This document shows, piece by piece, positions 1 to 64,000 of a stretch of 64,000 nt of DNA. The notes beneath the pieces are model-generated. The model saw nothing but the letters and a program-made list of their open reading frames with translations, searched no databases and was not told the origin of the DNA. Position 1 is the stretch's first letter. Each line of letters starts with the position of its first letter. The DNA lies in contig CAZRHR010000002.1 in assembly GCA_964599915.1 (NCBI GenBank), positions 3,617 through 67,616 on the forward strand, written 5' to 3'. This DNA is from an uncultured Candidatus Competibacteraceae bacterium. GTDB taxonomy: Bacteria > Bacteroidota > Bacteroidia > CAIKAF01. Made by a program: the position numbers and the translations under genes.

Positions 1-1284
1 CTCTTTTGGCACCAATCATCAGGGCCATTAAGGTAAGCACGGTAACTTGCGCGGTGAAGGCTTTGGTAGAAGCCACACCGATTTCAGGACCGGCATGGGT
101 ATAAGAACCTGCGTGGGTAGCACGAGCAATGCTGGAACCCACGACGTTACAAATGCCTAAAATGGTTGCACCCCGATCTTTAGCCAATTGGATGGCGGCT
201 AAGGTATCGGCGGTTTCTCCGGATTGAGAGATGGCCAAAACGATGTCCTCTTCATTGAGAATAGGATCGCGATAACGGAACTCAGAGGCATACTCTACTT
301 CCACCGGAATACGCGCCAAATCTTCAAACAAATATTCGCCCACCAAGCCGGCATGCCATGACGTACCACATCCAATAATAATGATGCGTCTGGCATTTAT
401 AATTTTACGTTCGAAATCTAAGATTCCGCCTAATGAAACCCGTCCCTCTTCCAAACTCAAACGGCCACGCATGCTATCCCGGATAGACCTTGGCTGCTCA
501 TGGATTTCCTTTAACATGAAATGCTCAAACCCTTCCTTTTCCAATTGCTCCAATTCAATTTGAAGGTGCTGGATATAAGGTGTAATAGGCTCATCACCAA
601 TGGTTCTAATGCGCAATTCATGGCCAGGACGAACCACCGCAATCTCTTCATCTTCCAGATACACCACGTTCTTGGTGTATTCCACAATGGGCGTGGCATC
701 TGAGGCGATGTAAAACGCATGGTTATCTTTTCCAATCCCAATAACCAATGGACTTCCTTTTTTGGCTGCAACCAGTTTGCCAGGCTCATTTTTATCCATC
801 AATACAATGGCGTAAGCGCCAATAACTTCAGATAAAGCCAAGCGTAAGGTATCTTCTATAGGCAGGGATTCATTTTTTCGGATATCTGCGATAAGATACA
901 CCAATACTTCCGTATCGGTGTCGCTTCTAAACACATAGCCACGGTTTTGCAAACCTTGTTTCAGGATGGCATAATTCTCAATAATGCCATTGTGAATCAT
1001 GACAATGTCCTCTTCCTGAGAAAAATGCGGATGGGCATTGGCATCATTTGGGGGACCATGGGTCGCCCAACGGGTGTGCCCAATGCCAGCTTGCCCACTG
1101 GTGTCTTTCCCTAAACTATAGGTCTCCAAATCGGAAACCTTTCCTTTGCATTTAAACAGTTTCAGGCCATCTTTCATCAGGGCGATGCCAGCGCTGTCGT
1201 AGCCTCTGTATTCTAACCTGCGTAATCCTTTAATAAGGATAGGATACGCTTCCTCTGGTCCAATATATCCAACAATCCCACACA
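1..1284 (-). CDS. glmS: glutamine--fructose-6-phosphate aminotransferase, N-terminal part (runs off window start)
   Basis: Reverse translation from 1284 starts MCGIVGYIGPEE, the class-II glutamine amidotransferase N-terminus with catalytic Cys2, followed by the typical GlmS GATase and SIS regions. There is no stop before position 1, so the ORF track did not list it. Confidence 0.9.
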
Positions 1285-1289
1285 TAAAA

Positions 1290-2600
1290 TCAGTCTGTTA
1301 TCCGGGTCAGTATAAATTTAATTTTCATGGGTGTTTGGGCATCTTTAGGACCGGCAAAAATGGCCCTCCTGGCTTCCGACACTTTGAGGTTGGTCAGCAC
1401 AGGAAAGTCTATGTAAAATCCTTTGTCCGGAATACTTCCGCTTAACACCTTTTGAAAATATCTTGTAGGGCGTAAAATAAACGCTTTTTTGGTAGAGTTG
1501 TAGGTTCCGGAGAAATAATTTGATGTAATATCATCCATGGGCCGAATTAAATTGGCATCTGAATAGTAATAGGTAGATAATAAGGCGGGTAAGGTAAATC
1601 GTTCTATGTCGAATTCCTTTACCGGAAGCGTTATCTCCGCTTGATTCACAATCCATTTACCTTGCTGATTCAACTTGGTAAAGTGTGGAATTTGGCAGTA
1701 AATACGCAACCCCTGCATGGTTTGCAGATAGAGGTCTGGTTGCTGTGTATAGTTGTAAGAAGTATCAGCTAATTTTTGAGTAACACTAGGGTCACCTACC
1801 GAGTAGTCATGCGTAAATCGGTTAATGCGAATATTTTGCGACCCCGCCATGGAAATGGACACCGACTGAATGGGAGCGCTGGCATTATTAAAATATAAAA
1901 CGATGGAAGATCCGGTAGCAGATAAATCGAACGCGGCGATTCCTCCATTTCCGGGGGAGGGCTGGAAAAGATTGGCTTTTACATACAATCCTTTGAGTAC
2001 CGCTCTAATGTTGCTGTTTTTGAGTGAATCTGCGTCCAAAAGGCGTTGACCCAAATCGTTGCTCAATCGAATCCGAAGACGAGAAAAATCTGCGCCAGTT
2101 CCAAACTGCGGCACAAATCCCCGGGTAGCCAAAGGCTGTGAGGCGATGGAAAAATTTTGATTGCTTTGGTGATATCCCGTAGTGGCGGGTGGAGGTAAAA
2201 TGGAATCCAGCACTTCAAAAACCTGTAATTCCTGATAGCCGGTAAACTTACTCACATCTCCATATCCTCTGTGGAACTGAAGAATCATCACCATAGAATC
2301 AATCTTTGGATTCACCCCAAAACTTTGAACTGGCTGTGTTATTGATACGGTGGATAAGAAGCCAGCTTGGGTTCTTCCCAAACTTGCATCCCACATGTCC
2401 CCTAACAAGGCATAACGCGCACCATCGGCACGCAAGGTATCGTCTCGTTCTACCCTGGCCAAAACCGTGAAAGTATCCACCACTTCCCCTTCAATAAATT
2501 CATCCGGAGGAATGATGTCGGGTCCATAAGCACTTTCCTCGGCACAACTGAAAAAAGTGAGTGACAGGAGGAGAAAATAAACGATACTTTTCATGGTCAA
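1290..2600 (-). CDS. hypothetical lipoprotein (DUF4270-like, commonly next to glmS/glycogen-synthase-like gene in Bacteroidota)
   Basis: 436-aa ORF whose N-terminus MKSIVYFLLLSLTFFSC is a lipoprotein signal peptide with a lipobox Cys. No recognisable catalytic motif; the family assignment is from memory of gene neighbourhoods only. Confidence 0.5.
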   Translation of the reverse strand: MTMKSIVYFLLLSLTFFSCAEESAYGPDIIPPDEFIEGEVVDTFTVLARVERDDTLRADGARYALLGDMWDASLGRTQAGFLSTVSITQPVQSFGVNPKIDSMVMILQFHRGYGDVSKFTGYQELQVFEVLDSILPPPATTGYHQSNQNFSIASQPLATRGFVPQFGTGADFSRLRIRLSNDLGQRLLDADSLKNSNIRAVLKGLYVKANLFQPSPGNGGIAAFDLSATGSSIVLYFNNASAPIQSVSISMAGSQNIRINRFTHDYSVGDPSVTQKLADTSYNYTQQPDLYLQTMQGLRIYCQIPHFTKLNQQGKWIVNQAEITLPVKEFDIERFTLPALLSTYYYSDANLIRPMDDITSNYFSGTYNSTKKAFILRPTRYFQKVLSGSIPDKGFYIDFPVLTNLKVSEARRAIFAGPKDAQTPMKIKFILTRITD

Positions 2601-2663
2601 AAAATAAATATCCGCAAGGCACCATGGCCCTGCGGATAAGCGCTAATTTTTATTTTACGTGCA

Positions 2664-3491
2664 TCAATCTGCAAGAACAACGGCATCGATGAGTTCATCG
2701 TAGAGGGTCGCCATAGGTCCGGCCATGTCATCTTCGGGCGTACATTTTAAAAGTCGCACACCTGATTTCTCAGCAAAGGCCACTAAATCTTCGGAAACCG
2801 CTTCATTAGAGAGCACTACCGCATCAGAGTAACGAATACTTTCCTTCATGATGGACACGTAGCGGGTATCTTCCGGTGCATAATCTTCTGATCGCATGTT
2901 GTTCCACAATACTTTTTCAGCAAATCGACCATCCAATGCGCCACTAAATTCATCTGTTTTATACAGTGAGGTAACCACCTTAGCGTGCTGATAAATAGGG
3001 TCTTCTTTCAATGCTGTTTTTAAATATACCGGAATCAATCCAGCCACCCAACCATGGCAATGAATGACATCTGGAATCCAGCCTAATTTCTTTACCGTCT
3101 CCAAAACACCGCGCGCAAAAAATATGGCACGCTCATCGTTGTCCTCAAAAAAAGTACCTGTTTGGTCACATAGGGTATGTTTGCGCCGGAAATACTCTTC
3201 GTTATCAATAAAATAAACCTGCATCCTAGCGGATGGAATAGACGCTACTTTAATGATAAGCGGCTGGTCTGAATCATTAACCACCAGGTTCATGCCGGAT
3301 AGACGAATCACTTCGTGAAGTTGGTGCCTACGTTCATTGATGCACCCATATCTTGGCATGAAATTTCGGATTTCAAAACCATTTTCTAAAATGGCTTGTG
3401 GTAATTGCCGACAAATTTTAGACATGTTTGTTTCTGTTCCCAAGTAAGGCTCCATTTCTTGGGTCACATATAAAATCTTACGTTTTTCCAT
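2664..3491 (-). CDS. glycogen/starch-synthase-like protein, short N-terminal-domain-only form
   Basis: MEKRKILYVTQEMEPYLG resembles the glycogen synthase N-terminus (KILYVTSE..P..KTGG). HCHGWVAGLIPVYLK resembles the GT5 HCHDW motif. The protein is ~275 aa, so the C-terminal GT-B half is absent. The ATG at 3491 was chosen over the ORF-track start at 3542. Confidence 0.6.
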   Translation of the reverse strand: MEKRKILYVTQEMEPYLGTETNMSKICRQLPQAILENGFEIRNFMPRYGCINERRHQLHEVIRLSGMNLVVNDSDQPLIIKVASIPSARMQVYFIDNEEYFRRKHTLCDQTGTFFEDNDERAIFFARGVLETVKKLGWIPDVIHCHGWVAGLIPVYLKTALKEDPIYQHAKVVTSLYKTDEFSGALDGRFAEKVLWNNMRSEDYAPEDTRYVSIMKESIRYSDAVVLSNEAVSEDLVAFAEKSGVRLLKCTPEDDMAGPMATLYDELIDAVVLAD

Positions 3492-3662
3492 GCGGTGTAT
3501 CTTCTGTGCTTCGGGCGGGTCTGCGTTTGAAACACTCTGCAAAATTAAGCAAATTTCGCCGACTTTTCAAAATTCTTGTTTTACTTTGTCTGCCATGGCC
3601 GGTGGTTTTTTGCCTGCCCATGCGGTAAACGAAATTTGTTTTTCCTTATTGTTTCAACCCAC

Positions 3663-4502
3663 ATGGAATTAATTCGCACCGCGGAGGCTCTTCAAATTTG
3701 GCGGAAAGCCCAAAACGACAAAAATGGTAGTGTAGGCTTTGTCCCCACCATGGGCGCACTTCATCAAGGTCATTTGTCCTTGGTCGCACAATCCGCTCAA
3801 CATCACGACCAAACCTTGGTGTCCATTTTTGTAAATCCACTTCAATTTAACAACGCCAAGGACTTAGCGCATTATCCAAGAACACAAGATGCAGACATTT
3901 CACTCCTGGAAAAAACGGGCTGCACCGCCATTTATCTTCCGGAGGAAAAAGACATCTATGGCCAAACCGTTCCCTTATCCTTTGACCTTGGACCACTTGA
4001 ACAATGGTTAGAAGGAGCGCATCGACCCGGACATTTTCAAGGTGTGGCCAATGTAATTGAACAACTGTTTTCTCAAGTGCAACCGAATGCCGCTTATTTT
4101 GGACTAAAGGACTATCAGCAATATTTAATTATTCGCCACCTCTCCGCACAAAGATTTCCCCACATTCGCATCGTTGGATGTCCTACCCTGCGAGACGCAC
4201 AAGGGCTAGCCATGAGTTCCAGAAACACAAGGCTTTCACCCGAAGCCTATCACCAAGCGCTGGTGGTTCCAAAACTTCTGCTTACCATTCCTTCAGGGCA
4301 CACCCACCAACCTTTTTCTGCTTTCACGGAACAGCTCCAACAAACGATACGTCAAAATCCGCTGTTAAGGTTAGAATATTTTTCGCTGAACCGTGCGGAT
4401 AACCTACAACCTTTACAACACTTTGACCCTAACTTGCCCATGGTGGTTTCGGTCGCTTTCTATGCGGACGACGTAAGGCTCATTGACAATGTTTTGTTTT
4501 AA
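3663..4502 (+). CDS. panC: pantoate--beta-alanine ligase
   Basis: FVPTMGALHQGHLSLV is the HIGH-type motif of PanC. Length ~279 aa from the internal ATG at 3663, which is in frame with the ORF-track start at 3576. Confidence 0.85.
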   Translation: MELIRTAEALQIWRKAQNDKNGSVGFVPTMGALHQGHLSLVAQSAQHHDQTLVSIFVNPLQFNNAKDLAHYPRTQDADISLLEKTGCTAIYLPEEKDIYGQTVPLSFDLGPLEQWLEGAHRPGHFQGVANVIEQLFSQVQPNAAYFGLKDYQQYLIIRHLSAQRFPHIRIVGCPTLRDAQGLAMSSRNTRLSPEAYHQALVVPKLLLTIPSGHTHQPFSAFTEQLQQTIRQNPLLRLEYFSLNRADNLQPLQHFDPNLPMVVSVAFYADDVRLIDNVLF

Positions 4503-4630
4503 TGGCGAAAAGGCCTCCTTACTTATTTGGCCCAAAGACAAAACCAACCTAACTTTTACTTTATGCTATTAAACCACTTCTTTAATACCTTTGTCAAAGC
4601 TGATTCCCTTATTATCGATTTTCGTTCCGC

Positions 4631-5650
4631 ATGACAAACGCTCCATCCGCCTCTCGCATCAAAGAAATAGGTCGTATCCTTTTATTTTTAAGCCTTGGCG
4701 TGGCAGTAGTGTGGATTTTCTGGATTCGTATGGATGCAGAAGACAAAATGGCTTTTGGCCGTGCGCTGAAAGAAGCATCTTATGGCTGGATCATCCTTTC
4801 TTTTGGCATGGGACTGCTGAGTCACTACATTCGTGCATGGCGGTGGAGAGAACTCCTTGAAGTTTTTTCTTTTAAACCCAAAATGTACAACCTGTTCTTT
4901 GCGGTCATGAACATGTATTTTTTCAACATGTTGGTGCCGCGTTTAGGAGAAATCACCCGATGTGGTCTTCTACGCCAATATGAACAAGTCCCCATGGAAA
5001 AAGGATTGGGTTCGGTGGTCGCAGAGCGCGCCGTGGACATGCTCATGCTTTTGGGCATTATGGGACTTACCGCACTCATTCAATGGCAGCATTTCGGGAG
5101 CATTATTGCACAACTTCAGGCAAAGGGTGGCGGTGCGGCAGACGCCTCCGGGCCATCCTATACCAAATATTTCATTTTAGGCTTTTTCCTCCTTCTTTTC
5201 GTGGTGGGATTCTTGCTAAGAAAACACCCTAAAGTGCAGCCCTTACTTGGAAAAATTAAAAATTTAGCTTTGGGATTTTGGGAGGGACTTCGCGCCGTAA
5301 CCAAACTTCGCCGGCCAGGTCTATTTATCCTGCAAACGTTACTCATCTGGGGCTTGTATTATGGCATGTCTTGGGTTTGCTTTTTGTCTATGCCTCAGGT
5401 GCCTGCGCCTTGGCTTTCACCCTTGACCATCATGGCCGCAGGTTCCATTGCCATCATTGTGGTTCCGGGTGGCATTGGCGCCTTCCCTGTCATTGTTGCC
5501 GCAGTGCTGGGTTTGCCACATTTAGGTAGTGTGCCAGATGGCGAAGGACTCGCCCTAGGTTGGATCATTTGGGGCGCGCAAACGTCTGTTGTTTTGATTG
5601 CAGGAGCGCTGAGTTTGGCACTGGTTCCTCTTTTCAACCGAAAAAAATAA
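4631..5650 (+). CDS. polytopic membrane protein, lysylphosphatidylglycerol-synthase-TM-region-like (UPF0104 flippase-like)
   Basis: 339 aa with many predicted TM helices and the general architecture of UPF0104 proteins. The family call is tentative. Confidence 0.45.
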   Translation: MTNAPSASRIKEIGRILLFLSLGVAVVWIFWIRMDAEDKMAFGRALKEASYGWIILSFGMGLLSHYIRAWRWRELLEVFSFKPKMYNLFFAVMNMYFFNMLVPRLGEITRCGLLRQYEQVPMEKGLGSVVAERAVDMLMLLGIMGLTALIQWQHFGSIIAQLQAKGGGAADASGPSYTKYFILGFFLLLFVVGFLLRKHPKVQPLLGKIKNLALGFWEGLRAVTKLRRPGLFILQTLLIWGLYYGMSWVCFLSMPQVPAPWLSPLTIMAAGSIAIIVVPGGIGAFPVIVAAVLGLPHLGSVPDGEGLALGWIIWGAQTSVVLIAGALSLALVPLFNRKK

Positions 5651-6144
5651 TGGCCACACCGCATATTTTTGATTCAATAAAAGCCCTTCAACCCTTCATA
5701 CAAAGTTGGAAACTTAAGTCCGACACGGTGGTTTTTACCAATGGGTGTTTCGATTTGTTGCATGCAGGACATGTGTTTGTTTTGGAAGAAGCGGCCAAGT
5801 TGGGACAAAGGCTGGTGGTTGGTATCAATTCGGACGAAAGCATTGCGGGTTTAAAAGGGCCTCTCCGCCCCATTTTACCTTTGGCAGAACGCATGGCCAT
5901 GGTGGCGAGCCTTCGCTGTGTAGATGCGGTGATTGCTTTTGACACCCCAACGCCGGAACATCTAATCCAAGAGATTTCCCCGAATATTTTGGTAAAAGGC
6001 GGCGATTATACCCCTGAAACTACGATAGGCGCTTCGTGGGTTCAAGCACATGGTGGAGAAGTAGTCATCATTCCTTTAAAGCCGGGATGGAGCACCACAC
6101 ACATTATTGAAAAAATAAAATCACAAAACCTTACCGAACTTTAA
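5650..6144 (+). CDS. D-glycero-beta-D-manno-heptose 1-phosphate adenylyltransferase-like cytidylyltransferase (RfaE domain II-like)
   Basis: VFTNGCFDLLHAGHVFVLEEAAKLGQRLVVGINSDESI contains the HxGH nucleotidyltransferase motif of the RfaE/HldE C-domain. The start ATG overlaps the upstream stop as TAATG. Confidence 0.75.
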   Translation: MATPHIFDSIKALQPFIQSWKLKSDTVVFTNGCFDLLHAGHVFVLEEAAKLGQRLVVGINSDESIAGLKGPLRPILPLAERMAMVASLRCVDAVIAFDTPTPEHLIQEISPNILVKGGDYTPETTIGASWVQAHGGEVVIIPLKPGWSTTHIIEKIKSQNLTEL

Positions 6145-6244
6145 AACCATTGTATTTAATTAGAACATGGAATTACATACGTTTTTCATGTTCTTTCAAA
6201 TAAAATATTTACATTTGTCGACCAAGTTTTAGTTATCTATTCAC

Positions 6245-6703
6245 ATGAAACAGTTCAAAACCCTTCTTTTGGGCGCCCTTGCGGCGGGTGTTATGTTCAC
6301 CGGATGCTTAGGCAGCACAGAAGATGATATCATTGGTACCTGGAGATTGGTACCCGTAGACCCTACCGTAGTTCCTTTTGAATTGACCTTCAGAGAAGAT
6401 TTCACCTTGGGATTCCGCGACTTACAACATGGTGCTGTAGCAGAAGGCACCTTTAAATTGGCGGCAGATTTTGACCACAGATACGTAGATATCATGGGAT
6501 TGAATGAAGCTTGGGCTTGGTATGATTCTATCATTCCTCCCATGCCTGGTCAGCCACATCCTCTAATCAAAACCAAGTTTATTCAAAGCAAGCATGTGAT
6601 CACCAAACTCAATGCGACCACTTTGATTCTTTCAACCAACATGAAATCCCCCAATAGCGACCGGGCCATTGACCAATATGACCTGATGCGGGTGAATCCA
6701 TAA
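6245..6703 (+). CDS. small lipoprotein, lipocalin-like
   Basis: Signal peptide plus lipobox (MKQFKTLLLGALAAGVMFTGC), then a GTWRLV motif typical of lipocalin-like domains. Confidence 0.5.
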   Translation: MKQFKTLLLGALAAGVMFTGCLGSTEDDIIGTWRLVPVDPTVVPFELTFREDFTLGFRDLQHGAVAEGTFKLAADFDHRYVDIMGLNEAWAWYDSIIPPMPGQPHPLIKTKFIQSKHVITKLNATTLILSTNMKSPNSDRAIDQYDLMRVNP

Positions 6704-6749
6704 GACTTCATTTGTCTTACGGGAAAGCGGATGTTATCTTTGTGCTATA

Positions 6750-8117
6750 ATGGCCAAGATAAAATCCGCTTTTTTTTGTCAATCCTGTGGACATGAATCC
6801 CCCAAATGGCTGGGGAAATGTCCGGGATGTGGCGCATGGAATAGTTTTACCGAAGAAATTGTAGAAAAAACGGTTTCTACGGGTATTTCCAGTGCTTCAG
6901 GGAAAAGGGATCCCCGACCCGTCCCCTATTTAGAAGCGGCGGAAGAAAAATCCGAAGGGGCACGCATAGCTACGGGAAATGAATTAGACCGCGTGTTAGG
7001 CGGCGGCATTGTACCGGGTTCCGTAATCCTTTTGGGTGGTGAGCCCGGCATTGGAAAATCAACCTTATTGCTGCAAACCGCCCTAAACATTCCCGGCAAA
7101 CAAATTTTGTACGTATCGGGAGAAGAAAGTGAGCAGCAAGTAGGACTCAGGGCCAGACGCATGGCAGCCACCAACACCCAATGTGACATCCTCACCGAAA
7201 CCAAACTGGAAGTCATTCTACGGATCGCGGAAAAAACCAAACCCCACCTTCTCATTGTAGATTCCATTCAGACCATGTACACAGGACTTATCGATAGTTC
7301 TGCCGGTTCCGTTTCCCAAATTCGAGAGTGTACAGGTCAATTGCTGCGTTTTGCCAAACAATCCGGCATCCCGGTGATTTTAGTTGGCCATGTAACCAAA
7401 GACGGCCAAATTGCCGGCCCAAAACTTTTGGAACACATGGTGGATGTGGTGCTTCAATTTGAAGGCGATCGACATCATCTGTTCCGGATTGTAAGGGCCC
7501 TGAAAAATCGGTTTGGCGCCACCACCGAAATTGGGATTTATGAAATGCGCAACCATGGACTGGCCGAAGTGGAAAATCCATCGGGGATGCTGATGAGTCA
7601 AAGAGAGGAGCAATTGAGTGGAACCGTCACGGGAGTAGTAACGGAAGGAGTAAGGCCCTTGTTGTTAGAAACACAAGCCTTGGTGAGTTCAGCTGTATAT
7701 GGCACCCCACAAAGGTCAGCAACCGGATTCGATTTAAGACGCTTACATATGCTTTTGGCTGTGTTAGAAAAAAGATGTGGCTTCAGACTTGGGGTCTCCG
7801 ATGTCTTTTTAAACCTGACCGGAGGCATTCGGATTGAAGATCCGGCGCTGGATTTGGCGGTGGTTTCCGCCATTTTATCTTCTGCCGAAGATGCCCCCGT
7901 AGATCCGGGCATTTGTTTTAGTGCCGAAGTAGGCCTCACAGGAGAAATTCGGCCCGTTCAGCGCATTGAACAACGTATCGCCGAGGCTGAAAAATTGGGA
8001 TTTCATACATTATACACTTCTGCGTACAACCTCCGTGGGCTAGACCTTAGTCGTATGAAAATCAAAGTGGTAGGTTTGCAGCGTATGGAGCATTTGTACC
8101 GAGAAATATTTGGATAA
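6750..8117 (+). CDS. radA: DNA repair protein RadA/Sms
   Basis: N-terminal C4 zinc finger CQSCGHESPKWLGKCPGCGAWNSF. Walker A GEPGIGKST and the KNRFG motif are both present. A Lon-like C-terminal domain follows. Confidence 0.95.
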   Translation: MAKIKSAFFCQSCGHESPKWLGKCPGCGAWNSFTEEIVEKTVSTGISSASGKRDPRPVPYLEAAEEKSEGARIATGNELDRVLGGGIVPGSVILLGGEPGIGKSTLLLQTALNIPGKQILYVSGEESEQQVGLRARRMAATNTQCDILTETKLEVILRIAEKTKPHLLIVDSIQTMYTGLIDSSAGSVSQIRECTGQLLRFAKQSGIPVILVGHVTKDGQIAGPKLLEHMVDVVLQFEGDRHHLFRIVRALKNRFGATTEIGIYEMRNHGLAEVENPSGMLMSQREEQLSGTVTGVVTEGVRPLLLETQALVSSAVYGTPQRSATGFDLRRLHMLLAVLEKRCGFRLGVSDVFLNLTGGIRIEDPALDLAVVSAILSSAEDAPVDPGICFSAEVGLTGEIRPVQRIEQRIAEAEKLGFHTLYTSAYNLRGLDLSRMKIKVVGLQRMEHLYREIFG

Positions 8118-8119
8118 TT

Positions 8120-8719
8120 ATGTCATTTACCACCCTTTCCACCCGCATTTTGCTCATTATGTTGCCCCTTCTTTGGGTAGCGTGCAGCCCGCGGGAAAAA
8201 AAGGAGGCGACCGACCTTCGCCCCTGGCTTCAACAAGGCGATTCACTGCGCGACCTTAGCCAAAAAACATTGATGAATGCTTTGTTAAAAGCTGGTGCAG
8301 ATAGCGTTCCGGAACAAGCTGTGGCCTTTTGCCATGAGGAGGCCGCGGGGATTTTGTCTAACCTCACGGATGCCCAACACATCAAAATCCAAAGGGTGGC
8401 GGAAAAATTCAGAAACCCGAACAACGCGCTTCAACCCGAAGACCTGACGGTTTGGGACACATGGAAAAAACAATTGGCCCAAGGCCAGTCCTTAGCTTCA
8501 GAGGTAGAAATAAATAGAGAAAACCACAAGGTGTATCGGGCGCCCATTTTTTTGGGCATGCCCCTTTGTGAACGCTGCCATGGAGATGAAAATACCTTTT
8601 CTCCGGAACTACAAAAAACCTTGGCCCGTTTGTATCCAAACGACAAGGCAAGGAATTTTAGACAAGGCGATCTCCGGGGTATGTGGAAAATCACCTTTTT
8701 AAATCTTACAGGCCCATGA
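8120..8719 (+). CDS. lipoprotein with c-type heme-binding motif (DUF3365-like)
   Basis: Signal peptide with lipobox (LLWVACS). A single CxxCH motif (CERCHG) lies near the C-terminus. Confidence 0.5.
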   Translation: MSFTTLSTRILLIMLPLLWVACSPREKKEATDLRPWLQQGDSLRDLSQKTLMNALLKAGADSVPEQAVAFCHEEAAGILSNLTDAQHIKIQRVAEKFRNPNNALQPEDLTVWDTWKKQLAQGQSLASEVEINRENHKVYRAPIFLGMPLCERCHGDENTFSPELQKTLARLYPNDKARNFRQGDLRGMWKITFLNLTGP

Positions 8720-10254
8720 TGAGATGGATCACGCTAGTTTTGGGAATTTGTACAAGCTTCTGTATCTCCCTTTGGTCACAAGACCTTCCTTTAGACCGCA
8801 GTTCGCCCCGGAATACCGTCTATCAATTTTTGTATTATACAGAGGAGGCGCATTACGCACCGGAAAAAGCAGGCCTTTGCTTTCGCACGAGCCCGGAGGT
8901 AAATCCAGCACTGGTCGCAGAAAAATTCAGACAAATCCTCAATGCCAGGGGCATAGAAATTCCGTTACATAAACTACCCGATACGCGTGATTATTGGGAT
9001 ACATTGCATTTGGCCCAAAGGGTGGAATTACCCATTTCCATACGAGGTCTCTACCTAGCTAAATCGGACAGCCTATGGTTATTCGATGAAACAAGCACCG
9101 CCAAAATTCCCGGCTTGTTCCGTGAGACTTTTCCTTTTGGGACGGACTGGCTTATGGCGCTTTTACCCGGCATGGCAGAAAAACAATGGCTTGGATTAAA
9201 GGCATGGCAGGTGTTGGGCATTTTGGTGATTGTATTGTTGTTTCTTGCCCTTCATGTTTTATCTACCAAACTGATTGAATGGCTCACTCAACGGCTCATT
9301 CATAGTCCAAGGGTAAGTACGGCTCAGCGGAAAGCCACGCATAAAATGTCCATTCCACTCAGTTGGTATGTTCAATTGCATGTGGTCCAGTTGCTGGTTC
9401 CCTCGCTGCAGTTACCCATGCCGCTAGCTCATGTGATCATGTTGGGATTGGACATGTTAGCTCCCGTGGTGCTCACCTTTACCTTGTGGCGCGGGGTCGA
9501 TTTAGCCATGGTTTTCGCAGCCGAAAAAGCAGAGAAAACAGAGACCACCTTGGATGATCAATTGGTTCCACTTTTACGAAAAATATTAAAAGTATTGACC
9601 CTTGGCTTTGGTTTGGTTTTGGTGCTTAGGGCGCTTAACTTCAACATTGCCGCACTTATTGCAGGTGCCTCTTTGGGCGGTTTAGCCTTGGCTTTGGCCG
9701 CACAAGACACCATTAAAAACATGTTTGGCTCTTTGATGATTTTCTTAGATAAACCCTTTCACATTGGTCATTGGATTTTAGCGGATGGTGTAGATGGAGT
9801 GGTGGAAGAAGTAGGTTTTAGAAGCACAAGGGTTCGGACGTTTCAAAATTCTGTGGTCTATGTGCCCAATGGCAAAATTTCGGACATGGTGGTTAACAAC
9901 ATGGGCATGCGTCAGTACCGAAGATATCAGGCCATGCTGGGCATAGAATATGGTACACCGGCAGATCGGATAGAAGCCTTTGTGAAAGCGCTTCGTGACT
10001 TGGCCAATGAATATCCAGCAGCCGTTCAAGGTCAGTCGCAAGTCCATCTTTTTTCTTTTTCCGCCTCGTCATTAGACATCCGTTTTCAGGTGTTTTTGGA
10101 TGTGCCCAACTTCGATGCGGAGTTGGCATGCAGGGAAGCGTTGATGTTTTCCATCCTTCGTTTAGCGGAACAATGCGAGGTTGGCTTTGCCTTCCCGACC
10201 CAAACCTTGCATGTGGCTTCATTGCCGACCAACGGAAATGCTAACGTTCGTTAG
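8716..10254 (+). CDS. mechanosensitive ion channel, MscS family
   Basis: The conserved MscS region reads LIAGASLGGLALALAAQDTIKNMFGSLMIFLDKPFHIGHWI...VEEVGFRSTRVRTFQNSVVYVPNG. The start was moved to the ATG at 8716 (MMRW), giving an ATGA overlap with the upstream stop. Confidence 0.85.
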   Translation: MMRWITLVLGICTSFCISLWSQDLPLDRSSPRNTVYQFLYYTEEAHYAPEKAGLCFRTSPEVNPALVAEKFRQILNARGIEIPLHKLPDTRDYWDTLHLAQRVELPISIRGLYLAKSDSLWLFDETSTAKIPGLFRETFPFGTDWLMALLPGMAEKQWLGLKAWQVLGILVIVLLFLALHVLSTKLIEWLTQRLIHSPRVSTAQRKATHKMSIPLSWYVQLHVVQLLVPSLQLPMPLAHVIMLGLDMLAPVVLTFTLWRGVDLAMVFAAEKAEKTETTLDDQLVPLLRKILKVLTLGFGLVLVLRALNFNIAALIAGASLGGLALALAAQDTIKNMFGSLMIFLDKPFHIGHWILADGVDGVVEEVGFRSTRVRTFQNSVVYVPNGKISDMVVNNMGMRQYRRYQAMLGIEYGTPADRIEAFVKALRDLANEYPAAVQGQSQVHLFSFSASSLDIRFQVFLDVPNFDAELACREALMFSILRLAEQCEVGFAFPTQTLHVASLPTNGNANVR

Positions 10255-10293
10255 AAAGAGGAACAAAACTTCATGTTTCACGTTCAATCGGTT

Positions 10294-10845
10294 ATGAAAA
10301 AGAGAAGCTTATTGTTCCTAGCGATGGCCTTGATGTTTCAAATGGGTTTTACCCAAAATTGGCAGGTTCAACCTAAAGACACGCGTATCTCATTTAAAAT
10401 CAAAAACTTCGGACTTTGGGTCGAGGGCAGCCTTACAGGAATTCAAGCGCAGATTCAATTTGATCCTTCTTCCCCTGCTTCAGGAAAAATGGAAGGCAAG
10501 GTTCCTGTTTCTTCTATTTCAACCGGCATAAAAAAACGAGACGAACATTTACAAAAGGAGGATTACTTTCATGCCCAAGCGTATCCATTTATCATCATGC
10601 GCTCGGAAAAGCTTGAGGGACAAGGAGGAGAATTCCGTTTTACCGGGCAAATTGACATACGCGGGGTACGTCAGTCCATACAATTTCCCTTTTTCTTCGT
10701 GGAAAAGGATGGACGGGGATTGTTTACGGCAAATTTTAGCTTAAACCGTTTAGCCTTTCAGGTAGGGCCCTCTCAAGGGCCTTTAGGTACACAAGTAGAC
10801 GTATCGCTTAGCGTGCAGGTGAAGGCGCCTTCTGAACAGGAATGA
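10294..10845 (+). CDS. YceI-like periplasmic protein
   Basis: Signal peptide MKKRSLLFLAMALMF. The ~180-aa size and sequence pattern fit the YceI-like family. Start taken at the internal ATG 10294. Confidence 0.55.
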   Translation: MKKRSLLFLAMALMFQMGFTQNWQVQPKDTRISFKIKNFGLWVEGSLTGIQAQIQFDPSSPASGKMEGKVPVSSISTGIKKRDEHLQKEDYFHAQAYPFIIMRSEKLEGQGGEFRFTGQIDIRGVRQSIQFPFFFVEKDGRGLFTANFSLNRLAFQVGPSQGPLGTQVDVSLSVQVKAPSEQE

Positions 10846-11407
10846 ACAAGTCCATGTATTCCCAACGGAAGCGAATTCCATTTTTTTCGATAAAAAAATC
10901 GAGGCGTTCAGCCATTTGGTCTTGAAAAACAGGTCGAACCCGTGCGCGCAGTGCGTCTTCGCCTTCTTTATAATCGTAGGCACCCCAGGTATCCCATTGG
11001 GCATTAAAGATCAGGGTCCACTCCCCGTCTTGGCTAGGTAAAGTAAAAAAACCATATTTCCCGGCGGGCAAGGGTTGGCCAGCTACCAGCACAGGCGCAG
11101 AGAACTCCATGGTGGTGGTTTCATTGGCACCGGAACGCCAAACTTCGTTCCAAGGCACCAATTCCCCCCAGATTTTGCGGCCTTTGGTGGCAGGAGAGCC
11201 GTACGTTACCGTTACTTTCACCTGGTCAATGAGACCTGTGGTTACCTTTTGTGGAGAGGGTCGGTCTTCATTTCGAATTTCCGTGCGCGGCCCTAAGGTA
11301 TCTGCCAATGCAGTGGTATCTGAATGGTCCGCATTATTACCTTGAGAAGATCCGCAAGCGAACCAAATTGGGAACAACAGGGTTCCTGCAAATAACCATT
11401 TTTTCAT
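10808..11407 (-). CDS. hypothetical lipoprotein (DUF2911-like)
   Basis: MKKWLFAGTLLFPIWFACGSS is a signal peptide with lipobox. 199 aa. The 3' end overlaps the convergent YceI gene by 38 bp. Confidence 0.5.
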   Translation of the reverse strand: MKKWLFAGTLLFPIWFACGSSQGNNADHSDTTALADTLGPRTEIRNEDRPSPQKVTTGLIDQVKVTVTYGSPATKGRKIWGELVPWNEVWRSGANETTTMEFSAPVLVAGQPLPAGKYGFFTLPSQDGEWTLIFNAQWDTWGAYDYKEGEDALRARVRPVFQDQMAERLDFFIEKNGIRFRWEYMDLFIPVQKAPSPAR

Positions 11408-11507
11408 ACCTTAAATTTAAATAAAACTCCGGAAACCAGCCATGGAAATATTAAATTTGACAACGAAAACCGAAATAGATTGTTTTACCATTTTAAACTG
11501 AATACTT

Positions 11508-12116
11508 ATGGCATTTGAACTTGCACCTTTACCTTACGCTTACAACGCATTAGAGCCCCATTTTGATGCGATGACCATGGAAATCCACCATTCTCGCCAT
11601 CATGCGGCGTATACCAATAACCTCAATGCAGCTGTTGAAAATACAGACATGGCCGGTCTTAGCATTGAAACCCTCATGGAAACCATTTCAAAAAGACCCA
11701 TGGCGGTACGCAACAATGGCGGAGGTTATTACAACCACAATTTATTCTGGCAAATTTTGTCTCCCACAGGAGGCGGTGTTCCAGAAGGAAAACTAGGCGA
11801 GGCCATTACCAAAGCGTTTGGGTCTTTCGATGCCTTTAAAACTGCATTTTCACAAGCAGCTGCCACGCGTTTTGGCTCCGGTTGGGCTTGGCTCGTGGTG
11901 CATGATGGCAACCTTGTGGTAAGCTCTACGCCGAACCAAGACAACCCATTGATGGACATTGCCGAAGTAAAAGGTACGCCCATTCTTGGTCTCGATGTAT
12001 GGGAACATGCCTATTATCTCAAGTTTCAAAACAAGCGTCCGGATTATATTTCCACCTTTTGGAACATTGTTAACTGGAACCACGTGGCTGCTTTGTACGA
12101 AAAAGCGACGAAATAA
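11508..12116 (+). CDS. sodA: superoxide dismutase [Fe/Mn]
   Basis: [40 protein letters not shown] is the canonical Fe/Mn-SOD N-terminus. DVWEHAYY near the C-terminus is the metal-binding motif. Confidence 0.95.
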
Positions 12117-12136
12117 TTTAAACTGAACCAATGACA

Positions 12137-12168
12137 AGCCGTCTTTTCTAGGAAAGACGGCTTTTTTA
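12137..12168 (+). terminator. rho-independent terminator downstream of sodA
   Basis: Hairpin AGCCGTCTTT-tcta-AAAGACGGCT followed by TTTTTT. Confidence 0.75.
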
Positions 12169-12202
12169 TGTTCCAACCAAGATAAAACTGTACCTTTGGA
12201 AA

Positions 12203-13993
12203 GTGTGGAAGACACTATTTCGTCGATTTTTTGCCCTACACAGGCTTCCTTTGCAATGGGCCAGAAAAAAACTGAATGCCTCCGCTTTTTTGTTTCTTTC
12301 CGCGATACTTACCGGAATTAGTGCAGGGCTGGCCGCGTATGCCTTAAAAAGTCTGGTGCATTATGTGAATGTATTTTTTATCCAAGAAAACCCCATTCCT
12401 TTCGGGCGGTACATGTTGCCCTTTTTCCCGATGATTGGCCTTTTGCTCTGTGTGTTTGTGGTGCGATATTTTTATAAAAACGAAGCAGGCAAAGGCATAG
12501 CGCGGGTTTTACAGGCCATTGCCAGACAAAACAGCGTAATTCCGCCCAACCGGATGCATTCGCAGGTGGTAACAGCTGGAATCACTGTAGGACTTGGAGG
12601 TTCTTCCGGATTGGAAGGTCCCATTGTCGTTACAGGCGCCGCCATTGGCTCCAATTATGCCAGAAGTTATCGCTTGGGTTACCGGGAACGGACCTTGTTA
12701 CTTGCTGCAGGTGTAGCCGGCGGAATCGCTGCCGTCTTCAATGCGCCTGTGGCCGGCCTGATGTTTGCCATTGAAATCATATTGGCCGGGGTAGTACTTA
12801 CAGAATTTATGCCCTTGATTGTAGCGGCTGTTTCAGGCGCCTTATGCGGACAACTCCTTTTGCATCAAGGCGTCCTTTTCCATTTTGACCACCTGCCGTC
12901 TTTTTACATTAAAGACCTGCCTTGGTTCATTCTTTTAGGATTTTTAGCCGCCAACCTTTCCATTTATTATGGAAAAGCCACGCATCAGGTGGAATTGTTT
13001 TTTTACCGGCTTCGCCATTGGCCTTACGCCCGAGCGGTGATGGGAGGTTTGGTTCTAGCGCTTTTGATTGCCCTATTTCCAGCCTTGTTTGGGGAAGGTT
13101 TTAGTTTTTTACAAGCTTTGATTGACGGGCATCCAGAGCGACTTTTACAAGGCAGCCTAATTCCCTGGCCTAGTACCTCTTCTTTTTGGCTTATATTGGT
13201 AATCGGCTGTACCGTCCTTTTTAAGTCCATTGCCACAGCCACCACCATTCATGCCGGCGGAAATGGAGGCAATTTTGCCCCTTCACTTTTCATGGGCGGC
13301 ATGCTTGGTTGGACATTCGCTCAGGTAATCAATTTGTTGTTTGATTCAGAAGTGTCGTCCACCCAATTTATGTTGGTGGGTATGGCCGGGATGTTATCAG
13401 GCGTCATGTATGCGCCTCTTACCGCCATTTTTTTGATTGCCGAAATTTCAGGCAGCTACACCTTAATATTACCCTTGATGGTGGTGGCAGCCGTAAGCTA
13501 TTTTACGACAAGGTACCTTAGACCTATTTCTCCGGAAACTGCTTTACTCGTGGAAAAGGGAGAGATTTACACCGGCCATAAAGACGAAAATGTCTTGCAA
13601 AATATTGCTTTAAGCAAAATTGTTGAAAAGGACATCTTGTCGCTGCGAGCAGAACAGACCTTGGGTGATTTGGTGGAAGCCATTCGGGCAAGTCCACGGC
13701 AAATTTTTGCCATTACCACAGAAAAAGGTGACTTTTTGGGACTCATTTCGTTGGAACAAGTCAAAACTATTCTTTTCGACAGAGAACAATATGAGGTGAT
13801 TCGTTTAGAATCGCTTGTAAAGCCTCCAGTAGGAATTTTACCCGTAGATGCATCGATGAAAACGGTGATTCATATCTTTGAGGAGACCGGTGCATGGAAT
13901 TTACCTGTGGTGCAAGGAAGCCAATTTATTGGGCTTATCTCCAGAAGCAGTGTTTTTTCCGCTTATCGCAATGAATTGATTCGCCAAAGCTAA
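12203..13993 (+). CDS. ClC-family voltage-gated chloride channel / H+-Cl- antiporter with C-terminal CBS pair
   Basis: GSSGLEGP and GIAAVFNAP selectivity-filter-like motifs, many TM helices, and a C-terminal CBS-like region. Confidence 0.9.
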   Translation: MWKTLFRRFFALHRLPLQWARKKLNASAFLFLSAILTGISAGLAAYALKSLVHYVNVFFIQENPIPFGRYMLPFFPMIGLLLCVFVVRYFYKNEAGKGIARVLQAIARQNSVIPPNRMHSQVVTAGITVGLGGSSGLEGPIVVTGAAIGSNYARSYRLGYRERTLLLAAGVAGGIAAVFNAPVAGLMFAIEIILAGVVLTEFMPLIVAAVSGALCGQLLLHQGVLFHFDHLPSFYIKDLPWFILLGFLAANLSIYYGKATHQVELFFYRLRHWPYARAVMGGLVLALLIALFPALFGEGFSFLQALIDGHPERLLQGSLIPWPSTSSFWLILVIGCTVLFKSIATATTIHAGGNGGNFAPSLFMGGMLGWTFAQVINLLFDSEVSSTQFMLVGMAGMLSGVMYAPLTAIFLIAEISGSYTLILPLMVVAAVSYFTTRYLRPISPETALLVEKGEIYTGHKDENVLQNIALSKIVEKDILSLRAEQTLGDLVEAIRASPRQIFAITTEKGDFLGLISLEQVKTILFDREQYEVIRLESLVKPPVGILPVDASMKTVIHIFEETGAWNLPVVQGSQFIGLISRSSVFSAYRNELIRQS

Positions 13994-15666
13994 TGACCAT
14001 TTCACGCACTTCAAGATGGCCTTGGATAGGAGTATTACTCCTGCATTTTTTACATTTTCTGCCGTATTTTATATCGAGTGACCCCTACATCCGCATTCAT
14101 GATACCTTGGAAGGCGAGTTAGGCTGGTTGCATTTGCAGTCTATACAACCAGCACCTTTTTCCACCGCATCAGGGCAGGAAATTGCCCAAACCATGAACG
14201 GTTTGCCACGAGATGCCGTGCCCGGTCCATTTTCTATCGTGAATGTTTTTGTCCATGTATTTGGGACTTTCACAGGCTATATGATTCACCGTGGCTTAGT
14301 GCATGTGGTGGCTTTTTGGAGCATGTATTGGCTGCTGGGAGGTCTGGGATATAAAAATGTCTGGCGTATTTGGGGCGCGTTGGTCTATAGTTTTGTGCCC
14401 TTTTTCTCGGTTTTTGGTATTGCCATTGCCGGACTTCCGGCCATTTGGGCGGCGGGACAAAGCTTGCTTCACCATCCCAAACATGTGGGGGCCTGGCTTG
14501 TACTGCTAATTTTCCCCTTTTGGGCCAGTGCCATTTGGGGAGCGCCGGCTTCCGTTTTGATTTTAAGTTTGTTAGGCTTAGACTATCTTAGGAAGCAACG
14601 TAAAATTCCTTGGGCAGCCGTCGGAGGCATGGTACTACATGTAGGAGGTTTCCTATTGGCCCTTTTTCCCATGCTGCGGCTGCTATGTTGCCATCCGGAT
14701 TTTATTTCTCATCGAACCGCCTATATTCCCGATCCCCCCGATTTTGCATCAGCGACTGGAGAGTTTTTACAGCTTTTATTTATTGGGCATTACCATACAG
14801 GCATACTTATGACCTTGCCTATTATTGTGGTGGCCTTGTTGTCCTTGGGTCGTGAAAAACCCTATCGATGGTTGTTCCCAGCCATTTTTGCCATTTGCTT
14901 TTTTCAGGCCGGCTATCCACTGGCCGCGCCATTCTTTGAAAACCATCTTCCTTTCGTAGATGCCATACGGCCGAACCGATTGCATACCTTACTGCCCATG
15001 TTATGGGTGGTTCTATTGGTCCGATCCCTCACCGCCATTGACTTGCATCAGTTGGGTAGGTGGATTCCGTCCATGGCTGTGGCGGCACAGCTAACCATTG
15101 GTTTTTTAGCCCATGATGAAATTTTACATAATTACAGAAACCTGCTTGGCTTTTCCAAATTCCCTGGACATAAAGCTTTTGTAGCCAAGCCTTTATTCGA
15201 TGCCTTTAAAGCGCATACCGGCAAATCCCCTGAGAATTATCGGGTGATTTGTCTAGGCTTTCCTCCCGCAGTAGCTTGGTACAATGGTTTATACACTTTA
15301 GACGGACTGCATGCCATTTATGATTTAAGGTACAAAAACAGATTCTACCGACTTATTGCCAGAGAATTAAACAGAGAACCGAAGCTAAAAAAATACTTTT
15401 TGAACTGGGGAAATCGGTGTTTTATCTTTTCTGCAGAAATTGGATTTCGTCCGGACGCTTTTATCCCAACCCTTCATCAAGGAAAACGAATTCAAAATCT
15501 TCTGCTCAATTCTGAGGCCTTTCAGGAAATGGGAGGTACCTACCTTTTATCCGCCTTACCCATAGAAAGTAGTGCTTTTAACCATTTTACACTAAAAGAA
15601 ACTATTACCTCACCGGAAATCCCTTGGAATTTGTACATTTACACCAGTTTTTCAACAGCTGAATGA
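13993..15666 (+). CDS. polytopic integral membrane protein of unknown function (possibly DUF6044/YfhO-like)
   Basis: 557 aa with at least 10 hydrophobic segments. Its start overlaps the ClC stop by 1 nt (TAATG). No catalytic motif recognised. Confidence 0.5.
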   Translation: MTISRTSRWPWIGVLLLHFLHFLPYFISSDPYIRIHDTLEGELGWLHLQSIQPAPFSTASGQEIAQTMNGLPRDAVPGPFSIVNVFVHVFGTFTGYMIHRGLVHVVAFWSMYWLLGGLGYKNVWRIWGALVYSFVPFFSVFGIAIAGLPAIWAAGQSLLHHPKHVGAWLVLLIFPFWASAIWGAPASVLILSLLGLDYLRKQRKIPWAAVGGMVLHVGGFLLALFPMLRLLCCHPDFISHRTAYIPDPPDFASATGEFLQLLFIGHYHTGILMTLPIIVVALLSLGREKPYRWLFPAIFAICFFQAGYPLAAPFFENHLPFVDAIRPNRLHTLLPMLWVVLLVRSLTAIDLHQLGRWIPSMAVAAQLTIGFLAHDEILHNYRNLLGFSKFPGHKAFVAKPLFDAFKAHTGKSPENYRVICLGFPPAVAWYNGLYTLDGLHAIYDLRYKNRFYRLIARELNREPKLKKYFLNWGNRCFIFSAEIGFRPDAFIPTLHQGKRIQNLLLNSEAFQEMGGTYLLSALPIESSAFNHFTLKETITSPEIPWNLYIYTSFSTAE

Positions 15667-15929
15667 ATATTTTTACTTATCCGCGCCGCTATGTCCAAGT
15701 TTTGTGGATGCTACTCATACCAGCGGGGCTTCCGGCATTCCTGGCATGGCTTGTGGCAGAAAGGCAACTACATCGTGGAGAATTTGCCAAGGCCAGAAAA
15801 AATACCAAACTAGGTTTTAGGCTCCTAAATATTGGGGTGGCGATTTCACTTATGGCCATAGTTGCTGCAGGAGTCATCGTGGTTTGGATGGGAGGAAGTC
15901 TTATACCTGCCATCGGCTCTTTCTACTGA
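15663..15929 (+). CDS. small membrane protein
   Basis: 88 aa with two hydrophobic helices. ATGA overlap with the upstream gene. Confidence 0.4.
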   Translation: MNIFTYPRRYVQVLWMLLIPAGLPAFLAWLVAERQLHRGEFAKARKNTKLGFRLLNIGVAISLMAIVAAGVIVVWMGGSLIPAIGSFY

Positions 15930-15974
15930 AAAAGGGCTTTTTGACAACATGAATTCATTCTATCTCTAATACTT

Positions 15975-16406
15975 ATGGAAACAGGAATATTGCATTTACA
16001 CGGCGGCCTGCGCTATATCGTTTTGGCTTTGCTGATTTGGGCCATTGTATCCAATCTTTTGCGCAAAGGTCAGCCTTTTGGGTCGGCCGATCGCAAATTG
16101 GCCATGTTTGCCATGGTGTCTACGCATATTCAATTGGTTTTGGGCATTTTGTTGTGGGTATTGTTGGGTCATGTGAACAATTTGGCCATGATGGACAATG
16201 CCGTTTTACGTTTCAAAGCGCTTGAACATCCAGTGGCCATGCTGCTTGGCATCATTCTTATTACCGTCGGCTACTCTACCGCCAAGCGCATGAAAAACGA
16301 TGCGGCCAAGCGCAAACGCATTGCCCTATTTTATGCCTTAGGTTTACTCGTCATTTTATCCCGCATACCATGGCCCTTTGTTGTAGAAGGTGGAAAATGG
16401 TTTTAA
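15975..16406 (+). CDS. hypothetical 4-TM membrane protein
   Basis: 143 aa, strongly hydrophobic, lying immediately upstream of and overlapping the cytochrome c gene. Confidence 0.45.
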   Translation: METGILHLHGGLRYIVLALLIWAIVSNLLRKGQPFGSADRKLAMFAMVSTHIQLVLGILLWVLLGHVNNLAMMDNAVLRFKALEHPVAMLLGIILITVGYSTAKRMKNDAAKRKRIALFYALGLLVILSRIPWPFVVEGGKWF

Positions 16407-16711
16407 GCCTTTTTTCCTTTTTTCCTTTGGTATTTTTTATGGCGTGTCAGCAGGGAAGCCCAAGTGCCTCTGCTACAACCCATGACCAACAAGCCGGAAC
16501 ATCTGTTTATCAAAAATATTGCGTGGCCTGCCACGGTAGCCAAGGAGATTTAGGCCTTCAAGGAGCGCCCAACTTGAAAACCTCTGCGCTGGATGAACAA
16601 GCACGCATCGAAGTGATTACCCATGGACGTGGCGTGATGCCCGCTTATGAAGTATTGCTAACCAAAGAAGAAATACAGGCGGTTGCCCAATACACCTTGT
16701 CTTTACAATGA
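16397..16711 (+). CDS. class I c-type cytochrome (lipoprotein)
   Basis: Signal peptide with lipobox MVLSLFSFFPLVFFMAC, then CVACHG (CxxCH) and a distal Met ligand region. Confidence 0.8.
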   Translation: MVLSLFSFFPLVFFMACQQGSPSASATTHDQQAGTSVYQKYCVACHGSQGDLGLQGAPNLKTSALDEQARIEVITHGRGVMPAYEVLLTKEEIQAVAQYTLSLQ

Positions 16712-17934
16712 TAGACAACCCAACGTATAAAAAATTAAGCGACACGCCGGAAAAAGCGGTACTTATTGGCATCATTCATCAGCACCAATCCGAAGCACAA
16801 CTCAAAGAGTATCTGGATGAACTTGCTTTTCTGGTAGATACGGCCGGTGCAGAGGAGATGAAGCGCTTTGTTCAGAAACTGGACAAACCTAATCCCTCCA
16901 CCTTTATTGGCTCTGGAAAAATTGAAGAGGTCAGGGAATTTGTAGAAATGGCCGGGGTAGATATGCTGGTGTTCGATGATGAGTTGAGTCCATCTCAATT
17001 AAAAAACATTGAAAAAATCTTTAATCCGGACCCTAACAGCCTGGAAAAGAAGGTAAAAGTATTGGATCGAACCCACCTTATCCTCGATATTTTTGCCCAA
17101 AGGGCACGCACATCGCATGCTAGAACCCAAGTAGAATTGGCACAATATCAATACCTTTTGCCTCGTCTAACCCGTATGTGGACGCATTTGGAACGACAAA
17201 AAGGCGGTATTGGAATGCGTGGACCCGGAGAAACGGAAATAGAAACCGACCGAAGGATCATTCGGGAAAAAATTGCCTTGCTGCGAGACAAGCTGAAAAC
17301 CATCGACTTGCAGATGGCCACCCAAAGAAAAAACCGGGGCGAATTGGTCCGGGTAGCGCTGGTGGGTTATACCAACGTAGGGAAAAGCACCCTGATGACC
17401 TTGTTGAGTAAATCCGAAGTGTTTGCAGAAAACAAACTATTTGCCACTTTAGATACCACTGTTCGAAAAGTGGTTCTTGAAAATTTACCCTTTCTACTGT
17501 CCGATACCGTAGGATTTATCCGAAAACTACCTACTCAATTGGTAGAATCCTTTAAATCGACCTTGGACGAAGTGCGGGAATCGGACCTTTTGTTGCATGT
17601 GGTAGACATCAGTCATCCCCAATTTGAAGCACAAATTCAAGTGGTTCAAAAGACCTTGGCAGAAATTGGCGCCGGAGATAAACCCGTATTGATGGTCTTC
17701 AATAAAATTGACCAATTCCAAACGCCGGAATTTGACCCATTTGATTTGGGAGAAACGCCGGCACCACTGGATTTAGAGCAATTGCAACGTACCTGGATGA
17801 ACCGCGGCGACGTGGAAGCCATTTTTATTTCAGCTGTTCAAAGAACCCATTTGGACGCATTTCGAAAAGTTTTGTATGATAAAATCGCCGCCATACATCG
17901 GGAGCGGTATCCTTACAACCATTTTTTATATTAA
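16708..17934 (+). CDS. hflX: GTPase HflX
   Basis: HflX N-domain followed by G-domain motifs GYTNVGKST, DTVGF and NKID. ATGA overlap with the cytochrome c stop. Confidence 0.9.
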   Translation: MIDNPTYKKLSDTPEKAVLIGIIHQHQSEAQLKEYLDELAFLVDTAGAEEMKRFVQKLDKPNPSTFIGSGKIEEVREFVEMAGVDMLVFDDELSPSQLKNIEKIFNPDPNSLEKKVKVLDRTHLILDIFAQRARTSHARTQVELAQYQYLLPRLTRMWTHLERQKGGIGMRGPGETEIETDRRIIREKIALLRDKLKTIDLQMATQRKNRGELVRVALVGYTNVGKSTLMTLLSKSEVFAENKLFATLDTTVRKVVLENLPFLLSDTVGFIRKLPTQLVESFKSTLDEVRESDLLLHVVDISHPQFEAQIQVVQKTLAEIGAGDKPVLMVFNKIDQFQTPEFDPFDLGETPAPLDLEQLQRTWMNRGDVEAIFISAVQRTHLDAFRKVLYDKIAAIHRERYPYNHFLY

Positions 17935-17936
17935 GC

Positions 17937-19118
17937 ATGTACCCAGCCCATTTTTTTGCGGTTCATCAAGCGCTGGAAACCATATTTTCCGGACAAAAGC
18001 CGGCAGATAAGGTGTTAGAACAGCTTTTCAAAACCCAGAAAAAAATGGGAGGGAAAGACCGTGGCGTTATTGCAGAAGCCACGTATGGCACCGTCCGTTT
18101 TTGGCGATTACTCAACACCCTTTCGGGGCGAGAGGCCACAGACCTGTCCATCGAGGCCAACGGAATCCGCGTAGGACTGTGGCATAGGCTACAAGGAAAA
18201 GCGGTTCCTGCCTTGAAAGAATGTACCCAAGCAGGGAAAATAGACCTTGCCGGAATAAAACATTTACCCCACGCCGTGCGGGCCTCCATACCAGATTGGT
18301 TGGAAGACCTTGGAGACAAAGCCTATGGCCATCAATGGCCAACGCTTATGGAAGCATTGAATCAGCCGGCACCCGTCCATTTCCGAATCAATACGCTGAA
18401 AATAGCCCCGAAAAACTTTTTTTCCGAAACCACTTTACCCGTTCGACCGGTGGAACATTTCCCCTATGGTGCGGTAGCAAAAGAAAGAATGTCGGTATTT
18501 CGGCACCCGGAGTATTTAGCAGGACAAATTGAAATTCAGGATTTAGGCTCCCAGCAGATTGGACCGTTTTTAGAGGTGACACCAGGAATGCGCGTGATTG
18601 ATGCCTGTGCAGGTGGAGGTGGAAAAGCCCTTCATTTGGCAGCTTTAATGGAAAATAAAGGGCAAATCCTGGCCATGGACATTCATGGTTGGAAACTTGA
18701 ACAAGTAAAAATTAGGGCTAAAAGGGCTGGTGCACACAATCTGGAAATCCGGGTCATAGAAAACCAAAAAACCATCAAACGCTTAGCCAAATCGGCCGAT
18801 CGGGTGTTGCTCGATGTGCCATGTTCCGGATTGGGCGTTTTGCGAAGAAATCCGGATGCCAAATGGAAAATGCAACCGGAGAGAATACAGGAACTCATTC
18901 AAATACAAAGAGACATCCTAGATAAGTATGCGGAGATGGTGAAGCCGGGTGGAAAATTGGTGTATGCCACCTGTTCTATTCTGGTGGAAGAAAACCAAGC
19001 CCAGGTTCAGCATTTTTTACAAAATCATACAGACTTCACCTTTGAGGAAGATCATTTTCAACCTCCCGGCCTCACCGATGGGTTTTACATGGCCCGAATG
19101 AAAAGAAAGGCGGAGTAG
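17937..19118 (+). CDS. 16S rRNA m5C methyltransferase, RsmB/RsmF (NOL1/NOP2/Sun) family
   Basis: SAM-binding motif DACAGGGGKALH and catalytic motifs LDVPCSGLGVLRRNPD and YATCS. Confidence 0.85.
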   Translation: MYPAHFFAVHQALETIFSGQKPADKVLEQLFKTQKKMGGKDRGVIAEATYGTVRFWRLLNTLSGREATDLSIEANGIRVGLWHRLQGKAVPALKECTQAGKIDLAGIKHLPHAVRASIPDWLEDLGDKAYGHQWPTLMEALNQPAPVHFRINTLKIAPKNFFSETTLPVRPVEHFPYGAVAKERMSVFRHPEYLAGQIEIQDLGSQQIGPFLEVTPGMRVIDACAGGGGKALHLAALMENKGQILAMDIHGWKLEQVKIRAKRAGAHNLEIRVIENQKTIKRLAKSADRVLLDVPCSGLGVLRRNPDAKWKMQPERIQELIQIQRDILDKYAEMVKPGGKLVYATCSILVEENQAQVQHFLQNHTDFTFEEDHFQPPGLTDGFYMARMKRKAE

Positions 19119-19138
19119 GGTTAGACTAATTAAATCAT

Positions 19139-20076
19139 ATTGAGTCCATCGAAACGTGGCCGTTGAGTCTACCGAAACGCGGTCGTTGAGTCTACCGAAA
19201 CGTGGTCGTTGAGTTTACCGAAACGAATAAGGCGACAATCGAAATTTGGGGCTACGCCCACCCCTCCCCGTAGTCAATTTATCGAAACAGTCCGACATCA
19301 TTCGGATATTAAACGTGTATAATTGATTAAAATTGATGGGTCTAAGATTTCAATAATTCCTCAGGACCAATTTGATAAAATGCCTTGGTTGAGCGCGCCG
19401 AAACGCGGTCGTTGAGTTTATCGAAACGAATAAGGCGAATACCAAAAATTGGGGCTACGCCCACCCCTCCCCGTAGTCAATTTATCGAAACAGTCCGACA
19501 TCATTCGGATATTAAACGTGTATAATTGATTAAAATTGATGGGTCTAAGATTTCAATAATTGCTCAGGACCAATTTGATAAAATGCCTTGGTTGAGCGCG
19601 CCGAAACGTGGTCGTTGAGTTTACCGAAACGAATAAGGCGACAATCGAAATTTGGGGCTACGCCCACCCCTCCCCGTGGTCAATCTATAGAAATAGTCCC
19701 ACATCATTCGGATAGTAAACGTGTATAAACGATTAAAATTAATGGTGCTGAGATTTCAATTATTACTCAGAACCCATTTGATAAAATGCCGTGGTTGAGT
19801 TTACCGAAACGCGGCCGTTGAGTTTACCGAAACGTGGTCGTTGAGTCTATCGAAACGTGGTCGTTGAGTTTACCGAAACGCGGCCGTTGAGTCTGCCGAA
19901 ACGTGGTCGTTGAGTCCATCGAAACGAATAAGGCGAAAACCAAAAATTGGGGCTACGCCCACCCCTCCCCGTGGTCAATCTATAGAAATAGTCCCACATC
20001 ATTCGGATAGTAAACGTGTATAAACGATTAAAATTGATGGTGCTGAGATGTCAATAATTGCTCAGGAGCAATTTTA
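19139..20076. repeat. nested (higher-order) tandem repeat: 4 macro-units, each 2-6 copies of 23-bp GTTGAGTYTACCGAAACGYGGYC plus a ~153-bp unit; no ORF
   Basis: GTTGAG recurs at 19162, 19185, 19208, 19388, 19411, 19591, 19614, 19794, 19817, 19840, 19863, 19886 and 19909, with exact 23-bp phasing inside each block. The ~153-bp units at 19235-19387 and 19438-19590 are near-identical (subfamily A); those at 19641-19793 and 19936-~20076 are near-identical (subfamily B). Confidence 0.9.
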
Positions 20077-20402
20077 TTTCGCTTACAGATATGACCAGAA
20101 GTCAAATGCAAGATGTGGTTATTATTAAATGGCTTAGCTTAAAAAGTACCATTGAATACCTTGGTGTATGGTAAGCCTCGTACAACCCTGATTTTAATTA
20201 CACCGAATCCGGTACAATTAGAAATGGAGTAGGCAGCAATACCTTTGATTTATTTGTTAAAAACAGGATAGATGCAACCAACGTCTATTGGTCTTTCTGC
20301 AAAAGCCGGCAGATATGGTGGAACCTACGGGCACAAAGACATTGCTTTCCATGTTGGAATGTGGATTCGTGTTATACTCCTTTTTCCCTAGCCACCAACC
20401 GC

Positions 20403-21488
20403 TTACAAAAACTTATCTCCCAAAGTCAGCTTGATGTCATTGAGATAGTTTTTTATCTCCTGCTCGTCCTGCTTGCGGCATACCAACAACATGTTTTCCG
20501 ACTCTGCCACAATCATGTCGGAAAGGCCTTGAAGCACTACGAGGCGTTTACCTTGCAGGTGAATCATGCAATCTTTGGTATCATAAACCAAAATGGGCTG
20601 TCCGGCAATGGCGTTTTGGTGCTCATCTTTGGGCAATTGTTCATATAAAGAACCCCAAGTGCCTAAGTCACTCCAGCCAAAGTCGGCCATAAGCATGGCC
20701 ACATTGGTAGCTTTTTCCATGATTCCGTAATCTACGGAGATGTTGCGCACCATGGTGTATACCTGACGAAGTTTATCCTTGGCTTTAGGTGTTTCCCATA
20801 CGGTTTCCATTTCCTGAAACAAGGCCGCTTCTTCGGGCAAATACTGCTGAAATGCCTGAATAAAATCGGATGCTTTCCAAATAAAATTTCCGGAATTCCA
20901 GAAGAATTCACCCGTACTTAAAAAAGTTTCTGCCAACTCACGGTTGGGTTTTTCGGTAAAGGTTTTCACCTTCCGCACTTTGGGATGCTGAGGCACCGGC
21001 TTGGGTTCAAACTGTATGTACCCATATCCTGTGTCCGGCCTATGGGGCTTAACGCCCAAGGTCAGCAACATGGGTTGTTGGTTCACAAAATCCAAACCTT
21101 CCTTTAAGATTTGGGCAAAGGCATCTTCTCGTAAAATAAGATGATCCGCCGCGGCCACGACCAAGCAAGCATTGGGATCGGAATGATGAATGCGATAGGC
21201 GGCGAAGGCTGCACAGGGTGCCGTATTTTTACGTGCGGGCTCGGCTAAAATATGGGCTGAAGAAAGTTGAGGAAGCTGTTCGGCGACCAAATGAGCATAA
21301 TCCTCGTTAGTAACCACCCAAATATTTTCTTCGGGGCAAACCATGGCCATGCGCCTATACGTGGCTTGCAGCAAGGTTTCGCCCGTTCCTAAAATATCCA
21401 GAAACTGCTTGGGCAAATCTTTCCGTGACATCGGCCAGAACCGACTTCCCACTCCACCGGCCATAATCACGGCATGATAATGTTGCAT
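20403..21488 (-). CDS. manC: mannose-1-phosphate guanylyltransferase
   Basis: MQHYHAVIMAGGVGSRFWPMSRKDLPKQF is the nucleotidyltransferase G-loop typical of GDP-mannose pyrophosphorylase. Start placed at the ATG at 21488. Confidence 0.85.
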   Translation of the reverse strand: MQHYHAVIMAGGVGSRFWPMSRKDLPKQFLDILGTGETLLQATYRRMAMVCPEENIWVVTNEDYAHLVAEQLPQLSSAHILAEPARKNTAPCAAFAAYRIHHSDPNACLVVAAADHLILREDAFAQILKEGLDFVNQQPMLLTLGVKPHRPDTGYGYIQFEPKPVPQHPKVRKVKTFTEKPNRELAETFLSTGEFFWNSGNFIWKASDFIQAFQQYLPEEAALFQEMETVWETPKAKDKLRQVYTMVRNISVDYGIMEKATNVAMLMADFGWSDLGTWGSLYEQLPKDEHQNAIAGQPILVYDTKDCMIHLQGKRLVVLQGLSDMIVAESENMLLVCRKQDEQEIKNYLNDIKLTLGDKFL

Positions 21489-21569
21489 GGCAATCAGGTA
21501 TTGAGGTACAAACTTACATAACGCTACCACATTTCCCAACCCGGTGTAAGGTTCTTATCTAAAGAAGGG

Positions 21570-22571
21570 TTAACAAGGCGTGACCCAAATCTGGGAAGAG
21601 ACCAAAAATAGGCCTCCCGTTTTCATTTCTTCCATAAGCACGCGGGTTCTTCTTTTCTCTCGCTTTTTATACACTTTATCTTTATACATAAAGTGACTTC
21701 CTACGGGTAAAAGTTCCAAACACTGCATTCCCGTCGGCCCTGTGATGGGTACAGATTCACTTTGGGCCAATGGGGTAACTTTTAGCGTCGGCGTAATTAA
21801 AAATACTTTTCCTGTGGCGGGTTCTGCGCAGGATACTTTGGCTTGGTGCATACCGGCCCTCACCATAATGCGACCATCCGGAAGCCTAAATGCGGCGCCT
21901 TGAGGGAGTTCGCCAATGGCCAAAGGGCCTTGCGTTTGTTCTGCAGGAAAGGCATTGGGGGCTTGGGCTGGCGTGGCCTCCATGATGGCCGGCACCAAAA
22001 AAACCTTACCCGATGGATGAGCAATACATTCAAAACGTGTGCGGCGACGGCGTCCCCGTTGAAACAATCGACCATCTTTCAAAGTAAACCACTGTCCTTC
22101 ATTTACTTCTTCCACCAAAAGTCCGGGTTGCGCATTGAATTGGCGCAAGGCACGATACAATTCCGGGTCGGCGCAAGTAGAGGCGCCCGGAGCAGTCACA
22201 TGCGTCACCACTGCCATGGCCAAATCGTCTGGAAAAATGTTTTGCTCCAACCAATGGGCTAAAAGTCTTGCATACACAGCCTTCCATTCGCCGCCATGGG
22301 GCAAAACCTTGTTTTGGTATTTTTCCCAAACAAATAAATGGGCCATTTCGTGGGTAAGTGTCACCAAAAAGGCAAATGGATTTAGGTCAGCATTAATGGA
22401 AATTTCATGCTTTCCGCTCAACTGTGGGGGGCGATAATCTCCCAACTTGGTCTTCCGGGATTTGGCAATTTTCAAACGAACACGATGGGTCACCAACCAG
22501 TCGGTCACTACCGGAATGGCTTGTTCCGGAATATAATGTGCCAATTTGCGGGCCAATTCGTCTTTGGTCAT
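21570..22571 (-). CDS. SprT-like zinc metalloprotease domain protein with C-terminal triplicated ~50-aa module
   Basis: HEMAH is the HExxH motif of SprT-like proteins. The C-terminal half contains three copies of G..F.L.DGR...R......C..P.GKVFL..P...VTP. Confidence 0.55.
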   Translation of the reverse strand: MTKDELARKLAHYIPEQAIPVVTDWLVTHRVRLKIAKSRKTKLGDYRPPQLSGKHEISINADLNPFAFLVTLTHEMAHLFVWEKYQNKVLPHGGEWKAVYARLLAHWLEQNIFPDDLAMAVVTHVTAPGASTCADPELYRALRQFNAQPGLLVEEVNEGQWFTLKDGRLFQRGRRRRTRFECIAHPSGKVFLVPAIMEATPAQAPNAFPAEQTQGPLAIGELPQGAAFRLPDGRIMVRAGMHQAKVSCAEPATGKVFLITPTLKVTPLAQSESVPITGPTGMQCLELLPVGSHFMYKDKVYKKREKRRTRVLMEEMKTGGLFLVSSQIWVTPC

Positions 22572-22674
22572 GAAAAAAGGAAGGCAGTTTTAAGCCGTGA
22601 AAAATACTAAAAAGGAAGGCGCGGCTAAAAGAAAACGCTAAAAAAAGAGTTGTAACTTGTAACAAACTTCTCCG

Positions 22675-24021
22675 ATGCCAAGAACCAAGAAAAGCGCTCC
22701 GGCAACCCCAAAAATCTTTGTGCTGGACACCTCCGTCATCCTTTACAACCACACCGCTTTAACCAGTTTCGATGCCCATGACGTGGTGATTCCCATTCCC
22801 GTCCTTGAAGAACTGGACCATTTCAAAAAAGGAAATGACATCATTAATTTCGAAGCTAGGGCCTTTATCCGTACGCTAGATAATTACTCCGAAGGGCGCC
22901 CTTTAACCGATTGGATTCCGCTGAACGGCAAAGACAAAGGGCAATTTAAGGTGGCACTTGACGGTGAAACCACCCCCGATGCCTGTCAAGTTTTTGGAGA
23001 AGACAAACCGGATCACCGGATTTTAAATGCTGCGCTTCGACTGCGCAGTGAACATCCTGAGCGTAAAGTAGTTCTGGTTTCTAAAGATGTAAACCTTCGC
23101 ATCAAAGCGCGGGCATTGGATTTACAGGCCGAAGATTTTGAAACAGGTAAAATTAAACATGTCGATACCCTATACGATGGTAAGACAACGGTAGAAGGCG
23201 TTTCCGCCGTGCTCATTGAACAAATTTACCAAGAAGGGTTTGCAGGTTGGAAGGAACTGTTTAAAGAAGAGCCCATTCCACACCATTATTTTATTTTAAA
23301 GAACAGCAAATCCTCCGTCCTTTGCTATTACAATCCTTTGAGCGGTTTGTTGGAACGGGTAGAAAAAACATCGGCCTTTCAGATCAAGCCACGAAATGCG
23401 GAACAGGTGTTCGCCCTGCATGCCTTGATGAACCCTGAGGTACAATTGGTGACCATTCAAGGCGTGGCAGGTACTGGAAAAACCTTATTGGCCCTAGCAG
23501 CGGCCTTGGAACAGCGACGGAATTTCCGCCAAATCTATTTGGCCCGTCCCATTGTTCCCCTCAGCAACAAAGACCTTGGCTATTTACCCGGAGACATAAA
23601 ATCCAAGCTCAATCCCTACATGGAGCCGCTTTTCGATAACCTCAAATTCATACAATCCGGCTTCGAGGAAAAGGAAAAAGATGGAAAGAAAATCTCAGAA
23701 ATGCTGGAAAATGAAAAATTGGTCATCACGCCACTCGCCTATATCCGAGGCAGAAGTTTGTCCCATATCTTTTTTATTGTGGATGAAGCCCAAAACCTCA
23801 CCCCGCATGAAGTAAAAACCATCATTACACGTGCAGGAGAAGGCACCAAAATCATATTTTGTGGTGACATTTACCAAATTGATACGCCTTATTTAGACGC
23901 CCAATCCAATGGACTTTCCTACCTCATTGATAAAATGCACCGCCATCCCATCCACGCACATATCACACTGGAAAAGGGCGAACGCAGCGAACTTGCCAAT
24001 GTAGCCAATCAACTCCTGTAA
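22675..24021 (+). CDS. PhoH-like ATPase with N-terminal PIN domain (PhoH2/YlaK-type)
   Basis: The N-terminus has a PIN-like motif (IFVLDTSV). Walker A GVAGTGKT and Walker B IFFIVDEAQN are both present. Confidence 0.85.
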   Translation: MPRTKKSAPATPKIFVLDTSVILYNHTALTSFDAHDVVIPIPVLEELDHFKKGNDIINFEARAFIRTLDNYSEGRPLTDWIPLNGKDKGQFKVALDGETTPDACQVFGEDKPDHRILNAALRLRSEHPERKVVLVSKDVNLRIKARALDLQAEDFETGKIKHVDTLYDGKTTVEGVSAVLIEQIYQEGFAGWKELFKEEPIPHHYFILKNSKSSVLCYYNPLSGLLERVEKTSAFQIKPRNAEQVFALHALMNPEVQLVTIQGVAGTGKTLLALAAALEQRRNFRQIYLARPIVPLSNKDLGYLPGDIKSKLNPYMEPLFDNLKFIQSGFEEKEKDGKKISEMLENEKLVITPLAYIRGRSLSHIFFIVDEAQNLTPHEVKTIITRAGEGTKIIFCGDIYQIDTPYLDAQSNGLSYLIDKMHRHPIHAHITLEKGERSELANVANQLL

Positions 24022-24075
24022 AATGGAAAAACTGCCAAACTTGGAGATTCCATTCATAATCCGGTATTTTGCGAT

Positions 24076-24864
24076 ATGATACGTTGGTTCACGCTGCTCT
24101 TTTTCGCAGCCTTTTCGCTTGGAAAGGCACAGAATTTTTCCGAAAAATTTCAATCCTACCTTCAGGTCAGGGATACCCTTCGGATGGATACGTTGCTACA
24201 CCAATGGCGAAAAGAAAGTCCTGAAGACCCAGAACGGTTTGTTTGCGCATTTAACTATCAGATGCACATGGCTTTTGTCCATTGGGAAAAGCGAAAAGAC
24301 AGCCTTGTCATGTTTAAAGCATTGCCTACTTTAGACAGTGGTTTACAGCGCTTTCCAAGAAGATTAGACATGTATCTTGGAAAGGCTTATGTGTACCAGC
24401 AAATGCATTTAACCGAGCCCTTTTTACAGACTTGCCAAAGTCTGTTGGAACAGGGAAAAGCATCCAAACAAGGCTGGCAATGGAACCATGGTCAGCCCGT
24501 AAGCCACGCAGAAGACATCATCACCCAAGCCTTCCATGAATACATGGACCAAACCGATGAAAGAACACTGCAACTAAAAATCGGAGAACTTCTTTTAAAA
24601 TATTATCCAAATCATCCGCCCACCACCATTCGCGTTGCAGAGCTGCATTTTCAGGTAAAAAGTTGGGATATCGGCATTAAGCTGCTGGAAAAAGCCAGAA
24701 AAGCGCATCCGGGCCATCCTGAAATTGCCTTGCGGTTAGGCATCGCGTATGCAGAAACAGGAAAATTAAAAGAAGCTGAAAAAATGTTCAACATGGCCAT
24801 AGAATATGGATTTGGCCCTACGGCGGACGAAGCGGCAGAACGCCTCAAAAGCCTACGCCCGTGA
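24076..24864 (+). CDS. secreted TPR-like hypothetical protein
   Basis: Signal peptide MIRWFTLLFFAAFSLGKA. A TPR-like helical repeat is visible near the C-terminus. Confidence 0.45.
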   Translation: MIRWFTLLFFAAFSLGKAQNFSEKFQSYLQVRDTLRMDTLLHQWRKESPEDPERFVCAFNYQMHMAFVHWEKRKDSLVMFKALPTLDSGLQRFPRRLDMYLGKAYVYQQMHLTEPFLQTCQSLLEQGKASKQGWQWNHGQPVSHAEDIITQAFHEYMDQTDERTLQLKIGELLLKYYPNHPPTTIRVAELHFQVKSWDIGIKLLEKARKAHPGHPEIALRLGIAYAETGKLKEAEKMFNMAIEYGFGPTADEAAERLKSLRP

Positions 24865-24909
24865 ACAAAATGAGGATTTAACTTTTTACATCACGGGGGA
24901 AAATTCGCC

Positions 24910-25905
24910 ATGGAAGAGAGAAAAAAAGATCACATTTTACTGGCTTTCGAGTCGCAAACGGAAAAACCGAATCCGAGATTTTTATATGAACCCTTATTTG
25001 GTGTTCATCCTACCGGAAAGGGATTGCCTCCCCTTCCCTTCCTTGGCAAAGAAATGAAGGCTCCCATTTGGATTTCCAGCATGACCGGTGGGACGGCCAT
25101 GGCGCGCACCATCAATGAAAATTTGGCACGTGCCTGCGCTGAATTTGGTTTAGGCATGGGCTTAGGTTCTTGCCGACCCTTATTGGAAAGCAACGTAAGA
25201 TTTGAAGATTTCAACCTTCGTCCCATTTTAGGAAAAGATCGGCCCTTTTTTGCCAACTTGGGTGTGGCTCAAGTGGCCGAATTGGCCCGCAAAGGTCAGC
25301 TCCAAAAAATCACGGATATGGTAGGAAAATTAGAGGCAGATGGCCTCATTTTTCACATCAATCCGCTCCAAGAATGGCTGCAACCGGAAGGCGATGTTTT
25401 CATAGAATCCGCTGCAGATACCTTAGATAAGCTATTGGCGCACGCTCAATTTCCTGTGATTGTAAAGGAAGTTGGTCAAGGCATGGGGCCAAAAAGTTTG
25501 GCACATCTGCTTCAATTACCTTTGGCAGCCATAGATTTTGGCGCGTTTGGAGGAACCAATTTTTCAAAATTAGAATGGCTCCGGGCGCAAGACCATGAAA
25601 AGTATCATCAAAGTCCTTTTGTACACGTAGGTCACACTGCTCCGGACATGTTGGGTTTTGTGAAAGATTGTTTGGAACAAACGGGTGGTAAAACCAAGGT
25701 GCCCCACCTAATTATTTCTGGCGGAGTGAAGGATTTTCTGGAAGGTTGGGCACTTATCCAACAGGCGCCGCTTCCGGCAGTGTATGGTCAGGCTTCTGCC
25801 TTTTTGGAGTATGCGCGAGGGGAGTATCTACATTTGTCACGCTTTGTAAAAAGCCAAGTGGATGGATTGGAAATGGCGTATCGGTTTATGCGACTAAAAG
25901 AATAA
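24910..25905 (+). CDS. fni: isopentenyl-diphosphate delta-isomerase, type 2 (FMN-dependent)
   Basis: KKDHILLAFESQ, MKAPIWISSMTGG and GGTNF motifs are typical of IDI-2. Confidence 0.85.
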   Translation: MEERKKDHILLAFESQTEKPNPRFLYEPLFGVHPTGKGLPPLPFLGKEMKAPIWISSMTGGTAMARTINENLARACAEFGLGMGLGSCRPLLESNVRFEDFNLRPILGKDRPFFANLGVAQVAELARKGQLQKITDMVGKLEADGLIFHINPLQEWLQPEGDVFIESAADTLDKLLAHAQFPVIVKEVGQGMGPKSLAHLLQLPLAAIDFGAFGGTNFSKLEWLRAQDHEKYHQSPFVHVGHTAPDMLGFVKDCLEQTGGKTKVPHLIISGGVKDFLEGWALIQQAPLPAVYGQASAFLEYARGEYLHLSRFVKSQVDGLEMAYRFMRLKE

Positions 25906-25958
25906 TCATTCTTTTTCAGCAACATGCCATGCCAACCCAGCGGAAAAGCTATGTAAAA

Positions 25959-27413
25959 TCAACGAGGCTTTCCCGGTTCAAGGTCTAAGCAAATATTCTT
26001 GGGTTCTGTAAAGAAACGTAAAGCTTCCCAACCGCCTTCCCGGCCTACGCCACTTGATTTCATACCTCCAAAAGGCGTACGCAGATCGCGTACCATCCAG
26101 CAATTCACCCAAACAATGCCACATTTCACGGCGGCGGCCACACGATGAGCCCGAGATACATCGTTGGTCCAAACTTGTGCCGCCAAACCATAGGTGCTCA
26201 TGTTGGCCAAGGTTACCGCTTCTTCCTCTGTGGAAAAAGGCGTAAGGGTGACCACCGGCCCGAAAATTTCCTCCTGATTGGTTCGGCAATTCATAGGCAA
26301 TCCTTCAATGACCGTTGGAGCAAAGTAAAATCCACCACCATGGGCAACCGGATGGCCGCCACATAAAACGCTTCCCCCTTCCTCTTGCGCTAACTTCACA
26401 TAAGCAGCCACTTTCTGCTGATGGTCTTTGGACACCAATGCCCCCATAAACGCCTCCGGGTCTGTGGGTGGTAATACTTTAATGGCTTTTACTTTGGCTA
26501 CAAAATCCGCTTTAAATTTCTCAAAAATGGAGGCATGCACGAGTATGCGACTTCCACATAAGCAAATTTGACCTTGGTTGGTGAAAGCGCTACGAACCGT
26601 GGTATGTAAAGCCGCTTCATACGGCGCATCGTCAAAGATGAGGTTGGGATTTTTTCCTCCCAATTCCAATGACAACTTTTTAAACATGGGCGCCGCTGTC
26701 GCTGCAATTTGCTTTCCTGTGGACGTTCCTCCGGTGAAACTAATGGCAGGGATGTCCGGATGAGAGACCATGGCCGCACCTACACCAGCGCCTTCACCAT
26801 GGACAATGTTCAACACCCCTTTGGGGAATTGAATGTCATCGCAAATCTTTGCCAGCAAAAAAGCGGTGTAAGGTGTCACTTCAGAAGGCTTGGCCACCAC
26901 CGTGTTTCCAGCCGCAAGGGCAGGCGCAATTTTCCAGGTAAACAGATACAAGGGTAAATTCCATGGAGAAATACAACCCACCACTCCGAGGGGTTCGCGA
27001 CGCGTGTAATTGATAAACCGATCGCCTTGCAAATGGGCCTGGCTTTCAAAATGCACGATGGCGGTGGCAAAGAATTGAAAATTGGCTGCAGCCCTTGGAA
27101 TATCCACAGAACGCGTCAGCCAAAGCGGCTTGCCGGTATCTAGCATTTCGGCCTGAGCCAACTCCTCCAATCGGGCTTCAATGGCTTCGGCCAACTTGGT
27201 TAACCATTTTCCCCGTGCCTCGGCAGACAAACCCGACCAACCCGGTAAAGCCGTTTTGGCAGCTTGTACGGCGGCCGACACCTCCTCTGCTCCACCATTG
27301 GCCAAGGTCGCCAAGGTTTCTCCGGTGGCAGGATTGGTCACAGGTAGAGTTTTACCTGAAACAGAAGGGGTAAATTCACCGCCGATATAATGAAGTAAGT
27401 CAATCATGGCCAA
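25959..27413 (-). CDS. NAD(P)-dependent aldehyde dehydrogenase
   Basis: Catalytic Cys motif GQICLCGSR and Glu motif LELGGKNP. Length 484 aa. Confidence 0.9.
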   Translation of the reverse strand: MAMIDLLHYIGGEFTPSVSGKTLPVTNPATGETLATLANGGAEEVSAAVQAAKTALPGWSGLSAEARGKWLTKLAEAIEARLEELAQAEMLDTGKPLWLTRSVDIPRAAANFQFFATAIVHFESQAHLQGDRFINYTRREPLGVVGCISPWNLPLYLFTWKIAPALAAGNTVVAKPSEVTPYTAFLLAKICDDIQFPKGVLNIVHGEGAGVGAAMVSHPDIPAISFTGGTSTGKQIAATAAPMFKKLSLELGGKNPNLIFDDAPYEAALHTTVRSAFTNQGQICLCGSRILVHASIFEKFKADFVAKVKAIKVLPPTDPEAFMGALVSKDHQQKVAAYVKLAQEEGGSVLCGGHPVAHGGGFYFAPTVIEGLPMNCRTNQEEIFGPVVTLTPFSTEEEAVTLANMSTYGLAAQVWTNDVSRAHRVAAAVKCGIVWVNCWMVRDLRTPFGGMKSSGVGREGGWEALRFFTEPKNICLDLEPGKPR

Positions 27414-27418
27414 AGCAT

Positions 27419-28429
27419 TTAAGAAACATGATGGGGATGATACGCCGCTTTAAAAATTCTTTCCATGGCTTGAGGTTGTAAGCCGCGACCTATACACACA
27501 ATAAGCCCCTCAGGGAAATCGGGTAAAACCTCATTTACGGGCGTAAGGGAAGTTCTATTGCCTGTGGTTTGCAACAAACAGGGCATTTTTCCCAAAGGTT
27601 CGTCCGGCGCGACCACCCAAACAAAGCCTTTAATACGATATATCTGCTCATAATACATGACCATGGCCATGTTCAGCGTATGAAGCAATGCACGTGGATC
27701 AAAAAGGGCTTGGGGAATCAACGAAAAACTATTCATTTCGTGCGCTGCTGGAGCCGCCTGAGTCGGCAACATAAAACGTAAGGGAAATTGCAAGCGATGC
27801 TGGGGAATCACGTCCAACGGCACACGCCCCTCCGGAGCGGGATGCAAAGGCGCCAAAGGGTTAATGGACCTCAAAGTTTTCTCCAATGCTTCCGAAACAC
27901 TTTCCGTAGAGCGATTTAAAATGAGTGCATCAGCCAAGGCAATTTGTCGGTGAATTTCTCCGATGTCCTTTAACCTTGCGACCACCTGTTCTACATCAAT
28001 CACGGTAACCAATGCTTGCACCTCAAAATAAGCCGCCACATCCGGCCGGATAAATAGGGCGGCCAAACTTCCCGGATCGGCAATTCCTGTGGTTTCAATA
28101 ATGATGCGTAAAGGAGGATTTTCCAATTGGGAAACATCCGCCAACACATCGAACAAAGCTTCATTCAACGAACAGCAAATACATCCGTTGGATAATTCTT
28201 CTACCCCTTGTATGGCGCTGTACAACAACTTTCCATCAATGCCTACCTCGCCGAACTCATTTTCTATGACCAATGTTTTTTGGTCTTGAAACTGGGATAA
28301 CCAATGGTTCAAAACCGTCGTCTTGCCTGCACCCAAAAAGCCACTCAGAATGATCACCGGAATGGGACGCTTTGGGGCCGTTGGTTGCGTTGATATTTCT
28401 TCTATTTGTTCCTCCATAGGGGCATACAC
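27419..28429 (-). CDS. CobW/COG0523-family G3E GTPase (putative metallochaperone)
   Basis: P-loop GFLGAGKTT and a CxCC motif (CICC) typical of COG0523. Confidence 0.8.
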   Translation of the reverse strand: MYAPMEEQIEEISTQPTAPKRPIPVIILSGFLGAGKTTVLNHWLSQFQDQKTLVIENEFGEVGIDGKLLYSAIQGVEELSNGCICCSLNEALFDVLADVSQLENPPLRIIIETTGIADPGSLAALFIRPDVAAYFEVQALVTVIDVEQVVARLKDIGEIHRQIALADALILNRSTESVSEALEKTLRSINPLAPLHPAPEGRVPLDVIPQHRLQFPLRFMLPTQAAPAAHEMNSFSLIPQALFDPRALLHTLNMAMVMYYEQIYRIKGFVWVVAPDEPLGKMPCLLQTTGNRTSLTPVNEVLPDFPEGLIVCIGRGLQPQAMERIFKAAYHPHHVS

Positions 28430-28553
28430 AGCGCTGGTTTCGGGAAAAAGTGAAAGGATGATTTCCCGACACCCAAAGGTAGAGTTTTAGCCTTGGATTT
28501 CCCAGACAGAAGATTACGCCGCCTTTTCTAAACTGAGGAGGACCGGAAAATCA

Positions 28554-29174
28554 TCATTTTCTCTTCTGTCTTCTTTTACTGTAAGATGCCGCATGTGAAA
28601 AAATGCCAACCCTCAAAGGGGATTTCAGCATACACTTTTGCCAAAAAGCCAAAACATACAACCACTCTACGGCTTCATCGCCAACCGCCACACAACCCGT
28701 AGAAGAGGCTCCGCCATGGATATAAATGTCGGAACCGGGCGCATCCGGAAACGCGCGCGCCACATCCTCCGGACGAGGAAAATCTAACCTCATAGACAGA
28801 TGAAACCTGCTTTCTGGATTTAACCGAATCACGGTAAACCAACCTTCCGGCATTTGCCCATCGCCTTCTTTTCGTTTTGGGCCAAGGGTTCCGGAAAAAG
28901 CGGTGAGCGGAAGGGAAAAAACAAAGACGGGTGAAAATTTTCGCTGGTGATACACAAAATATCCTTCCAGTATTCTTTCACGTTTATTGACCCAAAAAAG
29001 CCAACCGGGGTCTTTCGATTGGGGTTGAAGCGATGACAAGAGACCCAAAAGGGCCTGATGCTTTTTTTGCCATGCGTTTTTGACCCGCTTCTTTTGAACA
29101 TGGCGGTAGGGCCAAGTTTGGGTAGACAGAAAAAGAGACTGAAACCAAGAAAGGGGCATGGAAAAGGACGCCAT
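28554..29174 (-). CDS. L,D-transpeptidase (YkuD) domain protein
   Basis: IHGGASSTGCVAV matches the Ldt catalytic His...Cys signature (HG..S.GC). The family call is moderately confident. Confidence 0.55.
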   Translation of the reverse strand: MASFSMPLSWFQSLFLSTQTWPYRHVQKKRVKNAWQKKHQALLGLLSSLQPQSKDPGWLFWVNKRERILEGYFVYHQRKFSPVFVFSLPLTAFSGTLGPKRKEGDGQMPEGWFTVIRLNPESRFHLSMRLDFPRPEDVARAFPDAPGSDIYIHGGASSTGCVAVGDEAVEWLYVLAFWQKCMLKSPLRVGIFSHAASYSKRRQKRK

Positions 29175-29205
29175 GTTGCAAAGTTGCCAAAAAGAAGGAC
29201 AAAAC

Positions 29206-30300
29206 TTAATTCAACGCTTTGGCCAAGGTAAAAGAAAAGGTAGAACCGCGTCCTACCAAGCTACGCACATAAATGGTCTGTCCATGCGCTTCGATCATGT
29301 GCTTTACGATGGCCAAGCCAAGTCCGGTTCCGCCCTGGTGTCGGGCACGACTTTTATCGATGCGATAAAACCTTTCAAAGAGTCGGGGTAAATGTTTTTC
29401 TTCAATCCCGGGACCGTCGTCTGTAACCTCCACCAATACCACTTCATCCATGTCATAAAAGGAGACTTTGGTGCAACCCCCTTCCTTGCCATACACAATG
29501 GAATTCATAAGTAAATTGGTCATCACCTGTTGAATGGCGTTTCGGTCGGCCATCACTTGAAAGGGCGTGGGCTCGGAATCTTTAAATTTTAAAGTTACGT
29601 CCCTTTGCCGGGCAGGAAGCTCTAGCATTTCCATGACCTGACGCACCAATTCCACAATGTCCAAGGATTCCAGAACCAGTTGCAGCCGCCCAGATTCCAA
29701 CTTATACATGGTATCTAAGTCTTCCACCAAAGAAATCATGCGTTCAATGTTGGTTTCTGCGGATCGAAGGTATTTTTCCGCAATATCTTCGTCTTTGTAT
29801 CCTCCATCGGCGAGGGTACTTACATAGCCTTGAATATTGAAAATAGGGGTTTTGAGTTCATGGGATAAATTGCCAATAAAATCGCGGCGGTAAGATTCAA
29901 GGGTTTTCAATTCTTCAATTTCGGCGCGTCGGCGGTTGGCCCAGGCAATCACCTCTTCGTTGACTTGTCCAATGACATCTCCTCCGGCACGAATGCGGGT
30001 AAGTAAACCGGGGTCTTCCGGAGAGCGGGCTTTAAGTCGATGAATGGTTTTATAAACAAGTTTAATTTTCCGGTATACAAAGGTTTCTGTAGACACACGC
30101 ACAAGCGTAAACATCAGGGGAAAAAAAACGAGGACCAGAAGTAAAACGGCCGTCCATGGCACATACCCTAAAGTGAGAAGAAATACGACGACGGCCACCA
30201 ATGAAAGGGACATGCTGGCCACGATGGCCACAAAGAGTGATAATTGGCGTGGAGAAGCGTGTTTTAAAGAAAATAAAGTGGGTAAAGGCATAGTTACCAT
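29206..30300 (-). CDS. sensor histidine kinase (two TM helices, HisKA + HATPase_c)
   Basis: H-box LSHELKTP is present. N, G1 and G2 boxes: NLLMNSIVYG, DDGPGI, GTGLGL. Confidence 0.9.
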   Translation of the reverse strand: MVTMPLPTLFSLKHASPRQLSLFVAIVASMSLSLVAVVVFLLTLGYVPWTAVLLLVLVFFPLMFTLVRVSTETFVYRKIKLVYKTIHRLKARSPEDPGLLTRIRAGGDVIGQVNEEVIAWANRRRAEIEELKTLESYRRDFIGNLSHELKTPIFNIQGYVSTLADGGYKDEDIAEKYLRSAETNIERMISLVEDLDTMYKLESGRLQLVLESLDIVELVRQVMEMLELPARQRDVTLKFKDSEPTPFQVMADRNAIQQVMTNLLMNSIVYGKEGGCTKVSFYDMDEVVLVEVTDDGPGIEEKHLPRLFERFYRIDKSRARHQGGTGLGLAIVKHMIEAHGQTIYVRSLVGRGSTFSFTLAKALN

Positions 30301-30989
30301 TCAAATTTATAACCAACCCCTTTAACGGTTTTAATGCAGGAGTCGCCTATTTTCTCCCGCAATTTACGAATATGTACATCAATGGTCCGGTCGCCAACCA
30401 CCACCTCATCTCCCCAAACTTTTTTCAATATTTTTTCTCGAGAAAAAACCTTGCCCGGTTTGCCGGCAAGAAGGTACAGGAGTTCGAATTCTTTTTTAGG
30501 CAAATGGAATTGGACGTCATTTTGTGTCACCACATAGGCATCCCGGTCGATGACCAAGTTGCTCACCCGAATCACGTCTTGTATGACTTGCTCTTTGGGT
30601 TTATCCTGAGGAAACCTTCTCAGTAATGCGGCCACACGGCTCATCAGCACACGCGGCCTGAGCGGTTTTGAAATATAATCATCGGCACCCGCTTCAAAAC
30701 CAGCAATTTGAGAATAATCTTCGCCCCGGGCGGTTAAAAAGCATACAAGCGTATGTTGTAAAGATTCATGGGTCCGGATTTCTTTCAACGTTTCTATGCC
30801 ATCCAAATCCGGCATCATCACGTCTAAAATGACCAGATGAGGCAAAAATTGTAAAGCCGTTTTTACCGCGTCTTTTCCATTGCTTGCAGTAGCAATTTGG
30901 TAACCTTCGCGGCGGAGGTTGTAAGACAAGATTTCCAGAATATCTGGCTCATCGTCTACTAATAATATTCTAAAGCTTTCATTTTCCAT
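30294..30989 (-). CDS. OmpR-family response regulator
   Basis: The receiver domain starts ILLVDDEPDI, with the phospho-acceptor in LVILDVMMPDLDG. A winged-helix C-terminus follows. 7-bp overlap with the kinase gene. Confidence 0.9.
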   Translation of the reverse strand: MENESFRILLVDDEPDILEILSYNLRREGYQIATASNGKDAVKTALQFLPHLVILDVMMPDLDGIETLKEIRTHESLQHTLVCFLTARGEDYSQIAGFEAGADDYISKPLRPRVLMSRVAALLRRFPQDKPKEQVIQDVIRVSNLVIDRDAYVVTQNDVQFHLPKKEFELLYLLAGKPGKVFSREKILKKVWGDEVVVGDRTIDVHIRKLREKIGDSCIKTVKGVGYKFEW

Positions 30990-31248
30990 ATAAATCTTAC
31001 CTGAATTTGCACCAAAGTTAAGCTGCGAAAATTAATTTAATGTTAAGCATTACGAATTTTATATACAGAATTTCAAATTGTTAAAACAAAAATTTAATTC
31101 TTAAATCAAGGCAAAAAGTGGCAAAAACACATTACATGTTTAATATTAAGCAAGGAGATGTGTTGGCACTTGGAAATTTTCAAACCAATCCTATACCTTT
31201 GTGATAAGTTAAAACAAACTAAATTTAAACCACAAAAGGGCGTACACA

Positions 31249-31493
31249 TGAAGTTTACCGCACTCCCCACGGCAGACACAGAACTAGAATCATCGATGTT
31301 CGGTGTGCACATGTACATGGCTTCCGCTTCCGGTTTCGGCCCGGAAGATGAGGATGAGGACGATGACATGGATGATGATCTCTTCGATGACGACGAGGAT
31401 GACAGCGATGATGATGAGCTGGATTTTCTCGAAGACTCTGACCTGGAAGACTTCGACACTTATGACGAAGAGGATGAAGAGGATTTCTACTAA
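31249..31493 (+). CDS. small, extremely acidic protein (C-terminal ~50 aa almost entirely D/E)
   Basis: 81-aa ORF; mixed synonymous codons (GAT/GAC/GAA/GAG) argue for selection on the protein rather than a simple repeat. It has its own downstream terminator. An antisense poly-Ser ORF overlaps it. Confidence 0.55.
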
Positions 31494-31523
31494 TTTCATC
31501 CTAAGGTTCAACGGATTGTTTAC

Positions 31524-31553
31524 GGCCACCTGTTATCGGGTGGTCTTTTTTTT
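31524..31553 (+). terminator. rho-independent terminator after acidic-protein gene
   Basis: GGCCACC-tgttatcg-GGTGGTC stem followed by eight T residues. Confidence 0.7.
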
Positions 31554-31566
31554 GTAACCTGCGGCC

Positions 31567-32568
31567 ATGCAATTTCAACGGTTTATCACAGATATTTTCC
31601 ACATCCAAAACGAAACCCAATTCGACCGCCTGGCCCTGCAATTATTTTATTATCAAGCTGAAAAAGTAGATGTGTATCGAAGGTTCATCGCCGCATTAGG
31701 AGTAACCGCTAAACGCATTAAGCGCGTGAAAGATATTCCTTTCATGCCTGTTGAATTTTTCCGCGACCATGCTGTGCATGACCAGCCCGAAAATCCCGCC
31801 TTATGTTTTGAATCTTCCGCCACCACCCAAACCCAACGTTCACGACATTTTGTACATGCACCCGGACTTTATGAAAAAAGCTTCTTAGAAGGCTTTACCC
31901 GCCAATATGGTGCGCCGGAAAACTGGGCCATCCTCGGTTTACTTCCCTCCTATTTAGACCGACCCAATGCGTCACTGCTCTACATGACTGCCGAACTTAT
32001 CCGAAGGTCGCCTTTTCAACAAAGTGGATTTTATCCCACAGCAGACGAACATTTCATTGGCGCCGTCCATGCGGCCCAACAAGCTAAAATACCAACACTG
32101 GTTCTTGGGGTTAGTTTTGCCCTGCTAGATTGGGCAGAAGCATATCCCATGCCACTAAACGGTATTACCCTAATGGAAACCGGCGGCATGAAAGGCCGAC
32201 GCGAAGAATGGATTCGCGATGCACTCCACCAAAAGCTTATGCGGGCCTTTGGTCTTTCCGCTATTCATTCAGAATATGGCATGACGGAAATGCTGTCCCA
32301 ATGCTACGCCAAAGAAAAAGGATGGTTCAAAGCGCCTCCTTGGGTTAAAATTCAAATCCGTGACCCGAAAGACCCCTTCGACCTAGTCCCTACGGGCACA
32401 CTCGGAGGCGTTAATATTATTGATTTGGCTAACCTACACTCCTGCGCATTTATTGCCGTTCAAGACGTAGGAAGAATGCGTGAAGACGGAAAATTCAGTA
32501 TTGAAGGAAGATTCGATGAGGCCGATGTCCGTGGATGCAACCTCATGGCTCCTCCACGTTCAGAATAA
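31567..32568 (+). CDS. LuxE/PaaK-like acyl-protein synthetase (adenylate-forming enzyme)
   Basis: 333 aa. The N-terminal region and overall pattern resemble Bacteroidota LuxE-family acyl-protein synthetases. The call is from memory of the family, not a motif proof. Confidence 0.5.
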   Translation: MQFQRFITDIFHIQNETQFDRLALQLFYYQAEKVDVYRRFIAALGVTAKRIKRVKDIPFMPVEFFRDHAVHDQPENPALCFESSATTQTQRSRHFVHAPGLYEKSFLEGFTRQYGAPENWAILGLLPSYLDRPNASLLYMTAELIRRSPFQQSGFYPTADEHFIGAVHAAQQAKIPTLVLGVSFALLDWAEAYPMPLNGITLMETGGMKGRREEWIRDALHQKLMRAFGLSAIHSEYGMTEMLSQCYAKEKGWFKAPPWVKIQIRDPKDPFDLVPTGTLGGVNIIDLANLHSCAFIAVQDVGRMREDGKFSIEGRFDEADVRGCNLMAPPRSE

Positions 32569-32569
32569 A

Positions 32570-33229
32570 TTACACGTTGATAAAATTCATCAGGTTTTCA
32601 AAACGGGCATCCAAATCGTCGTCTCCGTTCCCATGATAAAGGCCCTTCACCACATAATTATACCGATGGAATGTGGCTATCACGGCCCGCAAATCTTGTC
32701 GGTTCACCTTTAATGTAACTTCTACTTGACTAGTGTCCGGAATGGATTGTACATAGACGAAGAGAATTTTGGCATCATTGGATTCTACAATCTGAGAAAT
32801 CTGGGCCAAAGAATAATCTCGCTCAGGTATGTCCAAAGCTAAAATCCCACCCGGATCACGAATGGAAGTAATAGACGAAAGGTAAGCAACCAATTCTTCT
32901 TGGGTGATAAGGCCCAAATATTTGTCCTGCTCATCTAAAACTGCAATCGAAGACAAAGAAAGCAGGTTCACAATGCGTAACACTTCCAATACATGATCCG
33001 TAGCCCTTACAAAGGGCTTAGGCAAAGAAAGCGCATGGTTACCAAGGGCTTCTTCCGGTTGGTTTAAGGCATAAATGTCGTCCTCTGAAATCATACCCAA
33101 AAAGTCCGCATGGTTCACAATGGGCAAATGCGCCAATTTGAACTCTTCCATCCAAGCAATGGCTTTAAGGCCGGGATCGCTGGTGCGAAGTGGTGGGATA
33201 TCGGTGGATATGATTTCGGCTGCTAACAT
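32570..33229 (-). CDS. CBS domain pair protein
   Basis: Two CBS-like repeats (LPIVNHADFLGMISEDDI and IAVLDEQDKYLGLITQEEL). Confidence 0.7.
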   Translation of the reverse strand: MLAAEIISTDIPPLRTSDPGLKAIAWMEEFKLAHLPIVNHADFLGMISEDDIYALNQPEEALGNHALSLPKPFVRATDHVLEVLRIVNLLSLSSIAVLDEQDKYLGLITQEELVAYLSSITSIRDPGGILALDIPERDYSLAQISQIVESNDAKILFVYVQSIPDTSQVEVTLKVNRQDLRAVIATFHRYNYVVKGLYHGNGDDDLDARFENLMNFINV

Positions 33230-33307
33230 GAGGTTCTAACAACTTTTCCTAAGAAACGGTTGCAATATTGAAACAATTCTCCAAATAATTTAGTTTTTTC
33301 GCAAACC

Positions 33308-34024
33308 ATGGTGCATTTATCTGTAAATATTAACAAAGTAGCCACCCTTCGGAATGCCAGGGGCGGACAAAGACCCCATGTGGTTCAAGTGGCGCTTGAT
33401 TGTGAACAATTTGGTGCAGACGGGATTACGGTTCATCCACGACCAGATCAAAGACATATCCGCCGGCAAGACGTACTCGACTTAGCGCCTGTGTTGACTA
33501 CAGAGTTTAACATTGAGGGCTTTCCGGATGAAGCTTTTCTAGATTTGGTGCTTAAAGTAAAGCCGGCACAAGTAACCCTCGTACCCGATCCACCCGGGGT
33601 GTTGACGTCCAACGCCGGCTGGGATACCCAAACCCATCTCACGTTTTTAACTGAAACAGTGGCCAGACTGCATGAAGCGGGCATTCGCGTCTCCATTTTC
33701 CTGGACCCCAAACCTGAACGCGTGGCCGCAGCGAAAGCCTGCGGCACCGACCGCATTGAACTATATACCGAAAGCTACGCAGCCCATTATTTTGAAGACC
33801 GAGCCAAAGCCATTGCTCCTTACAAGGTTACCGCCAAAGAAGCCCTGGACGCTGGCTTAGGCCTAAATGCCGGTCATGACCTAGACTTGGATAACCTGGC
33901 TTATTTCTGTCAGGAAATCGAAGGATTGCAGGAAGTTTCTATTGGCCATGCCTTGATCTGCGATGCCCTTTATTTTGGGCTGGACAATACCATTCGCATG
34001 TACAAACACCGTTGTCATTTCTAA
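33308..34024 (+). CDS. pdxJ: pyridoxine 5'-phosphate synthase
   Basis: [17 protein letters not shown] and [10 protein letters not shown] are PdxJ signature regions. 238 aa. Confidence 0.9.
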
Positions 34025-34027
34025 TCC

Positions 34028-34807
34028 ATGTCGCCACTTTTTCATAACACGTACGGAGATAAAGGACCATGGCTGGTCATTTTACACGGACTTTTTGGCT
34101 CCGGTGACAACTGGGCAACGTTGGCCCGTAGGTGGCAAACAGAGGTTCGGGTATTGGTCATAGACATGCCCAACCATGGGAAATCACCTCATAGCCAAAA
34201 TTTTAATTATCCCGCCATGGCGGCAGCGGTAAAAGAAACCATCGAAAACGTTTGCCGGGAACCGGTGGTCCTTCTTGGCCATTCCATGGGAGGCAAAACG
34301 GCCATGTTTCTCGCCTGCATGGAACCAGCATGGGTGAAAAAACTCTTGGTCGCGGACATTTCACCAAAATATTATCCCGTACATCATCAAAAAATAATTG
34401 ACGCATTGTTGGGTTTACAGCCCGAAAAATACACTCGAAGGGCCGAAGCGGAACAAGCTTTTGCGGCCTATGGCATAGACCCGCCTTCTGCTCAGTTTCT
34501 GCTGAAAAATCTTTACCGCACAGAAGACGGTACCATGGCCTGGCGCTTCAACCTGCCGGTAATCGCGAAAAATATTGAACAAGTCGGCCTGGCTTTGCCG
34601 GAACAGGCAACCTATCACGGCCCAACCCTGTTTCTGCACGGAGGAAGAAGCCCGTATGTTTTAGCTGAAGATCATGCCACCATTTTCCATCATTTTCCCA
34701 ACGCACACATTCAAACCATTCCCAATGCCGGGCATTGGATTCATGCCGACCAGCCTGAATCCATGTATCAAATGGTTTTAGACTTCATCCACCATGACCC
34801 CATCTAA
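34028..34807 (+). CDS. alpha/beta hydrolase
   Basis: Nucleophile elbow GHSMGG is present, and the C-terminal His sits in AGHWIH. Confidence 0.8.
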   Translation: MSPLFHNTYGDKGPWLVILHGLFGSGDNWATLARRWQTEVRVLVIDMPNHGKSPHSQNFNYPAMAAAVKETIENVCREPVVLLGHSMGGKTAMFLACMEPAWVKKLLVADISPKYYPVHHQKIIDALLGLQPEKYTRRAEAEQAFAAYGIDPPSAQFLLKNLYRTEDGTMAWRFNLPVIAKNIEQVGLALPEQATYHGPTLFLHGGRSPYVLAEDHATIFHHFPNAHIQTIPNAGHWIHADQPESMYQMVLDFIHHDPI

Positions 34808-35249
34808 GGTAAGACCGGCCAGAACAGAAGATGCGCCGACCATTTTTCAACTGATTCAAGACCTTGCGACTTTTGAAAAGGCACCGAAGGATGTGGAGAT
34901 TACCGTGGAGCAACTCGTTCAAGATGGGTTTGGGCCATTTCCTGCTTTTCATGCATGGGTCGTAGAGGCAGAAAACCAAGAAATCGTGGGTTTTGCTTTA
35001 GTGTATTTCAGATATTCCACATGGAAAGGCACCACATTGTATTTGGAAGATTTATATGTAAAACCTGATTTCCGACGATCCGGAGCCGCCAGCCAACTTA
35101 TGCAGGCCATCATGGAGTTTGGAAAAGCGAAAGGCTGCAAATACTTGCAATGGGAAGTATTAGAATGGAATAAAAACGCCTTACTTTTCTATGAAAAATG
35201 GGGTGCGCGCTTTGATGCCGAATGGATTAAAGGTCGATTAACTTTGTAA
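34794..35249 (+). CDS. GNAT family N-acetyltransferase
   Basis: 151 aa with an acetyl-CoA-binding motif (RRSGAASQLMQ). Confidence 0.75.
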   Translation: MTPSKVRPARTEDAPTIFQLIQDLATFEKAPKDVEITVEQLVQDGFGPFPAFHAWVVEAENQEIVGFALVYFRYSTWKGTTLYLEDLYVKPDFRRSGAASQLMQAIMEFGKAKGCKYLQWEVLEWNKNALLFYEKWGARFDAEWIKGRLTL

Positions 35250-35251
35250 CC

Positions 35252-36541
35252 ATGGGTACACTGGTCTATAAATTTGGCGGCGCATCATTAAAAGATGCAG
35301 CGGGAATCCGCAGAATGTCTGAATTGCTTAGGCAAATCGCACCGGGAAACACTTGTTGGGTGGTGGTATCCGCCATGGGAAAAACCACCAATGCCTTAGA
35401 AAAAGTTGTCGATTGTCTGGTCGAAGGTAGAACGGCGAATGAGCATCTACCATCTATTTTCGCCCATCATCAGCAAGTGATTTCAGACTTATTTCCAGCT
35501 GACCACGCTGTGCACCATACATTTAACAATCTTTGGAACCAGTGGTTAGAGCAACTTCCTTCCCTCGCCCATGGTGCTTTCGACCAAATCTATGACCAGG
35601 TCGTCTCCATGGGAGAAAACCTATCTGTTTTTGTTTTCAGCACATGGTGTACTCATGTCGGACTTCCCGCCTACCCCATGTCCTCCGGAGATTGGTTGGT
35701 TACGGACGACCGATACCGAGAGGCACGGGTAGATTTTCCCGCTTCTGCCTTGGCTTTGCAAGAAATATCAAAAAACGTGCAGGCCCAAATCCATATCACC
35801 CAGGGATTTGTCGGAAAAAATCCTGCAGGATACTGGACCACGCTGGGCAGAGAAGGGAGCGACTATTCTGCGGCAATTCTAGGCTATCTGCTTGATGCCA
35901 AGGAAGTCACCATTTGGAAAGATGTAGCTGGAGTCCTCAATGCCGATCCACAACTTTTTCCGCATGCTGCATGGCTTCCTGAACTTTCTTACCGCGACAC
36001 CATCGAATTGGCCTATTTTGGCGCATCTGTAATCCATCCCCGCACTTTACAACCCCTTCAACAGAAACAAATTGTGTTGCGTGTAGCCAGCTTTATGCAG
36101 CCGCAACTACCCGGAACACGGATTCATGATAAGGCGGAAGCGCCCCAAATCCCAGCCATCATTGTAAAACAAAACCAAGTCTTGGTTACGTTGCGACCCA
36201 TAGATTTCAGTTTTGTCATGGAAGAAATCACTGGGCAGCTTTTTCACACGCTTGCAGAACTGAAAATCAGGGTGAACCTGATTCAACATTCGGCAGTGAC
36301 TTTACGGCTTTGTTTAGATTACGACCCAAGGCGTTTACGTTCCTTGCAAGAACGCCTTACAGAAAAATATTTTTGGGAGGAAACCACAGGCTTAGCCTTG
36401 GTCACCTTGAGGTGGTACACACCAGATTTAGTAAGCGACCTACAAAAAGACAAGCCCGTTTTATTAAGTCAACAAACGGCGGAAACCCTAAGGTTTATTA
36501 CAGAACAACCCCCTGCTTGGAATTCCAGATCCTGGTCTTGA
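35252..36541 (+). CDS. lysC: aspartate kinase
   Basis: N-terminal VYKFGGASL, the amino-acid kinase fold and C-terminal ACT region are present. Confidence 0.85.
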   Translation: MGTLVYKFGGASLKDAAGIRRMSELLRQIAPGNTCWVVVSAMGKTTNALEKVVDCLVEGRTANEHLPSIFAHHQQVISDLFPADHAVHHTFNNLWNQWLEQLPSLAHGAFDQIYDQVVSMGENLSVFVFSTWCTHVGLPAYPMSSGDWLVTDDRYREARVDFPASALALQEISKNVQAQIHITQGFVGKNPAGYWTTLGREGSDYSAAILGYLLDAKEVTIWKDVAGVLNADPQLFPHAAWLPELSYRDTIELAYFGASVIHPRTLQPLQQKQIVLRVASFMQPQLPGTRIHDKAEAPQIPAIIVKQNQVLVTLRPIDFSFVMEEITGQLFHTLAELKIRVNLIQHSAVTLRLCLDYDPRRLRSLQERLTEKYFWEETTGLALVTLRWYTPDLVSDLQKDKPVLLSQQTAETLRFITEQPPAWNSRSWS

Positions 36542-36577
36542 AATCAGGCTTTTAAAAAGTGGAATGCGCTTCTGTAT

Positions 36578-37024
36578 TCAGGCACGCATGGCATTAAAAA
36601 ATCGGAGATAGGCTTTTTTTCTGTAGGCCATTTGATAGCGAATTAAAAACCCCATTGGCCAAAAAAGAAAGGAGGAAAACGTGAGGTGAATGTCATCTAC
36701 AATAACGGCACCCTCTTCTGTATCTCTTATATAGTGAAGGTGTTTCCAGGACTTTAGAAAAAAGGGCAGCCGTGTACCTTCGTCAATGAACCAAAAAGAA
36801 TGGTCAGTTTGGCCATGCTGGGTGATTAAACTTTCCCACATTATTGGCAAGAAGGCAGGCCCCAAGCGCAAAACGACGGTATCACCGGTAGTACAACCGC
36901 CAAAATGGACCACTTTCATGGGCATCCATGGCGGATTAAGGGCTTTAAATAAAGCTTCATTAAATCCCTGCTGAATGGTTTGCACCGATTGCGGGAGGGG
37001 AGGACTGCAGACGTAAATTTTCAT
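36578..37024 (-). CDS. hypothetical protein
   Basis: ORF-track 214-aa frame shortened to the internal start MKIYV at 37024, which avoids overlap with folK. No motif recognised. Confidence 0.3.
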   Translation of the reverse strand: MKIYVCSPPLPQSVQTIQQGFNEALFKALNPPWMPMKVVHFGGCTTGDTVVLRLGPAFLPIMWESLITQHGQTDHSFWFIDEGTRLPFFLKSWKHLHYIRDTEEGAVIVDDIHLTFSSFLFWPMGFLIRYQMAYRKKAYLRFFNAMRA

Positions 37025-37054
37025 TTCCTTTGTGTGAAACGAAAGAATAACCAA

Positions 37055-37549
37055 ATGGTTCAAGCCGTCATCCAATTGGGAGGAAACCTTCCTGGCACCT
37101 TTGAAAAAATGGGTGCTTTTTCGGCTTGGATTACAGCGCAGGGGTGTCAAGTGGTGCACCAATCGAAAATTTATAAGACGACACCTTGGGAAATGACCGG
37201 TGTACCAGATTTTTTGAACCAAATTATACTGGTGAGCACCCAGGATGAACCGGAGAAGTTTTTAGGTGTATTGCTTTCCTATGAAAAAATGTGTGGCAGG
37301 GAACGAAGTGCAGAAAGTGGCTATGTTTCGCGAATCATAGATGTTGATTTATTGCTTCATGGTTCCACGATAATGCAATCTCCCAGCCTCATATTACCTC
37401 ATCCCCGCATGCATTTGCGAAGGTTTATTTTGCTTCCACTTGCCGAAGTTGAACCCCATCTCATCCATCCCGTGTTGAAAAAAACCATGCAAGATTTACT
37501 TTTAGCGTGTCCGGACAAAGGAGAAGTACATATTTTTGAGCATGGATAA
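37055..37549 (+). CDS. folK: 2-amino-4-hydroxy-6-hydroxymethyldihydropteridine pyrophosphokinase
   Basis: IDVDLLL and PHPRMHLRRFILLPL match HPPK hallmarks. Start taken at MVQAVIQLGGN. Confidence 0.85.
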   Translation: MVQAVIQLGGNLPGTFEKMGAFSAWITAQGCQVVHQSKIYKTTPWEMTGVPDFLNQIILVSTQDEPEKFLGVLLSYEKMCGRERSAESGYVSRIIDVDLLLHGSTIMQSPSLILPHPRMHLRRFILLPLAEVEPHLIHPVLKKTMQDLLLACPDKGEVHIFEHG

Positions 37550-38204
37550 ATCGGGCTGGTCATACCTGGTTGTGGAAGGCAACATTGGGGCGGGGAAAAC
37601 CACCCTCGCAAAAATGATTGCTGAAAGAAGTTCAGCCCGCCTTATGCTGGAACAATTCAGTGACAACCCATTCTTGCCGGGATTTTATAAAGACCCTGCA
37701 AAGTATGCGTTTCCACTTGAATTAAGCTTTTTGGCGGAACGCTACCAACAGATGAAAGATGAATTGCAGCCGGATTTGTTTCAACCTCTGATGGTGGCAG
37801 ATTATTTTGTGATGAAATCTGTCATTTTCGCCAGAATTAATCTGCCCGAACCGGAATTCCTGCTTTTTGAACGATTGTTTAGCATCATTAGAGACCACAT
37901 TAGACTCCCCGATCGCATCTTGTATTTACATTCTGAAAAAGATCGTTTAAGGAAAAACATTGTTTCCAGAGGCCGATCGTATGAACAAGAAATCCCAGAT
38001 GATTACCTGGCCAGCATCCAATCAGGGTATTTTGAATTATTAAAACAACTTCCCGGTGTGCCTGTGGTTGTGGTCGATGTTACGGAATATGATTTCGTTC
38101 AACAACCCATTATTCTCGAACAATTGATTTCATTTACCCAAATCCCATTGTCCCCTGGAATCCATTTCAAAGAACTTATGCCACCAGGCCATATGCATAA
38201 ATGA
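37536..38204 (+). CDS. deoxynucleoside kinase
   Basis: P-loop VVEGNIGAGKTT and the dNK/dCK/dGK family pattern are present. 222 aa. Confidence 0.8.
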   Translation: MSMDKSGWSYLVVEGNIGAGKTTLAKMIAERSSARLMLEQFSDNPFLPGFYKDPAKYAFPLELSFLAERYQQMKDELQPDLFQPLMVADYFVMKSVIFARINLPEPEFLLFERLFSIIRDHIRLPDRILYLHSEKDRLRKNIVSRGRSYEQEIPDDYLASIQSGYFELLKQLPGVPVVVVDVTEYDFVQQPIILEQLISFTQIPLSPGIHFKELMPPGHMHK

Positions 38205-38430
38205 AATTTATAAAAAGGATGGCACTAAAAACCTTAAAATCCAATATAAATTTCCGTACAATCCTGACATAAAATGGGTTTTGAGCTAAAAGGTAGAAGC
38301 TAAAATTATTTTTTCTCCCGAAAAAAAGAGAGAAAAAACCTCTTCAAATCCTAAAAATGTGATAAATAGCCCTGCAAAATTTCCAATTTGCAAAACTAAC
38401 TGCTATTTTCGCAGTTGAGAATTAATACGA

Positions 38431-40125
38431 TTGAGTATGTCCCTGAAAAAAATCGGTGCAATAGCCGTAGTTGGTGCAGCCCTAACAGGTTGTGGAAAAT
38501 TTAACCTAAACCTTATCAATTATAAGGTGAATCCAAGCCCTCTGGAATTACATAACGATTCAGTGACCATCACGGTTTCCGCAGAATATCCAGCCAAACT
38601 TATGCCCCGCAAAGGCAGCGCGGTAGTAACACCTGTTCTTAAATACAAAGGTGGAGAAAGAGCTTTCAAAGCTGTCACCTTCCAAGGCGATAGAGCAACC
38701 GGAAATGGCGAAGTAATCAGCCGCGACGGTGGTTCCATCAAAGCATATAAATCTACCATAGCGTTTACAGATGCTATGGAAGTAGCTGAACTTCATGTAA
38801 CCGGCGTTGGTTCAGTTAATGGTAAAGAGAAGAAAACGGAAACCACCACCACCCCAATCGCATTGGGTGTCATTACCACTCCAAGACTGGTGCAACCGAC
38901 CGCTCGCTTTACCGCTGCTCCAAACAAATTTGGCCCTGTATACAAAACCCAAAAAGTAACTTTCTTCTTCGCCTACAACTCTGCGGTGCTTCGCCCCGGC
39001 GAGAGAAAATCGGAAGAAATGAAAGCTTTCCGGGCATTTGTAGACGAACAGATGGCAGCCGGTGCTACCTTAGAAAAATTAGATATTCAAGGTTGGGCTT
39101 CACCAGATGGAGAAGAAACCAAAAACCAAACCCTTTCTAATGGACGTGCTGAGGCGGTGCGGAAAATGTTCATGGACTATTTCGTAAAAGAAAAGAAAGT
39201 GACCACCGTTCAATTTACTTCTAATGGTAATGGCGAAGACCGCTCCGGTTTCTCAAGCAAAATGGGAAATGCTCAATTCGAGAAGAAAAGCGACATCACC
39301 ACTAAAGTAAACAATGGCGTAAGCAACGCAGAACTTCGCAAACTCGGTGCATCTATTTTCGCCACCCTAGAAAAAGAAGTATTAGGCCCATTACGTCGGG
39401 TAGAAGTGACCCTCACCGTAAAAGAAAGAGAGAAAACCAACGAGGAATTGCTTTCTTTTGCCATGAGCAACCCTGAAAAACTCAACATTGAAGAGTTTTT
39501 ACATACGGCTGATAAAGTGGCTACCACCAACGAACAACGTCTCCAAATTCTCGCCAATGCCGAGCGTCAATTCCCTGAAGATGCTCGTCCTTTCAACAAC
39601 AGAGGCGTAATCTTCACCCAAAACAACAAATTTGATGAAGCCCTCCAAGAATTTTTAAAGGCGGAGAAATTGGCGCCTAACGATATGGCCATTAAGGGTA
39701 ACATCGGTGGAATTTATGTACGCAAAGGTGACCGCGCCAAAGCCCTCCAGTACCTTACACCAGCCCGTGGTGCAAACAAAGACGCAGATTACAACCTTGG
39801 TACTATTTTTATCAGCCAAGCCAAGTATAGCGACGCTGTAAGTTTATTTGGTAGCGATTGTTCCTTCAATGCTGCCTTGGCGCAAATTTTGGCAGGTTCA
39901 CCTGAAAAAGCCATGAACACCCTAAGCTGTGCTAAAGAGAAAGATGAGGCTATGTCCTTCTATCTACGTGCAGTAGCTGCTGCTCGCACCAAGAGCAACC
40001 AAGCGGTATTTGAAAACCTACGATCAGCCATCCAGAAAGATGCTAGCTTAAAGGCCAAGGCCAAAGCTGACTTAGAATTCTTAAAACTTAGAGAGAACAG
40101 TGAGTTTACCAGCTTGGTGAATTGA
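38431..40125 (+). CDS. lipoprotein with C-terminal TPR repeats
   Basis: Lipobox ALTGCGK at the N-terminus. TPR-like repeats near the C-terminus (FNNRGVIFTQNNKFDEALQEFLKA and following). Confidence 0.55.
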   Translation: MSMSLKKIGAIAVVGAALTGCGKFNLNLINYKVNPSPLELHNDSVTITVSAEYPAKLMPRKGSAVVTPVLKYKGGERAFKAVTFQGDRATGNGEVISRDGGSIKAYKSTIAFTDAMEVAELHVTGVGSVNGKEKKTETTTTPIALGVITTPRLVQPTARFTAAPNKFGPVYKTQKVTFFFAYNSAVLRPGERKSEEMKAFRAFVDEQMAAGATLEKLDIQGWASPDGEETKNQTLSNGRAEAVRKMFMDYFVKEKKVTTVQFTSNGNGEDRSGFSSKMGNAQFEKKSDITTKVNNGVSNAELRKLGASIFATLEKEVLGPLRRVEVTLTVKEREKTNEELLSFAMSNPEKLNIEEFLHTADKVATTNEQRLQILANAERQFPEDARPFNNRGVIFTQNNKFDEALQEFLKAEKLAPNDMAIKGNIGGIYVRKGDRAKALQYLTPARGANKDADYNLGTIFISQAKYSDAVSLFGSDCSFNAALAQILAGSPEKAMNTLSCAKEKDEAMSFYLRAVAAARTKSNQAVFENLRSAIQKDASLKAKAKADLEFLKLRENSEFTSLVN

Positions 40126-40147
40126 TTTAGTTCATAAAACTAAGAAA

Positions 40148-40177
40148 GGCCGGTACGTTTGTATCGGCCTTTTTTTT
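40148..40177 (+). terminator. rho-independent terminator for the TPR lipoprotein gene
   Basis: GGCCG-gtacgtttgtat-CGGCC stem followed by eight T residues. Confidence 0.75.
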
Positions 40178-40182
40178 ATAAT

Positions 40183-40203
40183 AAAAAACCGGAGATCATC
40201 CGG
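40183..40203 (-). terminator. rho-independent terminator for engB (minus strand)
   Basis: On the minus strand: CCGGATGATCTCCGG hairpin followed by TTTTTT. Confidence 0.7.
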
Positions 40204-40242
40204 TTTCAATACAATCCTACGTAAGCGAAAACGGGTTAAAAT

Positions 40243-40836
40243 TTAGGCTTTAAAAACCGGGATAAGTCTTTGAATATCTGCCAAAATATCGTCACAACCC
40301 GATTTTTCTTCTGCGCTAGTAATAAAATGCGCGGGCAGAGGCTCCCAAAATTCACTTAGCTGACGAAGATAAGCCGTCACTTGTTTTTGACGCGCCACCT
40401 TTCCCAATTTATCCGCCTTGGTAAAGACCAACGAAAAGGGAATGCCATTTTCGCCAAACCAAAACATCATTTCTTTGTCCACCGCTTGCAAGGGATGGCG
40501 AATATCTACCAATACGTAAAGATTCACCAAATTAGACCGCTCTTTGAGGTAGGCCGCAATGAATTTAGACCATTTACTCCGCATAGATTTCGAGGTTTTG
40601 GCGTAGCCATACCCGGGTAAATCAACGAGATACCATTGGTCATTGACCAAAAAATGATTGATGGTTTGTGTTTTCCCCGGTGTACCGGAAACTTTAGCCA
40701 ACTTATTAAGTCCTGCAAGCGCATTAATCAGGCTGGATTTGCCTACGTTGCTGCGGCCTAAAAAGGCAAATTCAGGTTTAGTAGGGGGAGGGCACTCAGA
40801 AGGCGTAGTAACAGAAGAGATAAAAGTCCAACTCAT
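40243..40836 (-). CDS. engB: ribosome biogenesis GTP-binding protein YihA/EngB
   Basis: G1 motif GRSNVGKSSLINAL and G3 motif DLPGYG are present. Start taken at MSWTF. Confidence 0.85.
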   Translation of the reverse strand: MSWTFISSVTTPSECPPPTKPEFAFLGRSNVGKSSLINALAGLNKLAKVSGTPGKTQTINHFLVNDQWYLVDLPGYGYAKTSKSMRSKWSKFIAAYLKERSNLVNLYVLVDIRHPLQAVDKEMMFWFGENGIPFSLVFTKADKLGKVARQKQVTAYLRQLSEFWEPLPAHFITSAEEKSGCDDILADIQRLIPVFKA

Positions 40837-41618
40837 GGGGTATTTGCTTTTAGCCAATTGGCTAAAATGGTATTGAACGCTTCGGGCCGCTCCATCATAG
40901 GGGCGTGGCCGCATTGTTCAATCCAGAAAAGATCTGATGTTGGCAATAGTTTATGAAAATCTTCAGCCACTTCGGGTGGTGTAATATGGTCTTCTTTTCC
41001 CCAAATCAAACATACAGGGACACGCATCCCTGGAAGTTCAGAGGCCATGTTATGTCGGATGGCAGATTTGGCCAATGAAATAATCCGAATGGCTTTGGCC
41101 TTGTTATTTACAATTTCAAAAACCTCATCGACCAAGGCATCACTGGCTACCTTTGGGTCATAAAAGGTATATTCCACCCGGCTACGGATAAAATTATAAT
41201 CCGACTTGCGAGGATAAGAGCCACCGAATGCATTTTCATACAATCCGGAAGAGCCGGTAAGGATGAGATGGCGCACTTTTTCAGGATGTTGGGCCGTATA
41301 AATTAGACCCACATGGCCACCTAGTGAATTGCCTAAAAGGGTGACTTTATCATACCCTTTAAACGCTATAAATTGCTCGATGTGGCGCGCCAGACTTTTT
41401 ACATTGGTGCTAATGATGGGCAAATGATAGATGGGCATCAAAGGAATGACCACAGTATAATCCTTACTGAAATGCTGCATCATTTCCCGGAAATTGGAAA
41501 GCGCCCCGAAAAGCCCATGGAGCACAAGGATCACAGGTCCGGAGCCCTGCTCTACATATTCGAATTCGCCTTCTTTCTTGATGTCAACGTCCATAATACA
41601 CGGGCCGATGTTCATCCC
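40833..41618 (-). CDS. alpha/beta hydrolase
   Basis: Nucleophile elbow GNSLGG is present, and the C-terminal His sits in CGHAPM. The start codon is uncertain. Confidence 0.7.
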   Translation of the reverse strand, partial: GMNIGPCIMDVDIKKEGEFEYVEQGSGPVILVLHGLFGALSNFREMMQHFSKDYTVVIPLMPIYHLPIISTNVKSLARHIEQFIAFKGYDKVTLLGNSLGGHVGLIYTAQHPEKVRHLILTGSSGLYENAFGGSYPRKSDYNFIRSRVEYTFYDPKVASDALVDEVFEIVNNKAKAIRIISLAKSAIRHNMASELPGMRVPVCLIWGKEDHITPPEVAEDFHKLLPTSDLFWIEQCGHAPMMERPEAFNTILANWLKANTP

Positions 41619-41906
41619 AAAAGTAAGGAAAAATCCATACGTCTGTTTACCTAGGGATAAATTGAAAAAGTTTATCCTTCCCACCCTTTCCCACCAAACC
41701 CATTTTTAGCTCAAACCAATGGGTAAAAATTGAAATCTTTAATTTCAAAAACTAACTTTAAAATATTTATTATCAATGAAATAACACATATATGTGAAAA
41801 AAATAGCATACATCGTTGGAAATCGCCTATTAAACAATATTAACATTGTGTGATTCAATTAATTAGCGAGGCTTTTACGGGGGAGAGACCAAAGAACTTT
41901 TCAACA

Positions 41907-41945
41907 AAGTGGGAAAATGTGGGAAAAAGTGGGGTAAAGTGGTGA
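41907..41945 (+). promoter_or_regulatory. putative MraZ operator: four AAGTGGK direct repeats at exact 10-bp spacing
   Basis: GTGGG at 41909, 41919, 41929 and GTGGT at 41939, ending ~37 bp upstream of the mraZ ATG. Confidence 0.7.
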
Positions 41946-41981
41946 AGAGTTTCTATTTTTACCCTGCCGAAAGAGCTACGC

Positions 41982-42449
41982 ATGAATTTCATTGGAGAAT
42001 ACACAGCCAAAATAGACGCCAAGGGCCGGGTTTTATTTCCCGCAGCCCTCAAACGTCAGTTGGGCGAAAACGCTCCTGAAGAGTTTGTGGTCAACCGTGG
42101 CTTTGAAACTTGCCTCGTGCTTTATCCCAGACCGGCATGGGATGCCATCAGCGCCAAGCTGCAGAAGCTGAATCCGTTCAAAAAAGAGAACAGGATGTTC
42201 ATCCGGCAATTTAACAATGGTGCCACACCCCTTACCTTGGATGGTGCTGGGCGTTTGTTGCTGCCTAAAGAACTGCTGCAATATGCCAGCATTGAAGCGG
42301 ATGTCTATTTCAGCGCCAACGGCAATAAAATTGAAATTTGGTCCAAGGCACAGTACGAATCCATGATGCAAATAGATCCTGATGAATTTGCATCCTTGGC
42401 AGAAAAGGTAATGGGTACCATGGACCTAGACACAGATGAAACCATTTAA
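41982..42449 (+). CDS. mraZ: transcriptional regulator MraZ
   Basis: Duplicated MraZ/SpoVT-AbrB-like halves, each carrying a DxxxR motif (DAKGRV, DGAGRL). Confidence 0.9.
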   Translation: MNFIGEYTAKIDAKGRVLFPAALKRQLGENAPEEFVVNRGFETCLVLYPRPAWDAISAKLQKLNPFKKENRMFIRQFNNGATPLTLDGAGRLLLPKELLQYASIEADVYFSANGNKIEIWSKAQYESMMQIDPDEFASLAEKVMGTMDLDTDETI

Positions 42450-42452
42450 ACC

Positions 42453-43361
42453 GTGGAACAGTCTGTATATCACCTACCCGTGCTGCTCAACGCCAGTGTG
42501 GAAGCCTTGGTACAAAACCCCAACGGCACCTATGTAGATGTAACTTTTGGCGGCGGCGGTCACTCCCGCGCCATTTTAAACCAACTTTCTCCGGAAGGAA
42601 AATTGGTGGCCTTCGACCAAGACCCCGACGCAAAAGCCAACCTTCCTGAAGATCATCGACTCCTTTTTATTCCTACCAATTTTCGATTCATTGAGAATTT
42701 CTTAACCCTCCACGGAATAAAACAAGTAGATGGGATTCTTGCGGATTTGGGGGTTTCTTCCCACCAATTCGATGTTCCGGAACGTGGCTTTACCCTTCGC
42801 GTCAATGCTCCGCTGGATATGCGTATGAATCCGGCACAAACCCTGAATGCCACCACCCTGCTCCATTCCTACCCGGCTGAAGAATTGGCCCGTATCTTCA
42901 AACATTACGGAGAGTTTCCACATGCCAAAAGATTGGCAGAAAGAATTGTAAAAACGCGTGAAACCGAACCGGTCAATACACCGGAAGCCCTCAAAAAATT
43001 ATTGCATGGTTTGGTGCATCCCACCAAAATCAATAAAACCTTGCCCGTAATCCTTCAAGCTTTACGCATCGAGGTGAATGACGAAATGGGCGCACTGGAA
43101 GCATTATTGTTGGCTTCACCCCAAATCATCCGAAAAGGAGGACGCTTGGTCGTCATTAGCTATCATTCTTTAGAAGACCGACCCGTAAAACACTTTATCC
43201 GCTCCGGAAACTTAGAAGGAAAACAAGAAAAAGATTTTTATGGCCATGTGCTAGCGCCATTTAAACCCGTAAAAATGGGCGCTATTGCTCCGGATGATCA
43301 AGAAATTCTCCATAACTCAAGGGCCAGAAGTGCAAAACTCCGAATTGCCGAACGCTTATGA
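42453..43361 (+). CDS. rsmH: 16S rRNA m4C1402 methyltransferase RsmH
   Basis: YVDVTFGGGGHSRAIL SAM motif and ISYHSLEDR motif. Confidence 0.95.
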   Translation: MEQSVYHLPVLLNASVEALVQNPNGTYVDVTFGGGGHSRAILNQLSPEGKLVAFDQDPDAKANLPEDHRLLFIPTNFRFIENFLTLHGIKQVDGILADLGVSSHQFDVPERGFTLRVNAPLDMRMNPAQTLNATTLLHSYPAEELARIFKHYGEFPHAKRLAERIVKTRETEPVNTPEALKKLLHGLVHPTKINKTLPVILQALRIEVNDEMGALEALLLASPQIIRKGGRLVVISYHSLEDRPVKHFIRSGNLEGKQEKDFYGHVLAPFKPVKMGAIAPDDQEILHNSRARSAKLRIAERL

Positions 43362-43717
43362 AAAAAGAAGCTGCCACCGGAGATAAAAAAGGGCTTTTGC
43401 TCAAAATCCTACAGGGAGACCTGCTGGAAAAAGAGGTTTTTCAAAAAAATCTCCTTTTCCTTTCTTTTCTGGCAGGTATCGGCATCCTCTACATCAGCTT
43501 TTCCTACCGTACGGTCAATTTAGTCAAACAAATTGAAAGACTTGAAGTAGAGCTCCGCGAATTACGCTCTGAGTCCATTTCACTTAAAAATCAACTTCGA
43601 CAAACCTCCAGAAAATTTCAAATCGCACAAAAATTGGCCGGCACAGGGATGATGATACCCAAAACTCCACCCCGTGTGATTACCCTTTCCAAAGACAGCC
43701 TTGACCTTATCTATTAA
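43358..43717 (+). CDS. ftsL: cell division protein FtsL-like
   Basis: 119 aa, a single TM helix followed by a coiled-coil. ATGA overlap with rsmH. Confidence 0.7.
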   Translation: MKKEAATGDKKGLLLKILQGDLLEKEVFQKNLLFLSFLAGIGILYISFSYRTVNLVKQIERLEVELRELRSESISLKNQLRQTSRKFQIAQKLAGTGMMIPKTPPRVITLSKDSLDLIY

Positions 43718-43719
43718 CT

Positions 43720-45822
43720 GTGAATACGCGTCAACATATTCTTAACAAAGCACGTGGTTTTTACTACGTGCTTATGTTGTTGGCAGTGGTCATTGTCTCG
43801 AAAATCATTTATATCCAATGGATAGAAGGTGATCAATTACGGGCAAAAGCCAAAGAGGTCACTTTTGTGATGAAAAGAATTGAGGCTGCGCGTGGCAATA
43901 TTCTTGCGGCAGATCAGTCCTACCTGGCGGTATCAGTTCCTGTCTATGAATTGCACATGGACACCCGCGCCTCCGGCATTACGGATGAAGTGTTTACCCG
44001 AGACATTGATTCACTTGCGGCCGGTTTGGCCAAAGTGCTCCCCGGTCGTGGAACGAAAGAGTGGAAAAGGAAACTCACTCGAGGCCGCCGAGATGGTCAA
44101 CGCTACATGTTCCTAGGTAAAAACATTACTTTTTCAGACGCCCAATATTTGAAAACACTACCCATTTTCAGAATGGGTCAGAACAAAGGAGGCATCATTC
44201 TTTCCGAATACAACCGCCGGGAAAAACCATTGGGCGATTTGGCAGCAAGAACCATTGGCCGGCCGGATGGCAACAGCCCCGGATATGGCTTAGAGGCCCA
44301 TTACAATTTAGAATTACGAGGCAAGGAAGGACTTCGCCTGATGGAAAAACTAGCCGGAGATGTTTGGCGTCCCGCAGCTTCCGAAAACACCATGGACCCG
44401 GAAGATGGCGTGGACATTATAACCACCATCGATCCTCAGATCCAAGAGGTGGCACACGAAGAACTTGCACGCCAACTTATGCTGAACCAGGCGGATCATG
44501 GTTGCGTAATCGTTATGGAAACCAATACGGGCTATATCCGTGCCATGGCCAATTTGAAAAGAGGCGCAGACGGGGTTTGCCGGGAAGAAATTAATTATGC
44601 AGTAAGCGAAAGCACAGAGCCAGGGTCTACCGTAAAAATCATGACCCTCATGGCATTGTTGGAAGACGGCTACATCCGCCTAGAAGACAGCATCCAAACC
44701 GGAAACGGAGAACTCAAAATTTACAACCATACCCTCACCGATTCAAGAATTGGCGGACATGGGCGCATTTCTGTTCAACATGCATTGGAAGTCTCCTCCA
44801 ACGTGGCCATGGCCAAACTGGTATTGCAACATTACCGTTCAAATCCGGACCAATTTGTCCAACATTATAAAAGACTGGGATTAGATCTTCCAAGCGGAAT
44901 AGACTTGGCAAATGAGCCACGTCCATTGATTAAATCCTCCTCAGATAGCACTTGGTCCGGTCTTACCTTACCCATGATGTCCATTGGCTATGAGATGCGG
45001 ATGACGCCCTTGCAAATACTTACCGTGTACAACGCCATTGCCAATAATGGCCGAATGATGCGTCCGCGGCTTGTCACAGAATGGCGCAGAAGAGGACAGG
45101 TAATCCAGCGATTCCCGCCCCAAGTGACGCAAGAGAAAATCTGTAGTGAAACCACCCTTACCGCTTTACGAACGGCCCTGAGAGGCGTGGTGGAAAATGG
45201 CACCGCTACCAATTTGAAAGGACACGAGATTCTTATTGCCGGAAAAACTGGCACAGCTAGGGTCTCCAAAGGAGCCGCAGGTTACGGGGAAAAAGGAAAC
45301 ATAGAGTATCGCGCCTCATTTTGTGGCTTCTTCCCGGCAGACCAACCTAGGTATTCCTGTATGGTGGTGGTCACCAATCCTGCCACGCATGGTTTCTATG
45401 GAAATGTAGTAGCCGGTCCTGTATTCAGAGCGGTAGCGGATCTAGTCTATTCCTCCTCTTTTGATTTAAACAGGCACCATTACGGCGACTTGCGCACCGG
45501 ATTGGCCCAACGCAAGCCTGTAGTACGCCCCACCGCTACGGCCGATCTGCTAGAGGTGTCCAGACATCTTCAATTGCCACTACCGGCTTTGCCCAAAGCC
45601 TCCTTTGTTCAGCCAGAATTTCGGTCCGAAAAAGTGAAGCCACTGCGCACTGAAGAAAACCAAATGCCCAACCTCATGGGCATGGGCGCAAGAGATGCGA
45701 TTTACTTACTTACCACCCTTGGCATTCATGTAGAAACCGAAGGACGAGGATGGGTGGTGGCACAGTTTCCTCCCGCCGGAACGCAACGTCCTGTGCTTGC
45801 AAAACTTACGCTGAAGCCATGA
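43720..45822 (+). CDS. ftsI: peptidoglycan D,D-transpeptidase FtsI (PBP3) with C-terminal PASTA-like domain
   Basis: Contains SxxK (STVK), SxN (SSN) and KTG(T) (KTGTA) motifs. The C-terminal ~70 aa are PASTA-like. Confidence 0.9.
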   Translation: MNTRQHILNKARGFYYVLMLLAVVIVSKIIYIQWIEGDQLRAKAKEVTFVMKRIEAARGNILAADQSYLAVSVPVYELHMDTRASGITDEVFTRDIDSLAAGLAKVLPGRGTKEWKRKLTRGRRDGQRYMFLGKNITFSDAQYLKTLPIFRMGQNKGGIILSEYNRREKPLGDLAARTIGRPDGNSPGYGLEAHYNLELRGKEGLRLMEKLAGDVWRPAASENTMDPEDGVDIITTIDPQIQEVAHEELARQLMLNQADHGCVIVMETNTGYIRAMANLKRGADGVCREEINYAVSESTEPGSTVKIMTLMALLEDGYIRLEDSIQTGNGELKIYNHTLTDSRIGGHGRISVQHALEVSSNVAMAKLVLQHYRSNPDQFVQHYKRLGLDLPSGIDLANEPRPLIKSSSDSTWSGLTLPMMSIGYEMRMTPLQILTVYNAIANNGRMMRPRLVTEWRRRGQVIQRFPPQVTQEKICSETTLTALRTALRGVVENGTATNLKGHEILIAGKTGTARVSKGAAGYGEKGNIEYRASFCGFFPADQPRYSCMVVVTNPATHGFYGNVVAGPVFRAVADLVYSSSFDLNRHHYGDLRTGLAQRKPVVRPTATADLLEVSRHLQLPLPALPKASFVQPEFRSEKVKPLRTEENQMPNLMGMGARDAIYLLTTLGIHVETEGRGWVVAQFPPAGTQRPVLAKLTLKP

Positions 45823-47291
45823 AGTTACTAAGAGATATCATCTACAAGGCAGGTATTGCCGCCGTCCAGGGTTCTACCCAGGTGGCTGTATCGCATGTGA
45901 CTTCAGATTCCCGTGAAGTAAAGAAATTCGGGCTTTTTGTTGCCGTTAAAGGCACCCAAACCGACGGACATACCCACATCGACAAAGCCATTGCCGCAGG
46001 AGCAGTAGCGGTGATTTGCGAAATTTTACCCGAAACCATACTTCCTGAGGTCACGTATGTACAGGTTCAAAACAGTGGGTTGGCTTTAGGCATCGTTGCC
46101 GCAAACTTTTATGACCACCCTTCGCATCGCATAAAACTTGTAGGCGTCACCGGCACCAATGGAAAAACCACCATTGCTACCACTTTATATGCGCTTTTCA
46201 CCCAGTTAGGCTACAAAACCGGGCTTTTGTCCACCGTAGAAAACCGCATCGGTCAGGAAGTTATGGCGGCCACACATACTACGCCAAATGCAGTTCAGCT
46301 GCAGGCGCTTTTACACGAGATGGTAAGTCAGAAGGTGGCCTATTGTTTTATGGAAGTAAGTTCCCATGCCCTTCACCAGCATCGCGTGGCCGGAACAAAG
46401 TTTAGGGGCGCTATATTTTCTAACCTCACCCACGACCACCTAGATTATCACGGAACCTTCACGGAGTACATGAAGGCGAAAAAGATGCTGTTCGATGGTT
46501 TAGGAGAAGATGCTTTTGCCTTAGTAAATGCCGATGACCGACAAGCTGCCTTTATGCTACAAAACTGCAAAGGCATAAAGAAGACGTATGGTCTGAAGAC
46601 ATTGGCTGATTTCAAAGGAAAAATCACGGAAAATGACATGGGTGGTTTGCTCATGGACATGGACGGAACCGAAGTATCCACGCATTTTTCCGGAGCATTC
46701 AACGGGTCTAATTTACTCGCCGTATATGGCGCGGCCTGCCTATTAGGCCAAGAGAGAATGCATGTGCTGACCACCTTGAGCACATTGCATCCGGTGCGGG
46801 GTCGGTTTCAAAAAATCCATCTTGGAAAAGGACCGGTGGGCATCATAGACTACGCCCATACCCCGGATGCGTTGGAAAATGTCCTCAAAACCCTGCGAGA
46901 AGTCCTTGTAACGGGTCAGCGACTTTTTACGCTGGTGGGTTGCGGTGGCAACCGAGATACGGCCAAACGTCCCATCATGGCTAAAACAGCAGCCCAGTGG
47001 AGCGACCAAGTCATCCTTACCTCAGACAATCCAAGGTTTGAAGAACCCGTAGCCATCTTAAAGGATATGGAAAAAGGTTTACTACCTGAGCATTTTCAAA
47101 AAACCTTGACCATCCAAGACCGCGCAGAAGCCATCCGAACCGCCGTGCGCTTGGCCAGCCCGAAAGATGTAATCCTGATTGCAGGAAAAGGCCATGAGAC
47201 TTACCAAGAAATCCAAGGCGTTAAGCATCCTTTTGATGATGCCGAACATTTTACAGCATCCATTAAACTACAATATCCAAACCTCTCATAA
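45819..47291 (+). CDS. murE: UDP-N-acetylmuramoyl-L-alanyl-D-glutamate--2,6-diaminopimelate ligase
   Basis: [11 protein letters not shown]-loop and a DNPR motif (DNPRFE, DAP specificity). Start at MKLLRD, overlapping the ftsI stop as ATGA. Confidence 0.9.
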
Positions 47292-47293
47292 AG

Positions 47294-48502
47294 ATGTTGT
47301 ACGAGTTATTTAAAATATTAGCTGCCTATGATGTGCCTGGAGCCGGGGTTTTTGCCTTTATCTCCTTCCGCGCAGCCATGGCCATGATTGTATCGCTTTT
47401 GATTTCAGCCGTATTGGGTAAAAAAATCATTGGCGTATTGCGTCGTCAGCAGGTCGGAGAAACCATTCGGGACCTCGGACTGGAAGGCCAAATGAGCAAA
47501 CAAGGCACGCCGACCATGGGAGGTTTAATTATTCTGGCCGCCATTCTTTTACCCACCTTACTGTTTGCCAAACTCAATAACATTTATGTGATTCTAATGG
47601 TGGTATCTACCATTGGTCTAGGGCTCATCGGATTCTTGGATGATTACATCAAGGTTTTTCGCAAAAACAAAAAAGGGCTTGCCGGACGGTTCAAAGTGAT
47701 CGGGCAAATTGGCATCGGGCTTTTCGTAGGAATCACACTTTACTTCCATCCGGATGTTAGGGTGCGCACCTTTCAACCCATGACGGTAGAAGGACAAACA
47801 CAAGTAAGTTTTACAGACCAGAAAACCTTGGAAACCACTTTGCCTTTCGTGAAAAGCCATGAATTCGACTATGCAGAGCTTTTAAACTGGATGGGACAGG
47901 ATGCCATGCAATATGGCTGGTTAATTTTTATTCCGGTGGTCATTTTTATCGTAACGGCCGTGTCCAACGGTGCCAACATGACCGACGGGCTGGACGGACT
48001 GGCCACAGGAACGTCCGCTATCATTGGCATGGTCCTAGGAATTTTTGCTTATGTAAGTGGTAATGTGAGGTTTGCGGACTATTTAAACATTATGTACATC
48101 CCCGACTCGGGAGAACTGGTGGTGTTTTCTGCCGCATTTGTAGGTGCGTGTACCGGGTTTTTATGGTACAATGCCTATCCAGCACAGGTGTTTATGGGCG
48201 ACACAGGCTCGCTTGCATTGGGAGGTATTATTGCCGTTTTAGCCGTGGCCATTCGCAAAGAACTCATGATTCCCATTTTATGCGGAATTTTTCTGGTAGA
48301 GAATCTTTCTGTAATCCTCCAGGTAAGCTATTTCAAATACACGAAAAAACGATTTGGCGAAGGGCGCAGGATTTTTCTTATGTCGCCACTTCATCACCAT
48401 TATCAGAAAAAAGGCATCCATGAGGCTAAGATTGTGGCCCGCTTCTGGATTGTTGGACTTAGCTTGGGCCTACTCACCATCATAACCCTGAAACTGCGAT
48501 GA
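47294..48502 (+). CDS. mraY: phospho-N-acetylmuramoyl-pentapeptide transferase
   Basis: [13 protein letters not shown] and [12 protein letters not shown] motifs. Confidence 0.95.
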
Positions 48503-49848
48503 ATTACGACGTTATCGTATTGGGAGGGGGAGAAAGTGGTGTAGGCGCAGCGTTGTTGGCACATAAACATGGGCTGAGCGTGTTCTTGTCCGAAGCCAAA
48601 GCCTTACAACCAGCGTATCAAAAAATGCTGGACGAGCATGGAATACCGTATGAGGTAGCGGCAGCGCAAATGGCCATCCTGCCAAAGGCGGATGTATGTG
48701 TAAAATCACCGGGCATTCCGCCTAAAGCTAGCGTGGTCCAAAAAATCAAAGCCGCCGGCATTCCTATCCTGTCCGAAATTGCCTTTGCAGGACGCTTTAC
48801 CAAAGCCAAAATCACTGGCATTACGGGTACTAATGGCAAAACCACCACCACCCTGCTCACTTATCATGTGTATAAAAAAGCAGGGTTGGATGTACGATGT
48901 GCAGGAAATGTAGGTCGGGGATTTGCCATGGATTTGTTCATGCACGACCACGATCCCGCACATTATGTGTTGGAACTTTCAAGCTTTCAACTGGAAGGGC
49001 TGGACACCTTTAGAATTCATACGGGCATCCTGACCAACCTTACACCAGATCATTTAGATCGATACGAATATACGGCCGACCTCTACTACGAGGCCAAATT
49101 CAACATGTTGCGAAGCCAAACTGAAGAAGACGTTTTCATCTGGTGTGCAGACGACGAAGAATCGGCCAGAATGATGAAAAACAGGACGTTTCGCTCCCGT
49201 GCCTTGGCTTTTGGCACAGGCCCACGTCCACATTTAGCGGCTTGGACCACAGATAACGCTTTATACCTACCCATAGATACAGATCAAACACCCTACGAAA
49301 TAATGATCACAGAATTAGCCATAAAAGGAAAGCACAATGTATACAACTCTTTGGCTGCCGCATTGGCTGCTAGGGTTCAGGACATTGCCAAAGAAGACAT
49401 TCGCGAAGCATTTGCTGATTTTCAAAACATTGAACACCGCCTTGAGTTTGTCAACAAAATCAAGGGTATTGACTATATCAATGATTCTAAAGCAACCAAC
49501 GTAAACGCGGTATGGTATGCCTTGGAATGTACCGAAGGGCCCATCATTTGGATTGCGGGAGGTGTAGATAAAGGCAACGATTACAGCAGTTTAGTTCCCT
49601 TGGTAAAAGACAAAGTAAAAACCTTGATTTGCTTGGGAACCCACAATGGTCCATTGTTAGATGCCTTCAAAGATGTGGTCCCCACCATCATGGAAACCCA
49701 AAGCATGGAAGAGGCAGTGAAAGCCTCGTATTACATGGGTAAAAATGGAGACAAAGTGTTGCTATCCCCAGCATGTGCCAGCTTTGATTTATTCAAAAAC
49801 TACGAGGATCGCGGTAGACAATTCAAATACTGGGTAAACGAACTCTAA
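48499..49848 (+). CDS. murD: UDP-N-acetylmuramoylalanine--D-glutamate ligase
   Basis: [13 protein letters not shown]-loop and the Mur ligase fold. Confidence 0.9.
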
Positions 49849-49860
49849 GGAAAAAGAAAC

Positions 49861-51015
49861 GTGAAACGCCTTCTGACATACATGCAAGGGGACCGACCCA
49901 TCTGGATCGTGGTGATTCTATTTGCCATTTTATCCACGGTGTCGGTTTATTCTGCAGCAGGTAGTCTTGCGTTTCGACATCGGGGCGGAAATGCCGAGTA
50001 TTACTTGCTCAATCGTTTCCTGATGGTGCTGTTGGGATTGGCCTGTATGTTTGTGGCGCACCGAACACCCTATACGTGGTTTTCCAACATTTCCGTTTTT
50101 GGGATGGTCGTCACCATTCCCCTCCTGGTCATTACCTTGGTCATGGGCGCCAATGTAAATGAAGCCGCCAGATGGCTTCCTATCCCTGGATTGTCTCAGA
50201 CTTTTCAAACCTCTGATGTAGCTAAACTATTTCTTCTTCTGTATATCGCAAGGGTATTGGCCAAAAGACAAAAAGTAATCAAAGACTTTAAACAGGGGTT
50301 TTTGCCAGTGGCCATCCCTACGGTATTGGTGTGCGCCCTCATTTTACCCGCCAATTTTTCTACTTCAGCACTTTTGTTCCTTACAGCCACCTTACTCATG
50401 TTCGTGGGTGGGATTTCATTGAAACATTTGGGCAAATTATATGGAACGGCGATTGCCGGCTTTGCCCTGCTTGTGGGGATATCCTTCGCAGCTCCAAACA
50501 TTTTGCCAAGATTAGAAACGTGGAAAAACAGAATTGAAAACTTCTACGAAGAAAAACCGGAGGACACCTACCAAGTCGAACAAGCCAAAATGAGCATTGC
50601 ACAAGGTCGATTTCAAGGGGCTGGCCCAGGAAACAACATTTCAAAGTATCGTTTACCCCAGTCCTATTCTGACTTTATCTATGCTTTTATGATTGGAGAG
50701 CTGGGTATCGTCATTGGTGGACTATCTGTACTTCTGGGCTTTTTAATCATCATGTACCGTGTAGTTCGGATTGCCACCAAAACGGATAAAGCGTTTGCCA
50801 CCTTTGCCGCCCTAGGCTTGGGCATGAGCTTGGTCATTCAAGCCTTCATCAATATGTGCGTGGCTGTAAATCTGATACCTGTCACGGGACAGCCACTTCC
50901 CTTCATTTCTATGGGAGGCACCTCAACCCTATTTTCCGGACTTCAAATTGGCATTATTTTATCCATTAGCAGAAGCATTCAAAGCCAGGCAGAGGAGGGG
51001 CCCGAAGATGAATAA
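49861..51015 (+). CDS. ftsW: peptidoglycan glycosyltransferase FtsW (SEDS family)
   Basis: 10-TM SEDS protein. PFISMGGTS lies near the C-terminus. Confidence 0.85.
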   Translation: MKRLLTYMQGDRPIWIVVILFAILSTVSVYSAAGSLAFRHRGGNAEYYLLNRFLMVLLGLACMFVAHRTPYTWFSNISVFGMVVTIPLLVITLVMGANVNEAARWLPIPGLSQTFQTSDVAKLFLLLYIARVLAKRQKVIKDFKQGFLPVAIPTVLVCALILPANFSTSALLFLTATLLMFVGGISLKHLGKLYGTAIAGFALLVGISFAAPNILPRLETWKNRIENFYEEKPEDTYQVEQAKMSIAQGRFQGAGPGNNISKYRLPQSYSDFIYAFMIGELGIVIGGLSVLLGFLIIMYRVVRIATKTDKAFATFAALGLGMSLVIQAFINMCVAVNLIPVTGQPLPFISMGGTSTLFSGLQIGIILSISRSIQSQAEEGPEDE

Positions 51016-52117
51016 GCCCGTAATTATTATGAGTGGTGGAGGCACCGGTGGCCATATTTTCCCGGCATTGGCCATTGCCCAAGCTTTGGAAAAAATCCAT
51101 CCCAACCTCAGCATTCAATTTATTGGAGCTGCGGGCCGTATGGAAATGGAAAAAGTTCCTGCAGCCGGCTATCCGATCCTGGGTGTACCCATGGCCGGAT
51201 TCCAGCGTGGCGCCTTCTGGCGAAACCTTAGCCTGCCATGGCGTGTCCTGCGTTCTTGGTGGATGTGCCTTCGCACCATCCGGTCACTAAAACCTCTGGC
51301 TGTGGTAGGAACAGGAGGATATGCCAGCGCCGCCGTAGGTATGGCGGCCATTACCACCGGCACACCCCTTTTCATTCAGGAACAAAATGCCTTTGCAGGT
51401 ATCACGAACCGCTTCCTTGGAAAAAGAGCGAAGCGTGTTTTCGTGGCACATCCCCACATGGAGCAATTTTTCCCGAAACAAAACCTCATGTTGGCGGGTA
51501 ACCCCATTAGAGAAGCGCTTGAAAATATAAGCCTTGAACCGGCAGAAGCCAAAGCAAAACTCGGATTTAACCCGGAACAACCTCTTGTCTTTATTGTAGG
51601 AGGCAGCCTAGGGGCATTAGCCATAAATAAAGCCATGATGTCCTGCGCAGCTATCTGGGCGAACCATGGAATACAAGTAATGTGGCAAACCGGGGCCAGT
51701 TTTGCACCTCAGGCGCAAAAAGCCTTTTCAGGAAACGGCAACCCCATGGTTAAGCACCAACCTTTCATACAGGACATGGGAACGGCTTATGCAGCAGCAG
51801 ATATAGTCATTTCACGTGCGGGCGCCATGGCGCTGGCAGAAATCGCCATGGTGGGTAAACCTTCCATTTTGGTTCCGCTACCCACCGCAGCAGAAGACCA
51901 TCAAACCCATAATGCACAAACTTTTGTGGCCGCTGGTGCCGCCGTTTTATTGAAAAACCAAGAAGTCGAAGAGCGACTCGACCACTTGGTTCGCGACCTT
52001 ATCACACAACCTGATGCATTAAAAGCCATGGGAACAAAGGCACGTGAACTTGCCACACCGGGGGCAGCGCATCAGATTGCGAAAGACATACTTCATCAAA
52101 TTCAAAGCCATGCATAA
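51008..52117 (+). CDS. murG: UDP-N-acetylglucosamine--N-acetylmuramyl-(pentapeptide) pyrophosphoryl-undecaprenol GlcNAc transferase
   Basis: IIMSGGGTGGHIFPALAIA N-terminal G-loop of MurG. Confidence 0.9.
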   Translation: MNKPVIIMSGGGTGGHIFPALAIAQALEKIHPNLSIQFIGAAGRMEMEKVPAAGYPILGVPMAGFQRGAFWRNLSLPWRVLRSWWMCLRTIRSLKPLAVVGTGGYASAAVGMAAITTGTPLFIQEQNAFAGITNRFLGKRAKRVFVAHPHMEQFFPKQNLMLAGNPIREALENISLEPAEAKAKLGFNPEQPLVFIVGGSLGALAINKAMMSCAAIWANHGIQVMWQTGASFAPQAQKAFSGNGNPMVKHQPFIQDMGTAYAAADIVISRAGAMALAEIAMVGKPSILVPLPTAAEDHQTHNAQTFVAAGAAVLLKNQEVEERLDHLVRDLITQPDALKAMGTKARELATPGAAHQIAKDILHQIQSHA

Positions 52118-53465
52118 CTACTATTTTTTAGGCATCGGCGGAATTGGCATGAGCGCTTTGGCGCGCTACCTACACAGGGAAGGACACCTCGTATCCGGAT
52201 ACGACAAAACCCCTACTCCACTTACGGAACAACTTCAGAAAGAGGGAATTTCAATCTATTTTGATGAAGCAGCGGCGGCCATTCCTGAGGCGTTTACCCA
52301 TCCTGAAAAAACTTTGGTTATTCGCACCCCAGCTGTGCCGATGGAGCATAAAGGATATTGTTGGTTCAGAGACAAAGGCTTCACCATCTTAAAAAGGGCC
52401 GCATTGCTTGGCAGCATTGTCAATGACCTTCGTCCATTATGCGTGGCCGGCACCCATGGAAAAACCACCACCTCTTCTTTACTCGCTTGGTTACTTCATG
52501 CATCAGACGTACCTATGGCGGCCTTTCTGGGTGGCATTCCGGCCAACTTCAAAACGAATTATATGGCTGATGAAGATCCGGAATTTGCTGTGGTAGAAGC
52601 GGATGAATTTGATCGGTCCTTCATGCATTTGCGGCCGTACATGGCCATTCTCACGGCTGTAGATCCAGATCATTTGGACATTTATGGCACAGGGGAGGAA
52701 CTACAACGCACCTATCAGGAGTTTGCCCAATTGGTGCATCCAAACGGCATGTTGGTCATGCGTCATGGTTTACCCATTACTCCCGTGGGCAAGGTGGTCA
52801 CGTATGGTATTGAAAAAGGAGATGTTCAGGCCAGAGAGGTCCAACCCAGAGAAGGAGGTTTTGCTTTTCAGCTTTGGAATCATCATGAGCACTTAGGCGA
52901 ATGGTTTATACCGCTACCGGGTGCGCATAATGTAGAAAACGCCTTGGCAGCCATAACAGTGGCCAGGGCTTGTGGCGCCTCCTTAGAAGCCCTAAAAATG
53001 GCTTTAAAAGGATTTACAGGCGTGGCGCGAAGAATGGAAAAAGTGGCTGCCAAGAAGGATTTGGTGTATTATGATGATTATGCACATCACCCAGCAGAGC
53101 TCACCGCGGCCATCACGGCCTTGAGAACTTTATATCCGGATCGCACGCTTACAGGGATTTTTCAGCCCCATTTATTTTCCAGAACCCAAGATTTTGCAGA
53201 AGGGTTTGCGGCCAGCCTTTCGCTTTTGGATCATGTGGTCCTTATGAACATTTATCCCGCCCGGGAAAAACCGATTCCCGGCGTTACAAGTGCCATGTTA
53301 TTGGAAAAAATTAAAGGTCCCAAAACCAAAATACTAGCAGATACTCAAACCATTCTTGAGGATATGTTACCAAAGACCACCGGGGTTCTTGTCACTTTAG
53401 GCGCAGGAGACATTGACCGGCTGGTTCCAGCGATTCGTTCATGGATTCAACATCAACAGGCATGA
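52107..53465 (+). CDS. murC: UDP-N-acetylmuramate--L-alanine ligase
   Basis: N-terminal YFLGIGGIGMSALA and P-loop GTHGKTTT. Confidence 0.9.
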   Translation, partial: AMHNYYFLGIGGIGMSALARYLHREGHLVSGYDKTPTPLTEQLQKEGISIYFDEAAAAIPEAFTHPEKTLVIRTPAVPMEHKGYCWFRDKGFTILKRAALLGSIVNDLRPLCVAGTHGKTTTSSLLAWLLHASDVPMAAFLGGIPANFKTNYMADEDPEFAVVEADEFDRSFMHLRPYMAILTAVDPDHLDIYGTGEELQRTYQEFAQLVHPNGMLVMRHGLPITPVGKVVTYGIEKGDVQAREVQPREGGFAFQLWNHHEHLGEWFIPLPGAHNVENALAAITVARACGASLEALKMALKGFTGVARRMEKVAAKKDLVYYDDYAHHPAELTAAITALRTLYPDRTLTGIFQPHLFSRTQDFAEGFAASLSLLDHVVLMNIYPAREKPIPGVTSAMLLEKIKGPKTKILADTQTILEDMLPKTTGVLVTLGAGDIDRLVPAIRSWIQHQQA

Positions 53466-54268
53466 AGCGGAGGCACCTACATATCCTAAAACGCGTACTG
53501 GGCCTTGTGCTCATGGTGGGGTTATTTGCCTTTGGTACCCAAGGAGCCATTTATACGGATTGCAGCGCCCCATTGGTAATCATTGACCATGAAGAAGATC
53601 GAATGTTTGTTGATTATGCAGACGTGGTAGAGATGGTGCAACAGGTTTGCCATAACGCGGGTCCAGTTCCCACTGACCAGGCCTCTTTGTCTGCCATAGA
53701 ACAGCGGTTGCACCGACATCCTGCGGTGCGACAAGCAGAAGTGTGGTTTGGGGTAAATGGCACCTTACATATTCGTATTCAACAAAGGCAACCCATAGCC
53801 TTGGTAGAAAATCAAATGGGCGAAAGGTGCTATTTGGACACCGAAGGCTATACTTTTCCAGCCGATGTAGGCGAGCCGGCCCGCGTTTGTTATGTGAATG
53901 GATTTATATCCTGCCAACCTTCCGGCGATCACATCTCGCATAACTCAACCTTGCAAGCCATACATGCCGTCACCACAGAAATGCACAACCGGCCATTTTG
54001 GAAAGCTTGGATCGAACAAATATGGTTGGAGCCGGATACCCAAATGGTATTTATTCCTAAGATGGGAAAGCATGAAATCCTCTTTGGACCAGCTAAAGAA
54101 ATCGCCAGAAAACTGAACAAACTAGATATTTTTTACACCCGCGCACTCAGCGCCACGGGGTGGGACCAATACACGGTCATTGATGCCCGCTACAAAGGGC
54201 AAATCATTGCCAAAGGCCCCGCACCCGCGCCAATACCTGTTACACTTCCTGATACCCTTGCGTTATGA
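53441..54268 (+). CDS. ftsQ: cell division protein FtsQ-like (POTRA)
   Basis: N-terminal TM helix then a POTRA-like domain, in the position between murC and ftsA. The start could instead be the ATG at 53462. Confidence 0.65.
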   Translation: MDSTSTGMKRRHLHILKRVLGLVLMVGLFAFGTQGAIYTDCSAPLVIIDHEEDRMFVDYADVVEMVQQVCHNAGPVPTDQASLSAIEQRLHRHPAVRQAEVWFGVNGTLHIRIQQRQPIALVENQMGERCYLDTEGYTFPADVGEPARVCYVNGFISCQPSGDHISHNSTLQAIHAVTTEMHNRPFWKAWIEQIWLEPDTQMVFIPKMGKHEILFGPAKEIARKLNKLDIFYTRALSATGWDQYTVIDARYKGQIIAKGPAPAPIPVTLPDTLAL

Positions 54269-55554
54269 GCCAAAAAAAGAACAACGACCATGTAGAACAA
54301 GTGACCGTAGGTCTAGACATTGGAACCACGAAAATCGTGGCCATTGTAGGTCGCAAAAATGAACACGGAAAAATTGAGATTCTCGGTTTAGGCAAATCCG
54401 ATTCCATTGGCGTGCAAAGAGGTATGGTCGCCAACATCGATCGAACCGTTGAATCGATTAAAAAGGCCATCGCTGAAGCCGAAAACCATGCAGATATGAA
54501 TATTGTAACGGTTCATGTCGGCATTGCGGGACAGCATATCCGTAGTTACCAACACCGTGGTTCCACCATTCGGGAAAATCCGGATGTAACCATCAGCCAA
54601 AAGGAAATTGATGAATTAATTCATAAAATGGGACGGATCACCTGCGAGCCCAACGAAAAAATCATTTCTGTGATTCCGCAGGATTATCTGGTGGATCAAG
54701 TGAACTATACCAAAGAACCCATTGGTTGGACAGGAGGAAACTTAGAGGGCAATTTCCACATCATTACAGGACAAGTAACGGCTGCCAAAAACATTGCTCG
54801 TTGTGTACAGGAAGCAGGATTACACATGCAGGAAATGATTTTGGAACCCATCGCATCTAGCACGGCAGTGCTTTCTGAAGAAGAAAAAGAGGCCGGCGTA
54901 GTATTGGTAGATATTGGAGGTGGAACCACCGATGTGGCTATTTTTCAAGACAACATCATTCGCCACACGGCGGTCATTCCATTCGGCGGCAACATTATTA
55001 CGGATGATGTGATGCATGGTTGCAACATCATCAGGAACTATGCTGAAATGCTTAAAATTAAGTTTGGCTCCGCCATCCCAACCCCTGACATGATGCAGCG
55101 CATGATTTCTGTTCCTGGGCTTCAAGGAAGGCCGCACCGTGAAATCTCCATGCACAACCTCGCCAGCATAATTCAGGCAAGAATGGCTGAAATACTTGAG
55201 GCTGTAGTCATGGAAATTGAGCGTTCCGGATATGAGAAAAATCTTGCAGCAGGCGTAGTACTTACCGGCGGAGGAGCAAGGTTGAAAAACATCAAACAAT
55301 TCACGGAATACAGTACAGGGTTGGACACCCGTATTGGATTGCCTACAGACCATATTGCAGGTAACATGGTGGAAAAAATCGCATCACCCATTTTCTCTAC
55401 CTCTGTAGGGCTGATGATGATGGGTTTCCAATCCGTAACAGCGAAACAATCCAAAGAAACCGAAGAAAAAACTCCGGATAGCCCCAAAAGTCCGTGGCAC
55501 TTGAAATCTATCCTGGATAAAATTTTCGACAACCGCGAAGACTCTTTAGAATAA
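54265..55554 (+). CDS. ftsA: cell division protein FtsA
   Basis: Actin-fold motifs VGLDIGTTKI and VLVDIGGGTTD. Confidence 0.95.
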   Translation: MSQKKNNDHVEQVTVGLDIGTTKIVAIVGRKNEHGKIEILGLGKSDSIGVQRGMVANIDRTVESIKKAIAEAENHADMNIVTVHVGIAGQHIRSYQHRGSTIRENPDVTISQKEIDELIHKMGRITCEPNEKIISVIPQDYLVDQVNYTKEPIGWTGGNLEGNFHIITGQVTAAKNIARCVQEAGLHMQEMILEPIASSTAVLSEEEKEAGVVLVDIGGGTTDVAIFQDNIIRHTAVIPFGGNIITDDVMHGCNIIRNYAEMLKIKFGSAIPTPDMMQRMISVPGLQGRPHREISMHNLASIIQARMAEILEAVVMEIERSGYEKNLAAGVVLTGGGARLKNIKQFTEYSTGLDTRIGLPTDHIAGNMVEKIASPIFSTSVGLMMMGFQSVTAKQSKETEEKTPDSPKSPWHLKSILDKIFDNREDSLE

Positions 55555-55591
55555 GCATCATCAACATCATCAACTATAAACACACATCGTC

Positions 55592-57205
55592 ATGAGTGAG
55601 CAAAACAACAACGAGTTATTGGGCTTCGAACTACCCCAATCCAGCAACAGCATCATCAAAGTAATTGGTGTTGGCGGCGGCGGAAGTAACGCCGTAAATC
55701 ACATGTACCATCAGGGCATTAAGGGCGTTGAATTCATGGTTTGTAATACCGACAACCAAGCCCTTGCCCTATCGCCGGTACCTCATCGCTTACAATTAGG
55801 TCGTAACCTCACCGAAGGCAGAGGGGCTGGTTCCATGCCGGAAGTGGGTCGCCAAGCGGCTTTAGAAAGCATTGAAGACATTAGACAATATTTTTCAGAT
55901 GGAACCAAAATGGTATTCATCACCGCCGGAATGGGTGGAGGAACTGGAACCGGAGCAGCGCCTGTCATTGCCAAGTTGGCTAGAGAAATGGGCATCCTCA
56001 CCGTGGGTATTGTTACCGTTCCTTTCACTTTTGAAGGAAAGAAGCGCATAGAACATGCAGAAAACGGTATCCAAAACCTCAAAGAATATGTAGATACCAT
56101 GCTTCTCATTTCCAATGACCGGCTCAGGGAAATGTATGGTAACCTTTCTTTACGACATGCATTTGGAAAAGCGGATGACATCCTAACTACAGCCGCCAAA
56201 GGAATTGCCGAAATCATCACCGTACCGGGCTACATCAACGTAGATTTCGAAGACGTAAAAACAGTCATGACCAATGGTGGATCCGCCATTATGGGGGCTG
56301 CCATTGCAGAAGGGGAAAATCGGGCGCTACGTGCCGCTCAAGACGTACTTAACTCCCCATTGCTCAATGATTCTGATATCCGTGGCGCCAAGCATGTATT
56401 GATTTACATCTCCTATGGAACCGATGAGCTCCAAATGGATGAAATGACTGAAATCACAGATTTTGTCCAAGAAGCCGCCGGTATGTCCGCCAACATGATC
56501 TGGGGAACAGGGTATGATGAAACCTTGGGCAATGCCATTTGTGTGACTTTAATTGCCACCGGATTTAACCGTGATGAGCCCAAAAACAGCCTAAATGAGC
56601 ACCTTGTTCTACCTGTAAACAACAAAAACAACGCGGAAATCGCGCGTGAATTACAACAGGAGAAATTCAGTCCATTAAACGAAGTTGAACTGGAAATTGA
56701 GAACAAGCAAGAGTTAAACCCAAAGCATGAAGTGCTATTTGAAGTCATTAACCGCGGTGATTCTAACGAGGAGTTACCACCGCTCAACGACTTGGAAGAT
56801 GCTGTGCCCACGTCCAACGGTGCCTTGGTCTTTAATCTACTGGATGACCCTGAAGTAGCTGAACAACCCATTTTCCCTACGACTGCTGATAAAGGAAAAT
56901 TGGATATTCATGCCATCATGCAAGCCCAACAGGCTGAGGAAACCAAAAAGAAACCAGTGGCTACCGAACGAAACCACGAGGCCAAAGACCGCAGAGAAAG
57001 CTTACAGCGGATCACACAACAGCTGCGTCGTCCGAGTGATCTTTCCTTGTTGGAAAAACAACCCGCCTTTGTGCGTAGAAATGTAAAGTTGGAACCACAC
57101 CCAACCTCTAAAGACCAATTTGCGTCGAACCTATCGGTTTCCCCAACGCAAGATGGTTTTCAAATCAGAGAAAACAATTCATTTCTACATGACTCCGTAG
57201 ATTGA
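55592..57205 (+). CDS. ftsZ: cell division protein FtsZ with long C-terminal linker and extended tail
   Basis: GGGTGTG tubulin signature, T7 loop NVDFEDV, and a conserved C-terminal peptide PAFVRR at ~57062-57079 followed by 42 additional residues. Confidence 0.95.
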   Translation: MSEQNNNELLGFELPQSSNSIIKVIGVGGGGSNAVNHMYHQGIKGVEFMVCNTDNQALALSPVPHRLQLGRNLTEGRGAGSMPEVGRQAALESIEDIRQYFSDGTKMVFITAGMGGGTGTGAAPVIAKLAREMGILTVGIVTVPFTFEGKKRIEHAENGIQNLKEYVDTMLLISNDRLREMYGNLSLRHAFGKADDILTTAAKGIAEIITVPGYINVDFEDVKTVMTNGGSAIMGAAIAEGENRALRAAQDVLNSPLLNDSDIRGAKHVLIYISYGTDELQMDEMTEITDFVQEAAGMSANMIWGTGYDETLGNAICVTLIATGFNRDEPKNSLNEHLVLPVNNKNNAEIARELQQEKFSPLNEVELEIENKQELNPKHEVLFEVINRGDSNEELPPLNDLEDAVPTSNGALVFNLLDDPEVAEQPIFPTTADKGKLDIHAIMQAQQAEETKKKPVATERNHEAKDRRESLQRITQQLRRPSDLSLLEKQPAFVRRNVKLEPHPTSKDQFASNLSVSPTQDGFQIRENNSFLHDSVD

Positions 57206-57247
57206 TTTCGGCGATTTCGCCTGCTTACCTTACGATGATGAAAAAAA

Positions 57248-57277
57248 GGAGACACCTGCGGGTGTTTCCTTTTTTTA
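57248..57277 (+). terminator. rho-independent terminator after ftsZ
   Basis: GGAGACACC-tgcg-GGTGTTTCC hairpin with one G-U pair, followed by TTTTTTT. Confidence 0.7.
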
Positions 57278-57329
57278 TGCTTTTCAACCAAACTAAGGTG
57301 CCAAAAGATAAAGCACCTCAAAGCAAAGT

Positions 57330-58133
57330 TTATCTGAGGCTGGAAATGCCTTGTAAATACGCCGAAAAATGCTCAGGCGATCCGTGAAACACATTCAAAT
57401 CTACCTGATTACAGATTCCGTTGATGCTAGCCTCTTCTGTAAACTGCCAAAAAAGCCAAGATTTTTCCTTAGAAATTCTTGGCGCACGGGAATTATAATG
57501 CGCCACCCAGAGCGGCATATCAGGAAGTTCCTGATGAATATAATCATGGTAAAAGGTGGCCCCTGTATAAAGGATGGGGCGAAAACCCGTGACCGCTTGA
57601 ATTTCATCACTAAACTTTTTCACCTCGGCGCACAAGGCCTTTGGGCTTAAACCCCGTGCATCTTCTACATCCACCACAGGAGGCAATTGCCAATCATCTT
57701 TGGCTTTATTCATGGTTCTCAGGAAATGTCGGGCTTGGGGAACGGCGGGCTGACCCGCATCGAAATAATGGTAAGCTCCTCTAGGAAGTCCTACTTTGCG
57801 GGCTTCTTCCCAATTGAAAAAAAACTTTTTATCCAACCGATTCAGTCCCATGGTGGCACGAATAAACACGAATTGAATCCGATAGCCGTCCCAGCTAAAA
57901 TCCCTGAGTTCCTGCCAATGAATATTTTCCTGATAAGCACTTACATCGGCACCCACGACGGGGTAACCACCCGGGATTTTTACTCCTGCGTCGGGATAAT
58001 GTCCACCTTCTTTACATTGATAGTTCCTTGGGGTAACCTTTTTTCTAAACGTAATAAAATAAGGACGTGCTACAAAAAGCCCCACCAATCCAGCGGCTGC
58101 GAAAAAGCCAATGAGTCGCCGGACTGACATCAA
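57330..58133 (-). CDS. glycoside hydrolase family 25 lysozyme (muramidase) with N-terminal membrane anchor
   Basis: GADVSAYQENIHWQEL...YRIQFVFIRATMG and GAYHYF match GH25 conserved blocks. The N-terminal hydrophobic segment is MMSVRRLIGFFAAAGLVGLFV. Confidence 0.75.
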   Translation of the reverse strand: MMSVRRLIGFFAAAGLVGLFVARPYFITFRKKVTPRNYQCKEGGHYPDAGVKIPGGYPVVGADVSAYQENIHWQELRDFSWDGYRIQFVFIRATMGLNRLDKKFFFNWEEARKVGLPRGAYHYFDAGQPAVPQARHFLRTMNKAKDDWQLPPVVDVEDARGLSPKALCAEVKKFSDEIQAVTGFRPILYTGATFYHDYIHQELPDMPLWVAHYNSRAPRISKEKSWLFWQFTEEASINGICNQVDLNVFHGSPEHFSAYLQGISSLR

Positions 58134-58474
58134 TCACGGGAATTTCCGTACGCCATCCAAAGAATGCCTGCCGTAGCCGGCCAAAGATAGCCCATGGGTA
58201 GTTGGTCGGCCAGGTTTGGCATAGGCTTCAGCATCAAAAGTATGGAAGCGCCGGTTACCACAGCGCCTAAAAGAATCGTAAGCCAATGCGTTTTCAAAAA
58301 ACCTGCAAAAATAGCCGCTGCACTCCCACCCATTAAAGCGTACAAAGCCATTTCCCGAAAAGAGTAAGGCGGGTATAAATCAATAAAAGGCCAATGAAAG
58401 GCTAGGGTATAAAAAAACGGGCTTATGCGAATAAGCCAATAGGCCACAGGTTTTAAAAAGCCAAAAGGTTTCAC
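58130..58474 (-). CDS. small 3-4 TM membrane protein (holin-like), overlapping GH25 start by 4 nt
   Basis: 114 aa, strongly hydrophobic. ATGA overlap with the downstream GH25 gene. Confidence 0.45.
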   Translation of the reverse strand: MKPFGFLKPVAYWLIRISPFFYTLAFHWPFIDLYPPYSFREMALYALMGGSAAAIFAGFLKTHWLTILLGAVVTGASILLMLKPMPNLADQLPMGYLWPATAGILWMAYGNSRD

Positions 58475-58477
58475 CGA

Positions 58478-59035
58478 CTAAACGGTTAAAATTTCCTTTT
58501 CCTTTCTGGCCACGTGGGCATCAATTTTGGAAATGTAATCGTTGGTCAGGTTTTGGATTACCGCTTCGGTAGCTTTGGCTTCATCTTCAGGTAAGCCATC
58601 TTTTTGCGCCTTTTTTACCATTTCATTGGCATCTCTCCGCGCATTTCGAATGCTCACTTTAGAATCTTCGCCTTGGTTTTTAGCCATTTTCACCATTTCT
58701 TTTCTGCGTTCTTCCGTAAGTGGTGGCACAGAAATACGAATCATCTCACCATCATTTTGGGGGTTTAAGCCCAAATTTGAATTAATGATGGCACGCTCTA
58801 CATCCTGAAGCTTATTTTTTTCCCAAGGTTGAATCACCAAGGTGCGGGCATCTGGGGTAGTTACGTTGGCAATTTGGTTCAAAGGCACCATAGAACCGTA
58901 GTATTCCACCATGACGCTGTCCACCATGGCGGGATTGGCTTTACCGGTTCTAATTTTTAGCAATTCTGCCTCCAAATGAACAATCGCCTTGTCCATCAAT
59001 TGCTTGGCATGTTCTATGGCTTCTGATGATCCCAT
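58478..59035 (-). CDS. frr: ribosome recycling factor
   Basis: 185 aa, with IRTGKANPAMVD and the characteristic RRF pattern. Confidence 0.9.
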   Translation of the reverse strand: MGSSEAIEHAKQLMDKAIVHLEAELLKIRTGKANPAMVDSVMVEYYGSMVPLNQIANVTTPDARTLVIQPWEKNKLQDVERAIINSNLGLNPQNDGEMIRISVPPLTEERRKEMVKMAKNQGEDSKVSIRNARRDANEMVKKAQKDGLPEDEAKATEAVIQNLTNDYISKIDAHVARKEKEILTV

Positions 59036-59071
59036 GAGATGTAACGATTAATGGTGCGAATTTAATATTTT

Positions 59072-59308
59072 TCAGGCATTGGCCGTGTCTGAATTGCGGC
59101 ATTGTTCTTCTGGCTTTGCCCCGCACAATCCACAAGCGGCACCTTCTTTATTCAAAAAGGGACTTTGGCTTGCACAGGTACCGGAAAACTTACCGTCCTT
59201 TTTCACCAGCAATTTAATGGCAATGCCAGCAAATGCTAAGCCAAGTAAACCTATCACCAAAAATAATAAAGTCCAGTTCATCGGTCTTTTTAAAATGGTT
59301 AAACGCAA
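59072..59308 (-). CDS. small membrane-anchored Cys-rich protein
   Basis: A TM helix is followed by CASQ...CGLCGAK...C. The start is uncertain (alternative at 59281). Confidence 0.35.
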   Translation of the reverse strand: MRLTILKRPMNWTLLFLVIGLLGLAFAGIAIKLLVKKDGKFSGTCASQSPFLNKEGAACGLCGAKPEEQCRNSDTANA

Positions 59309-59361
59309 CCTACCTTAAATCGGTATCTTTGAAGCTCCAAATGTACAGTTTTACACCGAGC

Positions 59362-60132
59362 ATGCACGCATCCTTAAAATCCTTTCAACGTCTTTTAACC
59401 ATCATGGACGATTTAAGGGAAAAATGCCCCTGGGACCGAGAGCAGACCATGGAAAGTCTTCGAACCCTTTCAATCGAAGAAATCTATGAACTGTCCGAAG
59501 CCATCATAAACGAAGATGCCAATGAAATAAAAAAGGAACTTGGCGACCTGTTTTTACATTTGGTCTTTTACGCCAAAATCGCACAGGAAAAGGAATGGTT
59601 CGACGTATCTGAGGTCTTGGAAAGCATTTGTGATAAATTGGTCCAACGGCATCCGCACATTTATGGTGAAGTATCTGTGAACTCCGCGGAGCAGGTGAAA
59701 GAAAATTGGGAAGCCATAAAATTGAAGAATGGAAGCAAAGGGGTCCTTTCCGGCGTGCCTCAATCCTTGCCAGCGTTGGTAAAGGCATATAGAATGCAGG
59801 AAAAAGCGGCGGGCGTGCATTTCGATTGGCCCAATGCGGAAGGAGCGAAAGAAAAAATGTTGGAAGAGTTGGCAGAACTGGAAGAAGCCGCAAAAACCAC
59901 TAACCGTGCACATCAGTTGGAAGAAGCGGGCGATTTACTCTTTTCTGTGGTCAACTATTGCCGGAAACTAGGACTCAATGCAGAAGATGCCTTGGAACTT
60001 TCCAATCGCAAATTTCAAAGAAGGTTTCAGGACATGGAAACGTCCATTCATAAAGCGGGGTTAGATATTACAAAGCTGGACCTCGACACCTTAGAATCCT
60101 TTTACCAGCAAGCCAAAGCCAAAGAAGCCTGA
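59362..60132 (+). CDS. mazG: nucleoside triphosphate pyrophosphohydrolase MazG
   Basis: LLTIMDDLREKCPWDREQT parallels E. coli MazG LLTIMQRLR..CPWDKEQT, with tandem EExxE motifs. The start choice is uncertain (59341 or 59362). Confidence 0.8.
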   Translation: MHASLKSFQRLLTIMDDLREKCPWDREQTMESLRTLSIEEIYELSEAIINEDANEIKKELGDLFLHLVFYAKIAQEKEWFDVSEVLESICDKLVQRHPHIYGEVSVNSAEQVKENWEAIKLKNGSKGVLSGVPQSLPALVKAYRMQEKAAGVHFDWPNAEGAKEKMLEELAELEEAAKTTNRAHQLEEAGDLLFSVVNYCRKLGLNAEDALELSNRKFQRRFQDMETSIHKAGLDITKLDLDTLESFYQQAKAKEA

Positions 60133-60133
60133 T

Positions 60134-61357
60134 ATGGCAACCCACCAAACAGATGTGTTGATTTTGGGCGCAGGTCCGGCAGGAACTACGGCAGCCATTC
60201 ATTTGGCGGGAAAAGGGTATCAGGTGACCTTAATGGACCAACATGCGTTTCCACGGGATAAGATTTGCGGCGATGCATTAAGTGGAAATACCACCTATGA
60301 AGTTTCTAAACTGCCTGAAAAAGCCCAAATACCTTTTCATCAATTGCCACGTGCTTTGCCGGCAGGAGGCATACGGTTTGTTGCCCCCAATGGCATTCCA
60401 TTGGATTTACCTTTGGCAGTTGCGCGTCCGGGCTTCGCCTCAGCAGGCTTTGTGGTGTCGCGCTGGGATTTTGACCATTACCTTTGGAAGGAGGCTGTGT
60501 CCTATGAAGATGTACAATTTGTTCAAGCAAAGGCTGATTCTATTGAGATCACCGACCATGAGGTGACGGTTTCTTGCGGCCAGGACGTTTATAAAGCGTC
60601 CTTTGTGTTGGCAGGCGATGGAGATAAATCCATGGTGCGGAGGGCACTCTGGCCAAAACCGATTCACCGTAGACACCATAGCGCAGGACTTCGACAATAT
60701 TGGACCGGAGTTCAAGGTTTTCCCGAAGGTTCCTTCATCGAATTGCATTTTCTACCGGAACTTTTGCCCGGTTATTTTTGGATTTTCCCCATGACCGATG
60801 CACGAGCCAATGTGGGCTTAGGGGTTCGGTCAGACGTGGTTTCGGCCCGTAAAATGGATTTAAAAAAGCATTTAAAGACGTTGATTAGCTTGCATCCTGA
60901 GATTGCTCCGAGGTTTCGTGAGGCCACGGCTTCGGAGACGATTCGTGGTGCGGGTTTGCCTTTGGGTTCCACATGGAGAGAATTAACCCATCACCGGGTG
61001 CTCATGATGGGAGACGCGGCTGGATTGGTGGATCCATTTTCAGGTGAAGGGATAGGTCAGGCCATGACCAGTGGCAGGATTGCGGCAGAGACCGTGCTAC
61101 AAGGATTGAAAACGGGACGGGGAAGTAAGGAAGATTTGCAGGCGTATACAGTACGTTTAAAGCGAACTTTAGGAGGAGAGCTTCAGGTGAGTACCTACCT
61201 GCAATGGATGCTGCGTTATCCAGGTCTTTTCAATTTGGTGGCGCGCAAAGCACAAAACAGGCCTTGGTTGAGGGATGAGATATGTGACATGTTGCATCAC
61301 CCAGCGCAAAGAAAACGGCTTTTATGGCCGGGGTTTTGGTGGAAATGGGTCAGATAA
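60134..61357 (+). CDS. geranylgeranyl reductase family FAD-dependent oxidoreductase
   Basis: N-terminal DVLILGAGPAGTTAA Rossmann motif and a GDAAG motif (MGDAAGLVDP). Confidence 0.8.
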   Translation: MATHQTDVLILGAGPAGTTAAIHLAGKGYQVTLMDQHAFPRDKICGDALSGNTTYEVSKLPEKAQIPFHQLPRALPAGGIRFVAPNGIPLDLPLAVARPGFASAGFVVSRWDFDHYLWKEAVSYEDVQFVQAKADSIEITDHEVTVSCGQDVYKASFVLAGDGDKSMVRRALWPKPIHRRHHSAGLRQYWTGVQGFPEGSFIELHFLPELLPGYFWIFPMTDARANVGLGVRSDVVSARKMDLKKHLKTLISLHPEIAPRFREATASETIRGAGLPLGSTWRELTHHRVLMMGDAAGLVDPFSGEGIGQAMTSGRIAAETVLQGLKTGRGSKEDLQAYTVRLKRTLGGELQVSTYLQWMLRYPGLFNLVARKAQNRPWLRDEICDMLHHPAQRKRLLWPGFWWKWVR

Positions 61358-61552
61358 TACCTTACCCCACAAACAGGAAGGGTAACGAAAAGAAAAAAAA
61401 GCGAAAAAAAGTTTGTTAACAGGTTGAATATCCTTTAACTTAGTGTATCATTGTACAGCGATTCTCTTCTCGAAAGAAACTAGGTATCAGGAAAGCTTCT
61501 GTATCATCTATCGAAACCCGGGCTGACGTCGCATAATTTATTTTTTTTATTC

Positions 61553-61951
61553 ATGAACATTTTCATTGCCAAGCTGAGTGGTCGCACCACCAGCGAAGAC
61601 CTCCAGGAAGCTTTCGAACAGTACGGAGAGGTAACATCTGCCAAAGTAATTATGGATCGGGAAACCGGTAGATCCAAGTGTTTTGGTTTCGTAGAAATGG
61701 CCAACGACGAAGAGGCCCGTTCCGCTATCGAAGCGTTGGACAACGCTCAATTCCACGAGAGTACTATCGTGGTAAAAGAAGCTCGTCCACGTGAAGAACG
61801 CGCTCCACGCTCCTTTGGTGGCGGCGGAGGAGGCGGCGGTTTCCGCCCTCGTAGCCCACAAGGCCCACGCTCAGGCGGTGGCGGAGGTTTCCGTCCACGC
61901 GAAGATCGTGGTGGCTATGGTGACCGGAACTATTCTTCTGATCGCTATTAA
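61553..61951 (+). CDS. RRM-type RNA-binding protein with Gly/Arg-rich tail
   Basis: RNP2 (IFIAKL) and RNP1 (KCFGFVEM) motifs, then a C-terminal GGGGGGGFRPR repeat. Confidence 0.9.
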   Translation: MNIFIAKLSGRTTSEDLQEAFEQYGEVTSAKVIMDRETGRSKCFGFVEMANDEEARSAIEALDNAQFHESTIVVKEARPREERAPRSFGGGGGGGGFRPRSPQGPRSGGGGGFRPREDRGGYGDRNYSSDRY

Positions 61952-61979
61952 TTCATTTCGCGCTTTTGCGCATAGCAAA

Positions 61980-62007
61980 GGGGATAACCAGTGGTTATCC
62001 CCTTTTT
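61980..62007 (+). terminator. rho-independent terminator after RRM protein gene
   Basis: Perfect 10-bp stem GGGGATAACC-agt-GGTTATCCCC followed by TTTTT. Confidence 0.8.
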
Positions 62008-62034
62008 CTTTGCCATCAAATAAAAAATACAATC

Positions 62035-62766
62035 TTATCGCTTCACCCTGAGCTCAAAATTTTTCCCGAGATATACCCTCCGTACCTCTTCATCGGCAGC
62101 CAATTCCTCAGCTGTTCCTGCTTTTAGAATTTTTCCCTCAAACAACAGATAAGCTCTGTCGGTGATGCTTAAGGTTTCGTGCACGTTATGGTCGGTAATC
62201 AAAATACCAATGTTGCGGTTTTTCAAGGACGCTACAATGCCTTGAATATCTTCAACTGCAATAGGGTCCACGCCGGCAAAGGGCTCATCTAACAAAATAA
62301 AAGAAGGATCGGTAGCCAAAGCACGGGCAATCTCGGTTCGCCGGCGTTCGCCACCAGATAACAAATCACCACGATTTTTACGCACTTTTTGCAATCCAAA
62401 TTCTTGAATCAGGGTTTCACATTTTTCATGCATTTCCTCACGGCGCAAATCACGGTGCTCCAATACCGCCATCAGGTTGTCTTCTACACTCAGTTTTCTA
62501 AACACAGAAGGTTCCTGAGGCAAATACCCAATACCCATTCTGGCACGCTGGTACATGGGAAGGTTGGTAATTTCTTTATCCCCCAGAAAAATTTGACCCT
62601 CATTGGGCCGAATCATACCTGTGACCATGTAAAAGGTCGTGGTCTTTCCTGCACCATTTGGGCCAAGTAAACCTACAATTTCCCCACGATTCACTTCTAC
62701 ACTGACACGGTTGACTACCGTACGGCTTTTATAACGCTTTATCAAAGATTCGGCACGTAATTTCAT
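62035..62766 (-). CDS. lptB: LPS export ABC transporter ATP-binding protein LptB
   Basis: Walker [10 protein letters not shown], signature LSGGERRR and Walker B ILLDEP. 243 aa. Confidence 0.85.
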
Positions 62767-62769
62767 GCC

Positions 62770-64000
62770 TTAGATTTTTACACTTAATCCCCCAACAATG
62801 CCCCAACGCGGAGACTCCGGATAAAATTCATTGCCCGGATCTAAAGGATTGGCACCCCGCTGGTGGGTAAGTCTCCACACAAAATCGATGCGCAATACAT
62901 TAAAAATGTTCTCAATCCCCGCATGTACCTCCACATAGGGCATGGTTTGCCCTGTTCTTTGGTCGCGCAATTCATAGGTACCCTGCGGCAATGCCATATA
63001 GGCTTTGTTGGCGTCTGAAATAGAACCTACCAGCATTTTAGCCCCAATAACCTCACGCCATTTAAGTTTTCGCAATCCAGGGATTTTATTAAAAAATAAA
63101 CCGTCAAAGAAATGCTCCACACGCACAGAAGCATATTGATCGGACACGAACTCAAAATAATTCATGAGGTTAAAGCCAAACATGTCATACATGTAGGTAT
63201 CATTTCCAAGGTGAATTTCCATCAAGGGATAAGGAATGGTGCCCCAGATTTTCCCAGCCTGAATTTCCCAGTCAGTGTATCCCAAAGGTTTAATGCGTGC
63301 GCGATCTGCAATAGAGCATCGTACTGCATGGTACTCATAATCACTTCCCAAAACCCCTTTCATCCCGTATGTGTATTCCAATTTAATCACAGGATATTCC
63401 CCTCGAATAGCCCTTCTTTTCACCCGACCTCGAAGCCATTGCTGGCCATACGCCAAAGTGGTTTCAAAGCGAATTTCGGAACGGGTAAAATTTGGCAAAT
63501 AATTAGAGATTTCACCATTCTGATCCAGCTCTCCAAAACGTAGAAATGGAGAGTCATGCACCCGCATCCAGTTCAAGGTCAATTTGGAATTTAGGCCTGT
63601 GAACCAGTCATGCTCATAAAAACCTTGAACGTCGTCAATAAAACTTATGTCTGTCAGGACCCTTCGACGTAAAAAGGTGCCAATAAAGTTGTCCGGACGC
63701 CATTGGTTACGGGAAAGTCCTAATTGCTCATAATCCTGACGAATCCGCCAACCAAACATTCGCCAAGGATTCTTGTCCTTGTTCACATGGTAAACGCCAG
63801 AACAATCCCATTTAAAGCGTTCATCACGGGTTCCATAGGTAACATGGGCTTCTACAAAAAACCTGCGGCTAATGGAATCGGAAGTCCGTCCACCCACTTT
63901 AATACGATGCCCTTCAATCTCATTCATGGACCATGTTTCATACAGGGGCCCATAGCCGAAGTAACCAAAATTCCAGTATCCTGAACTGACCAAATCCCCG
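62770..64000 (-). CDS. hypothetical outer-membrane-type protein, C-terminal part (probably continues beyond window end)
   Basis: Long minus-strand ORF reaching the window edge, rich in aromatic/Gly beta-strand-like patterns. No identifiable motif. Confidence 0.4.
   Translation of the reverse strand, partial: GDLVSSGYWNFGYFGYGPLYETWSMNEIEGHRIKVGGRTSDSISRRFFVEAHVTYGTRDERFKWDCSGVYHVNKDKNPWRMFGWRIRQDYEQLGLSRNQWRPDNFIGTFLRRRVLTDISFIDDVQGFYEHDWFTGLNSKLTLNWMRVHDSPFLRFGELDQNGEISNYLPNFTRSEIRFETTLAYGQQWLRGRVKRRAIRGEYPVIKLEYTYGMKGVLGSDYEYHAVRCSIADRARIKPLGYTDWEIQAGKIWGTIPYPLMEIHLGNDTYMYDMFGFNLMNYFEFVSDQYASVRVEHFFDGLFFNKIPGLRKLKWREVIGAKMLVGSISDANKAYMALPQGTYELRDQRTGQTMPYVEVHAGIENIFNVLRIDFVWRLTHQRGANPLDPGNEFYPESPRWGIVGGLSVKI

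What the first reader, a model, noticed from the sequence alone, without database searches (positions are those of the whole stretch)
19139..20076. ORF-free nested tandem repeat between convergent genes: 23-bp iteron-like minisatellite embedded in a four-copy ~240-bp higher-order repeat
Seen directly: the 23-bp unit GTTGAGTYTACCGAAACGYGGYC occurs in head-to-tail blocks of 4, 2, 2 and 6 copies with exact 23-bp phasing, about two helical turns. The last copy of each block is a 27-bp variant ending GAATAAGGCG in place of YGGYC (GTTGAGTYYAYCGAAACGAATAAGGCG). Each block is followed by a ~153-bp unit. Copies 1 and 2 of that unit are near-identical, and copies 3 and 4 are near-identical but diverge from 1 and 2, an AABB pattern consistent with recent adjacent duplications. 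The long unit carries a conserved G/C palindromic core (GGGGCTACGCCCACCCCTCCCC, i.e. GGGC-TAC-GCCC) and an AT-rich TATAAT-containing segment. There is no ORF of 60 aa or more and no protein-coding periodicity, since 23 is not a multiple of 3. The array fills most of a 1.28-kb non-coding gap between the 3' ends of rsmB-like and manC, in an otherwise very compact window. It is not a CRISPR array: the repeats abut without unique spacers, and the unit is only 23 bp. Hypotheses are a phased protein-binding array (iteron or centromere/parS-like, nucleoid protein or transcription factor), tandemly duplicated small-RNA genes, or a hypervariable VNTR locus. I know of no described element with this exact architecture, and I see no partner protein gene (rep, par, cas) in the window.
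Basis: seen in the sequence. Interest (0 to 1): 0.8.

Follow-up and report, generated by a model that had tools for sequence, protein, structure and literature searches.

The report
Strain-variable nested repeat in mobile-gene relic
The nested repeat is real, but it is a copy-number-variable amplification of the front end of a dead, horizontally acquired KilA-N gene fragment and the short repeats upstream of it, not a replication origin, centromere, CRISPR array or small-RNA gene cluster.

Summary
Window 19139-20076 holds 14 phased 23-bp units in blocks of 4, 2, 2 and 6, interleaved with four ~150-bp long units.

The interpretation changes on three points.
- The whole 1.28-kb rsmB-manC gap is a lineage-specific insertion. 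In relatives with 80-85% RsmB identity, the two genes overlap at their stop codons.
- The 3' third of every long unit is codons ~7-23 of a KilA-N gene. The rest of that truncated, frameshifted gene lies at 20064-20367.
- Sister strains (94-97% nt identity) carry the same cassette with 1 or 2 long units and 4 or 6 short units. The window has 4 long units. At least three other assemblies break inside the array. This is a nested VNTR.

The other two modules are not unique. The 23-bp unit (GTTGAG-N5-CGAAACG-NGGTC) recurs as short intergenic tandem arrays in a few Bacteroidota and Chloroflexota MAGs. The GC-rich core module recurs at two unrelated metagenome loci. Together they resemble modular BOX/MIRU-type repeats.

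There is no rep, par, cas or transposase gene in the window. I found no Rfam hit, no promoter, no RNA structure and no plasmid or phage match.

Best reading: a neutral, recombination-driven minisatellite in decaying foreign DNA. A protein-binding or 3'-UTR role for the 23-mer family is not excluded.

The parts
17937..19118 (+). rsmB/F-type rRNA methyltransferase gene. It forms the left boundary of the insertion.
   Evidence: Pfam Methyltr_RsmB-F, E = 9e-49. In relatives L015 and L017 its stop codon overlaps the manC stop codon.
19119..19138 (+). Left edge of the inserted DNA (..CTAATTAAATCAT). It resembles the ATAAAATGCC 5' module seen at the internal junctions.
   Evidence: Sequence. The comparison with the internal junctions and with L009 is by eye.
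19139..19234 (+). 23-bp block 1: three 23-mers plus the 27-bp GAATAAGGCG variant.
19235..19325 (+). Long unit 1, GC-core module: linker, GGGGCTACGCCCACCCCTCCCC at 19248-19269, a short hairpin and TATAAT.
   Evidence: It aligns with the unrelated loci L008 and L009 (blastn 77% over 90 bp, E = 4e-13).
19326..19376 (+). Long unit 1, KilA-N 5' remnant (IKIDGSKISIIPQDQFD, matching residues 7-23 of intact homologue P0121).
   Evidence: tblastn and DNA alignment with the intact gene in L023.
19374..19437 (+). Internal junction GATAAAATGCCTTG, then 23-bp block 2 (one 23-mer plus the 27-bp variant).
   Evidence: The same junction occurs in L048 and L049.
19438..19579 (+). Long unit 2: GC core at 19451-19472 and KilA-N remnant at 19529-19579.
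19577..19640 (+). Internal junction, then 23-bp block 3 (one 23-mer plus the 27-bp variant).
19641..19782 (+). Long unit 3: GC core at 19654-19675 and KilA-N remnant from 19732.
19780..19935 (+). Internal junction, then 23-bp block 4 (five 23-mers plus the 27-bp variant).
19936..20074 (+). Long unit 4: GC core at 19949-19970 and KilA-N remnant at 20027-20074. It is continuous with the downstream pseudogene.
20064..20367 (+). KilA-N pseudogene body (residues ~21-121 of a ~270-aa family). It has a 5-bp deletion, one in-frame stop and one frameshift, and is truncated at GMWI. It contains a decayed copy of the family's 32-bp palindrome at 20192-20223.
   Evidence: Translation; tblastn 70-90% identity to P0121 and P0135; homologue search, PF04383; palindrome.
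20368..20402 (+). Right edge of the inserted DNA, of unknown origin, abutting the manC stop codon.
   Evidence: Comparison of L010 with L015.
20403..21539 (-). manC-type mannose-1-phosphate guanylyltransferase gene. It forms the right boundary of the insertion.
   Evidence: Pfam NTP_transferase plus ManC_GMP_beta-helix.

Best explanation
The locus is a nested, copy-number-variable tandem repeat that arose inside a small piece of decaying foreign DNA.

Shown:
- An ancestor of this ~95%-identical strain cluster acquired about 0.6 kb between the formerly overlapping stop codons of rsmB and manC.
- The insert has three parts. The first is a short array of 23-bp direct repeats. The second is an ~80-bp GC-core module. 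The third is a KilA-N gene fragment that lacks its start codon and its C-terminal half.
- Strains differ in the number of 23-mers (4 or 6).
- Strains also differ in the number of copies (1, 2 or 4) of a 203-bp higher-order unit. That unit runs from just upstream of the 23-mers to codon ~23 of the KilA-N fragment.
- The repeat copies are mosaic.

Inferred:
- The 23-mers expand and contract by slipped-strand mispairing.
- One illegitimate join (CAATTTG|ATAAAATGCC) created the first higher-order duplication.
- Unequal recombination and gene conversion between copies then produced the 1-, 2- and 4-copy alleles.
- The array has no dedicated cellular function at this site. It lies between the 3' ends of two convergent housekeeping genes and next to a dead gene.

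The 23-mer and the GC-core module each belong to small families of intergenic repeats that occur elsewhere. The cassette upstream of KilA-N is best described as a modular, BOX/MIRU-like repeat element.
For: - Empty site. In L015, L016 and L017 (RsmB 80-85% identical) rsmB and manC overlap by about 6 bp at TTATAA.
- Allelic series at the same site. The pattern is rrrV-[L] in L010, L011, L013 and L014; rrrrrV-[L] in L012; and rrrV-[L]-rV-[L] in L048 and L049. The window has four L units. One further JGI contig without DNA has a gap 46 bp shorter.
- Assembly breaks. Contigs end inside the first 23-mer block in three Logan assemblies, including contigs of 193 kb and 57 kb. Two further contigs, L050 and L051, begin inside the last long unit.
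- KilA-N origin of the long unit. The reconstructed peptide matches more than 1,200 PF04383 proteins at 67-91% identity over 99% of its length. Each of the four units encodes IKIDG..ISII.Q..FD. The DNA aligns with the intact gene in L023, showing a ~30-bp deletion of the start codon.
- Pseudogene status. There is a stop codon, a frameshift and truncation at residue ~121. The remnant is 91-92% identical between strains, against 94-97% for the flanking genes.
- Mobile origin of KilA-N. Homologues lie on Saprospiraceae, Aeromonas and Pasteurella plasmids, in Staphylococcus phage EW, in Streptococcus satellite phages and in IMG/VR contigs.
- The modules are independent of KilA-N. The intact homologues in L023, L024, L044 and L052 have no 23-mers or GC core upstream.
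- The modules are dispersed. The 23-mer pattern occurs at 6 loci in 4 MAGs and at L045/L046. The GC core occurs at L008 and L009.
- No partner genes or signals.
Against: - Substitutions in 30 units of this lineage are not spread evenly. T2, G6, A14-G18, G20, G21 and C23 are invariant, and change is concentrated at positions 8-11, 19 and 22. The trailing GGTC is also shared with arrays from other taxa, although the search pattern did not require it. This pattern hints at sequence constraint rather than pure neutrality.
- The 22-nt GC core is identical in all 12 long units examined, while 19% of the other columns vary.
- In all 6 loci where the upstream gene is known, the 23-mers follow a same-strand stop codon. 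This could reflect a role in the transcript.
- Single-copy alleles could be collapsed short-read assemblies.
- The source genome outside the 64-kb window could not be searched for other copies or for a partner protein.
Confidence: 0.72

Rival explanations
1. The upstream cassette is a mobile, non-autonomous modular element of the BOX/MITE type. It would consist of a 5' module ATAAAATGCC, n copies of the 23-mer, a linker and the GC-core module. In this reading it transposes or is copied into 3' intergenic regions, and its presence here reflects its own insertion rather than hitch-hiking with KilA-N.
For: - L009 has the same 5' module (TTAAAATGCCCGG), a partial 23-mer (ATTCGAAAAC), the linker and the GC-core module about 55 bp after folA, in an unrelated context.
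- L008 has the GC-core module after a T9SS-type gene, with a degenerate CGAAAC-GTTGAGTTACC about 110 bp downstream.
- A MAG labelled Marinifilum carries the 23-mer pair with shared flanks at two loci, L006 and L007, plus a third locus, L002.
- L009 ends about 55 bp after the GC core. The Logan contigs L001, L047 and L053 end inside the 23-mer block.
Against: - No terminal inverted repeats or clear target-site duplication were found at the L010 insertion (junction comparison).
- There is no second copy in the 64-kb window or in 21 kb of relatives.
- Only 2 exact core matches were found in the metagenome collection and only 6 tandem-23-mer loci in 185,579 genomes, so any mobility is rare.
- No transposase is nearby.
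- There is no stable fold.
Confidence: 0.15
2. The 23-bp units are phased binding sites for a sequence-specific DNA-binding protein encoded elsewhere, possibly a KilA-N-family protein. The array would then act as a protein sink, operator array or nucleoid or partition site.
For: - The period is an exact 23 bp with no indels. Two blocks, (G)TTGAG and CGAAACG, are conserved and separated by a variable 5-mer.
- The array avoids self-structure, as a duplex site would.
- The adjacent gene fragment belongs to a DNA-binding domain family.
- KilA-N genes carry a DNA-level-conserved 32-bp palindrome. Its half-site TACCGAA also occurs in this lineage's 23-mers.
Against: - The local KilA-N gene is dead in every strain examined.
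- Intact KilA-N genes elsewhere lack the 23-mers, and 23-mer loci elsewhere lack KilA-N.
- The shared 7-mer is expected by chance at about 0.04 and runs through variable positions.
- The locus is dispensable, being absent in relatives.
- No par or rep partner is present and there is no parS-like site.
Confidence: 0.08
3. The repeats act in RNA as part of the 3' UTR of the upstream gene. They could be a protein-binding or sponge element, or a terminator or stabiliser module, or a set of tandem small RNAs.
For: - In 6 of 6 loci the 23-mers are co-oriented with, and 3-220 bp downstream of, a same-strand stop codon. The GC-core module is co-oriented in 3 of 3 loci.
- On the minus strand, the GC core followed by AATTTTTGG scores as a weak intrinsic terminator in two units. 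These would face transcripts reading in from manC.
Against: - No Rfam family matches, even at E <= 10.
- No promoter-like site was found. The scan covers sigma-70 promoters only, so a Bacteroidota-type promoter is not excluded.
- Fold z-scores run from -1.4 to +0.7 for the core module and are +2.3 for the 23-mers.
- The small hairpin is broken in units 3 and 4.
- Orientation was counted in only 6 loci (p about 0.03), and an insertion bias would explain it equally well.
Confidence: 0.04
4. The four-fold array is an assembly artefact, produced by mis-joining or over-expansion of a simpler locus.
For: - Short-read assemblies of the same strains break here.
- The count of four long units is seen only in the window.
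Against: - The short units, the long unit and the internal junction are each reproduced in several independent assemblies from ENA, JGI and Logan.
- The four copies differ by 4-14% in a structured, mosaic way, which mis-assembly would not create.
Confidence: 0.01

Closest known systems
Pneumococcal BOX elements (boxA - boxB(n) - boxC; Croucher et al. 2011, PMC3049150)
   Same: - Both are modular composite intergenic repeats, with terminal modules flanking a variable number of short tandem internal modules.
- Copy number of the internal module differs between strains.
- Both are often 3' of genes, and neither encodes its own protein.
   Different: - BOX elements have terminal inverted repeats, target-site duplications and a predicted stem-loop fold, and occur more than 100 times per genome (PMC3049150). 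None of these features was found here, and only one copy lies in the 64 kb.
- Here the whole composite plus a gene fragment is itself tandemly amplified.
MIRU-VNTR minisatellites of Mycobacterium tuberculosis (e.g. PMC3635867)
   Same: Both are intergenic head-to-tail repeats of tens of base pairs, with strain-to-strain copy-number variation and no known essential function. Both are usable as typing markers.
   Different: - By my recollection, MIRU units are 40-100 bp and lie at about 40 loci in one genome, often within operons.
- This unit is 23 bp and sits between convergent genes inside a recent insertion.
- It is nested in a 203-bp higher-order repeat.
Plasmid iterons and partition centromeres (F sopC, R1 parC; from my own knowledge)
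   Same: Both are directly repeated units of about 20 bp in exact helical phase.
   Different: - There is no adjacent rep or par gene, the locus is not on a plasmid or phage, and no similar sequence occurs in 72,556 plasmids.
- The locus is dispensable in relatives.
KilA-N domain genes of phages, plasmids and satellites (PF04383; Iyer, Koonin and Aravind 2002, from memory)
   Same: The 3' third of each long unit and window 20064-20367 are homologous to this family at 70-90% amino-acid identity.
   Different: The copy here lacks its start codon and C-terminal half, and carries a stop codon and a frameshift. It is a relic, not a gene.

Membership tests
Bacterial VNTR / minisatellite | Head-to-tail tandem copies of a 10-100-bp unit | tested here: met
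   TRF reports period 23 at 86-90% match, plus a 203-bp period.
Bacterial VNTR / minisatellite | Copy number differs between closely related strains at the same locus | tested here: met
   Contigs with 94-97% identical flanks carry 4 or 6 short units and 1, 2 or 4 long units.
BOX-like modular interspersed repeat / MITE | Terminal modules flanking a variable number of tandem internal modules | tested here: met
   The 5' ATAAAATGCC module, n x 23-mer, linker and GC-core module are present. L009 has the same end modules with only a partial 23-mer.
BOX-like modular interspersed repeat / MITE | Many dispersed copies within one genome | tested here: inconclusive
   No second copy occurs in the 64-kb window or in 21-kb relatives. 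Copies exist at unrelated loci in other contigs. The source genome itself could not be searched.
BOX-like modular interspersed repeat / MITE | Terminal inverted repeats and target-site duplication | tested here: not met
   The inverted-repeat scan of the L010 insertion found only an intragenic palindrome. No clear direct duplication is visible when the junctions are compared with the empty site.
REP/BIME elements | Unit is an imperfect palindrome forming a stable hairpin | tested here: not met
   The 23-mer block folds worse than all 200 shuffles, with z = +2.3 on both strands.
Plasmid/phage iterons | Adjacent rep gene and location on an extrachromosomal or mobile replicon | tested here: not met
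   Pfam scans of about 34 of the 67 ORFs of at least 120 aa, plus the gene tables of syntenic contigs for about 6.7-30 kb, found housekeeping genes only. The scanned part of the dcw cluster (mraZ, mraW, a PBP, ftsZ) is among them. ORFs at 45.7-55.6 kb were not scanned. There are no blastn hits in the plasmid or phage collections.
Plasmid/phage iterons | Required cis element, therefore conserved in relatives | tested here: not met
   Absent from L015, L016 and L017.
Partition centromere (parS/parC/sopC) | Neighbouring parAB/parMR genes or a match to the parS consensus | tested here: not met
   No par genes are present. parS-like matches are at chance level and lie outside the array.
CRISPR array | Repeats separated by unique spacers, cas genes, and repeats of 24-48 bp | tested here: not met
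   The units abut each other. No cas genes were found, and no Rfam CRISPR-DR hit appears at E <= 10.
Small-RNA gene / known RNA family | Match to a curated family, or promoter plus terminator plus conserved structure | tested here: not met
   Rfam gives nothing above noise. No sigma-70 promoter-like sites were found. Fold z-scores run from -1.4 to +0.7. Bacteroidota-type promoters were not scanned.
Type III toxin-antitoxin (ToxI-like) repeat RNA | Tandem repeats of about 36 nt upstream of a toxN-type gene | tested here: not met
   The only ToxI hit (E = 9.2) lies inside rsmB, not in the array. There is no downstream toxin gene.
KilA-N (PF04383) pseudogene | Significant similarity to family members, with a disrupted or truncated reading frame | tested here: met
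   Homologue search. tblastn gives 80% identity over residues 23-93 and 90% over residues 93-121, with a stop codon and a frameshift. Start codon and C-terminal half are missing.

The most novel reading that the evidence does not exclude
The 23-bp unit (GTTGAG-N5-CGAAACG-NGGTC) is an undescribed cross-phylum family of phased recognition sites found in Bacteroidota and Chloroflexota. The units sit just downstream of, and co-oriented with, gene 3' ends. A trans-acting protein would read them, possibly a KilA-N-type DNA binder whose own gene carries a DNA-level-conserved palindrome with the same TACCGAA half-site. Array length would be tuned by slippage. The window would then show an unusually expanded instance of a functional element rather than junk.
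Probability: 0.08. Interest if true: 0.65.

Novelty: new member of a known kind. Interest (0 to 1): 0.3.

Why it matters
- As it stands, the locus is a clean natural example of how a minisatellite seeds a higher-order tandem duplication in a bacterial chromosome. It comes with an allelic series: empty site, then 1, 2 and 4 copies.
- It would serve as a sensitive strain marker for this uncultured Bacteroidota lineage.
- It recurrently breaks short-read assemblies, which is a practical point for anyone assembling these genomes.
- It shows that an 'ORF-free' repeat can be partly built from a gene fragment.
- If the 23-mer family proved functional, it would add a repeat class for phyla in which interspersed repeats are, to my knowledge, little characterised.

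Tried and rejected
- **Rfam.** I searched the region at E <= 10 and the whole window at gathering thresholds. Only noise came back: SNORD63 at E = 2.4, and ToxI at E = 9.2 outside the array.
- **tRNA/tmRNA.** None found.
- **Viral contigs.** Scans for the GC core and for two forms of the tandem 23-mer pattern gave 0 hits.
- **Plasmid and phage blastn** with one full repeat unit gave no match.
- **Literature full-text search** for the motif strings and their spurious peptides found nothing relevant. A search on KilA-N, Bacteroidetes and tandem repeats found nothing on this element.
- **Long arrays elsewhere.** I searched 5.8 billion proteins with the open reverse-frame peptide of the common 23-mer variant. 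Only one ORF came back (L045/L046, 4 units), so long arrays are rare.
- **Are the 23-mers or the GC core the native upstream region of KilA-N genes?** Rejected. The intact homologues in L023, L024, L044 and L052 lack them.
- **Does L008 also carry a KilA-N remnant?** Rejected by tblastn.
- **A link between the 23-mers and GIY-YIG genes** was recalled from memory. It was seen only once, as a frameshifted remnant in L003, and was not pursued as a rule.
- **parS scan and GC-skew profile** showed no sign of a centromere, origin or terminus.
- **TIR/TSD search** at the insertion found none.
Full report
**1. Observation**

Tandem Repeats Finder reports a 23-bp period at 19140-19225 (3.7 copies) and at 19794-19926 (5.8 copies). 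It also reports a 203-bp period across 19195-19834. The 23-mer core occurs 12 times within 3 mismatches, against 0.09 expected by chance, and only in this interval and only on the + strand. The core GGGGCTACGCCCACCCCTCCCC occurs exactly four times.

Parsing gives rrrV-[L]-rV-[L]-rV-[L]-rrrrrV-[L]. Here r is a 23-mer, V is the 27-bp GAATAAGGCG variant and L is the long unit. The four long units align without gaps over their shared 169 columns. Identities are L1/L2 96%, L3/L4 93% and 86-91% between the two pairs. The first ~15 bp follow ABAB rather than AABB, so the copies are mosaics. No ORF in the array exceeds 51 aa.

**2. Context**

The flanks are hflX and an rsmB/F-type methyltransferase on the + strand. 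A manC-type nucleotidyltransferase and an SprT-like gene lie on the - strand. Every gene that was annotated is chromosomal housekeeping. I scanned about half of the ORFs of at least 120 aa with Pfam, including mraZ, mraW, a PBP, ftsZ, frr and pdxJ. Gene tables of syntenic contigs cover about 6.7-30 kb. No rep, par, cas, transposase or integrase gene appears in any of these. ORFs at 45.7-55.6 kb were not scanned. There is no tRNA and no Rfam family at gathering thresholds. GC skew shows no switch at the locus.

**3. Comparative evidence at the same site**

Contigs were fetched through RsmB homologues.

- **Relatives with 80-85% RsmB identity (L015, L016, L017).** rsmB and manC overlap by about 6 bp at TTATAA, with no intergenic DNA. 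The whole 1.28-kb gap is therefore an insertion specific to the window's lineage.
- **Sister strains.** Their flanking genes are 94-97% identical in nucleotides, and they carry the same cassette in different sizes:
  - four 23-mers and one long unit in four independent assemblies (L010, L011, L013, L014);
  - six 23-mers and one long unit in L012;
  - rrrV-[L]-rV-[L] in L048 and L049.
- **One further contig, for which no DNA was available.** Its gap is 46 bp (2 x 23) shorter.
- **The internal junction of the higher-order repeat.** The junction (CAATTTGATAAAATGCCgTGGTTG) is the same in L048, L049 and the window, so the duplication is real and shared.
- **Assembly breaks.** Three Logan contigs end inside the first 23-mer block. 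One encodes an RsmB identical to the window's, and the other two are 193 kb and 57 kb long. Two further contigs begin inside the last long unit.

Together these results establish copy-number polymorphism at two nested levels.

**4. What the long unit is**

In the single-copy strains the long unit runs directly into a 118- or 134-aa ORF that Pfam assigns to KilA-N. Reading one frame over, the last ~50 bp of the long unit encode LIKIDGVEISIIAQDQF. This is followed by FISLTDMARSQ..., which is a KilA-N N-terminus.

- The reconstructed 117-aa peptide matches more than 1,200 KilA-N proteins at 67-91% identity over 99% of its length.
- tblastn finds IKIDG[SA][KE]ISII.Q..FD, equal to residues 7-23 of the intact homologue P0121, in each of the window's four units. 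It also finds residues 21-121 at 20064-20367, interrupted by one stop codon and one frameshift (translation).
- DNA alignment with the intact gene in L023 shows that about 30 bp containing the start codon have been deleted.
- The gene ends at GMWI, about residue 121 of a ~270-aa family.

The fragment is dead in all strains, and it diverges faster than its neighbours (91-92% against 94-97%). L048-type strains keep the frame across CAATTTGATTTTATTTCG. L010-type strains and the window's fourth copy have a 5-bp deletion there, whereas copies 1-3 end with the undeleted CAATTTGAT. The duplication therefore appears to predate that deletion. Close KilA-N homologues lie on Saprospiraceae, Aeromonas and Pasteurella plasmids, in Staphylococcus phage EW, in Streptococcus satellite phages and in IMG/VR contigs. 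A horizontally acquired origin is therefore plausible.

**5. The other two modules are not part of KilA-N and are not unique**

Intact KilA-N genes in L023, L024, L044 and L052 have neither 23-mers nor the GC core upstream.

*The 23-mer.* I scanned one genome for each of 185,579 species for two in-phase units (GTTGAG-N5-CGAAACG, 26 specified bases, about 0.0003 chance hits expected). The scan found six intergenic loci: two in Saprospiraceae MAGs, three in a MAG labelled Marinifilum and one in a Chloroflexota MAG. Each holds 2-3 copies of units such as GGTCGTTGAGCCTGTCGAAACGC. Another locus (L045/L046) has four copies after a TPM-phosphatase gene. Long arrays are rare: a protein search with the open-frame peptide of the common variant returned only that locus.

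*The GC core.* It occurs at two unrelated metagenome loci, after a T9SS-type gene (L008) and after folA (L009). Similarity extends over about 90 bp (77% identity, E = 4e-13). L009 also carries TTAAAATGCCCGG plus a partial unit ATTCGAAAAC upstream of the core. This is the same 5' module that forms the window's internal junctions (ATAAAATGCCTTGG).

The upstream cassette is therefore modular: a 5' module, n x 23-mer, a linker and a GC-core module. That organisation is the one described for pneumococcal BOX elements, boxA-boxB(n)-boxC (PMC3049150). However, I found no terminal inverted repeats or target-site duplication and no second copy in the window or in 21 kb of relatives.

**6. Tests of functional readings**

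- **Iteron or centromere.** There are no partner genes and no plasmid or phage similarity. parS-like matches are at chance level and outside the array. The locus is dispensable in relatives.
- **RNA.** No Rfam hit appears even at E <= 10, and no sigma-70-like promoter is found. Fold z-scores for the GC-core module run from -1.4 to +0.7 on either strand. The 23-mer block folds worse than all 200 shuffles, with z = +2.3. The small TCCGA/TCGGA hairpin is broken in units 3 and 4.
- **CRISPR.** The units abut without spacers.

**7. Residual signals that keep a functional reading alive**

- Over 30 units from this lineage, T2, G6, A14-G18, G20, G21 and C23 never change. Substitutions pile up at positions 8-11, 19 and 22.
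- The trailing GGTC is shared with arrays from other taxa, although the search pattern did not require it.
- The 22-nt GC core is invariant in 12 long units in which 19% of the other columns vary.
- In all six loci where the upstream gene is known, the 23-mers follow a same-strand stop codon (two-sided p about 0.03).

These signals are compatible with constraint. They are also compatible with concerted evolution, ascertainment bias and an insertion bias.

**8. Most likely mechanism**

Shown: the insertion, the truncated KilA-N fragment, the modular cassette, and polymorphism at both repeat levels with mosaic copies.

Inferred: slipped-strand mispairing changes the number of 23-mers. One illegitimate join between codon ~23 of the KilA-N fragment and the 5' module created a 203-bp direct duplication. 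Unequal crossing-over and gene conversion between copies then generated the 1-, 2- and 4-copy alleles. The array lies between two convergent 3' ends and beside a dead gene, so I take it to be selectively near-neutral at this site.

**9. Verdict**

The feature is real, and as a repeat structure it is far above chance. It is a new member of a known kind: a bacterial VNTR or modular interspersed repeat embedded in a mobile-gene relic. The iteron/centromere and small-RNA hypotheses are not. Interest is modest. The most novel reading still open is that the 23-mer family is a functional, cross-phylum recognition array. I give that about 8%.

Noticed in passing
window 20192-20223 (decayed copy); L010 11555-11586; also L018, L019, L021, L022, L023, L024, L034, L044, L048: KilA-N genes of this family contain a 32-bp palindrome, TTTTAATTRTACCGAA|TTCGGTAYAATTAAAA (codons FN[YC]TEFGTIKN, centred on GAATTC). 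It is perfect in several homologues and has 1-2 arm mismatches in the others. The block is 91-100% nucleotide-identical between homologues that are only 71-83% identical overall. Only 1-2 codons are used per position there, against 3-4 elsewhere. This indicates constraint at the DNA or RNA level. A distant homologue on the Haliscomenobacter plasmid (L052) has different residues but still carries GTCGAATTCGAC at the same place.
   Followed up: partly
L034-L044 (e.g. L044 3910-3962 and ~4826-4840; L034 852-892): In another lineage, KilA-N homologues are flanked by heptamer tandem arrays (TGACAAG x7.6 upstream, ATTAACA x5.9 downstream). They sit between two giant DUF5724 genes, and the gene is split into 172-aa and 82-aa ORFs.
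   Followed up: partly
L003 1510-1700 and 1714-2010: A Saprospiraceae MAG carries hairpins GTCCC[TTCGACAAGCTCA]GGGAC and GCAC[TTCGACAAGCTCA]GTGC. The conserved loop is the reverse complement of the 23-mer core, and the stems covary. Next come 23-mers and then a frameshifted GIY-YIG remnant fused in frame to the next gene.
   Followed up: no
L015 11069-11074; L017 2690-2695: In relatives without the insertion, rsmB and manC share a palindromic TTATAA in which the two convergent stop codons overlap. The foreign DNA went in exactly at this point.
   Followed up: yes
L004 2907-3032; L006 2907-2949 and L007 490-540: The MAG contigs that carry 23-mers also hold other short tandem arrays. L004 has a 26-bp unit x4.8 running off the contig end. 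An 18-bp unit, GAGGTAGCACCTCTGGCA, occurs at two loci of the same MAG.
   Followed up: no
L006 40-125 and L007 300-215 (- strand): Two loci of the MAG labelled Marinifilum share about 20 bp of flank on each side of the 23-mer pair (GATTTTGCTGCCTATTGTGGT ... GAGATTTAGATGCGTTTGCCC). The dispersed unit there is therefore about 100 bp, not just the 23-mers.
   Followed up: no
window 19949-19965 and 19451-19467 (- strand): On the minus strand, the GC core followed by AATTTTTGG scores as a weak intrinsic terminator (5-bp stem) in units 2 and 4 only. These would face transcription reading out of manC.
   Followed up: no

What the first reader, a model, noticed from the sequence alone, without database searches (positions are those of the whole stretch)
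31249..31553. Monocistronic gene for an 81-aa hyper-acidic protein (C-terminal 50 aa about 80% D/E) with its own terminator; antisense poly-Ser ORF is probably an artefact
The ORF MKFTALPTADTELESSMFGVHMYMASASGFGPEDEDEDDDMDDDLFDDDEDDSDDDELDFLEDSDLEDFDTYDEEDEEDFY uses mixed synonymous codons, is preceded by a 260-bp AT-rich divergent promoter region, and is followed at 31524-31553 by a strong intrinsic terminator. That arrangement implies an independently expressed small protein. A protein this acidic could be a DNA mimic or anti-restriction-like protein, a metal/Ca-binding protein, or a chaperone-like or anti-sigma/partner-switch peptide. It sits between a two-component system on the divergent strand and an orphan LuxE-like adenylating enzyme. 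No signal peptide or TM helix is present. I cannot assign it to a known family from memory.
Basis: seen in the sequence. Interest (0 to 1): 0.6.

Follow-up and report, generated by a model that had tools for sequence, protein, structure and literature searches.

The report
Orphan hyper-acidic small protein gene
This is a real, conserved gene for an 81-residue, extremely acidic and probably unstructured protein that belongs to no known family. It occurs only in one uncultured group of Bacteroidota and always sits directly in front of the same adenylate-forming enzyme gene. Its function is still unknown.

Summary
The ORF is 31248-31493 (+), 81 aa, with 38 D/E and 1 K/R. Residues 33-81 are 71% D/E, not about 80%.

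The gene has a canonical Bacteroidota -7 box (TACCTTTG, 31194-31201) and an intrinsic terminator (31524-31553).

Syntenic orthologues of 74-82 aa exist in five lineages. dN/dS is 0.06-0.15, all indels are in frame, and a C-terminal motif is invariant: DLDFL..L[DE]D[FL]DTYD..two hydrophobic residues at the C-terminus.

The antisense poly-Ser ORF is a mirror artefact. It shrinks to 35-57 aa in distant relatives.

No Pfam, NCBIfam, PHROG, PADLOC or PDB match was found, and there are no phage relatives. AlphaFold predicts disorder.

The gene's constant neighbour is the LuxE-like (PaaK-fold) enzyme gene, not the two-component system. Upstream neighbours vary: a response regulator, Fic, or gldBC. 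In three lineages the enzyme's ATG follows the terminator T-run by 2-13 nt with no exact promoter box, so "monocistronic" is only partly right.

Best reading (about 0.4): an abundant disordered polyanion that docks on a partner through its C-terminal motif. The most likely partner is the downstream enzyme, with the terminator setting the expression ratio.

The DNA-mimic/anti-restriction reading is unsupported.

The parts
31170..31173 (+). -33-like TTG(G) element, 21 nt upstream of the -7 box
   Evidence: Sequence context. The aligned position reads TTTG in L007 and L099. The -33 TTG / -7 TAnnTTTG layout of Bacteroidota sigma-A promoters is from my own knowledge of the literature.
31194..31201 (+). 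-7 promoter box TACCTTTG (exact TAnnTTTG). The predicted transcription start is near 31206, giving a leader of about 42 nt.
   Evidence: The same octamer lies upstream of the orthologues in L003, L006, L007, L099 and L103; L101/L106 have TAAATTTG. In F. psychrophilum the box occupies -12 to -5 (PMC9723704).
31158..31247 (+). Spurious N-terminal extension used by public 111-aa gene calls
   Evidence: P0001 starts here. The ATG lies upstream of the predicted transcription start and is absent or diverged in L007, L099, L101 and L103.
31248..31493 (+). Coding sequence of the 81-aa hyper-acidic protein, stop codon included
31248..31343 (+). Module 1: non-acidic N-terminal 32 residues ending in GFGP. 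It is conserved within lineages and only weakly between them.
   Evidence: Alignment A7. In all five lineages 32-36 residues precede the acidic tract.
31344..31418 (+). Module 2: poly-D/E spacer (residues 33-57) with embedded M/L/F. Its length varies by in-frame indels.
31419..31490 (+). Module 3: invariant C-terminal motif LDFLEDSDLEDFDTYD, then an acidic run and a terminal F-Y
   Evidence: Invariant L58 D59 F60 L61 D63 L66 D68 D70 T71 Y72 D73 D76 across lineages. Many synonymous changes occur under an unchanged peptide.
31524..31553 (+). Intrinsic terminator: 9-bp GC-rich stem, 4-nt loop and T8. The T-tract plus G also reads TTTTTTTG, one mismatch from a -7 box.
   Evidence: A hairpin plus U-tract of different sequence sits at the same place in L099, L101 and L103.
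31567..32568 (+). LuxE-like / PaaK-fold adenylate-forming enzyme gene, the constant downstream partner
   Evidence: Pfam LuxE 1.6e-08. AF2 model pLDDT 90.3; best PDB folds are BT_0428 and PaaK. The adjacency holds in all five lineages.
31106..31459 (-). Antisense poly-Ser ORF (117 aa), a mirror-image artefact of the GAN-rich sense strand
   Evidence: Its stop-free length falls through 117, 90, 89, 81, 57, 57, 39 and 35 aa in relatives, with unrelated ends. It runs through the sense promoter. The terminator is oriented for the + strand.
31013..31020 (-). -7 box TAACTTTG of the divergent response-regulator operon
   Evidence: The region is conserved in relatives.
29206..30989 (-). HK (29206-30300) and OmpR/PhoB-type RR (30294-30989), divergent neighbours in two of four contexts
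   Evidence: They are absent next to the orthologues in L099 and L103.

Best explanation
SHOWN. Positions 31248-31493 encode a real 81-aa protein restricted to one uncultured clade of Bacteroidota.
- It has a canonical Bacteroidota sigma-A promoter (TACCTTTG -7 box), a leader of about 42 nt and a strong intrinsic terminator.
- It is under purifying selection and is predicted to be disordered.
- It has three modules: about 32 non-acidic residues, a poly-D/E spacer of variable length, and an invariant C-terminal motif DLDFL..L[DE]D[FL]DTYD..two hydrophobic residues at the C-terminus.
- In every lineage it lies immediately upstream of, and co-oriented with, a LuxE-like (PaaK-fold) adenylate-forming enzyme gene.

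INFERRED.
- Most transcripts stop at the terminator and yield abundant acidic protein. A minority read through and supply a small amount of enzyme, so the terminator sets the ratio between the two.
- The protein acts in trans. Its conserved C-terminal acidic-hydrophobic motif docks on a partner, most likely the downstream enzyme, as a regulatory or solubilising subunit or as an acceptor-like substrate.
- The polyanionic spacer provides long-range electrostatic attraction or polyanion mimicry.
- The non-acidic N-terminus fills the ribosomal exit tunnel so that the D/E tract can be translated without ribosome destabilisation.
For: Coding status:
- Codon-position differences between window and L007 are 8/7/44. 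dN/dS is 0.056 against L003 and 0.146 against L006.
- All indels are multiples of 3.
- Start and stop positions are conserved in 74-82-aa orthologues.
- An HMM built from the window lineage alone scores L099 at 39.7 bits, L103 at 26.7, L106 at 15.8 and L101 at 14.3. Two hundred composition-matched shuffles score at most 5.2 bits.

Transcription unit:
- The -7 box is conserved.
- A terminator is present in all lineages with different stem sequences.

Link to the enzyme:
- Upstream neighbours differ: RR in the window lineage and in L100/L101, Fic in L099, gldB-gldC in L103. Downstream neighbours differ too. The acidic-to-LuxE adjacency is constant.
- No exact TAnnTTTG lies between the acidic ATG and the LuxE ATG in the window lineage, L099 or L103. 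The T-run to ATG distance is 13, 2 and 2 nt.
- By contrast, 46 of 65 other Bacteroidota LuxE-like genes have their own box within 150 nt.

Disorder: AF2 pLDDT 59.5, pTM 0.11, no secondary structure.

N-terminal module: protection against ribosome destabilisation plateaus at about 30 preceding residues (10.1101/2021.02.02.429294). Here 32-36 residues precede the tract.

Precedents for a terminator setting a small-product-to-enzyme ratio: mccA-mccB (PMC4231749) and ABC-transporter operons (PMC9045158).
Against: - No binding or expression data exist.
- The LuxE-like enzyme works without such a partner in all 80 other Bacteroidota loci examined.
- The enzymes next to the acidic gene show no shift in net charge. 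They have only one clade-specific basic position against one acidic, so there is no sign of a co-evolved electrostatic interface.
- The eight loci are monophyletic in the LuxE tree. The adjacency may therefore simply be inherited, or kept because the enzyme depends on the upstream promoter.
- In L100/L101/L106 the enzyme has its own perfect TACCTTTG box 4 nt before its ATG, after an 85-nt spacer. Co-transcription is therefore not universal.
- In window, L003 and L006 the T-tract plus G (TTTTTTTG) could act as a weak promoter.
- The AF2 alignment had only 4 sequences.
Confidence: 0.4

Rival explanations
1. The protein is a free-standing cytoplasmic polyanion. It would act as a nucleic-acid or polyphosphate mimic, as a prothymosin-like chaperone or competitor for basic proteins such as nucleoid proteins, ribosomal proteins or DNA-binding domains, or as a high-capacity Mg2+/Ca2+/polyamine buffer. 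Its position before the LuxE-like gene would then be only a transcriptional hitch-hike inherited from the clade ancestor.
For: Net charge is -32 to -37 in all members, and disorder is predicted. The strong promoter and terminator suggest high expression. The loci are monophyletic, so one origin explains the adjacency. The enzyme shows no co-evolution signal. One lineage has uncoupled the enzyme's promoter.
Against: A pure charge buffer would not need an invariant 16-residue motif with fixed hydrophobic positions. The adjacency survived reshuffling of every other neighbour in four contexts. No basic partner gene is linked.
Confidence: 0.3
2. The ORF is a cis-acting leader that controls the LuxE-like gene. 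Translation of the long D/E tract would be sensitive to Mg2+ through intrinsic ribosome destabilisation, or to Asp/Glu-tRNA charging, and would modulate termination at the hairpin just before the enzyme's ATG.
For: The layout promoter, ORF, terminator, then ATG within 2-13 nt holds in three lineages. D/E runs destabilise translating ribosomes, and MgtL uses this for sensing.
Against: The peptide sequence, not only its codon content, is under strong purifying selection. The stop codon lies 25-32 nt before the hairpin, and no alternative antiterminator pairing appears in the folds. The 32-36-residue N-terminus is what suppresses ribosome destabilisation. The L100/L101/L106 lineage keeps the ORF although the enzyme has its own promoter. 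At 81 aa it is far longer than known leader peptides (own knowledge).
Confidence: 0.1
3. The protein is a connector or modulator of the divergent OmpR/PhoB-type two-component system. For example, it could mimic DNA for the RR's winged-helix domain, or it could be a target gene of that RR.
For: It shares a 258-bp divergent control region with the RR operon in the window lineage and in L100/L101. Blocks conserved within the window lineage (CATTACA..AATATTAAG) and a repeat TTTAATRTTAAGCA lie in that region. The HK has no periplasmic domain.
Against: In L099 the neighbour is Fic and in L103 it is gldB-gldC, with no HK/RR present. The same RR-LuxE synteny exists in 11 of 80 Flavobacteriia loci without any acidic gene. 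The repeat motif is not enriched in the window: 3 copies against 1.7 expected.
Confidence: 0.07
4. The protein is a mobile-element DNA mimic or anti-restriction/anti-defence protein of the Ocr or ArdA kind.
For: Only its small size and extreme acidity.
Against: There are no Pfam, PHROG or PADLOC hits. There are no relatives in IMG/VR or in phage records, although the tblastn low-complexity filter weakens. GC is typical of the genome. The context is housekeeping genes, and the LuxE tree indicates vertical inheritance. No fold is predicted, whereas known mimics are mostly folded (own knowledge).
Confidence: 0.02
5. The minus-strand poly-Ser ORF is the translated gene, or neither strand is translated and the transcript is a non-coding RNA.
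For: The antisense Ser frame shares its wobble positions with the sense frame, so it also shows a low apparent dN/dS of 0.10-0.22.
Against: Antisense stop-free length collapses to 35-57 aa in L099, L103 and L101/L106, and its ends are unrelated. The promoter box and terminator are oriented for the + strand. The sense ORF keeps its start, stop, length and motif in all lineages. There is no Rfam match. Saturated synonymous change under an unchanged peptide argues against a purely RNA-level function.
Confidence: 0.02

Closest known systems
Prothymosin-alpha-type polyanionic disordered proteins (eukaryotic; binds linker histone H1) - from my own knowledge
   Same: Small size, net charge around -35 to -45, no predicted fold, no signal peptide.
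   Different: No sequence relationship. This protein is bacterial and clade-restricted, carries an invariant acidic-hydrophobic C-terminal motif, and is tied to an enzyme gene. No basic partner is known.
DNA-mimic proteins (Ocr, ArdA, DMP12/DMP19, and the flexible mimic domain of SPO1 Gp44; PMC3643605, PMC8208478)
   Same: Small and very acidic. Gp44 shows that a flexible acidic domain can mimic nucleic acid.
   Different: There is no family match. The gene is not on a mobile element, and no fold is predicted. The acidity here is far more extreme, and it forms a tract rather than a shaped surface.
mccA - terminator - mccB architecture of microcin C operons (PMC4231749)
   Same: A short first ORF, then an intrinsic terminator in the intergenic gap, then an ATP-using adenylating enzyme. 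In the mcc operon the terminator produces an abundant short transcript and a minor read-through transcript.
   Different: MccA is a 7-aa substrate and MccB is an E1-like enzyme. Here the ORF is 81 aa and the enzyme is an ANL/PaaK-fold protein that is universal in Bacteroidota. No export, immunity or peptidase genes are present.
MgtL-type D/E(P) leader peptides and intrinsic ribosome destabilisation (10.1101/2021.02.02.429294)
   Same: An acidic ORF lies upstream of a regulated gene. The D/E tract is of the kind that destabilises ribosomes.
   Different: MgtL aborts within 6 residues. Here 32-36 non-acidic residues precede the tract, which is the condition that suppresses the effect. The peptide itself is conserved.
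SSB C-terminal acidic tip (DDDIPF) and acidic activation-domain-like short linear motifs - from my own knowledge
   Same: An acidic run that ends in hydrophobic or aromatic residues at the free C-terminus (EDFY, EDFF, DDFY, EDLV). Hydrophobic residues are embedded among acidic ones.
   Different: There is no Pro-Phe tip and no OB-fold domain. The resemblance is compositional only and was not tested.
Acyl carrier protein (DSL motif) next to an acyl-activating enzyme
   Same: Small, acidic, adjacent to an acyl-AMP-forming enzyme. The window protein contains D-S-D-L.
   Different: The Ser is replaced by Gly in L103 and by Glu in L101/L106. There is no PP-binding Pfam hit and no helical bundle is predicted.

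Membership tests
Anti-restriction / DNA-mimic families (Ocr, ArdA and similar) | Sequence match to the family profile | tested here: not met
   No Pfam hit at E<=10, no PHROG hit, no PADLOC hit, no PDB hit.
Anti-restriction / DNA-mimic families (Ocr, ArdA and similar) | Encoded on a phage, plasmid or conjugative element | tested here: not met
   No relatives in IMG/VR or in phage records. The flanks are housekeeping genes, GC is typical, and the LuxE tree indicates vertical inheritance.
Anti-restriction / DNA-mimic families (Ocr, ArdA and similar) | Folded scaffold that displays carboxylates with DNA-like spacing | tested here: inconclusive
   AF2 gives pLDDT 59.5 and no secondary structure, but from only 4 sequences.
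Acyl carrier protein (PF00550) | Invariant phosphopantetheine-attachment Ser in a DSL motif within a four-helix bundle | tested here: not met
   Ser64 is Gly in L103 and Glu in L101/L106. There is no Pfam hit and no helices are predicted.
RiPP precursor peptide | Leader plus core peptide with dedicated modification, export and protease genes in one cluster | tested here: not met
   The only constant neighbour is one ANL-fold enzyme that is universal in Bacteroidota without the peptide. No transporter or peptidase is conserved across contexts.
Transcription-attenuation leader peptide (MgtL / his / trp type) | Short ORF whose translation state selects between terminator and antiterminator structures that overlap it | tested here: not met
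   The ORF is 74-82 aa. Its stop codon is 25-32 nt before the hairpin, and the folds show a stand-alone hairpin with no competing structure. The peptide is under purifying selection.
Transcription-attenuation leader peptide (MgtL / his / trp type) | The regulated gene lacks its own promoter | tested here: inconclusive
   Met in the window lineage, L099 and L103; not met in L101/L106. A one-mismatch box, TTTTTTTG, overlaps the T-tract in window, L003 and L006.
Bacteroidota sigma-A-dependent transcription unit | TAnnTTTG -7 box upstream of the start and a hairpin plus U-tract after the stop | tested here: met
   TACCTTTG at 31194-31201 is conserved in relatives. Terminators. The motif definition comes from PMC9723704.
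Intrinsically disordered polyanionic proteins (a functional class, not a homology family) | Extreme net negative charge, low hydrophobicity, no predicted stable fold | tested here: met
   Net charge -32 to -37 in all members. Maximum Kyte-Doolittle average over 15 residues is 0.79. AF2 predicts no structure.
Protein partner or substrate of the LuxE-like enzyme (hypothesis) | Physical interaction with, or modification by, the enzyme | not testable with these tools
   Only gene adjacency in five lineages supports it. Charge and residue co-variation tests were negative.

The most novel reading that the evidence does not exclude
The acidic protein is a dedicated trans-acting partner of the LuxE-like, PaaK-fold adenylate-forming enzyme that is universal in Bacteroidota but of unknown function. 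It could be an acceptor whose carboxylates or invariant Thr-Tyr are modified, or an obligatory regulatory subunit. On this reading the gene arose de novo inside the enzyme's 5' leader in one clade. That would define a new enzyme-plus-disordered-polyanion system and give a handle on the enzyme's function.
Probability: 0.12. Interest if true: 0.7.

Novelty: new variant of a known kind. Interest (0 to 1): 0.45.

Why it matters
Hyper-acidic disordered proteins are well studied in eukaryotes and phages, but few chromosomal bacterial examples have been characterised.

This is a clean case of a taxonomically restricted gene. It has unmistakable purifying selection, a defined short linear motif, and one constant genomic partner. 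That partner is an adenylate-forming enzyme found across Bacteroidota whose role is unknown; deleting its Riemerella homologue lowers virulence (PMC4772473).

If the two proteins interact, the acidic protein becomes a probe for that enzyme's function. If they do not, the locus is still a tidy model for two questions: how a ribosome copes with a roughly 50-residue D/E tract, and how an internal terminator sets expression ratios in a phylum that lacks Shine-Dalgarno sequences.

The finding also corrects mis-called start codons in public gene predictions.

Tried and rejected
- **Single-sequence searches.** Searches of 5.8 billion and 1.84 billion proteins found only a 95%-identical copy. A profile search added one distant member, P0139. 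The metagenome scan returned only a near-identical contig from the window lineage that was already held as L001. The viral scan and phage tblastn returned nothing.
- **Acidic ORFs near other LuxE-like genes.** None of the 80 other loci has one, either by composition or by HMM.
- **ACP-like carrier idea.** Rejected because the Ser is not conserved.
- **Fusion (Rosetta-stone) check.** Longer LuxE homologues have no acidic extension.
- **Co-evolution tests on the enzyme.** Net charge and clade-specific basic residues were both negative.
- **dN/dS as a strand discriminator.** It cannot separate the sense frame from the antisense Ser frame, because the two share wobble positions. ORF integrity in distant relatives does separate them.
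- **RR-binding-site idea.** The motif AATRTTAAG is not enriched.
- **Amphipathic helix.** The hydrophobic moment of the C-terminal motif is low, at most 0.27, so I do not claim one.
- **Structure prediction with the locus-derived alignment.** A fold search on that model would be meaningless and was not run.
- **Weak hits treated as noise.** The Rfam hit to sR45 (E = 0.37) and the NCBIfam hit to ZrgA (E = 0.27) are compositional noise.
Full report
**1. Observation**

The ORF is present and translates exactly as reported.

- The protein has 38 D/E and one K/R in 81 residues, a net charge of about -37.
- Residues 33-81 hold 35 D/E of 49, which is 71%, not about 80%.
- No other gene in the window has more than 15 D/E in any 50-residue stretch.
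- The four D/E codons are mixed (GAT 14, GAC 11, GAA 7, GAG 6), and Tandem Repeats Finder reports only two weak short arrays. The tract is therefore not a DNA-level repeat.
- The 258-bp spacer to the divergent response-regulator gene is about 31% GC.
- The terminator is a 9-bp stem at 31524-31545 followed by T8. The 63-nt stretch that contains it folds to -17.5 kcal/mol, z = -2.9.
- The flanking genes are an OmpR/PhoB-type RR and an HK on the minus strand and a LuxE-like gene on the plus strand.

**2. The plus strand is the coding strand**

Direct database searches were nearly empty. phmmer against 5.8 billion proteins, and against 1.84 billion cluster representatives, found only a 95%-identical copy called as 111 aa.

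Walking through relatives of the neighbouring LuxE-like protein was more productive.

- Syntenic ORFs of 77-82 aa sit beside LuxE proteins of 85%, 86% and 70% identity.
- Between window and L007 the nucleotide differences fall 8/7/44 on codon positions 1/2/3. Synonymous sites are saturated (pS 0.78) while pN is 0.135.
- dN/dS is 0.056 against L003 and 0.146 against L006.
- All indels in the acidic tract are multiples of three.

The antisense poly-Ser frame shares its wobble positions with the sense frame. It therefore also shows a low apparent dN/dS, and that statistic cannot decide the strand. ORF integrity does decide it.

- The antisense stop-free stretch is 117, 90, 89 and 81 aa in the window lineage.
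- It is only 35, 39, 57 and 57 aa in L099, L103, L101 and L106, with unrelated ends.
- The sense ORF keeps its start, stop and length (74-82 aa) everywhere.
- The promoter box and the terminator are oriented for the plus strand.

**3. Extent of the family**

A profile of the window-lineage sequences recovered one distant member, P0139 (E = 4.5e-4). Two more lineages were found because their LuxE-like proteins share the signature LLDWAE..PMPL.

An HMM built only from the window lineage scores L099 at 39.7 bits, L103 at 26.7, L106 at 15.8 and L101 at 14.3. Two hundred composition-matched shuffles score at most 5.2 bits. The similarity is therefore more than shared acidity.

The alignment shows three modules.

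- **N-terminus:** 32-36 non-acidic residues ending in G-F-G/S-x-P.
- **Spacer:** a D/E tract of variable length with a few embedded M/L/F.
- **C-terminal motif:** invariant D-L-D-F-L, then 2-4 acidic residues, then x-[DE]-L-[DE]-D-[FL]-D-T-Y-D, then an acidic run and two terminal hydrophobic residues.

There is no match in Pfam, NCBIfam, PHROGs, PADLOC or PDB sequences, even at permissive thresholds. AlphaFold2 predicts no structure (pLDDT 59.5, pTM 0.11), although from a shallow alignment.

**4. Transcription unit**

The window uses Bacteroidota-type promoters. TAnnTTTG boxes precede many of its genes, including the RR operon (TAACTTTG, 31020-31013 on the minus strand) and the acidic gene (TACCTTTG, 31194-31201). 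In Flavobacterium psychrophilum this box occupies -12 to -5 (PMC9723704). That places the transcription start near 31206 and gives a leader of about 42 nt.

The same octamer precedes the orthologues in L003, L006, L007, L099 and L103; L101/L106 have TAAATTTG.

The upstream ATG at 31158, which public gene callers use, lies before this predicted start. It is also not conserved, so the 111-aa form is a mis-call.

Every lineage has a GC-rich hairpin plus U-tract 25-32 nt after the stop codon. The stem sequences differ between lineages.

**5. Which neighbour matters**

- The upstream neighbour is the divergent RR in the window lineage and in L100/L101.
- It is a Fic-domain gene in L099.
- It is gldB-gldC in L103.
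- The genes beyond the LuxE-like gene differ as well.
- The acidic gene is always immediately upstream of, and co-oriented with, the LuxE-like gene.

The same RR-LuxE divergent synteny occurs in 11 of 80 Flavobacteriia loci. There the gap holds secreted proteins that I read, from their N-terminal signal sequences and C-terminal ends, as T9SS-type; there is no acidic gene. None of the 80 other Bacteroidota loci with a LuxE-like gene has an acidic ORF.

In a neighbour-joining tree of LuxE-like proteins, the eight loci that carry the acidic gene form one clade among 74. The gene therefore arose once.

**6. Is the gene monocistronic?**

Only partly.

- In 46 of 65 other Bacteroidota loci the LuxE-like gene has its own TAnnTTTG within 150 nt of its ATG. 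In 13 of them the box ends 4-5 nt before the ATG, which is leaderless-type spacing.
- In the window lineage, L099 and L103 no exact box lies between the acidic ATG and the LuxE ATG. The ATG follows the terminator T-run by 13, 2 and 2 nt. The enzyme is then most simply expressed by terminator read-through.
- This is the layout that sets the product ratio in the mccA-mccB operon (PMC4231749) and in ABC-transporter operons (PMC9045158).

There are two caveats. In window, L003 and L006 the T-tract plus G reads TTTTTTTG, one mismatch from a -7 box, 12 nt before the ATG. And the L100/L101/L106 lineage has a perfect TACCTTTG 4 nt before the LuxE ATG, after an 85-nt spacer.

**7. Mechanism**

*Shown:* a clade-restricted, selected, probably disordered polyanion with an invariant C-terminal motif, tied to a PaaK-fold adenylate-forming enzyme. 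The enzyme's AF2 model has pLDDT 90.3, and its best PDB matches are BT_0428 and PaaK.

*Inferred:* the protein acts in trans through its motif on a partner, most likely the downstream enzyme, with the terminator setting a high protein-to-enzyme ratio.

*Evidence against a specific electrostatic interface:* the enzymes of the clade show no shift in net charge, and they have only one clade-specific basic position against one acidic.

A second inference concerns translation. D/E runs destabilise translating ribosomes unless about 30 residues already occupy the exit tunnel (10.1101/2021.02.02.429294). All lineages keep 32-36 non-acidic residues before the tract even though these residues differ between lineages. 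This may explain why module 1 exists.

*Rivals, in order:*
1. A free-standing polyanion (nucleic-acid mimic, chaperone or cation buffer) whose adjacency to the enzyme is inherited.
2. A cis-acting leader ORF.
3. A connector of the two-component system.
4. A mobile-element DNA mimic.
5. Translation of the antisense strand.

The last three are each contradicted by a test run here.

**8. Comparison with what is known, and verdict**

By sequence this is a new family. By kind it is a bacterial, chromosomal variant of the small polyanionic disordered proteins known from eukaryotes (prothymosin-alpha) and phages (flexible DNA-mimic domains). It also has an operon layout reminiscent of precursor-terminator-enzyme systems. 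It fails the defining tests for anti-restriction proteins, ACP, RiPP precursors and attenuation leaders.

The function of the LuxE-like partner in Bacteroidota is itself unknown. Deleting the Riemerella homologue reduces virulence (PMC4772473).

The finding is real and moderately interesting. Its value depends on whether the acidic protein and the enzyme interact, and these tools cannot test that.

Noticed in passing
window 31158-31247; L099 6001-6072; L103 4001-4024: Public gene calls start too early. The 111-aa (P0001/P0133/P0134) and 99-aa (P0139) forms of the acidic protein begin at non-conserved ATGs upstream of the predicted transcription start. The 338-aa LuxE call P0020 begins at an ATG inside the terminator loop.
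   Followed up: yes
L010-L089, upstream of the LuxE-like genes: In 46 of 65 Bacteroidota loci a TAnnTTTG box lies within 150 nt of the LuxE-like ATG. In 13 of them it ends 4-5 nt before the ATG, which is the spacing expected for leaderless mRNAs. That is notable because leaderless mRNAs are reported as rare (5.5%) in F. psychrophilum.
   Followed up: partly
L016, L033, L035, L036, L043, L050, L064, L066, L069: The divergent HK-RR / LuxE-like synteny of the window is also present in Flavobacteriia (RR 59-63% identical). There the gap holds one or two secreted proteins of about 100 aa, or larger ones, that I read by eye as T9SS-type (C-terminal tail resembling ..ATRKLV(I)K) instead of an acidic gene.
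   Followed up: partly
window 29206-30989 (-): The HK has two adjacent transmembrane helices and essentially no periplasmic loop, so it is of the intramembrane-sensing type. Its gene overlaps the RR gene by 7 nt. The RR's best NCBIfam model is Bacteroidetes PhoB, but below the cut-off (216 against 270 bits), so the system is PhoBR-like and not assignable.
   Followed up: no
window 31036-31049 and 31139-31152; 31129-31150: A direct repeat TTTAATRTTAAGCA occurs twice, 103 bp apart, in the divergent control region. A block CATTACA-N6-AATATTAAG is conserved out to L007. These may be regulator sites, but the core motif is not enriched in the window.
   Followed up: partly
window 31546-31554: The terminator T-tract plus the following G reads TTTTTTTG, one mismatch from the -7 consensus, 12 nt before the LuxE ATG. 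This is conserved in window, L003 and L006 but not in L007, L099 or L103. It could be a weak promoter embedded in the terminator.
   Followed up: partly
window 31567-32568 and the LuxE-like proteins of L003, L007, L099, L100, L103 and L106: The LuxE-like enzymes next to the acidic gene share clade-specific invariant residues (D72, P133, L138, A159, F163, W189, and mostly K223, within LLDWAE..PMPL) that are rare in 66 other Bacteroidota homologues. The model has a PaaK/BT_0428-like fold but is about 100 aa shorter than those enzymes.
   Followed up: partly
L099 3733-5280 (-): In one lineage the divergent upstream neighbour is a 515-aa Fic-domain protein. Fic enzymes AMPylate Thr or Tyr (own knowledge), and the acidic protein has an invariant Thr-Tyr pair. 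This is a single occurrence only.
   Followed up: no
window 27419-28429 (-) and 28554-29174 (-): A COG0523-type CobW/metallochaperone GTPase gene and a YkuD L,D-transpeptidase gene lie just beyond the HK. This arrangement is conserved in the window lineage. No link to the acidic gene was found outside that lineage.
   Followed up: no
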